Shown: in pieces, positions 1 to 24,927 of the stretch
Numbering within the stretch: the first letter of the stretch is position 1
Layout of the letters: every line of letters starts with the position of its first letter
DNA from: an uncultured Pirellulales bacterium
Lineage (GTDB): Bacteria > Planctomycetota > Planctomycetia > Pirellulales > CAYNRE01
Direction of reading: 5' to 3'
Length of the DNA stretch: 24,927 bases
Assembly (NCBI GenBank): GCA_964461275.1
Contig: CAYWTU010000002.1
Location: forward strand, 1 to 24,927
Position numbers and translations under genes: made by a program
Notes under the pieces: generated by a model
Told to the model about the DNA's origin: nothing
The model's database searches: none
Seen by the model: only the letters and a program-made list of their open reading frames with translations

Positions 1-11
1 GGCGGTCGTTC

Positions 12-611
12 ATGCGGAATAGCCGTTCGCACTACTTTCGCCGCGCGAGAATTGCCGTCGCCTGGCTCGTGGCCTTGGCGACGTTGATGGGCGGATGGCT
101 CGTGGGGACCATTCAACCTTGGGTTTTGCGGAGACAGGGGTTGGGCCGGTCGAGTATGCACTGGAGCGTCATGCCGGACGGCAGGGTGTGGGGACTCGCT
201 TGTCAGAACGGCTACCTAGCTGTGCTGGAAACACTTGATCGTCCCAGCGCGTTGCAAGTACGGATCACGAAGTGGTCCGAACCAGACGCCTGGAAGGTGC
301 AACTGGTTCGAGGCCCCGTGGCGATCGACGCAGGTCAACGTTACGTGGTGAGATTCCGGATTCGGGCCGAGGCGACGCGGCCATTCAATCTGTTTGTGGC
401 CCGTCCGTCGACCCCCGTCGGCCAACGTCCGCTTTCCTACCGTGGCGAAGCGTCGCAGGAGTGGCAAAACGCGACATTGACCTTCACGACCGAAGAAACA
501 TTGGCCGATGCGCAATTGTGTTTCGAGCTGGGCGAGAGTTCGGCCACGGTCGAACTGGAAGACGTCGAGCTGACGGCAGATGTAGACGAGGGCCCAAGCG
601 AGGACCGCTAG
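12..611 (+). CDS. Membrane-anchored protein with carbohydrate-binding module (CBM4/9-like) domain; may extend 5' beyond the window
   Basis: Basic N-terminus plus hydrophobic helix (IAVAWLVALATLMGGWLVG), then a beta-rich segment (WKVQL..GPVAIDAGQRYVVRFRIRAEATR..EWQNATLTFTT..LCFELGESSATVELEDVEL) typical of CBM_4_9. There is no in-frame stop upstream of the ATG within the window. Confidence 0.6.
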   Translation: MRNSRSHYFRRARIAVAWLVALATLMGGWLVGTIQPWVLRRQGLGRSSMHWSVMPDGRVWGLACQNGYLAVLETLDRPSALQVRITKWSEPDAWKVQLVRGPVAIDAGQRYVVRFRIRAEATRPFNLFVARPSTPVGQRPLSYRGEASQEWQNATLTFTTEETLADAQLCFELGESSATVELEDVELTADVDEGPSEDR

Positions 612-677
612 CAGTGCTAGTGTCCTTGCCGCAGACTGCCGTTTGGTGGATATCGGCGGCCGACTACAATCGCGGCC

Positions 678-2102
678 GTGATGAACGCCGATCGCACTCG
701 CTGGGGACTGGCGCTGCTGTTTTTCCTCGCGGTGGCGTTGCGTCTGACAACGGTAGGATTGGTGTTCGATGCCGATCGGCCGGCGCCCGCCTTCGAACAT
801 GGCGAGATTGCCCGCAACCTGATCGCTGGCCGCGGGTTTCGCGTGTGGTTTTTGGGACAGGAGGGCCCGACGTCTCAGCAAGCGCCGCTCTTTCCGGCGC
901 TGCTTGGCGCTTGTTATCGGCTCTGCGGCCCTGAAACGGCGGCGTCTGTATGGATCATGCAAGGACTTCAGTGCCTGGCCGGCGGCGTATTGGCGCTGCT
1001 GGTGGTTCGGCTGGCGTGGCGACTGCTGCCCAACGAGCCCCACGTCGGTTGGTGCGCCGGACTGTGGGCGGCCTGTGACCCAGCCCAAGTGTACCTGGTG
1101 ACTCACTTGCAGGTGGCGGTTTGGGCGGCACTCTCGCTCACCGCCACGACGTACGCGGCGCTGGGGCCGTGGACCCAAAGCCGTGCCCGCGGTGCGGCGT
1201 TGGGCGCTGGGGCGGGGGTCATGCTGTTGATCGAACCGATTTATGCGATCGTCTTGCCGGGGCTTGCCCTGGCAGCGTGGCTTCGAGCCGGCCGAACTCG
1301 CCAAATCATCCCTGCCGGGCTAGCGGCGGCGCTGACCTTGGCCGTGGTGCTTTCGCCGTGGCTGATCCGCAATCGGCTTGTGCATGGCGAGTGGGTGTTT
1401 GTGAAGTCGACTTTCGGCTATGCCCTTTGGCAAGGGAACAATCCGCTCAGCCACGGTACCGACAAGATCCCCAAGCCCTCCGCCACGGCCCTGCTTGGCG
1501 AGCACGATGGATCGCTTCGCGGTCAACATGCGGCCGGATGGGCAGCCCGCCGCGAGACACTGTACATCGACGACGCGCTCCTGAAGCCCAGCAGCTACTG
1601 CGATTTCGCCGGGCTGAGCGAACCGCGACGTTCGGCGCTGCTTGGCGAGCGCGCCGGACAGTTCATTCGCCAGCATCGCGCCGACTATCTGCGTTTGTGC
1701 GGCCGGCGTCTGCGCTATTTCCTGCTTTTCGACGAGACGAACCCGAAGGCGTCCCATCCGGTGTTTCGTGCTTCGACCGTGGTCTGGCTGACGCTGACGA
1801 GCGTGGGCCTGTTGGCAACGGGGCGGCGCTGGCGGGCGCTGTGGCCGTTGGCGGCGACGTTTACGACGATACTGGCCTTTCACTGTTTGACCATCACTTC
1901 GGTCCGATTTCGCCTGGCCGCGCAGCCGCTGGCATTTGCCTTCACCGCGCTGGCGGTCGCGCCGCCGCTGGTGCGGATTGGGAACCGGGCCCGCACGGCG
2001 TGGGAAAACGCCGCGCGGCGGTCGTCGGCGGCAACGGTGGTGATCGGCCTACGCAATTCCCCGCGCGACGTCGCCGCCCAGGCCCGCGACCGGGCGGCGT
2101 AG
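678..2102 (+). CDS. Glycosyltransferase family 39 / PMT-ArnT-like (GT-C) integral membrane protein
   Basis: 474 aa with many TM helices. Motifs: FEHGEIARNLIAGRGF, PLFPALLG, PWLIRNRLVHGEWVFVKSTFGYALWQGNNP and C-terminal RFRL, all typical of bacterial PMT_2-like GT-C enzymes. Confidence 0.8.
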   Translation: MMNADRTRWGLALLFFLAVALRLTTVGLVFDADRPAPAFEHGEIARNLIAGRGFRVWFLGQEGPTSQQAPLFPALLGACYRLCGPETAASVWIMQGLQCLAGGVLALLVVRLAWRLLPNEPHVGWCAGLWAACDPAQVYLVTHLQVAVWAALSLTATTYAALGPWTQSRARGAALGAGAGVMLLIEPIYAIVLPGLALAAWLRAGRTRQIIPAGLAAALTLAVVLSPWLIRNRLVHGEWVFVKSTFGYALWQGNNPLSHGTDKIPKPSATALLGEHDGSLRGQHAAGWAARRETLYIDDALLKPSSYCDFAGLSEPRRSALLGERAGQFIRQHRADYLRLCGRRLRYFLLFDETNPKASHPVFRASTVVWLTLTSVGLLATGRRWRALWPLAATFTTILAFHCLTITSVRFRLAAQPLAFAFTALAVAPPLVRIGNRARTAWENAARRSSAATVVIGLRNSPRDVAAQARDRAA

Positions 2103-2153
2103 TGGGGCCAGTCGAAACGATTTCGATGCTTATAGTTCACTTTGGTCAGACGC

Positions 2154-2181
2154 TTGACGCCCCGGGCCCGTCTGCAAGAAT
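2154..2181 (+). promoter_or_regulatory. Putative sigma70-type promoter for the 2275-3216 gene
   Basis: TTGACG (2154-2159), 16-nt spacer, AAGAAT (2176-2181) preceded by TGc (extended -10). Confidence 0.3.
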
Positions 2182-2274
2182 TCGGCGGTTCGGCCTGGCG
2201 CCATGCCGCCGGCCGAGGTCTGCACAACGTATCCAATACACGGCGACAGCGCAGCGCCGCGGAGCCTACCGATT

Positions 2275-3216
2275 ATGAACGAACAAGAACGCTGGATCAT
2301 CTACCCGCTGCTGGTGATGCTCGTCCTGATGCAGGTCAAGGACAAGGTGCTGGGCGGTTTTCGATCGCCCCGCGTGATGTGTCAGGAATTGGTAATTGAA
2401 GGTCCGAACAAGGAAAGGGCAGCGGCACTGCAACTGTCCACGTCCGGCGGATCGCTGGCGCTTTACAATAACAAAGGCCAGGTGGCTGCCCAGATCGCAC
2501 CGGACGAAAAAGGAAACGGTACGCTGGCGCTGATGGCCGAAGGCAAGCCCCACACGTCGTGCGAAACGATCACCGATAAGCAGAAAGACGTGACGCTGGG
2601 AGGCATCGTGCGGATCCACAACGCCGAAGGCAAGGTCGTTGCGGCAACATTCGCCAACGAATCGCATGCGGGCGCCTTTGCCACGTACCTGAATGATAAG
2701 CCGCTGACCGTCATCGATTCCGCGTTGCACGGGCCCGAACAGAAACCAGCGGGCGGTCTGATCAAGCTGTACGATTCAAACCAACGTGTGACCGCCGCCA
2801 TGTACACCAGTGAAGACAACTCCGGCAACATCGCCACTTACTGCGAGGAACGCCCGTTGGTGGTGATCGATTCGGTGCATCAAGCCGGACGAATGAGTGT
2901 TTTAGACCGAGGGGTCGACACCACCAAAGCGGCCAAGGTGGTCATCGCCAAGGAGCCCAACGGCTGGGGCGCTGCGTTTGTATTCGGACCCGATGGCATG
3001 CCGCATCCCTTGGCGCACTTCACCGTGCAGCGCGTGGTGCCGGCGGGAACGGGCGTGTCGCCGGTCGACCCCAACACGCCGCTCGTGCCGCAGAAGCCGC
3101 CTGCCGAGCCTCCCGCGCCAACAGACGCTGCACCAACTGACGGAGCACCCCCGGCGGACGCCGCGCCCGCAGGCGCGTCCCCTCCCACGCCCGAGACGAA
3201 GCCCGAGGGGGAGTGA
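2275..3216 (+). CDS. Hypothetical membrane-anchored protein with three 51-aa beta-rich repeats and a Pro/Ala-rich tail (313 aa)
   Basis: Start moved to ATG 2275 (MNEQERWIIYPLLVMLVLMQ, a single TM helix). GG-x-(L/I)-x-(L/I)-Y/H units begin at 2446, 2599 and 2752. The C-terminus is low-complexity PPAEPPAPTDAAP. Confidence 0.75.
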   Translation: MNEQERWIIYPLLVMLVLMQVKDKVLGGFRSPRVMCQELVIEGPNKERAAALQLSTSGGSLALYNNKGQVAAQIAPDEKGNGTLALMAEGKPHTSCETITDKQKDVTLGGIVRIHNAEGKVVAATFANESHAGAFATYLNDKPLTVIDSALHGPEQKPAGGLIKLYDSNQRVTAAMYTSEDNSGNIATYCEERPLVVIDSVHQAGRMSVLDRGVDTTKAAKVVIAKEPNGWGAAFVFGPDGMPHPLAHFTVQRVVPAGTGVSPVDPNTPLVPQKPPAEPPAPTDAAPTDGAPPADAAPAGASPPTPETKPEGE

Positions 3217-3324
3217 CGTGCAGCGCGGACCATTCGCAACTGGTTTGGCCGGGACGCGATGATTCCATCCTTCATCACCGGCGGCCGCCAGTGTCTTTAT
3301 TCAGCGCGGACGGGCACGCCGCCG

Positions 3325-4266
3325 TTACCCTAACCGTTTACGCCGGAGCGGTTTGCCGGCGTGTTCGCTCATGATGTCGATGAATCGCTGGGCCTGCGGC
3401 GTGAGGAATTTTCCGCGCCGCAGCACCAGGCCGTAGGTGCGGTTGGGGAAGTATTTTCCCAGTGGAATGGCCGCCAGTTTTTCGTGGCCGGTTAAGCAAA
3501 TGTTGGTTACGACCGACACGCCGAGCCCCAACTCGACGTACTTTTTGATCACCTCCCAACCACCCGCCTCCAGGCTGACGTGATACTTGAGCTTGTGCTG
3601 CTCGAACACCAGGTCGACCACGCGCCAGGTCGTCAGGTGGCGCGGCGGCAAGATCAGCGGGTGTTTGGCTACATCGTGAATGGTGACCCGCTTCTTTTTG
3701 GCCAGCGGGTGATCTTCGGCCGTGATGAGAATTGGGTCGTAAACGAACATCGGCCGATAGTCGATGTCCTCGGGGGCCTCAAGCATCGATCCGACGGCGA
3801 AGTCCACTTCGTCGGCCCGCAACATGGCCAGGCCGCTGCGGCCGGTGACGTTGTGCAGCTTGAGTTCGATTCCGGGATAAACGTCGACGAATTGTTTGAC
3901 GAACTGCGGCAGGATGTACAAGATTGTCGATTCGCCGGCCGCCATGTCCAGCCGGCCCGTTTCCACTCCTCCGCGGGCGGCGGCAAACGATTCGTGCAGC
4001 TTATCCATCTGATCCACTAGCGGCGCCGCCAATTCGTACAGCGTCTTGCCGTCGGGCGTGAGCGAAATCTTGGGGCCACGGCGCTCGAACAGCGTGACGT
4101 TTAGTTCCCGCTCCAAGGCCTGCACCTGGAGCGAAACGGAGGGCTGGCTGAGAAACAGCTTTTCAGCCGCCTTGGAGATGTTGCCGGCCTGCGCGGCGTA
4201 ACAAAAACCGCGAAGTTGCTGCAGCCGATTTTGCTTGTAGTACTGCAATTGGGAGGCGCGAGCCAT
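3325..4266 (-). CDS. LysR-family transcriptional regulator (CysB/Cbl/CysL-like effector domain)
   Basis: N-terminal wHTH (LQQLRGFCYAAQAGNISKAAEKLFLSQPSVSLQVQALERELNVTLFER) and LysR substrate-binding domain (EVIKKYVELGLGVSVV); 313 aa. Confidence 0.95.
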   Translation of the reverse strand: MARASQLQYYKQNRLQQLRGFCYAAQAGNISKAAEKLFLSQPSVSLQVQALERELNVTLFERRGPKISLTPDGKTLYELAAPLVDQMDKLHESFAAARGGVETGRLDMAAGESTILYILPQFVKQFVDVYPGIELKLHNVTGRSGLAMLRADEVDFAVGSMLEAPEDIDYRPMFVYDPILITAEDHPLAKKKRVTIHDVAKHPLILPPRHLTTWRVVDLVFEQHKLKYHVSLEAGGWEVIKKYVELGLGVSVVTNICLTGHEKLAAIPLGKYFPNRTYGLVLRRGKFLTPQAQRFIDIMSEHAGKPLRRKRLG

Positions 4267-4412
4267 TTTCTAGGCCTTTTTTTAGCGAATGCGCAGCGCG
4301 GGGAAGTGAGCCCGTTAACGGCCGTGCGCCAGCGACAACGGAAAAACACCCGGTAAATCGGGACGTTGGACGTTGTCGCAGAGCATAGCGCCGACCAATA
4401 CAGATTATTTAA

Positions 4413-4429
4413 TGCATTGCATCAATGCA
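4413..4429. promoter_or_regulatory. Putative LysR binding site (7-3-7 inverted repeat)
   Basis: TGCATTG-CAT-CAATGCA is a perfect dyad containing T-N11-A (T4417/A4429), in an AT-rich patch upstream of the LysR gene. Confidence 0.55.
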
Positions 4430-4449
4430 AACTATTGAAGTAATTAACG

Positions 4450-4477
4450 TTGTCAATGGTGGGCCGGCTGCTACGAT
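4450..4477 (+). promoter_or_regulatory. Putative sigma70 promoter divergent from LysR
   Basis: TTGTCA (4450-4455), 16-nt spacer, TACGAT (4472-4477). Confidence 0.4.
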
Positions 4478-4483
4478 GACCAC

Positions 4484-4595
4484 AGAAGACGCACGCGGTC
4501 GGAATACTTGCCCGTGCCGTCCATTTTCGACCACCGCCTGACCCGGGGCCGCGTCCACCCCACACCCCCAAAGCGGCCCCGGGTCTCTTCTTTTC
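4484..4595 (+). ncRNA. Candidate ~110-nt small RNA divergent from LysR
   Basis: Lies between the putative promoter and a + strand intrinsic terminator. It has a 5' hairpin (4497-4504/4525-4532, with a G-U pair) and a terminator hairpin with a 20-nt C-rich loop. No convincing protein gene lies on this strand. Confidence 0.4.
4540..4595 (+). terminator. Rho-independent terminator (+ polarity)
   Basis: 13-bp perfect stem GACCCGGGGCCGC (4540-4552) / GCGGCCCCGGGTC (4573-4585) followed by TCTTCTTTTC. There is no U-tract on the minus-strand side. Confidence 0.65.
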
Positions 4596-4645
4596 GTCAG
4601 GCTCGCCCCATTCGCGCATGACGGTGGGTCGCCTGCGGGCCAGAT

Positions 4646-6211
4646 TCACGCCAAGAACCGCCTCAAGACGTTGCCGGTGATCCGGGACGTAATGGAGTCG
4701 ATCAAGAGACCTGTTGGGTAGGTGATCGACCCGGCCGAGAACACCGCGCCTCCGCCCGACGTCTCGAACGCGACCATTTCGGCGCCGCCGCCGGCGGGAT
4801 TGAGTCCGCGCGCCAGCAGCTCCGTTTGCGGCGGCGAACTGCCGCTGCGCTTGTCGGTCTCGTGACCGGAGGCGCCGTCGCCGTAGCGCTGGTGCAGTAT
4901 CCGCTCGCCGAACACCTCCCCTTGCGCCAGGCCCGTGCCTGCGAACGCCCAGTGCCCGGGGTTCAAACACTCATAGGGAGCGCAGGTCATAGCGCCCGGG
5001 TCGGAGTAGACGACCCCCAGCAGATTGGCCTCCGATTCGACGTGCGTATGGAAGCGGCTGTCGAGCGCATGGTCCCAACGAGTGACGCAGCGCATCGCCC
5101 CGTCGGGCAGGAGTTCGACCACGCAATTGACCCCATTGCCCCCCAGGTACACCAGGCGACCTCCGCGCTCGAATACCCAGCGTTTGACCTTCCAGTACAT
5201 CTGGGCCGACCAGTATTCGGGGTGCACGCTGAGAACCAGCGCCTGATACCTGTCCAAGTCAAGTGTACCGACGTGCAACTGGGCGTCGGCGTACAAGTCG
5301 TAAGCGAATCCTTCTCGCTCCAGCCAGGCGAACAGCCGCCACTCGGCCGGGGCCAGCGCACATTCCATCCGTCCCTCGATCGGGTCGGTGCACTCTTCGT
5401 CCGGCCGGATCTGATTCCGCGGTTCGGGCCGATCGAACGACAGCGGGTCGTAATTTTCGGCGTTCCACTCTCCGTATTCCGCCAGCTTGTATCGCGGCAG
5501 GTCGGTTTTCGAGTTCACCACAGGCCGGTCGAGCATGCGCGAGGCCAGGATGTAGTTCGACCGACCGCCGAACGGATTGTAAGCGTTCCAGGTATTCGTC
5601 GAGGCCAACACCGCCAGCCGGCTTTGGGGCTCTTGCGGCGCGACCACCAGTGGGAACGAACACCACGCTCCCGAGTCGCCGCGAGCCTGAAAATAATATA
5701 AGCCGCTTTGTGTCGGCGCCTGGATGCACTGTTGGTGCACGCCGGCGGCGCCGTTGTCCCACCGCACGCCCGTCTCAACGAAATGCTGATCCGGCAGCGT
5801 TTGCATCACCGCCCGAGGGCCGTGGTTGTCGTACCAGCCGACGTTGCGAATGAACTGTCGCGCGTAGCCGTATCGCCAGAGCCCCAGCTTGTAGGGCTCA
5901 ACCGAGTGCATGCGCCACTCGACCCGTTGGTCGCCGCTGGTCCATTTCGGCCAGGCGTAGCCCAACATCCGATCGGACAGCAGGCGGAACTGGTAGGGCG
6001 GTCGCGCTGCGTCCACGGCCACCTGGATGCGTTTCGATCCGTACCCCGGCTTGGCCAAGACAATTTCGCAGGGGCCTGCCAACTGTTCGACATAGACGCC
6101 GCCGCTAGGGGCCGAACGCACGACTTGCGGCGAACCTTGGGCGGGGATCAACTCGACAGCCACGTCACCCAGCGCAGCATAGTATTCATCGCTAACGTAA
6201 CCGAGGAGCAT
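4646..6211 (-). CDS. N,N-dimethylformamidase beta (large) subunit family protein with N-terminal carboxypeptidase-regulatory-like beta-sandwich
   Basis: Motifs: SGLYYFQA, LAVLASTNTWNAYNPFGGRSNY, WLEREGFAYDLYAD, LSVHPEYWSAQMY, GGRLVYLGGN, GHETD and GGAVFSAGSI, matching the DMFase large-subunit C-terminal domain. Confidence 0.8.
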   Translation of the reverse strand: MLLGYVSDEYYAALGDVAVELIPAQGSPQVVRSAPSGGVYVEQLAGPCEIVLAKPGYGSKRIQVAVDAARPPYQFRLLSDRMLGYAWPKWTSGDQRVEWRMHSVEPYKLGLWRYGYARQFIRNVGWYDNHGPRAVMQTLPDQHFVETGVRWDNGAAGVHQQCIQAPTQSGLYYFQARGDSGAWCSFPLVVAPQEPQSRLAVLASTNTWNAYNPFGGRSNYILASRMLDRPVVNSKTDLPRYKLAEYGEWNAENYDPLSFDRPEPRNQIRPDEECTDPIEGRMECALAPAEWRLFAWLEREGFAYDLYADAQLHVGTLDLDRYQALVLSVHPEYWSAQMYWKVKRWVFERGGRLVYLGGNGVNCVVELLPDGAMRCVTRWDHALDSRFHTHVESEANLLGVVYSDPGAMTCAPYECLNPGHWAFAGTGLAQGEVFGERILHQRYGDGASGHETDKRSGSSPPQTELLARGLNPAGGGAEMVAFETSGGGAVFSAGSITYPTGLLIDSITSRITGNVLRRFLA

Positions 6212-6306
6212 GGGGCGTCACGTTGGTTAGGGAAACGGGGGCGGTAGCGATTTCGAGTTGCTGCGCGATGCGAGAGACAACGAATCCTCGCCGGCCGGTC
6301 GTCTGG

Positions 6307-7392
6307 TTAGCTCAAGAACTCCACCTGGTCATCGGCAAACCCGGCCGTACACACCGCAACGCCATCGCGGTTCTTGGCCGGAACAACCAGCAGCGACGCG
6401 ACGCCCGGGTGTTGCCGACAAAAGTCGGCCGCGAATTCAGTGCCTTGGCAGTAGAACGCCGTGGCCAAGGCGTCGGCGTCGGCGGCCGACGGCGCCATGA
6501 CCGTCGCCGACAGCGCACCGTCGGCGGGCCAACCGGTGCGCGGATCGAGGATATGCCCCAGGCGGCGTCCGTTATACCGCAGAAACTGCACGCCGCTGCC
6601 GGAAGTGCCCAGCGCCGCGTTGCGGAGTCGAATCATGGCCAACCGTCGCTGCGGACGCATCGGATCGCGCACTGCAATGGGCCAGCCGTCTGCCTCGTCC
6701 AGCGAACGATTGCCGCGGGCCAGCACGCTGCTTTGTCCACCGTGCAACAAGCAATGATCCACTCCACGTTCCTCCAGCAAGCGTGCGGCCCGGTCCAAGG
6801 CGTACCCTTTGCCGATGGCCCCCAGGTTGAGTTCCATTCCAGGCCGCGCAAAACGGACCTGTTGCGCAGCGGCGTCGAGCACGAGGTGCTGGGAACCGAC
6901 ACAGGTCAGCGCGGCTTGCAACTGAGCGGGGCTCGGTACGGACGCCTGCCGGTGGAAAAACCCCCAGGCCTTGACCAAAGGCCCAGCCGTCACGTCAAAG
7001 GCGCCGTGGGTGTCGCGCCACAGTTGGCTCGCTCGCGTCAGCAACTCGAATAGATTTGCCGCGACCGACACTTCGCCTTCACAGGCAGCGGCATTCAATC
7101 GCGAGACCTCGCTGTTGTCGCGGTAGACGGTCAATTGCGCCTCGAGGGCCTCGACCAGGTCAAGCGCCTCAAGCGCCGCCGCCGTGCCTTCGGCGAAACG
7201 ACCGGCCGACAGTAAGACCTCAAACTCGCAGGCCATGGCCCGGCGAGCGATGCGCAGCAGATAACCGTCGCGGCCGGCAGACCCGCCGGCGACGGGAGAG
7301 CCTTCGATAGCTTCGGTCAAATCCAGCAAGGCCCGCGCGGCAGCCTGGCCCTGCATGAATTCGCGACGATTACTCTTGCTCGGAGCGGCCAT
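6307..7392 (-). CDS. apbE: FAD:protein FMN transferase (ApbE family)
   Basis: Motifs: RRAMACEFEV, SEVSRLN, TxGAFDVTAGPLVKAWGF, ELNLGAIGKGYALD, LGTSGSG, GHILDPRTGWP and ADADALATAF. Confidence 0.93.
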   Translation of the reverse strand: MAAPSKSNRREFMQGQAAARALLDLTEAIEGSPVAGGSAGRDGYLLRIARRAMACEFEVLLSAGRFAEGTAAALEALDLVEALEAQLTVYRDNSEVSRLNAAACEGEVSVAANLFELLTRASQLWRDTHGAFDVTAGPLVKAWGFFHRQASVPSPAQLQAALTCVGSQHLVLDAAAQQVRFARPGMELNLGAIGKGYALDRAARLLEERGVDHCLLHGGQSSVLARGNRSLDEADGWPIAVRDPMRPQRRLAMIRLRNAALGTSGSGVQFLRYNGRRLGHILDPRTGWPADGALSATVMAPSAADADALATAFYCQGTEFAADFCRQHPGVASLLVVPAKNRDGVAVCTAGFADDQVEFLS

Positions 7393-7400
7393 TGTGGTCC

Positions 7401-7406
7401 ATTATA
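7401..7406 (-). promoter_or_regulatory. Perfect -10 hexamer immediately upstream of apbE (possible leaderless mRNA)
   Basis: TATAAT on the minus strand, 8 nt upstream of the apbE ATG. There is no SD sequence and no consensus -35. Confidence 0.4.
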
Positions 7407-7439
7407 CCGGGCCTGGGGCGAAGTTTCGGGACGGCGACA

Positions 7440-8450
7440 ATGCAGGCGTCGAACATCCAACAACGACGAACACGATTCGTTTGGCCGACGCTGGTTGGGC
7501 TATTATGCGGTAGTCCTGCGATTCTGGTTGCCGAGAACCCCCCCGCCAAGCGTCGTCCGGCGCCGCAGGCGCCTCCGCCGACGAATTGGGACCGAGCGAC
7601 GCTCGATCTTTTCTTGCCGGACGTGTCCGGCATCCTCGGCCCGCGGCCGGTTGCGACACGATCGGCGACCGACGCCGCCGGCGACGGCGAGCAACGCACC
7701 GCCCCTGCGGCGCCAGACGAGGACGCAAAATCCGCCGCGATTGTCGGTGACGCTCCGTCTTGGTCGGCAGCCATCTCGGCCGAGGCGCTGGAGGACGAGA
7801 TCAAGGCGGCCCATGCGGTGCTCAGCGACAACCTCAAAACAGCGTCCAAGTTCAAGTCAGGCGGGTTCCGCGCGGCACGACAGAGCCTGAGTTGGCTGGC
7901 GGTGCTTTTGGAAGTGGTGGGCCGGTTCGACGGCGAAGTACGTTGGCGCGAATCGGCATTGGCGCTGCGCGACGGCGCCGCCAGGGCCGGCCGCAACTGC
8001 AAAGCCGCCTCCGACGGCACGTTCAAGGAGGCCAAAGCGCGGGCGGCTGAATTGGCCGACATGCTCCGCGGACAACGTCCCGAGGCGGCGGCCTTGGCGC
8101 CGCCCGTCGCCTGGCCGGAATTGGTCGATCGGGCGCCTTTGATGCAGCGATTAGAATTGGCGCAGCGCGAGCGTTTGGCGCCCTGGACTAGCGGCGAAGC
8201 GGAGTTTCGCGGCCGTCGCGACGAAGCGAGGCATGAGGCGCAGGTCGTGGCGCTGTTGGCCCGGGTCATCGCCCACGCGGATTTCGAATTCGCCAACGAA
8301 GAGTCGTATCAAACGCAGGCCAGCGCGCTTGCGAGCGCGGCCGCAGCTCTCATCGAGGCGAGCAAGGCGAACGATTTTGAGCGCGCCCAGGCGGCCGCGC
8401 GCCAAGCGACCAAGAGCTGCGACGATTGTCACACGAACTTTCGCAGTTGA
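7440..8450 (+). CDS. Exported cytochrome c (cytochrome c'-like helical bundle, single C-terminal CxxCH), 336 aa
   Basis: Signal-like N-terminus (RRTRFVWPTLVGLLCGSPAILVA), Ala-rich helical body and C-terminal SCDDCHTNFRS. ATG 7440 was chosen because 7392 abuts the apbE start. Confidence 0.75.
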   Translation: MQASNIQQRRTRFVWPTLVGLLCGSPAILVAENPPAKRRPAPQAPPPTNWDRATLDLFLPDVSGILGPRPVATRSATDAAGDGEQRTAPAAPDEDAKSAAIVGDAPSWSAAISAEALEDEIKAAHAVLSDNLKTASKFKSGGFRAARQSLSWLAVLLEVVGRFDGEVRWRESALALRDGAARAGRNCKAASDGTFKEAKARAAELADMLRGQRPEAAALAPPVAWPELVDRAPLMQRLELAQRERLAPWTSGEAEFRGRRDEARHEAQVVALLARVIAHADFEFANEESYQTQASALASAAAALIEASKANDFERAQAAARQATKSCDDCHTNFRS

Positions 8451-8489
8451 TTGCCCAGCGCAACCGCGAGTGATTACGAGCGTAGCGAA

Positions 8490-9077
8490 CTAACGCGTGG
8501 TCCGTGGCTTCTTGACCGGCGCGGGCTTCTCCCGCGTGGCGCCATTACGGCTGAATACGGGCAATGGACCTAGCTCGATCATGTTGGCCAGCCCGGCCTC
8601 GACCAGTTCGCGTCCCGAGACATATCGGCCGGGCGAAATCCACTTGGCCAGATCCTCGGTAGAAATCCCCAGAAGCTCCGCCAGTACCCGGTCCATCTCC
8701 GATTCCAAATGGCCGAAGTGGCGGGCCCATTCGGCGGCCTCGGCCAAGCCCACATGCTCCTCACTTTGCCATTTCATGGGATGAAACAGCAACACGCTAA
8801 ACGGCGTCACCAACCGGCGAACGCAGGCGGCGAACGGCCAGAGCGCCGCGGACGAACACTCGCCCGTCACGATGCCGGTGGCCCGCAGGCCGCGCAGGCG
8901 TATGACGCTCATCAGCGACATGGCGCAATAAGGGCTGCCGCCGGGCGAGTCGAAGTACAGCGTGCAGGCGCCTCCGGGCGGCACATCGAGCAACTTGTCG
9001 GTCAATTCCGACTCGTTGTCCGTCAGGTCGCCGACTAGAGCAATCTCGATTGGTCCGTTATGTTCCCCAGACTCCAT
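8490..9077 (-). CDS. ClpP/crotonase-like protease subunit (divergent ClpP paralogue), 195 aa
   Basis: Motifs: LYFDSPGG, GECSSAA (Ser), LLFHPM (His), GRYVSGRELVEAGLA. SD-like GGAAGG precedes ATG 9077. Confidence 0.8.
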   Translation of the reverse strand: MESGEHNGPIEIALVGDLTDNESELTDKLLDVPPGGACTLYFDSPGGSPYCAMSLMSVIRLRGLRATGIVTGECSSAALWPFAACVRRLVTPFSVLLFHPMKWQSEEHVGLAEAAEWARHFGHLESEMDRVLAELLGISTEDLAKWISPGRYVSGRELVEAGLANMIELGPLPVFSRNGATREKPAPVKKPRTTR

Positions 9078-9203
9078 GACATTACCTTCCACGAGTTGTT
9101 CACGGCCGCGCGTCTGAATTGCGTCTGACCCAAGGGCATGTGCCGACAAACGATCGCTGCGGCCGGGAACCCCAGTTGGTCCACACCCCTGTAGACTACA
9201 TGA

Positions 9204-9232
9204 AGATTAACTTCGATTGCCCGCACAAGCAA
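9204..9232 (-). promoter_or_regulatory. Putative sigma70 promoter for the ClpP-like gene
   Basis: Minus strand TTGCTT, 17-nt spacer, TAATCT. Confidence 0.3.
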
Positions 9233-9386
9233 CCAACGGGCGGGATAAACGTTGCAGCCGGCACGGACGGCCCCGCTTTTGGGCCATTCGACATGGTCCC
9301 ACACTCGGGCGGTCGCAGCGGTAGACCGCAGCGGTCATTGGCCGAGGGACCGTGAAGCCGGTCGCCGAAGCGAGGGCATCGTCCCC

Positions 9387-9938
9387 CTAGCGCACTACGC
9401 CCGCTTCTCGTTCCGATCCGTCGGCCGCGCGTTCGCGTAGCCGCGTCTCGCCTTGGCAGCATTCGCACGGCTTGAGCTCGAACATCGGAATCGCGCAGAT
9501 GTCGCACCAATAGTCGAGCTCGTAGGTTTGGTCGTCTCGAATGGTGTATACGGAAATCACTTGCACCCAGGGCAGTCCTGGCCGTTGACGAACGACCAGT
9601 TCCATGTCCTGGTCATGCAATCGCTCGTCCAGCCAGAATCCGCGCCCGCGGGAATCTTTGACGATCGGCACGAGCTGGCCGTCGGTGGTTTCCAGAGCCA
9701 CGGCCGACTTGGCGTCTTGTTCGTCGTGTTCGATACCGTGCAGCCGCCTCAGGGCCTCGCCCCACCACACGATCCGTCCCTGCAACTTGACGTTCTCGCC
9801 CACTTGAGCAAGGTCCGTCGCCGCATGGGCCGCGGCGCTGCTGGCAGTTGCCGGATTGGCGCGTGACCCACTCCCTTCGCCAGCCGCCAGCGCCAGCGAC
9901 AGTGCGCCCCACATCGCCAACCAAGCTGCGGTTCTCAC
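9387..9938 (-). CDS. Exported hypothetical protein with C-terminal CxxC...CxCC metal-binding-like motif (~183 aa)
   Basis: GTG 9938 gives a signal peptide (MRTAAWLAMWGALSLALAAG). A beta-rich core is followed by YWCDICAIPMFELKPCECCQG. The longer ATG ORF overlaps the upstream gene. Confidence 0.7.
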   Translation of the reverse strand: MRTAAWLAMWGALSLALAAGEGSGSRANPATASSAAAHAATDLAQVGENVKLQGRIVWWGEALRRLHGIEHDEQDAKSAVALETTDGQLVPIVKDSRGRGFWLDERLHDQDMELVVRQRPGLPWVQVISVYTIRDDQTYELDYWCDICAIPMFELKPCECCQGETRLRERAADGSEREAGVVR

Positions 9939-9979
9939 GGCTCGCCGCTTTCGTTTAAGGAACGCCGAACATGGCGTTG

Positions 9980-10654
9980 TTACTCGGCTGCCTGGCCCAC
10001 GAGGACCAGCTTCAGGGGCAACATGCCGCGCTCTGCTGCGCTGCCGCTGAGGTTCAGAATCCACCAGTCGTGCTCGTCTTCGTGTTCGAGCTTGGGGTCG
10101 GCGGCCGCTTCCTCCGCCCGTAGCAGGCAGAGCATGGCCGGGTGGTTGCTTTGCGCCGCTTTAGTGCTCAGTTCGATCATGGCCTCGGGCGAGAGCGCCC
10201 CGGAAGACGTGTCGTCGGCGGCGGGCAAGAGCAGGCAGAAGTCGCGAGTTTCGGAGGTCCCCACATGGTTGCCGTCTTCGGGCTGCAGGGCGTAGCGCAC
10301 GGTGTATACACCTGAGGCAATCTCCTGGCCACGGAAGTCGGCGGCGGTCCGTTTGAACTCGACCACTCCCAGCAATTCGCCCACTTGAAACGGATAGAGC
10401 ATCGACAGCGAGGCCTTGAAATCCGAGCGGGTCTTCCACTCGTTGGCCAGCCAAAGATTGCACAAGGCCCGATTGCCGCGCTTAACCGTCAGGCCGGTCT
10501 GGCGAATCGCGCCGACGACTCCTTCGGACAAAGCGTCGGCGGGCGGCGCATCGTCCAGAGCGGCCAGCGAATGTTCCTCGGCCGCCAGCGCCAACTTCGC
10601 GCCGGCCAGACACATCAATCCTACTACCATCCCCCACCACACGCTGCGTTTCAT
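9980..10654 (-). CDS. Exported hypothetical protein (224 aa)
   Basis: Signal peptide (MKRSVWWGMVVGLMCLAGAKLALA), SD AGGAG, and a core DFRGQEIASGVYTVRYALQPEDGNHVGTSETRDFCLL. Confidence 0.8.
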   Translation of the reverse strand: MKRSVWWGMVVGLMCLAGAKLALAAEEHSLAALDDAPPADALSEGVVGAIRQTGLTVKRGNRALCNLWLANEWKTRSDFKASLSMLYPFQVGELLGVVEFKRTAADFRGQEIASGVYTVRYALQPEDGNHVGTSETRDFCLLLPAADDTSSGALSPEAMIELSTKAAQSNHPAMLCLLRAEEAAADPKLEHEDEHDWWILNLSGSAAERGMLPLKLVLVGQAAE

Positions 10655-10691
10655 GCTTGGTCTTGCTCCTAGGAGTGCTACGATGCTGTCG

Positions 10692-10697
10692 ATTATA
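10692..10697 (-). promoter_or_regulatory. -10 hexamer of a promoter for the two exported hypotheticals
   Basis: Perfect TATAAT on the minus strand 37 nt upstream of ATG 10654, downstream of the DUF1326 terminator. No consensus -35. Confidence 0.45.
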
Positions 10698-10762
10698 CCT
10701 AGATCGGATTCACCGCGCCGCCGGCCGTTTGGGCCGCCGGCCAGACAGCCTCGTATTCTACG

Positions 10763-10795
10763 AAAAAGGGCTTCCGGCGGTTGGCCCGGAAGCCC
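10763..10795 (-). terminator. Rho-independent terminator after the DUF1326 gene
   Basis: 10-bp perfect stem GGGCTTCCGG/CCGGAAGCCC, 8-nt loop, followed by TTTTT on the minus strand. Confidence 0.8.
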
Positions 10796-10823
10796 AGGAT
10801 TTTGAGGAAGTTTTTGCCCTCAA

Positions 10824-10859
10824 CTTGCCGCAGTGACGGCAAGCAGTGACGGCAAGCAG
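10824..10859. repeat. 13-bp tandem duplication overlapping a 7-bp hairpin
   Basis: GCAGTGACGGCAA occurs twice (10830-10842, 10843-10855). CTTGCCG/CGGCAAG form an inverted repeat. Confidence 0.6.
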
Positions 10860-10881
10860 GTGGCGGGTAAGGCGCCGCGGG

Positions 10882-11562
10882 TTACTGAGCGAACGTCGCT
10901 AGAAAGGCGCTGCGGCTCTTGGGGTTGGCCCATTGCAGGCCCAATCCGCGGCCGGCAAAGTAGCCGTCCACTGTATAGGCCGGGGAGGAATTCTCGACGC
11001 GGGCCAGCGGCGGGTAGAACACGATTTCGTTCGTACAGCAATGATCGTCCTCTTCCAGCTTACGGGTCAGAATCTCGACTTGCTTTCCGGCTTTGACGTG
11101 GCCGATCATGCGGATGTGGTCCAGGCTCATCTCGATCGGTGCAGCCTCGACGCGAACCACGCTGCCGGCCGCCTCGCCGGCGCTCTCGCGGGCGAACGCC
11201 ACCAGGGCCTCGCGCTGCGAGGGGTTGGCCTTGTCGTCAACGATGACCACCGAGCGGATCGGCTCTGGGCGGACGTTCATCCCCCCGCCGAATCCCAGCG
11301 TGTCGGAGCCTTTGACGGCCATGACGACCCGCAGCCCCGTCAGGTCCACGCCCCGAAAGTCGCCGCTTTCGATGCTCCAGGCCATGATCGCCTCTTCGCC
11401 CGTCAGGCTGACTTCGGCGTTGGCGAAGCAGGGGCCGGTATAGACGTCGCAGGTGCGCGATTCCAAATAGTCGCCTTGCAGGCCCTTGGCCCAACCGCTG
11501 CTGGACAACAAGACGCAAATACCGCAGATCGCGGCCGCCAGGCAGTCTTTTTTGGCTGACAT
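10882..11562 (-). CDS. DUF1326 domain-containing exported protein
   Basis: Signal peptide, GDYLESRTCDVYTGPCFANAE, AWSIESG.FRGVDLTGL, IVDDKANPSQREAL and HCCTNE.VFYPPL. SD AGGGAG. Confidence 0.8.
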   Translation of the reverse strand: MSAKKDCLAAAICGICVLLSSSGWAKGLQGDYLESRTCDVYTGPCFANAEVSLTGEEAIMAWSIESGDFRGVDLTGLRVVMAVKGSDTLGFGGGMNVRPEPIRSVVIVDDKANPSQREALVAFARESAGEAAGSVVRVEAAPIEMSLDHIRMIGHVKAGKQVEILTRKLEEDDHCCTNEIVFYPPLARVENSSPAYTVDGYFAGRGLGLQWANPKSRSAFLATFAQ

Positions 11563-11631
11563 CTTCAGGTCTCCCTATTGGGATATTGAGGTCGGAATTG
11601 GCTTGGGAAAATCGGAGCGCGGAACCGCGAT

Positions 11632-11660
11632 ATTTTACAACCCCGGCTGATAGTAGTCCA
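11632..11660 (-). promoter_or_regulatory. Putative sigma70 promoter for the DUF1326 gene
   Basis: Minus strand TGGACT, 17-nt spacer, TAAAAT. Confidence 0.45.
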
Positions 11661-11677
11661 GGCGAAGCGACGCGCCG

Positions 11678-11700
11678 CAAGTGCAGTTCAAGTGCAGTTC
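11678..11700. repeat. Perfect 11-bp tandem direct repeat in a divergent promoter region
   Basis: CAAGTGCAGTT-CAAGTGCAGTT-C. Confidence 0.65.
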
Positions 11701-11854
11701 CGGTGCGGGGTATGTGGCGTTACAACTCGGCCGGTCGTGCCAATCGCTATGTAGACGTCCGCCGAGTCCGTGGCGACTTGGCTGGCCGGCCGTGAAGCGA
11801 CTATCGTAGAAGGCTCGTTCCCATCTCCCGCTGCGTCGCACGAGGAGCCGCCAC

Positions 11855-13792
11855 GTGATTGCCGCCAAGTTTCAATTTTGTCGATACCGCCGCCGGTCGC
11901 TTGGGTTGGTTTTGGCCATGGCCCTGGGGGGCCCTGGAATGGTTCTAAGCGTGGCCTCGGCCCAGCCGGCGGCCAAAACCAGCCGCGAACTGGGGGGCAA
12001 CCAGCTCGAAGTTTGGGGCATGTCGTACTCGACCGGCGCCGACGGCAAGGCGCTGGGCAAGTGTTTTCCGATCAAGGTTACCATCGCGCACCAAGGGGGG
12101 CAGGCGTTTCGAGTCGGCGTGTTCGAGAGCGAGGTCGGCGGCGGCGGCCCCAACTGGCGAGCCAGCGGCTGGATGGCGGCGATGATCGCCGCCCAGTTCG
12201 TCGGATTCGATCCGGCCAGTACGCAAATCTCATACGACGTATCCGGCTTCGTCGACGGGCCGAGCGCCGGGGCGCTGATCACGGTGGGGACCATGGCGGC
12301 TTTGCGCGGCGACACCGTCCGCAGCGACGCCGCCATGACCGGCGCCATCAACCCCGACGGCACGATTGGTCCGGTGGGGGGCATTCCGCAGAAGATTGAA
12401 GGCGCTGCCTCGGCCGGGAAGAAATTGGTACTGATTCCCGCCGACGTGCGGCTGATGGACGACGTGAATCAACAGCGACAAGTCGATTTGATCGAGCACG
12501 GCAAGGCGTTGGGGGTGACGGTTCAACCGGTGGGCAACATCTACGAGGCGTACAAACTACTGACCGACCGCGAGTTGCCCCGGCCGCCGCAGGCTCGCCA
12601 TCCCGAGCTCAGCGAAGAAGCGTATGGCCACAACGAGCGGAAGAGTCGCGAGTGGGTGGTGCGGGCCAACGTGGCCTTGGAGCAGTACAAGAACCTGCCC
12701 GACACACATAAGTACGAGTTCACCATTGCCAATGCCGAGGCCGCCGAAATTGGTCTGAAACGAGTGGAAAACTTGCTCAACGAAGGGGAGCCGGCGCGGG
12801 CGTATCAATCGGCCATTGAATCGACCACGGCTGCCGTATTGTCGCTCGAGGCGTGCCGGCTAAATGAGACGTATCAGACGCGGACGTTGGATCAGGCTGC
12901 GGCCCAAGTCCGGGCGGTGGGCAGCGCCACGAGCAAGCTCGACCTAACCATCGGGCAGCTCAAACGAACCAAGCCCAAAACGGTCGGTCAGGTGGCGGCG
13001 CTCATCAACGCCCATATCACCTTGGATACGGCGGTGGCACAGTCGGTGTTGGCCAGGCAATTGCTGGAAGAGCAGGCGGCTGACGACGATCAGCGCCTGG
13101 GCAACGTGTTCAGCGCTCACGATTACTTTCAATACGCGCTGTTGAACGGCGAGGTGGCCAAAGACTATCTGGAAGCGTTGCCCAATATGGGAGGGCGGCC
13201 GTTGGCCAGCGATGCGCACTTGCCGGACGTGGCCGATTTGTTCCTCCACGCCGCCCAGGCCAACGAAAACGTGCTCGACCAGTTGGTGATCGAGGAGATC
13301 GCCAAGTCGGTCGGAAAGCGGGCCGAAGTGATCCGGGCGGGCCTGATGCGTAAAGACATCCTGTACGCCCAGAATCGACTAATCCTCAACGCGGTGCTGC
13401 CGTCGGTGGTCAAGGAACTTGGGACAGGTCCCTCGGCCGATTACGCTCGGTTGGCCGCCGCGGTCGAAGGGTACGGCGGGTCGTCGCTGCTGTTGGCCAA
13501 GTACAACACGCTCCGAACCGAGCTCGACGACGAGTTGAACTTGACCGGAATCGAGTACGAGAAGTCGTTGAACAACATGGTGGACACCGCCGAGGATCAG
13601 TTGCGGCGAAGCGTCGCCGCGCTTGTGGAACACGACATCGATCCGACGGCCTGCGTCGAGTATTACCAGATTGGGCGGATGTATCGCGACCGAAGCCAAG
13701 TGGCCAAGCTGGATGCGCTGAGCATGTATTGGCGTGGGCAATCGATCGCCTGGGCTTTGGCCCAATTGGCTGGGGTTTCGCTGGCGCAGTAA
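11855..13792 (+). CDS. Secreted S16-family (Lon proteolytic domain) serine protease lacking an AAA+ ATPase, with a long helical C-terminal region
   Basis: SD GAGGAG before GTG 11855 and a signal peptide ending ASA|Q. Ser-Lys dyad motifs: VDGPSAG and TGAINPDGTIGPVGGIPQKIEGAASAGKKLVLIP. No Walker motifs. Confidence 0.85.
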   Translation: MIAAKFQFCRYRRRSLGLVLAMALGGPGMVLSVASAQPAAKTSRELGGNQLEVWGMSYSTGADGKALGKCFPIKVTIAHQGGQAFRVGVFESEVGGGGPNWRASGWMAAMIAAQFVGFDPASTQISYDVSGFVDGPSAGALITVGTMAALRGDTVRSDAAMTGAINPDGTIGPVGGIPQKIEGAASAGKKLVLIPADVRLMDDVNQQRQVDLIEHGKALGVTVQPVGNIYEAYKLLTDRELPRPPQARHPELSEEAYGHNERKSREWVVRANVALEQYKNLPDTHKYEFTIANAEAAEIGLKRVENLLNEGEPARAYQSAIESTTAAVLSLEACRLNETYQTRTLDQAAAQVRAVGSATSKLDLTIGQLKRTKPKTVGQVAALINAHITLDTAVAQSVLARQLLEEQAADDDQRLGNVFSAHDYFQYALLNGEVAKDYLEALPNMGGRPLASDAHLPDVADLFLHAAQANENVLDQLVIEEIAKSVGKRAEVIRAGLMRKDILYAQNRLILNAVLPSVVKELGTGPSADYARLAAAVEGYGGSSLLLAKYNTLRTELDDELNLTGIEYEKSLNNMVDTAEDQLRRSVAALVEHDIDPTACVEYYQIGRMYRDRSQVAKLDALSMYWRGQSIAWALAQLAGVSLAQ

Positions 13793-13915
13793 GCGCCGGA
13801 CCAAGGGATTGCGATTCAAGAATGCGGCCGGATGGCGTCGCGTGATCCTCGGCGCCGTTTCCCTAAGCCCAAGTGGCGCAAGATGATACTGACCGACAGG
13901 AGAGGGGCCATTTCC

Positions 13916-13943
13916 TTGACACCCTTGTCGCCATGACTATTCT
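13916..13943 (+). promoter_or_regulatory. Putative sigma70 promoter for the giant surface protein gene
   Basis: Perfect TTGACA (13916-13921), 16-nt spacer, TATTCT (13938-13943); implies a 5' UTR of about 200 nt. Confidence 0.5.
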
Positions 13944-14146
13944 GGAAGGCAGAGCGTCGGTACACTTTTCGGGCTGGTGTCGGCCAGTCGCCAACCGATC
14001 GTAACCTAAATCGCTCCAACAGCTTATCGTGTTTCGGTTGGTGGTCGTGTGCCAGGATGATCCTGGCTGATTCGGTTGTCGGCGCTTTGGTCCGCGGCGG
14101 GATTCGCGGGGTCTGGGCGTGTTTGTCTTTGTCAAAGGCTCACTCC

Positions 14147-17100
14147 GTGAAGCGTCGCAACTCCCGTCGTCCCGCTAATTCTGCGCACCTACCCCGCCTT
14201 CGGCGGCGACCGCTGATCTTTGAGCCGTTGGAATTGCGGCATCTGTTGCACGGCGTTCATGGCCCCGCGGTCGATCCCACGTTTTTGGAAACCGTGGACA
14301 ATTCGCGGAGCGTGTTCGACGGCGCCGGCGCGTTTTCTTCTCCTGCTAGCGGCGTTTTGGCCGGCACGCTGTTCAACGACATCAATCAGGACGGCCAAAA
14401 GCAAACGACGGAGCCGGGGCTGAGCAACCGCACGGTCTACCTGGACCTGAACACCAACGGGTTGCTGGACAACGGCGAGCCGAGCGTGCTGACCGATTCG
14501 GCCGGTGGATATACGTTCAACAACATGCCGGCCGGCAGCTACGTTGTCGCTACTACGGCGTTCGCCGGTTGGAAGCTGACCACGCCCAATGACTTCGAGT
14601 TTGCGCCAGCGGTAAACCTTGGTGCTGGCAGCGGAACGCGGCTGCCGATTACGCCGGACTTGAACGACGACGGCGCTCCCGACTTGGTGGTGAGCAACGC
14701 CTTTGCCGACAATATCTCGGTGTTTCTCAACGACGGGTCCGGCGTTTTTTCTGCGGCCGTGAACTACGCCGTTGGCGACCTGCCGCGCGCTGTCGAGGCG
14801 GCGGACTTCGACAAAGACGGCGACCTAGACCTTGTGGTCGCCAACCTCAGCACGGCAAACGTTTCCGTGCTGCTCAACGACGGCGCCGGCGGTTTTTCCG
14901 CGGCGGTGAACTATGCCGCGGGGGGCGGCGCTTGGTTGACGCGCTCGATCGACTTGAACTCCGACGGCAAGCTCGACATTGCCGTAATGAACCAGAATTC
15001 GAGCACGGTGACCATCCTCCGCGGCGACGGCGCCGGAACGTTCGTCGCCGGCGGGAATTACGCCACTGGCACGTGGCCTCACGACCTGATTGCCTTCGAC
15101 GCTGATGGCGACAGCGACATCGATTTGCTTACGGCCAACTTGGTCGGCAACACGCTCACGCTGCTTAGCAACAACGGCGCTGGAACGTTCACCACCAGCA
15201 GCATCGCGGCCGCCGCCGGCCCGTTGGAGATCACGCGGACCGACGTTGACGGAGACGGCGAGTTGGACCTGGCGGTGGAAAACTTGAACTCGAACAATAT
15301 CTCCCTCTTCATCGCCAATGGCGACGGCACGTTTCAGCCGCGGGTGGACTATGCCGCTGGGCTCAACGCCCACCGCTTGCAGGCCGCTGATTTGGACGGC
15401 GACGACGATGTGGACTTTGCCGTGGCCAACTACGGTGACGACAACGTCTCGATCCTGCTCAACGACGGTCTGGGCAATCTTTCGGCCCCGACGAACTACG
15501 CGGTCGGCGACGGCCCGTTGTTTGTCGAGGCGCACGATTTTGACAACGACGGCGACATCGATCTGGTCGCCTCCAACAGCGAGAACGATTCTCTGTCGAT
15601 GCTCCTCAACAACGGCGACGGCACGTTTGCCGCGGCGATTGACGTGGCCACGGGGCTCGAGCCGCGGTTCATGACGGTCGTCGATTTCAATCGCGATGGA
15701 GCGCTGGACGTGATCACCAGCAATTTTTCCGGGGCCGGCGTGTCGCTGATACGCAACCGGGCGGGCGAGCACCGCGTGGCCGTGGCGGCAGGTGAAGTAC
15801 TGACCAATTTGGACTTCGGCAGCAGTAGGCAGGTGGTGCTCGGAGACCAGCCGTCGGCCAACCACACCTTCAAGATCCGCATCGACGACGACGCTTTCAA
15901 GACGCTCGACTTTGTCGTCGGCTCGCAAACACAGTCGCGCACGATCAAGGTTCGCCGCTTTGCCGGCGATGACGCCAGCAACATTCGCGTGGTCTATGAG
16001 GTGGTGGAGGGCAACGCCGCCGACTGGAACGTCTCGCTGGGGCAAACGAACTTTCTCCTGGGCAAGGCCCCCGTCTTCTCGACGGCCGATTCCGACCCCC
16101 GCGGCACGGTGCTGCCGACCCATTTTGGCGACGGTGATATCGACAACGACGACCTGGCGCGTCTGGAAGCCAACATGACGGGCCCCGGCGTCAAGCTGAC
16201 CGGGCCGCAGATTCCGGACCGGTTGATCTTTGACCTGGATGGCGATCTGGACATCGACACCGACGACCGGGACATATTGCTCGGACAGTTTACGGGCCCC
16301 TATAGCGATCCCTGGAACGTGGAGTTCGACCTCAATGTGAGCGCGGTCTCCACCGCCCCGGTCGGGTCCGCGGCGCGAATCAAGATCACGGCCATCGACC
16401 TCAACACAGGCGAATCCCGAAGCGCTTTCGCCCACGTCAAGAACCAGCCCTATGGCCCGCTTGCGTCGCAGTTTTTCAGCAGCCAGATCTTGCCCGATTC
16501 GCTCGACAAACTTTTGTATGGCTCGGTTGAAACGTTCAAACTCAACATGAAAAACCTGGGGGCCGACCCGGACGTATTCACCGTCTCGGTCGATCCCGTG
16601 CCGGGCTACAGCTTCCAGATCATCGACGCCCTCAGCGGGACGCCGATGACGTCGTACAGCATGGGGCCCGGCGGCCCGGACGTGGCGGCGTTTCCCAACG
16701 CTGCTCGTCCGGTCATCGTGGTCGTGACCGCCACCGGTTCCGTCCCCCGCGGCACGGTCCAGGAGTTCACGTTTCGGGTTCATAGCACGGCCGGCAACAC
16801 CGACAGCACGGTGAATTTCAAGCTCACCAAGGCCGGGCCCATGTGGGGGCCCGACGACATCTCGCTGAGCACCGGTCGCCGGCATCAGCTCATGGCCGAC
16901 GAAGTCACCACGTTTGGAATGACCGTTCGGAACACGTTTGGAGTCAGCAAGACATTCACTTTGACCGCCACGCCGGTGGGCGCCGCCGCGGGTTGGGCTG
17001 GCGCCCTTTCACAGACCAGCGTGACGCTTGCCCCCAACGCGCAGACCGACGTTATCTTTACCTTGACCCCGCCGGCCAATGCTTCGCTGGGGACCCTTTC

Positions 17101-20100
17101 CGATTGGACCATCGCGCTGCGCGACGGCGCTACGCTGCTGAGCATCAACCGCTACGGCGCCCAAATCGACGATGTCCGCAACGTTTTGTATGTGGCCATG
17201 GACGCCCTGGCGCCGCAGTACATGAGCCTCAACGCCGCCGGCACGGGCGCAGGCTCCTCGAATGATTGGCTCATGCCCAATCTTCGCCGTCTGATGGAGA
17301 TCAGCACGACGTACACCAACGCCAAGGGCAACCTGCCATCGTACACCGATCCCAACCATACCGCGGCGCTGAGCGGCAGCGCCATGGGGATGAACGGCGT
17401 CGCCAGCGTAATTTTTAACTACTTTGGCCGCGACGAAGACGGCTCGGGCGTGGCCAAGAGCGTCGGTTATGAGTCGCTGCGTTATGGACCCAACGGCGAT
17501 GAGCTGCCGACGATCTTCGACATCTCGCTGGCGGAAAACCCCAACTCCATGACCTACTTTGCCACCGGCAAGGGCTGGATGAGCAACTATTTCCGCAAGC
17601 CGACCGGCGGCGCACGGCTGTTCTTGGACGCCTGGAACCGGCCCCAGTACGTCGCCGCCCCCGAGCAGCACACCATTGGCGACCCGTCCAGCGATCCCGA
17701 CGCCGCGACCGATCCGGCCCTCGACCCCACCATCGCCAATTGGGGCACGACGCCAGGACTGTACCCGGAGGACCGCTTTGTGGCCGAGGGCAGCATCCGC
17801 GTCATGGACTACCAAGACCCGGACGTGATGTATGTGCTCATGGCCGGGCCGGACGATGTGGGGCACATGATCGGCGACGCCTGGGATCCGGCCGATTGGG
17901 ACACGCGGGGCACCCCCGAGCTTTGGGACGATATTCACATTGACAACCCTCGGGCCCAGCGCGAAGACATCTTGGACGAAATCCGCGAGACCGACGCGGT
18001 CTTCGGCGAGCTGCTCGACAACCTCATTGCCCGCGGCAAGCTCGACAACACCTACATCGCGCTGCTGGCCGATCACTCGATGATCACGCTCAATCCGCAC
18101 CAGGCCGATCTGGGCGGCTACCTGGAATCGGAGGGCTACGGCTACAAGGACGACTACGACGCGGCAGCGGGCGGGGGCGTGGCGTTGTTTTTCGATGTGG
18201 CCGAGAGTGAGAAAGCGAATTTCGAAAGCCTCTTGGAGAACGCCCCGCCGTTGATTGCCGGCTACGCGACTAATCCTTGGATCGTCGTCAGCCGCGACGA
18301 CATGCTGACCGGCATCGACGCCCACACCGGCACGGTCTTTAGCCAACCGGGCGAACTGTACAGCCAATTCTTCATCGAACAAGAAACCGACGATGTTTCC
18401 AAGCCGCGCTGGGTTGATTTCCTGATGTTGTTCGACGACGGCGGGCAGGCGGCGCCGTTGCACTTCGATCCTCACCTAGGCGAAGACCAGAGTTTGGGTG
18501 GTGAGAACTTCGTGGGCGGACACGCCGGCGCCGACACACAGTCGATTCCGCTCATCATCCACGGCCCGGGCTTGCCGCAAAACGTCGCGCACGCGGATCC
18601 GGTGCGGATCGACGACATCGCGCCGACGTTCTATCGGGCCTTGGGTTGGGACTCGCCGGACAATGTGCAAGGCGTAGTGCTGCCGCACTTGTTCAACAAT
18701 CTGCCGCCAACGGCCGACGCGGGCGGACCATACTCCATCGCCGAAGGCGACGACCTATTGCTCTCCGCGGCGGCGACCACCGATCCCGAGAACGACGCGC
18801 TGACGTACTCTTGGGACATCAACCGCGACGGCGTATTCGGCGATGCAACCGGCGTGACTCCGTCACTCACTTGGGAGCAGCTCGTGGCGCTGGGCATGGG
18901 CAACGGCCCGGGCACTTACTGGCCCACGGTTCGCGTTGCCGACGGCAACGGCGGCAGCGTCACCTCGCCGATGACTCGGCTGGACATCTTGGCCAGTGGT
19001 CCAACGGTGAGCGGCAGCGGCGCCGGCGGCGTACGCGGCGAATTGCGTAGCTTTACCTTCTCGGCCACGAACCCGGTGGCCGGTGAACAGAATGACCCCG
19101 TCACGTATTGCATCGATTGGGACGGGAACGGCACGGTCGACGAAACCGTCGTCGGAACGTCGGCGGGCGTGACGGTCGAGCGGAGCTTTGCCGCAGCCGG
19201 CACGACCGACGTCAAGGTGTTCGCCTACGACAACGACCGAGTGGCGGGACCGACGTTGACCTATCCCGTGACGACTTCGGTGTTCGAATTGCGGCCCAAC
19301 GTCAACAACGCCAGCCTGACCGATCTGGTTTACGGCGGCACCGACGGACTGGACGCGGTCTTCTTCTTCGTTGCCACCGGTCCTGCGGGATCGGTTACGG
19401 TCTTCAGGCAGTTCGACAACACCGTGCTGACCAACGTGCAAACCACTGTCGGCGGCGTGACCGGCGACGTCATCGCCTACGGCTACGGCGGCGGTGATGC
19501 GCTGGTTGGCGAATTCCTGATTGCGCAGACCGCTGAGTTCTACGGCGGCGACGGCGATGACGTCCTGGTCGGCGGCTTCGGCGCCGACCTACTCGACGGC
19601 GGCCTGGGCAACGACATCCTGATTGGAGGCACGCAGCCAACCGACGGGGCGGACACGCTGCTCGGCGGCGATGGTCGCGACCTGTTGTGGAGCCACCTGG
19701 GCGCCGATTCGCTTGACGGCGGCGCAGGCGACGACCTGCTGGTAGGCAATCAGGTCACGTTCGGCGCTCAAGTGCCTCAGGCGGTCTTCGCCATTCAGGC
19801 CGAGTGGCTCTCCAGCCGCACGTTTGCCGAGCGCGTGGACAACATCTCGGGCACGGGCATAGGCCCGCGGCTAAACGGCAATTTCTTCCTGCAAGACGGC
19901 GTTACGGTTTTGGACGACGCGGCAATCGACGAGCTGACCGGCGGCGCCGATCAAGATTGGTTCGTTCCTCCCACGGCCGCCGACGTGATTCACGATCCGG
20001 ACATGGGGGGCATGGCGCTGCGCGTGGCCGGCGGGATTTCCGCCGCCGAGAGCACAACGGGGAGAACGTCGCTGGCAAGCGACTTGCTGCCTTTCCTGCC

Positions 20101-21187
20101 AGTCGATGTAACCCAATGGGTGATGCAGCAGGCCTCCGCGTTGGCCGCGGTGACGGCCGGGGCTTCAAATGCCGAATCGTTCGGCGATCAACCGGCCAAC
20201 GACCTGGTTTACGGCCAAGACAATCCACCCCCGGCCGATGACCTTGTGCCCAACGTCGGAATTGATCCGGAAACCGGTCTGCCCGCGACGACCCCTTGTC
20301 CCAAATGTGGACAAAGTCCGTGCGGGTGCGGCGCCGGTTCCAGCGGTTGCCCCAAATGCGGACAGAGTCCGTGCGGCTGCGCAAGCGCTTGTCCTACCTG
20401 CGGCACGACCGCGTGCAGTTGCTCGCCGGGCGATGCCAACGGCGATGGCCGCATCTCGCGGCGCGACGTGGCGGCGCTAATGTACGCCGTATACGATCCG
20501 GAAACGTTCGCCACGCTTTATCCGAAGGTTGATCCAGCGATTGCCGCCGACGTCAACGGCGACGGCGTGGTGAACGCTGCGGACATCGACGCTTTGGCCG
20601 CCAAATTTCCGCGGCCGGGCGGCGACAACCCTTGCCCAAAATGCGGCGGCAGCCCGTGCGGATGTAACCCGAGCAACGCGGCCGGTGGCGGCTGCCCAGC
20701 CTGTGGGACCAGCCCGTGCAGTTGCACTGGCAGCGGCCCGGCCTGCCCGGCGTGCGGCGGCAGCCCGTGCGGATGTGCTGCCCAAGTGGCGGCGGCGCCG
20801 CCTGTCGAGAGCTTCGTCGGGCTGACCGTGGTCGCTGCGAATGGTGACGCTCCAGCCGCGGAGGAGGCCGGATCGAACTCGGACGCGCCGCCCGATCCGC
20901 ACAGCGGCCCGGGCGACACACTGCTGGGCGCGCTGTCCGACAGTACGGTCGCGGCCACCGACGCCCTGTTTGCTGGCGACGACCAAGCTTGGGTCACGCC
21001 TGCCGGGCGCGTACCGAGTGACGGCGGCTCGGCGGATGTGTCATCGCGGTACGAACGACTGCAATCGCACCGTCCGGCGATCTTGGAGGCGCTGCAGGCG
21101 ATTCGCCGTCGGGCCACGGAAGACGCCGAGGATAGCAATCATTCCAGCGGCTGGCGCGACTTTCTGCGAATGATCGCGCGGCGGTAG
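14147..21187 (+). CDS. Giant planctomycete extracellular protein (2346 aa): SdrD-B / FG-GAP / dockerin-like / Ig-like / NPP-type phosphodiesterase / PKD / RTX / Cys-rich repeats / dockerin
   Basis: GTG 14147 with SD AAAGG and motif RRRPLIFEPLELRHLL (14201-14248). Domain order: SdrD-B ~14351-14590; 8 FG-GAP repeats; EF-hand pair 16121-16300; Ig-like domains ~16430-17165; phosphodiesterase 17177-18700; PKD-like ~18701-19290; RTX nonamers 19481-19748; Cys-rich 20297-20422; dockerin 20429-20611; Cys-rich 20633-20776. Confidence 0.9.
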   Translation: MKRRNSRRPANSAHLPRLRRRPLIFEPLELRHLLHGVHGPAVDPTFLETVDNSRSVFDGAGAFSSPASGVLAGTLFNDINQDGQKQTTEPGLSNRTVYLDLNTNGLLDNGEPSVLTDSAGGYTFNNMPAGSYVVATTAFAGWKLTTPNDFEFAPAVNLGAGSGTRLPITPDLNDDGAPDLVVSNAFADNISVFLNDGSGVFSAAVNYAVGDLPRAVEAADFDKDGDLDLVVANLSTANVSVLLNDGAGGFSAAVNYAAGGGAWLTRSIDLNSDGKLDIAVMNQNSSTVTILRGDGAGTFVAGGNYATGTWPHDLIAFDADGDSDIDLLTANLVGNTLTLLSNNGAGTFTTSSIAAAAGPLEITRTDVDGDGELDLAVENLNSNNISLFIANGDGTFQPRVDYAAGLNAHRLQAADLDGDDDVDFAVANYGDDNVSILLNDGLGNLSAPTNYAVGDGPLFVEAHDFDNDGDIDLVASNSENDSLSMLLNNGDGTFAAAIDVATGLEPRFMTVVDFNRDGALDVITSNFSGAGVSLIRNRAGEHRVAVAAGEVLTNLDFGSSRQVVLGDQPSANHTFKIRIDDDAFKTLDFVVGSQTQSRTIKVRRFAGDDASNIRVVYEVVEGNAADWNVSLGQTNFLLGKAPVFSTADSDPRGTVLPTHFGDGDIDNDDLARLEANMTGPGVKLTGPQIPDRLIFDLDGDLDIDTDDRDILLGQFTGPYSDPWNVEFDLNVSAVSTAPVGSAARIKITAIDLNTGESRSAFAHVKNQPYGPLASQFFSSQILPDSLDKLLYGSVETFKLNMKNLGADPDVFTVSVDPVPGYSFQIIDALSGTPMTSYSMGPGGPDVAAFPNAARPVIVVVTATGSVPRGTVQEFTFRVHSTAGNTDSTVNFKLTKAGPMWGPDDISLSTGRRHQLMADEVTTFGMTVRNTFGVSKTFTLTATPVGAAAGWAGALSQTSVTLAPNAQTDVIFTLTPPANASLGTLSDWTIALRDGATLLSINRYGAQIDDVRNVLYVAMDALAPQYMSLNAAGTGAGSSNDWLMPNLRRLMEISTTYTNAKGNLPSYTDPNHTAALSGSAMGMNGVASVIFNYFGRDEDGSGVAKSVGYESLRYGPNGDELPTIFDISLAENPNSMTYFATGKGWMSNYFRKPTGGARLFLDAWNRPQYVAAPEQHTIGDPSSDPDAATDPALDPTIANWGTTPGLYPEDRFVAEGSIRVMDYQDPDVMYVLMAGPDDVGHMIGDAWDPADWDTRGTPELWDDIHIDNPRAQREDILDEIRETDAVFGELLDNLIARGKLDNTYIALLADHSMITLNPHQADLGGYLESEGYGYKDDYDAAAGGGVALFFDVAESEKANFESLLENAPPLIAGYATNPWIVVSRDDMLTGIDAHTGTVFSQPGELYSQFFIEQETDDVSKPRWVDFLMLFDDGGQAAPLHFDPHLGEDQSLGGENFVGGHAGADTQSIPLIIHGPGLPQNVAHADPVRIDDIAPTFYRALGWDSPDNVQGVVLPHLFNNLPPTADAGGPYSIAEGDDLLLSAAATTDPENDALTYSWDINRDGVFGDATGVTPSLTWEQLVALGMGNGPGTYWPTVRVADGNGGSVTSPMTRLDILASGPTVSGSGAGGVRGELRSFTFSATNPVAGEQNDPVTYCIDWDGNGTVDETVVGTSAGVTVERSFAAAGTTDVKVFAYDNDRVAGPTLTYPVTTSVFELRPNVNNASLTDLVYGGTDGLDAVFFFVATGPAGSVTVFRQFDNTVLTNVQTTVGGVTGDVIAYGYGGGDALVGEFLIAQTAEFYGGDGDDVLVGGFGADLLDGGLGNDILIGGTQPTDGADTLLGGDGRDLLWSHLGADSLDGGAGDDLLVGNQVTFGAQVPQAVFAIQAEWLSSRTFAERVDNISGTGIGPRLNGNFFLQDGVTVLDDAAIDELTGGADQDWFVPPTAADVIHDPDMGGMALRVAGGISAAESTTGRTSLASDLLPFLPVDVTQWVMQQASALAAVTAGASNAESFGDQPANDLVYGQDNPPPADDLVPNVGIDPETGLPATTPCPKCGQSPCGCGAGSSGCPKCGQSPCGCASACPTCGTTACSCSPGDANGDGRISRRDVAALMYAVYDPETFATLYPKVDPAIAADVNGDGVVNAADIDALAAKFPRPGGDNPCPKCGGSPCGCNPSNAAGGGCPACGTSPCSCTGSGPACPACGGSPCGCAAQVAAAPPVESFVGLTVVAANGDAPAAEEAGSNSDAPPDPHSGPGDTLLGALSDSTVAATDALFAGDDQAWVTPAGRVPSDGGSADVSSRYERLQSHRPAILEALQAIRRRATEDAEDSNHSSGWRDFLRMIARR
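14600..15760 (+). repeat. Eight FG-GAP/VCBS coding repeats (beta-propeller)
   Basis: DLNDDGAPDL, DFDKDGDLDL, DLNSDGKLDI, DADGDSDIDL, DVDGDGELDL, DLDGDDDVDF, DFDNDGDIDL and DFNRDGALDV, at roughly 55-aa spacing. Confidence 0.9.
19481..19748 (+). repeat. RTX/hemolysin-type Ca-binding GGxGxDxLx repeats
   Basis: GGDGDDVLV, GGFGADLLD, GGLGNDILI, GGDGRDLLW and GGAGDDLLV. Confidence 0.85.
20297..20776 (+). repeat. Six CPxCGxxxCxC coding repeats in two blocks of three around a dockerin
   Basis: CPKCGQSPCGC twice and CPTCGTTACSC before the dockerin. CPKCGGSPCGC, CPACGTSPCSC and CPACGGSPCGC after it. Confidence 0.9.
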
Positions 21188-21214
21188 ATATCGCGCGTTT
21201 TGACGCGCCGAAGG

Positions 21215-21268
21215 CGAAGTCGCCATGGTTTGGAGCCAGGGCGCTTCGGCCAAATTCCGGCGACTTCG
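21215..21268. repeat. Intergenic hairpin between convergent genes
   Basis: 10-bp inverted repeat CGAAGTCGCC (21215-21224) / GGCGACTTCG (21259-21268) with an inner TTTGG/CCAAA pair. Confidence 0.5.
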
Positions 21269-21350
21269 GCTAAAGGGACAGTGGCGGTGTTTCGCCGATA
21301 TGGCGTCGCCGTACGGTGATCCATCTCGTCGAGTTCAGGAAGGAATGGGC

Positions 21351-21379
21351 GTCATGCCCACGCCCCGCGTGGGCATGGC
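21351..21379. repeat. REP-like palindrome
   Basis: CATGCCCACGC-CCC-GCGTGGGCATG, an 11-bp perfect stem extendable to 13 bp. Confidence 0.6.
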
Positions 21380-21410
21380 AGCCGATATTCTCTACGTCTT
21401 TCCAAGAATT

Positions 21411-21470
21411 CTCCGCGCGCTGGCGCGTCTCCGCGTGAAATTCTTCTTCGTGTCTTTGTGTCTTTGTGGT
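21411..21470. repeat. Short degenerate 8-mer tandem repeats
   Basis: CTCCGCGC...CTCCGCGTGA, then CTTCGTGT-CTTTGTGT-CTTTGTGG (21446-21469). Confidence 0.5.
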
Positions 21471-21519
21471 TTACTCTCTGGTCGGAATCGCTCAACGCCG
21501 CCCTACTTCGACCTTCGGG

Positions 21520-22908
21520 CTACGGGGACTGTTCGGCCTGCTCTTCAAAGTCAGGCGTCGCGTCGTCCCCTTCCGCTTCCACTGCCAGGCCCAGGTGCAC
21601 CATCCGGCGATAGAGCCGCGGCCGCGATAGTCCCAACGCTCGGGCCGCCTTGGCGCGATTGCCGCGAGCCTTGGTCAACGCCTCTTCGATCAGCGCCCGT
21701 TCGGTTTGCGCTAATGTTTCGACCAGCGAAATGCGCATCGGTTGTGGAGGTCGATGCGTTGCCGCTTGCCGGGCCAACTCGAGTTCCGCTGGCAGATCGC
21801 GCCCTGTGACGTAATGTCCCTCGGCCCGTTGGCAGGCGCCGTGCAACACGCCTTGGAGTTCGGCTACGTCGCCCTGCCATGGGTGCAATGCCAGCCGTTC
21901 CAGCGCTTCGGGCGTGATGCCCGCCAATTGCTTGTCGCCAGCCGCGTTGATGTCTTCGATCAGCGCTTGCACGACCTGCGGCAGGTCGATCAGCCGCTGG
22001 GACAGCGGCGTCAGTTCGATGGGAATCACGCTCAACCGCTGCGCCAGCTCCGCGTCGAACTCGCCACGCGCCGCCATCGCGGTTAGCGGTTGACCGGACG
22101 TTGCGAGTAGGCGCACGCCCGCAGGCGACTGCCACGTGCGTAGATCTCGCTGGGTCACCGGGGAAAGTCGGTCGACGTCGCACACCAACAAGCCGCCGCC
22201 GGTGCGCGCCGCGCGTGCTGCGGCCGCGCGCACATCTTCCGCCGTGGCCGCGACGCTATCGACAGTTATCAGGGTGGACGAGTCGGGTGATGTATCGCCC
22301 GCGGCGATACACCGGGCTACCGACTCGCGCCCGCTGCCCGGCGGCCCCCAAACTAAGACGTTGGCCGATGTCGCCTGTCGCGCAGCCTGCACTTGCTGGC
22401 ATACCCTTTGCGCGGAGGCGCTGGAACCGGCCAGCCGGGCCAAGTCAAATCGACTCCGTAGCCGAGCCCGCCATGACCAGATCGCGGCGTGCAATTGATC
22501 GGAATCGACGACGGGCGAGTCGTCGAGTGCTGCGGCGGGCTTCTCGTCGCCCACCGCCACCAGCAAGCCTCGCCCGATCGCGCCCAGCGAAAGCGTTACG
22601 AATTGGGCAAGGCGCTGCCGCACAATCCCTTGCTCGTCGATCCAGGTCAAATTCCCGGCGGCGATTTGACCGTCGAACGCCTCGGGGGGTGGGCATAGGG
22701 CGGCCGACCAATCGGTGGCGCCCTCCGGTGTCGGTCGGCTGTGGTAGCTGCACCGCAGCGTCAGCAGCCGGTCGAGTTCCCACCCGGTCCACAAGCACAC
22801 GGCGGCGTTGGCCGCGATCAGCCATTGTTCCTCGTCCAGCAGATACAGCGGGCGGTCGGCCGACTCTAGGCGGCGGGCAAAGGCGGATGGCCGGGAACGC
22901 TTCGGCAT
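21520..22908 (-). CDS. PAS + degenerate sigma54-interaction (AAA+) + Fis-HTH transcriptional regulator
   Basis: N-terminal PAS-like region (PLYLLDEEQWLIAANAA), GSSASAQRVCQQV, VLVWGPPGSGRESVAR, VRLLATS, LAQRLSVIPIELTPLSQR, HPWQGDVAEL and C-terminal GNRAKAARALGLSRPRLYRRM. Confidence 0.85.
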   Translation of the reverse strand: MPKRSRPSAFARRLESADRPLYLLDEEQWLIAANAAVCLWTGWELDRLLTLRCSYHSRPTPEGATDWSAALCPPPEAFDGQIAAGNLTWIDEQGIVRQRLAQFVTLSLGAIGRGLLVAVGDEKPAAALDDSPVVDSDQLHAAIWSWRARLRSRFDLARLAGSSASAQRVCQQVQAARQATSANVLVWGPPGSGRESVARCIAAGDTSPDSSTLITVDSVAATAEDVRAAAARAARTGGGLLVCDVDRLSPVTQRDLRTWQSPAGVRLLATSGQPLTAMAARGEFDAELAQRLSVIPIELTPLSQRLIDLPQVVQALIEDINAAGDKQLAGITPEALERLALHPWQGDVAELQGVLHGACQRAEGHYVTGRDLPAELELARQAATHRPPQPMRISLVETLAQTERALIEEALTKARGNRAKAARALGLSRPRLYRRMVHLGLAVEAEGDDATPDFEEQAEQSP

Positions 22909-22961
22909 CGGTGGGTTCGCGAGGCGAGAAAGACAAAAAAATTGGTTAACTTTTCGGCGCT

Positions 22962-22979
22962 ATGTCAGCCGTATGTCAC
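22962..22979 (+). promoter_or_regulatory. Pho-box-like (OmpR/PhoB-type) 7-4-7 direct repeat
   Basis: ATGTCAG-CCGT-ATGTCAC (11-bp period), followed after 10 nt by CATAAG (22990-22995). Confidence 0.35.
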
Positions 22980-23062
22980 ACCTACCGACCATAAGTATAC
23001 AAGCATACCACCGGGCCGGACCGGTGCGACGAAATGCCGAATGGCGCTATTGCCGGTCGGCT

Positions 23063-23085
23063 GGGTACTGGGTCTGGGTACTGGG
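23063..23085 (+). other. G-quadruplex-forming motif within a 13-bp tandem repeat
   Basis: GGG-TACT-GGG-TCT-GGG-TACT-GGG; CTGGGTACTGGG occurs at 23061-23072 and 23074-23085. Confidence 0.45.
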
Positions 23086-23102
23086 CACGGCGTTGGGGGA
23101 GC

Positions 23103-23462
23103 GTCGCCATCCACACCAGGAGGCGACTTTTCCCCGGGGCAGGCCGCGCTGTGCATAGAAACGACCGAAGAACCACTTCCGCGGATTGGGTTCCCGTCGC
23201 TGGGCCTCTGGTACGGCATGGGTGCAGGGGAGGAAAACCAGGAACTGGTAATCTTCGGTCGTCCCTTACCTGGTTGGTTCTCGGCGCAACAGCGCGTTGA
23301 ACAACGCGTCGGCGGTAGCCGACCAATGTGGGCGAAAAACAGGCGGCGGTGAAGTTTCCCTGAACGAGCTCAACCGGCCTTCGGGGTCGCCCAACTCACC
23401 GCCGCCTAGTTTTCCGACTTCCGGCTGAGTTGGCGGGTAACAAGTCGTTGCGATGAAACGAC
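23103..23462 (+). ncRNA. Candidate structured non-coding RNA or leader (multiple long hairpins); family not recognised
   Basis: Hairpins at 23103-23127, 23161-23262 (11-bp perfect outer stem), 23293-23308, 23307-23435 (12-bp perfect core, G-U pairs, internal cUUCGg) and 23444-23462. Strand inferred from the G-U pairs and UUCG loop. Confidence 0.3.
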
Positions 23463-23635
23463 GTCTGGCATCGCCGCAACAGCGCACTACATTCCGCAGG
23501 GGTGAATTCCGCGGGGATGACCGATCCGTTGCCGAACCTTGGCGGTACGCAATTGCCGACACGTCCGCGAGACAGTCGCTGTTCATGCTCGGCAGCAGCC
23601 GTCCGCCCGGCAATCGTCCCCTGCCGCCTCGAACT

Positions 23636-23665
23636 AAAAAATCACGCGTGGCGGTCCACGCCGTG
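23636..23665 (-). terminator. Intrinsic terminator downstream of tRNA-Lys
   Basis: Minus strand CAC-G-GCGTGG-ACCG-CCACGC-GTG-A-TTTTTT, starting 5 nt after the tRNA 3' end. Confidence 0.65.
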
Positions 23666-23670
23666 CGAAG

Positions 23671-23743
<73 letters not shown>

Positions 23744-24116
23744 GCAGGAGCAAGAATCGCCCGCAGCAACCGCGATCCTGCGTCACGCGGCGAAAGCGTC
23801 GGCGCCGTTGCTCTATTGCCATGCGCATTCGACTGCCAAGCACACTCGTCTTCGTCCGCCACGGTGCCGTGCGGAGGAAAGCGATCCAGCGTCATCCCAA
23901 GCTACCATACCCAGCTACGACTCGAAAGGGTCGTGACCTGGCGCGGCATCGCTGGCGGCGCCGAGAAAACGTGCGTCGTGCCATGAACATTGAGCCGGTC
24001 GCCAGGGACAAGCAGTCAAGCGTCGGTCCCCATTAGCCCTGCAGGTGAATGTCCTACGACAGGTGGGAGTCGCGCCCGAGCGGACAGGTTCGCGCGGGCG
24101 GCAGTAGCCGCGCTGG

Positions 24117-24927
24117 CTATACCCGAAGGAAAATGCCGCGGCGGTACATCCAATAGCACACCAACCAAACGGCAGCCACTCCGCATAGCGAGGCCGATAC
24201 GCCGCCCCACGGACCGTCGAACGCCTGCTGGCCCAGATGCGTCTTGAGCGTGCTGACGACCCACGGCCGGAACAGCCACGACAGTACATAGGCGGCAATG
24301 GAGTTCATACCGACCACTACAAGTGGGAACGCCGCGCGCCGCAAACCGGCGCCGTCCACCAACGTCACAAACGCCGCCAGCGACCACAACGTCCAGCCCG
24401 TGCTGAACACGGCCCAACTCGGGGTCCAAATCCGCTTCACGATCGGCGCCGCCGACCACGTCCAATTGACACCCGGCCAGATGTGTCCATCGACCGCCAG
24501 TCCAAACGCCAGGCAACCCGCGCCGCAGAGCATAAGCCGCGTGACTTTTCGTCCTAGCGGCGCGGTCCCACGCAGGTACGCGCCGGTCATGACGCCGAAG
24601 ATCGTTGTCACCATCGAGGGGATGAAGTTCAAGGTTTGGTAGCCGCCGCCGTTGGCGTAAAACGTCTCCGCTCGGGGAAACAGATTGAGAAACCAGCGGT
24701 CGAAATAGCCGGCCGGGTTGGTGTGTTTGTTCCAATGGGCGGCGAAGCCTTGGAACTGCGACCAATCGGCGGGGATGTTTTGCGTCGCGGCGTCAAAATC
24801 CGCCGCGGGCAACGGCCACAGCGCAAACAGCAGCCAATAGCCCGCGGCAATCAGCGCGGCGGCGATGGCTTGTACCCTCCAGCCGTAACCCAAGAGCAAG
24901 AACACGAACACATAGCCCAGCCCGAGT
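24117..24927 (-). CDS. HGSNAT/NagX-like (DUF5009) acyltransferase-family membrane protein, 5' part outside the window
   Basis: LGLGYVFVFLL at the window edge, HWNKHTNPAGYFD, GGYQTLNFIPS, PIVKRIWTPSWAVFSTGW, FPLVVVGMNSIAAY and C-terminal WMYRRGIFLRV. Confidence 0.85.
   Translation of the reverse strand, partial: LGLGYVFVFLLLGYGWRVQAIAAALIAAGYWLLFALWPLPAADFDAATQNIPADWSQFQGFAAHWNKHTNPAGYFDRWFLNLFPRAETFYANGGGYQTLNFIPSMVTTIFGVMTGAYLRGTAPLGRKVTRLMLCGAGCLAFGLAVDGHIWPGVNWTWSAAPIVKRIWTPSWAVFSTGWTLWSLAAFVTLVDGAGLRRAAFPLVVVGMNSIAAYVLSWLFRPWVVSTLKTHLGQQAFDGPWGGVSASLCGVAAVWLVCYWMYRRGIFLRV

Follow-up and report, generated by a model that had tools for sequence, protein, structure and literature searches.

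Introduction

In zinc ribbon and rubredoxin folds (Nop10, RpoM/TFIIS, L32, L33, rubredoxin, rubrerythrin) one pair of cysteines comes from a (P)CPxCG knuckle and the second pair from another knuckle 10–30 residues off, on a beta-hairpin scaffold. A single zinc is bound in the very small retroviral-type CCHC knuckle, C-x2-C-x4-H-x4-C, and metallothioneins carry multi-metal thiolate clusters inside one small protein. An 11-residue unit with four cysteines, consensus CPxCGxxPCxC, is described here. It is widespread and found in many phyla. It came to attention in a giant open reading frame of an uncultured Pirellulales bacterium, in a 24,927-nt stretch of DNA that was analyzed as a whole (the window), where six copies are arranged around a dockerin.

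The host open reading frame

The giant open reading frame (14057..21187, + strand) translates as a single open frame of 2376 aa counted from the first ATG. In the public gene call (P0002) the protein starts 79 codons downstream and is 2297 aa long, with 2296 of 2297 aligned residues identical. The length assigned to the protein depends on which start codon is taken. The open reading frame displays SdrD_B, seven FG-GAP_3 stretches, an alkaline-phosphatase-type phosphodiesterase domain (alkaline-phosphatase superfamily in Pfam, aa 1072–1373), PKD, RTX repeats, a dockerin and a tail.

Near the N-terminus there is a weak 'Planctomycete extracellular' motif (RRRPLIFEPLELRHLL; 14201..14248, + strand), which gives 17.9 bits with PF07595 (E = 0.025 for the genome). 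This does not reach the cut-off of 25.5, which is passed by five other open reading frames of the same genome. The FG-GAP, PKD, RTX and dockerin domains, taken together with this weak motif, suggest that the giant protein is probably exported. The C-terminal tail (136 aa and a stop codon; 20777..21187, + strand) shows no family match, and no relative was found for it. It follows the sixth unit, and the dockerin, first annotated as C-terminal, is in fact internal. Neighboring genes code for a Lon-like protease, a sigma-54 activator, DUF1326, ApbE and others; none of these indicates a thiol, metal or cohesin partner.

Cysteine units and dockerin

Six in-frame CPxCGxxxCxC units are found near the end of the open reading frame, three upstream and three downstream of a type I dockerin. 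They start at aa 2081, 2098, 2112, 2193, 2213 and 2230 of the 2376-aa protein, and all are on the + strand. The first cassette consists of unit 1 (CPKCGQSPCGC, 20297..20329), unit 2 (CPKCGQSPCGC, 20348..20380) and unit 3 (CPTCGTTACSC, 20390..20422), the last of which has Ala and not Pro at position 8. The second cassette consists of unit 4 (CPKCGGSPCGC, 20633..20665), unit 5 (CPACGTSPCSC, 20693..20725) and unit 6 (CPACGGSPCGC, 20744..20776). Cysteines at unit positions 1, 4, 9 and 11 are present in 6/6 host units, as is G5, and P8 is present in 5/6. The units hold 24 of the 26 Cys of the protein, the remaining two being at aa 22 and aa 1685, and the spacers between units are Gly/Ser/Ala-rich and of low complexity. 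The initial annotation, which described six repeats with 24 Cys placed 3 + 3 around the dockerin, Gly/Ser/Ala linkers between them and a remainder almost free of Cys, is borne out on each of these points. It had also recognized no named domain for the 11-aa unit, and in a scan of the host protein the unit gave no Pfam or NCBIfam match at E ≤ 1.

The window contains 6 matches to the DNA pattern of the unit, against 0 in 100 dinucleotide-preserving shuffles. When the organism's own 5.08-Mb assembly was scanned in six frames, a sole further match appeared, on contig C487, where a MazG-like protein ends in a single unit.

The type I dockerin-like domain, with two EF-hand-type calcium loops, lies between the two cassettes (20426..20602, + strand). 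Pfam Dockerin_1 (PF00404) covers aa 2124–2181 with 31.5 bits, further scores being 33.5 and 36.8 bits and the cut-off 22.9. Both calcium loops, DANGDGRISRRD and DVNGDGVVNAAD, are readable in the sequence, and the inter-loop segment DPETFATLYPKVDP is of the type found in the retrieved non-cellulosomal relatives. The AF2 model of the domain has a pLDDT of 93–97. Its top matches in Foldseek are all dockerins, with a target-normalised TM-score of up to 0.78, an rmsd of 1.8 and a probability of 0.99–1.0, yet with E-values ≥ 0.17. Cohesin (PF00963) gave 0 matches in the organism's own assembly, the genome being 73% complete.

Distribution of the bracket

When 1.84 billion representatives were searched exhaustively by phmmer with the 173-aa module, 632 matched at E ≤ 0.001; among the best 150 of the 632, 149 are dockerin-only and one is the giant protein itself. 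The 90% cluster of the giant protein has one member. In 40 relatives, the middle 561 aa of the protein gave no match at E ≤ 1e-10, and the C-terminal 328 aa gave dockerin matches and one HsdR cassette, but nothing else. The ESM Atlas returned dockerin clusters only, every score being below 0.9. A DNA pattern for a unit followed after 1–11 codons by a dockerin loop (DxNxDG), in which the first Cys codon had to be TGC, had two matches in 185,579 species genomes, both out of frame. As far as these sequence searches reach, the bracket arrangement is that of one protein, a singleton, with no homologue found to carry the module.

The unit in other proteins

A reference set of 205 units from 70 tandem-unit open reading frames of many phyla was compiled, in which the Cys are invariant by selection of the search pattern and P8 was left free. 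G5 is found in 196 of the 205 units (96%) and P8 in 180 (88%). In an alignment of 96 units the four Cys columns are invariant. ResIII and/or EcoEI_R_C, that is HsdR, are present in 63/70 of the tandem-unit open reading frames, and at least 53/70 carry exactly three units. In HsdR of the EcoEI type the units typically form a three-unit cassette in a linker, and the unit is likewise placed between domains in DUF499-like proteins and viral proteins. Half of the 20 contexts examined (10/20) are single units at the C-terminus of MazG-like proteins, and Pfam confirmed 7/7 such proteins. The giant protein's six units, placed in linkers too, are members of this widespread family.

Among the 40 relatives, the host C-terminal 328 aa match one sequence other than dockerins, a planctomycete HsdR cassette (E = 3.8e-8, 55% identity, 51 aa). 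A word-index search gave 5 matches, all HsdR. As the E-value there is only about 0.6, common descent with the HsdR and MazG units is not demonstrable; the likeness is confined to the motif, 11 residues long and biased in composition. The unit is not peculiar to planctomycete envelopes or to this particular protein; it is widespread, and its main homes, HsdR linkers and MazG-like C-termini, are cytoplasmic.

Three lipoproteins (L052, L061 and L107), from Paludibacteraceae and Clostridiales, display a signal peptide and a lipobox, followed by 2–4 units directly behind the lipobox Cys. Judged from this layout, extracytoplasmic use of the unit has precedent. Paludibacteraceae and Clostridiales are anaerobes, in which exported thiols could stay reduced.

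The DNA pattern of the unit also arises by chance in wrong frames of GC-rich genomes. Twenty planctomycete single-unit DNA matches that lack Pro8 and an obvious context were picked by hand, and 20/20 are wrong-frame, in Arg-rich open reading frames. Among tandem matches, 10/80 are low-complexity. Because the hand-picked matches without Pro8 are all wrong-frame, the count of 122/401 genomes with a pattern match overstates the real units.

Selection and natural variation

When the six units are compared in pairs, DNA identity is 61–77%, synonymous sites are near saturation (pS 0.27–1.2) and pN is low (0–0.28). Units 1 and 2 differ by 4 synonymous and 0 non-synonymous changes. TRF did not find a unit-length tandem array. 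Contigs from 4 sequencing runs of 4 studies show 9 variant sites in 901 nt and 0 indels. Inside the 66 unit codons these contigs have one natural variant, at Pro2200 in unit 4, and it is synonymous. One contig among the metagenome runs spans the whole module, and the giant protein is assembled intact in metagenome runs of several studies. By their pattern of substitution, the six units are old copies under purifying selection.

These data bear on the view that the unit is linker filler, a self-propagating Cys/Pro/Gly-rich motif that has spread by unit duplication and is merely tolerated, with no specific role. The arrangement is a singleton, the units are modelled poorly (see below), and the out-of-frame and low-complexity matches given above show that the DNA pattern can arise by chance in GC-rich genomes, all of which would agree with filler. 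Against it, the six units show far lower pN than pS, and units 1 and 2, though 4 synonymous changes apart, encode identical peptides. None of the 24 Cys has been lost, natural variation falls outside the units apart from the one synonymous site, and conservation of the Cys, G5 and P8 extends over many phyla. Filler is thus considered a very unlikely explanation.

Evidence bearing on a possible metal site

A profile of the 96 units was compared with solved structures. The matches are Nop10, RpoM, L32/L33, rubredoxin and rubrerythrin, all at E ≥ 0.08, and they cover the CPxCG half only (positions 1–10 of the 17-column profile); no solved chain matching the full unit was found in this search. The two CxxC(G) knuckles and beta-hairpin that characterize zinc ribbons and rubredoxins are not present in the unit, which has one CPxCG and shows no strands in the models. 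In AF2 models of the host protein, cassette 1 has a pLDDT of 46–50 (no aligned rows) and cassette 2 of 55–71, with no strands in the units. In the HsdR context, modelled with 50 natural sequences, the first two units reach a pLDDT of about 77 with no helix or strand, and the pLDDT of these two units is above that of most flanking (truncated) domain stretches. A homodimer prediction of the module (2 copies + 4 Zn) scored 0.01, which counts neither for nor against the site.

Binding of metal by the cysteines, as first suggested in the initial annotation, is plausible. Metal ligation is favored over disulfides because the main contexts of the unit are cytoplasmic. Stable disulfides are not expected in the cytoplasm, and for this reason the dedicated disulfide anchor or polymerisation module of the initial annotation is unlikely as the basic function of a unit that is mainly cytoplasmic.

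The units of the giant protein may nevertheless be disulfide-bonded, as exported Cys4 metal sites are prone to oxidation. Each unit would then be oxidised after export to two intramolecular disulfides, giving a metal-free mini-knot that would still be a rigid, protease-resistant bead around the dockerin. The domain set typical of exported proteins and the weak Planc_extracel motif are consistent with this, as are the even number of Cys (4) per unit, the three lipoproteins that carry the unit behind a lipid anchor, and the fact that no redox or metal gene was found nearby. But disulfides are not expected in the main homes of the unit, HsdR and MazG-like proteins, so oxidation would not be the ancestral mode. 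In every solved match the part that corresponds to CPxCG is a metal knuckle, and the extracytoplasmic examples found come from anaerobes, where exported thiols could stay reduced. Oxidised units are judged rather unlikely, on balance, in the giant protein.

Disulfides between molecules are a separate matter. Planctomycete envelopes are reported to be cystine- and proline-rich, and 24 exposed Cys on flexible Gly/Ser/Ala linkers of a probably exported protein could form a covalent lock to such an envelope, or could polymerise the protein. This is highly improbable in view of the unit itself, a closed set of four invariant Cys at fixed spacing that many phyla employ in cytoplasmic enzymes, in viral proteins and in the tethers of lipoproteins; covalent cross-linking is called for in no such context. 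Also, no envelope-protein or YTV-type family was matched in Pfam at E ≤ 1.

Alkaline-phosphatase-superfamily domains usually need bound metal ions, and six metal sites per molecule are possible. The cassettes could on this basis be an extracellular metallothionein-like buffer or store from which the protein's own phosphodiesterase domain draws its metal. However, the units are about 700 residues from the enzyme domain and adjoin the dockerin instead. Because units are also found in proteins without a zinc enzyme domain, the Zn store put forward in the initial annotation is without support. The metallothionein-like character also proposed there does not fit separate 4-Cys knuckles in a linker: the units are set apart by linkers, each with its own knuckle, unlike metallothionein clusters, and no metallothionein family was matched in Pfam or NCBIfam scans at E ≤ 1. 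A metal store is accordingly regarded as most improbable.

A proposed beaded linker around the dockerin

The reading preferred here, with about even confidence, takes each unit as a one-metal Cys4 bead which stiffens a linker, and the two cassettes as stalks around the dockerin. The unit would consist of a CPxCG knuckle of the rubredoxin/zinc-ribbon type with a PCxC clasp close behind it. The four thiolates of a unit would hold one metal ion, most likely Zn2+, with Fe as a possibility, and around the bound metal the 11 residues would close up as a compact bead. Where several beads follow one another, an otherwise floppy linker would become stiffer, more compact and probably harder for proteases to cut. 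In the giant protein two three-bead cassettes, a count typical of HsdR linkers, would flank the calcium-binding dockerin. In this lineage-specific and probably exported protein, one beaded stalk would link the dockerin to the RTX-containing body and the other to the C-terminal tail.

A further version, quite improbable, has the unit as a self-sufficient exported Zn(Cys)4 module and the cassettes as a metal- and redox-sensitive stalk that gates surface attachment via the dockerin. With zinc loaded and thiols reduced the stalks would be stiff and the dockerin presented; upon oxidation or metal loss the stalks would collapse or cross-link. Zinc-thiolate switches are known from cytoplasmic redox sensors. 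If this version were true, zinc-thiolate switching would take place outside the cell, bacteria would export a Zn(Cys)4 module, and the unit would be among the smallest complete metal sites known.

The giant protein with its dockerin bracket does not reveal a new envelope-anchoring chemistry. Instead, it joins a very widespread family of 11-residue four-Cys units that is absent from the family libraries, the solved structures and the literature that were searched, no paper describing the unit having been found among titles and abstract openings. The family ranges over restriction enzymes, MazG-like proteins, viral proteins and lipoprotein tethers in many phyla. The giant protein and the three lipoproteins suggest that exported proteins, too, make use of the unit. 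Should the one-metal, linker-stiffening bead be confirmed, thousands of proteins would gain a useful annotation, and protein engineering a very small building block.

Comparison with known systems

The domain between the cassettes resembles type I dockerins (PF00404) in that it passes the cut-off, carries two DxNxDG loops and gives a model that superposes on solved dockerins. It differs in being internal with Cys cassettes on both sides, and in that no cohesin was found in the 73%-complete genome.

With metallothioneins the units share dense local Cys and the CxC and CxxC spacings, but they are six discrete 4-Cys units with linkers between them. The CCHC zinc knuckle shares the first ligand spacings (x2, x4) and the Gly after the second Cys. 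In the unit, however, all ligands are Cys, the last spacing is x1 and not x4, and there is no evidence of nucleic-acid binding. The (P)CPxCG knuckle of zinc ribbons and rubredoxins has its counterpart in the opening half of the unit. The second Cys pair of the unit, by contrast, is supplied by a CxC just four residues downstream, and the entire putative site is contained in 11 residues.

The closest likeness is to the units of HsdR and MazG-like proteins, with which the C-x2-C-G-x2-P-C-x-C spacing, the invariant Cys, G5, P8, the linker site and the three-unit cassette are all shared. The host here is a probably exported giant protein, whereas theirs is a cytoplasmic enzyme, and the spacers are Gly/Ser/Ala-rich in the giant protein as against Pro/Glu/Lys-rich in HsdR/MazG. 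In the giant protein, moreover, the two cassettes stand one on each side of a dockerin; with the DNA pattern used, this adjacency was not seen in frame in 185,579 species genomes.

The giant open reading frame

A single open frame of 2376 aa, counted from the first ATG, spans window positions 14057–21187 (+). Pfam shows an SdrD_B-like domain, seven stretches of FG-GAP_3, a type I phosphodiesterase/alkaline-phosphatase-superfamily domain (aa 1072–1373), a PKD domain, RTX nonapeptide repeats and a Dockerin_1 domain at aa 2124–2181 (31.5 bits, cut-off 22.9). NCBIfam adds nothing beyond RTX-repeat matches far below threshold. A weak copy of the Planc_extracel motif (PF07595) is found at aa 49–64 with 17.9 bits, which is below the cut-off; above the cut-off the motif has 5 matches in the source genome vs. 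none in the control genomes (0/14). The set of FG-GAP, PKD, RTX and dockerin domains, combined with this weak motif, suggests that the protein is probably exported.

The dockerin carries three units of the four-cysteine motif CPxCGxxxCxC on either side (cassettes 1 and 2), an arrangement termed the bracket here. The order is CPKCGQSPCGC, CPKCGQSPCGC, CPTCGTTACSC, dockerin, CPKCGGSPCGC, CPACGTSPCSC, CPACGGSPCGC. The initial annotation placed the units at 20297–20776, in exact agreement with the translated open reading frame, and recognized no named domain in them; no Pfam or NCBIfam model falls on the units at E ≤ 1. The dockerin, described there as C-terminal, is internal, as a tail of 136 aa (window 20777–21187, +) follows unit 6. 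The tail shows neither a family match nor a relative. It is rich in Ala, Asp and Ser, with a basic amphipathic-looking segment at its end (…ILEALQAIRRRATEDAEDSNHSSGWRDFLRMIARR). Because RTX repeats are present upstream, a C-terminal type I secretion signal in the tail is a possibility.

The window neighbors are open reading frames for a DMFA2_C-like protein (4646–6211, −), ApbE (6307–7392, −), a protein with a C-terminal match to cytochrome c′ (7392–8450, +), a protein with a Lon_C protease fragment (11855–13792, +) and a sigma-54 activator (21520–22908, −). No thiol, metal or cohesin partner is found among them, nor any obvious link to the giant protein. Among named genomes, the closest sequence to the ApbE is from a Frigoriglobus MAG (53% identity). 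Together with the PF07595 matches of the source genome, this gives good support for a planctomycete origin.

Conservation of the cysteine units

Shuffled sequences, the low DNA identity among units, substitution patterns and metagenome contigs show that gene and cysteine units alike are real and stable, with purifying selection acting on them. Of the 26 Cys residues in the giant protein, 24 are inside the six units. The unit DNA pattern gives 6 matches in the window vs. 0 in 100 dinucleotide-preserving shuffles, and a six-frame scan of the whole 5.08-Mb assembly yields one further match outside the window. DNA identity among the six units is only 61–77%. Pairwise pS is 0.27–1.2, i.e. synonymous sites are near saturation, with a low pN of 0–0.28; units 1 and 2 have an identical peptide sequence despite 4 synonymous differences. 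A recent slippage array as the source of the units is ruled out by this low identity and by TRF, which reports no unit-length array; the sole repeat it lists has 20 nt and period 9 and lies between units 5 and 6.

Window positions 20100–21000 are recovered in Logan contigs from metagenome runs of several studies. Variants were surveyed in contigs of 4 runs from 4 studies. One contig covers the full 901 nt; it has 8 differences and is free of indels. Taken together, the runs contain 9 variant sites. Two of these change an amino acid (S2027A, K2157Q), and the 66 unit codons contain a single variant site, which is synonymous. Contig depth rises 2–7-fold at 20534–20595, where the dockerin has its second calcium loop and where many short pieces continue into unlike sequence. 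These are dockerin loops of other organisms with near-identical DNA and not extra gene copies.

The unit in other proteins

The unit is not unique to the giant protein. When 40 relatives were searched with its C-terminal 328 aa, all matches but one were to dockerins. The exception is the R subunit of a planctomycete type I restriction enzyme, which matches through a three-unit cassette (E-value = 3.8e-8 within its genome; 51 aa aligned at 55% identity). A word-index search with cassette 1 returned 5 proteins, all HsdR, the R subunit of EcoEI-type restriction enzymes (E about 0.6); here the similarity is at the motif level only. A scan for two tandem units in one genome per species found at least 120 stretches, of which the 80 analysed comprise 70 real open reading frames and 10 low-complexity frames. 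ResIII and/or EcoEI_R_C is present in 63 of the 70 listed, with the cassette situated between the helicase and EcoEI_R_C domains. A count of exactly three units is seen in at least 53 of the 70. Hosts include Bacteroidota, Verrucomicrobiota, Planctomycetota, Acidobacteriota, Proteobacteria, CPR bacteria and others. The 205 units of the listed frames give the consensus P-E-P-C-P-[VK]-C-G-[QK]-x-P-C-[VE]-C; Pro8 was not demanded by the search pattern and is found in 88% of them. Two cassette-bearing HsdR frames, L034:1–2223 (+) and L089:336–2516 (−), also display a GIY-YIG nuclease domain (PF01541; E-values = 1.6e-16 and 5e-14) where the N-terminal part of ResIII is expected, which may be an inserted homing-endonuclease-like module.

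The phylum-wide pattern search proposed in the initial annotation does find the unit in other proteins. Its raw count, 122 of 401 genomes, is overstated, since 20 further single matches chosen for the absence of Pro8 were all wrong-frame junk (20/20). Of the first 20 loci checked for context, half are small MazG-like proteins with one unit as the C-terminal end (all 7 of those scored with Pfam MazG exceed its cut-off), and the remainder are 2 HsdR-like loci, 3 of one unnamed two-unit protein and 5 spurious matches. One of the MazG-like proteins belongs to the source genome itself, on another contig, C487 (L158:1108–1458, +; Pfam MazG 26.7 bits), whose single unit, CPGCGQLVCTC, is followed by 6 residues to the end. 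In class-level relatives this layout recurs as CPGCGxMVCxC.

Seven of the 70 listed tandem-unit frames lack ResIII and EcoEI_R_C: two DUF499-like, three from Bacilli, Nocardioides and Acidimicrobiia, and two Paludibacteraceae lipoproteins with starch-binding modules. One of these seven, the Clostridiales frame L052, is counted as a lipoprotein along with the two from Paludibacteraceae. In these three, i.e. the CBM26/CBM48-type L061:415–1659 (−) and L107:1414–2664 (+), and L052:1–717 (−), 2–4 units immediately follow the signal peptide and lipobox cysteine. In these proteins the unit is an extracytoplasmic lipoprotein tether, which shows that use beyond the cytoplasm is tolerated. The hosts belong to anaerobe lineages, so exported thiols may remain in the reduced state.

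Of 20 unit stretches from viral contigs, 17 are real. Here the units occupy acidic linkers within large proteins; they also occur in one HsdR and in four two-unit proteins of 49–51 aa (L182, L188, L196, L198). The latter form a family with little beyond the units (...CPACGCDPCDCGWG...CxRCGSxDCWCHWGDQ), which suggests that the unit can stand alone.

Uniqueness of the bracket

Among the best 150 of 632 matches in 1.84 billion representatives, the giant protein alone has units, and its cluster is a singleton. When 185,579 species genomes were searched for a unit with a dockerin loop after it, only two matches came up, both out of frame. Based on these searches, the bracket is a common unit put to a lineage-specific use, and the first instance seen of units flanking a dockerin in a protein that is probably exported. 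The middle part of the giant protein has no match in the 40 relatives at E ≤ 1e-10, and no cohesin is found in the 73%-complete assembly.

Two dockerin relatives in the dockerin alignment, P0101 and P0112, are small proteins with a PEP-CTERM-like end (VPEP, a hydrophobic stretch and an Arg cluster). From these tails, this dockerin type is often paired elsewhere with a cell-surface sorting signal. The giant protein has its unrelated 136-aa tail in that place.

Predicted structure and likeness to known sites

The module was modelled with a composite alignment of 60 rows. The dockerin gives a pLDDT of 93–97, cassette 1, which has no aligned rows, 46–50, and cassette 2 55–71; the units are predicted without secondary structure. 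The top Foldseek matches to the modelled dockerin are all type I dockerins (target-normalised TM-score ≤ 0.78, probability near 1); the small size of the domain keeps E at ≥ 0.17. Modelled in their natural HsdR setting with 50 sequences, the first two units have a pLDDT of about 77 with no helix or strand, higher than most flanking, truncated domain stretches. This prediction fits small ordered loops, although not strongly.

The most economical reading is one metal ion per unit, ligated by the four Cys residues; the invariant Cys, the CPxCG knuckle half and the cytoplasmic main hosts (HsdR, MazG-like) favor it. Each unit may then form a compact bead, giving its linker stiffness or protection, as units are always in linkers or tails, often in place of Pro-rich spacers. 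With cassettes of the typical three units on both sides, the dockerin would rest on two stalks of three beads each. Exported beads could retain the metal or be oxidized to two disulfides per bead. Metal binding by the cysteine clusters, considered in the initial annotation, is thus plausible from unit composition and hosts. The uses proposed with it, a disulfide anchor or polymerisation module and a zinc store for the phosphodiesterase domain, are conceivable for this one protein and receive no support from the distribution of the unit. The initial interpretation is thus right in part, as to the absence of a named domain and the plausibility of a metal.

The motif spellings tried do not occur in the searchable literature, and the titles and abstract openings retrieved for CPxCG and related terms contain nothing on the unit; it is a widespread unit without prior description. 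In a comparison of a 96-unit profile with all solved chains, none contains the unit in full. The solved part of the HsdR fragment 3h1t stops before the cassette and that of MazG-like 1vmg right at the expected unit start. Matches are confined to the CPxCG half, which resembles metal knuckles in zinc ribbons and in sites of the rubredoxin type (Nop10, RpoM, L32/L33, rubredoxin, rubrerythrin; E ≥ 0.08). Judged by sequence, the unit appears to be of this metal-knuckle kind, a Cys4 site complete in 11 residues and used as linker beads.

Follow-up and report, generated by a model that had tools for sequence, protein, structure and literature searches.

A candidate small-RNA gene with a palindromic-repeat insertion, head-to-head with a bEBP-type regulator gene in Pirellulales

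Small RNAs (sRNAs) encoded divergently from the gene of a regulator are known from several bacteria, e.g. the pairs qrr1-luxO in Vibrio and oxyS-oxyR and gcvB-gcvA in E. coli. LuxO is an AAA+/HTH_8 protein of the bEBP type, and regulation of the Qrr/LuxO type combines a sigma-54 promoter of the -24/-12 form (TGGCAC-N5-TTGC) with a bEBP that makes its contact through a GAFTGA motif in the AAA+ domain. 6S RNA, a structured RNA of ~180 nt, is closed by a stem, opens into a large central bubble and carries a further stem at its terminal end. Palindromic repeats of the MITE/REP-like kind are represented in bacteria by ERIC/IRU, the Correia elements and REPINs. Regulation by sRNAs in Planctomycetes is almost uncharted; our literature search found no sRNA study for this phylum, and Rfam has no entry for the locus described below.

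Here, we analyzed the spacer of ~760 bp (22909-23669) that separates a regulator gene from the gene for tRNA-Lys(UUU) in the window, i.e. the whole stretch of 24,927 nucleotides from an uncultured Pirellulales bacterium. Both genes are on the - strand and tRNA-Lys is terminated on its own strand, hence, in the direction of their transcription, the spacer follows a terminated tRNA and precedes the regulator (Table 1). The original prediction described the spacer as devoid of credible open reading frames (ORFs) and as the site of one, possibly large, non-coding RNA with five hairpins (a to e). A Pfam search with every spacer ORF returned no match, in line with the former statement. The "multi-hairpin element" itself is two things, a candidate small RNA gene and a copy of a palindromic repeat inside it. 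Hairpin b is the repeat; rod d is a conserved, single-copy and syntenic structure with covarying pairs and a bias toward one strand, and it is preceded by a conserved upstream block.

Table 1. Features of the spacer between the regulator gene and tRNA-Lys, with the flanking genes (positions in the window)
Feature	Position	Strand	Evidence or remark
Regulator gene, 462 aa	21520-22908	-	Pfam PF14532 1e-16, PF02954 5e-12, PF25601 1e-11; divergent neighbour of the candidate RNA gene
Promoter/operator-like block TGTCA-gccgta-TGTCAC-N12-TAAGTA	22963-22997	+	same architecture at 11/11 loci
Variable 5' part of the putative transcript	22998-23155	+	single-copy in the MAG; includes hairpin a (23103-23127)
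Hairpin a, GTCGCC/GGCGAC	23103-23108 / 23122-23127		within the variable 5' part
Hairpin b, diverged copy of the ~105-nt dispersed palindromic repeat (MITE/REP-like)	23156-23266	no strand	nhmmer, core profile 2-103, 59 bits
Hairpin b, arms	23161-23171 / 23252-23262		11/11 complementary
Hairpins c (23293-23308) and c' (23308-23323, GUCGGC-GGUA-GCCGAC)	23292-23323	+	structures kept within the family to which the window genome belongs
Hairpin c, arms CGCGTT/AACGCG	23293-23298 / 23303-23308		
Rod d, conserved RNA core	23341-23407	+	eleven homologues, one per genome, two families
Rod d, arms	23334-23352 / 23396-23414		19 nt, 89%
U-rich tail AGUUUUCCGACUUCC	23408-23423	+	with rod d, an intrinsic-terminator-like 3' end
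Hairpin e, GTCGTT/AACGAC	23445-23450 / 23457-23462	no strand	in the fold; single-copy; downstream of the putative 3' end
Intrinsic terminator of tRNA-Lys	23632-23661	-	terminator scan: stem GCGTGG/CCACGC, then GTGATTTTTT
tRNA-Lys(UUU)	23670-23743	-	ARAGORN; Rfam tRNA, 77.9 bits

Pfam analysis of the regulator reveals a PAS-like N-terminus, a degenerate AAA+ domain of the sigma-54-interaction type and a Fis-type HTH_8 domain. The match to PF00158 is confined to profile positions 2-61, the bEBP families of NCBIfam match over the C-terminal half of the protein alone and all score far under their cut-off, and no GAFTGA motif was found by inspection of the translated sequence. Judging from these features, the protein is probably a sigma-54-independent member of a bEBP-type family, equipped with a PAS-like N-terminus. 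We also observed a Walker-A-like segment, GPPGSGRES, and found that within the AAA+ domain just the second half is matched by the bEBP families. When metagenomes were scanned for proteins close to the regulator, just two distant matches (27-28% identity) and no near-identical contig were obtained.

All five predicted hairpins were found, and the 360-nt stretch that contains them (23103-23462) outperforms its dinucleotide shuffles on both strands, as had been anticipated: its + strand folds with -162.5 kcal/mol vs -142.2 +/- 5.2 kcal/mol for the shuffles (z -3.89, 0/100 as good) and its - strand with a z of -2.64. For rod d folded alone the corresponding values are -4.29 (+) and -3.14 (-). Comparison with the homologous loci (see below) nonetheless redraws the element. 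The conserved rod comprises 67 nt, and its ~130-nt version is not supported: the homologues lack the proposed outer helices AGCCG/CGGCT and CGTCGGC/GTTGGCG, the 3' partners of which are located beyond the U-rich tail, and the conserved alternative to these helices is hairpin c' with its GGUA loop. What had been read as an apical cUUCGg tetraloop is really the 3' arm of the inner stem CCCUGAA/UUCGGGG, and the UUCG is not kept in the homologues. By sequence comparison hairpins a and e are not conserved (e has no counterpart in G001) and b is an insertion, which leaves no single large RNA over all five hairpins. The suggested likeness to 6S RNA (RF00013) fails as well, as cmscan gave no match to it or to any other family for the rod, either in 22800-23800 at E<=10 or at five homologous loci at E<=1; tRNA-Lys is the sole Rfam match in this region and, at the gathering threshold, in the whole window, and the short rod apparently doubles as a terminator. 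Among the options originally offered (structured sRNA, regulatory leader or MITE remnant), that of an sRNA suits c and d as a conserved, single-copy candidate, and that of a MITE remnant suits b, which in terms of genome copy number is a repeat (at least 38 copies) in an otherwise single-copy spacer.

The sequence of hairpin b identifies it as a copy of a MITE/REP-like repeat inserted within the variable 5' part. A search of the window assembly (MAG G000, 5.08 Mb, 1022 contigs, 73% complete) with the spacer gave three further matches, all of them to the hairpin-b segment with ~70% identity; the remaining parts (a, d, head and tail) are single-copy in the MAG, and so is the segment with c, c' and rod d (23292-23423). 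Of the 43 matches that iterated nhmmer searches produced in the MAG, 38 reach E<1e-6 with the core profile, on which the window copy scores 59 bits vs 113 bits for the best copy. The family shares with MITEs its short length (~105 nt), its multiple copies (38) and its terminal inverted repeats, the two ends pairing as an outer stem of ~23 bp. Its subfamilies differ by matching changes in both arms, e.g. C-G to U-A in 6/21 copies. According to a crude codon-usage gene finder, 32/38 copies are located outside genes, in both orientations, and the other six overlap just unconfirmed 5' extensions of stop-to-stop frames. Seven copies are found at contig ends (C456, C573, C44, C904, C18, C271 and C308), hence the true copy number is above 38, and the repeat probably contributes to the fragmentation of the MAG assembly. 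The ends read TA..TA in many copies, with variation and without a clear target duplication. Within the 73%-complete MAG we found no pair of arms around a long insert and no autonomous partner, and Rfam searches with near-consensus copies returned no match.

The repeat family is present in 58/201 sampled genomes of the order, corresponding to 40/119 genera, and in some other genomes of the order its arms (1-28 and 78-103) and core (41-70) occur separately. This modularity can be seen by comparison with the copies at L012:16-120 and L016:19-124 of the window genome, and was observed in G004, G014, G103 and others: some genomes have arms of ~28 nt, 100% identical to those of the MAG, around a different core, and others possess the core alone (CCCCTCACC..GGGAGAGG) with 91-97% identity. 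Translation of the repeat yields recurring spurious peptides (..ERPKNNFRRMNSPHLAS.., ..SLRERLGEGNS..), e.g. in L002:699-2363, L003:1433-1813 and L004:1404-2537, and such strings could be annotated as conserved hypothetical proteins or as false N-terminal extensions. The repeat thus matters for annotation, since it both spawns spurious short ORFs and breaks assemblies.

The first search for relatives of the spacer gave a 33-nt match to the rod, with 89% identity, on contig C430 of genome G001. The same contig encodes an orthologue of the regulator (39% identity), ~225 nt from the rod match and in the same relative orientation as in the window. Both loci have in common the rod and two small hairpins that precede it (c and c'), the latter differing in sequence between the two genomes with the pairing kept (e.g. 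CGCG to CGAA with matching changes in the partner); one of the pairs in G001 is U-G, possible on the + strand alone. With a covariance model (R1) built on c, c' and d, we found a full-length homologue in G002, the remaining one of the three genomes of the window family, where it again precedes the regulator, and additionally a homologue in G094, which belongs to a second family. A model of the rod only (R2) gave seven further candidates in the family of G094, 5-6 of which were accepted, and the eleventh member, in G121, was found through synteny. The rod homologues thus come from 11 genomes of two families, with one copy each. Searches of 143 further genomes of the order, of the 11 genomes of family f8 and of 150 genomes from across the phylum gave no convincing match, and the regulator orthologue loci of six other families have neither the block nor the rod. 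Several weak model matches were rejected, two inside long ORFs (L065 and L066) and two coding-like, with no regulator and no block (L192 and L193). A degenerate rod pattern run over genome contigs proved unspecific, and among the matches listed (GC-rich, from other phyla) none scored with R2.

The RNA unit is placed head-to-head with the orthologous regulator in 8/11 genomes, in which 290-500 nt separate the regulator from the rod upstream of it. Genus g27 is different: its three genomes encode the regulator orthologue elsewhere, and the RNA unit, including the block, adjoins other genes; its persistence apart from the regulator indicates that the RNA unit is an independent gene. The regulator proteins of the two families are only 35-40% identical, and the rod holds 30-nt stretches at ~90% identity. 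What lies downstream of the RNA differs among the homologous loci: the gene convergent with it is nuoN-like in G001 (L010:1-1309) and in G145 (L061:2-1096), vs tRNA-Lys in the window.

In the rod, the basal stem (GGCGGCGG/CCGCCGCC) is continued by a second-tier stem, an internal loop that is asymmetric with 5-7 / 9-11 nt (5' AGU.., 3' (U)UCGCCCAA), the inner stem CCCU../..AGGG and a tip that varies. Near invariance is seen on the 3' side of the internal loop (UUCGCCCAA; GUCGCCCAA in the window), and the same is true of the basal stem GGCRGCGG/CCGCYGCC, the inner CCCU/AGGG stem and the part ACCGGCCU of the tip. In a model-guided alignment of 10 members, which is fitted to the model, 95.6% of the cells are paired and 6 pairs are changed on both sides; 0/500 shuffles reach this, and in slid controls only 35-57% are paired. 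Since the alignment leans to the model and the members are related, the covariation is supportive rather than conclusive, and eleven members from only two families offer few independent changes. The paired cells include 14 G-U vs 0 A-C on the + strand of the window. The rod hence displays the compensatory changes and the strand-specific G-U pairs by which structured RNAs are recognized, and the homologues provide comparative support both for the anticipated covariation and for the preference for the + strand. Indels of 1 nt and 4 nt within the conserved block argue against a coding function. The U-rich run that follows the rod comprises U7 in G094 and G167, U6 in G001 and U5 in G145, G156 and G121; G002, G026 and G065 have a weak run, and the window has UUUU only, owing to which its tail is not called by a simple terminator scan.

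Comparison of the 420 nt upstream of each rod revealed a block with the consensus TGWCA-N5-6-TGWCAY-N10-14-TAnnn(T/A), in the same orientation at 11/11 loci, the pattern having been derived from the very loci in which it was counted. In the window this block starts 55 nt from the start codon of the regulator and is oriented toward rod d. Across the 5.08-Mb MAG we counted no more than 7 sites with the TGWCA-N5-6-TGWCA dyad, which is not above permuted controls and is therefore a locus-specific signal and not a general type of promoter. A sigma-70 reading was rejected, with the hexamer 10-14 nt from the second half-site and 21-22 nt from the first, and so was a sigma-54 reading, as the half-sites are TGWCA and all 11 loci have no GG...GC at the required spacing. 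The -10-like hexamer of the window, TAAGTA, with its 12-nt spacer, is off the commonest form. Because the block fits neither sigma factor, it is a promoter only in the sense that we infer one, and it may consist of an activator/operator dyad followed by a -10-like hexamer.

Conservation among the homologous loci is restricted to the block and the 3' domain. The spacing of block and rod varies between 15 nt in G094 and 344 nt in the window, the latter being unusually long because of the inserted repeat copy (~111 nt). In G094, 15 nt separate the hexamer TAGTCT from the rod, which leaves no room for an ORF and points to the rod as the functional core. The variable 5' part of the window cannot be convincingly aligned with that of G001 beyond a short TTTTCC..CCxGGGGCA stretch. 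Hairpin a in this part is followed by UUUU and could stop transcripts early. A short tandem repeat with a 12-nt unit (GGGTACTGGGTC / TGGGTACTGGGC) is found at ~23062-23087, and two places in G010 match 23061-23092, spanning the tandem repeat, with 91-93% identity. In G009, of family f8, the anti-regulator strand carries a block TGACA-TATAGA-TGACAC-N10-TAGATT upstream of the orthologous regulator gene (L048:3046-3290); ~200 nt past it there is a strong, different terminator hairpin (GCCGCCTCGC..GCGAGGCGG) with T6, and a GGTTCGCCACA stretch occurs in between. This unit from block to terminator may represent the same RNA in a diverged form, missed by our models.

We propose that the spacer contains a small-RNA gene on the + strand, comprising the block, a variable 5' part, hairpins c and c' and the rod-terminator, and that its variable part carries an old insertion of the dispersed palindromic repeat; we assign to this reading a probability of about 0.7. 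Transcription, as predicted from the sequence, would be driven by the conserved block and would proceed through the poorly conserved 5' part, here lengthened by the ~111-nt repeat copy, into the conserved 3' domain made of c, c' and rod d with its U-rich tail. The rod would then act both as the transcription terminator, at which the RNA ends, and as the carrier of the invariant internal-loop sequence. The neighbouring HTH_8 regulator would bind the TGWCA dyad and control the RNA, which in turn would act in trans on mRNAs or on a protein via the conserved loop.

Alternatively, rod d could be a cis element of the regulator locus, either a terminator or insulator against upstream transcription or a part of a long - strand leader of the regulator mRNA. 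Such a role would agree with its position upstream of the regulator in eight genomes, and the A-run before and the T-run after the rod in the window would make bidirectional termination possible. On the other hand, all 14 wobble pairs work just on the anti-regulator strand, which also bears the U-rich tails (in G001 and G094 the regulator strand lacks such a tail), tRNA-Lys already possesses its own terminator, the g27 genomes keep rod and block without an adjacent regulator, and a plain terminator needs no invariant sequence in its internal loop. We therefore regard a cis element as unlikely.

A still smaller chance is left to the view that the whole region is a non-functional GC-rich spacer, in which the hairpins are decayed repeats or chance structures. 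It would account for hairpin b, which is indeed a repeat copy, and for hairpins a and e, which have no homologues, and high-GC DNA generally folds well; it would not account for a single-copy rod that is syntenic across two families and exhibits 30-nt stretches of ~90% identity and compensatory changes. Least credible of all appears a small protein, encoded e.g. by the 115-aa ORF on the - strand (23266-23613) or by ORFs on the + strand, since the frames that are open on both strands lack Pfam matches, the conserved block has suffered the 1-nt and 4-nt indels between genomes, the + strand ORFs traverse the repeat insertion, and in G094, with 15 nt from the TAnnnT hexamer of the block to the rod, no + strand ORF fits upstream.

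Going beyond the proposed small-RNA gene, one could tentatively envisage that planctomycetes possess a dedicated regulator-sRNA module, not described before, made up of the rod RNA and the PAS-like/AAA+/HTH_8 regulator. In this module the regulator would bind the TGWCA dyad and drive the RNA, and the invariant loop UUCGCCCAA would be recognized by a protein or by target mRNAs. We consider this conceivable, with the odds somewhat against it; if true, the RNA would be among the first comparatively supported trans-acting sRNAs of the phylum. The locus offers a concrete candidate whose core and strand are defined, which has a likely control region and a likely regulator, and which could be tested in cultured relatives; it also suggests that a widespread and apparently uncatalogued palindromic repeat of the order can sit inside an sRNA gene.

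Among described repeats, hairpin b resembles ERIC/IRU, the Correia elements and REPINs in that it belongs to a family of long imperfect palindromes with tens of intergenic copies in both orientations. REP/REPIN sequences are defined by a palindrome of 20-40 bp, a GTAG or CGTC tag and an association with RAYT (PMC3733652); we rejected this identity for the repeat, which with ~105 nt is much longer than REP and whose consensus has no GTAG/CGTC tag (PMC3733652). The Rhodopirellula-1 motif, a repeated planctomycete hairpin conserved around its base, variable at its tip and not deposited in Rfam (PMC2864571), was rejected as well: its alignment of ~82 nt, AACNA..GAU-GNAC-CGG-AG...CGGUGAUC..CGUU (Weinberg et al. 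2010, PMC2864571, supplementary file 155), compared with the repeat by eye and without a model, has only the AAC...GUU ends in common with it, and it shares nothing with rod d. With 6S RNA (RF00013), rod d has in common a rod shape with an internal loop, from which it departs by its length of 67 nt, the lack of a large central bubble and its U-rich, terminator-like end.

As to the divergent pairs, Qrr, OxyS and GcvB exhibit no sequence similarity to the candidate RNA according to Rfam, and the conserved sequence is located here inside the terminator rod and not in a 5' single-stranded seed. Unlike in Qrr, the block of the window has TGWCA half-sites and no sigma-54 promoter TGGCAC-N5-TTGC; unlike LuxO, the regulator of the window lacks both GAFTGA (by inspection) and a receiver domain; and the control of the candidate RNA by its neighbour is putative, in contrast to that in qrr1-luxO. 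The arrangement itself is nevertheless that of qrr1-luxO, oxyS-oxyR and gcvB-gcvA, i.e. an RNA gene with a terminator hairpin placed head-to-head with the gene of a transcription factor, with a shared control region between them, and our tentative guess for the candidate RNA is an sRNA that is controlled by the regulator, in an arrangement like that of qrr1-luxO.
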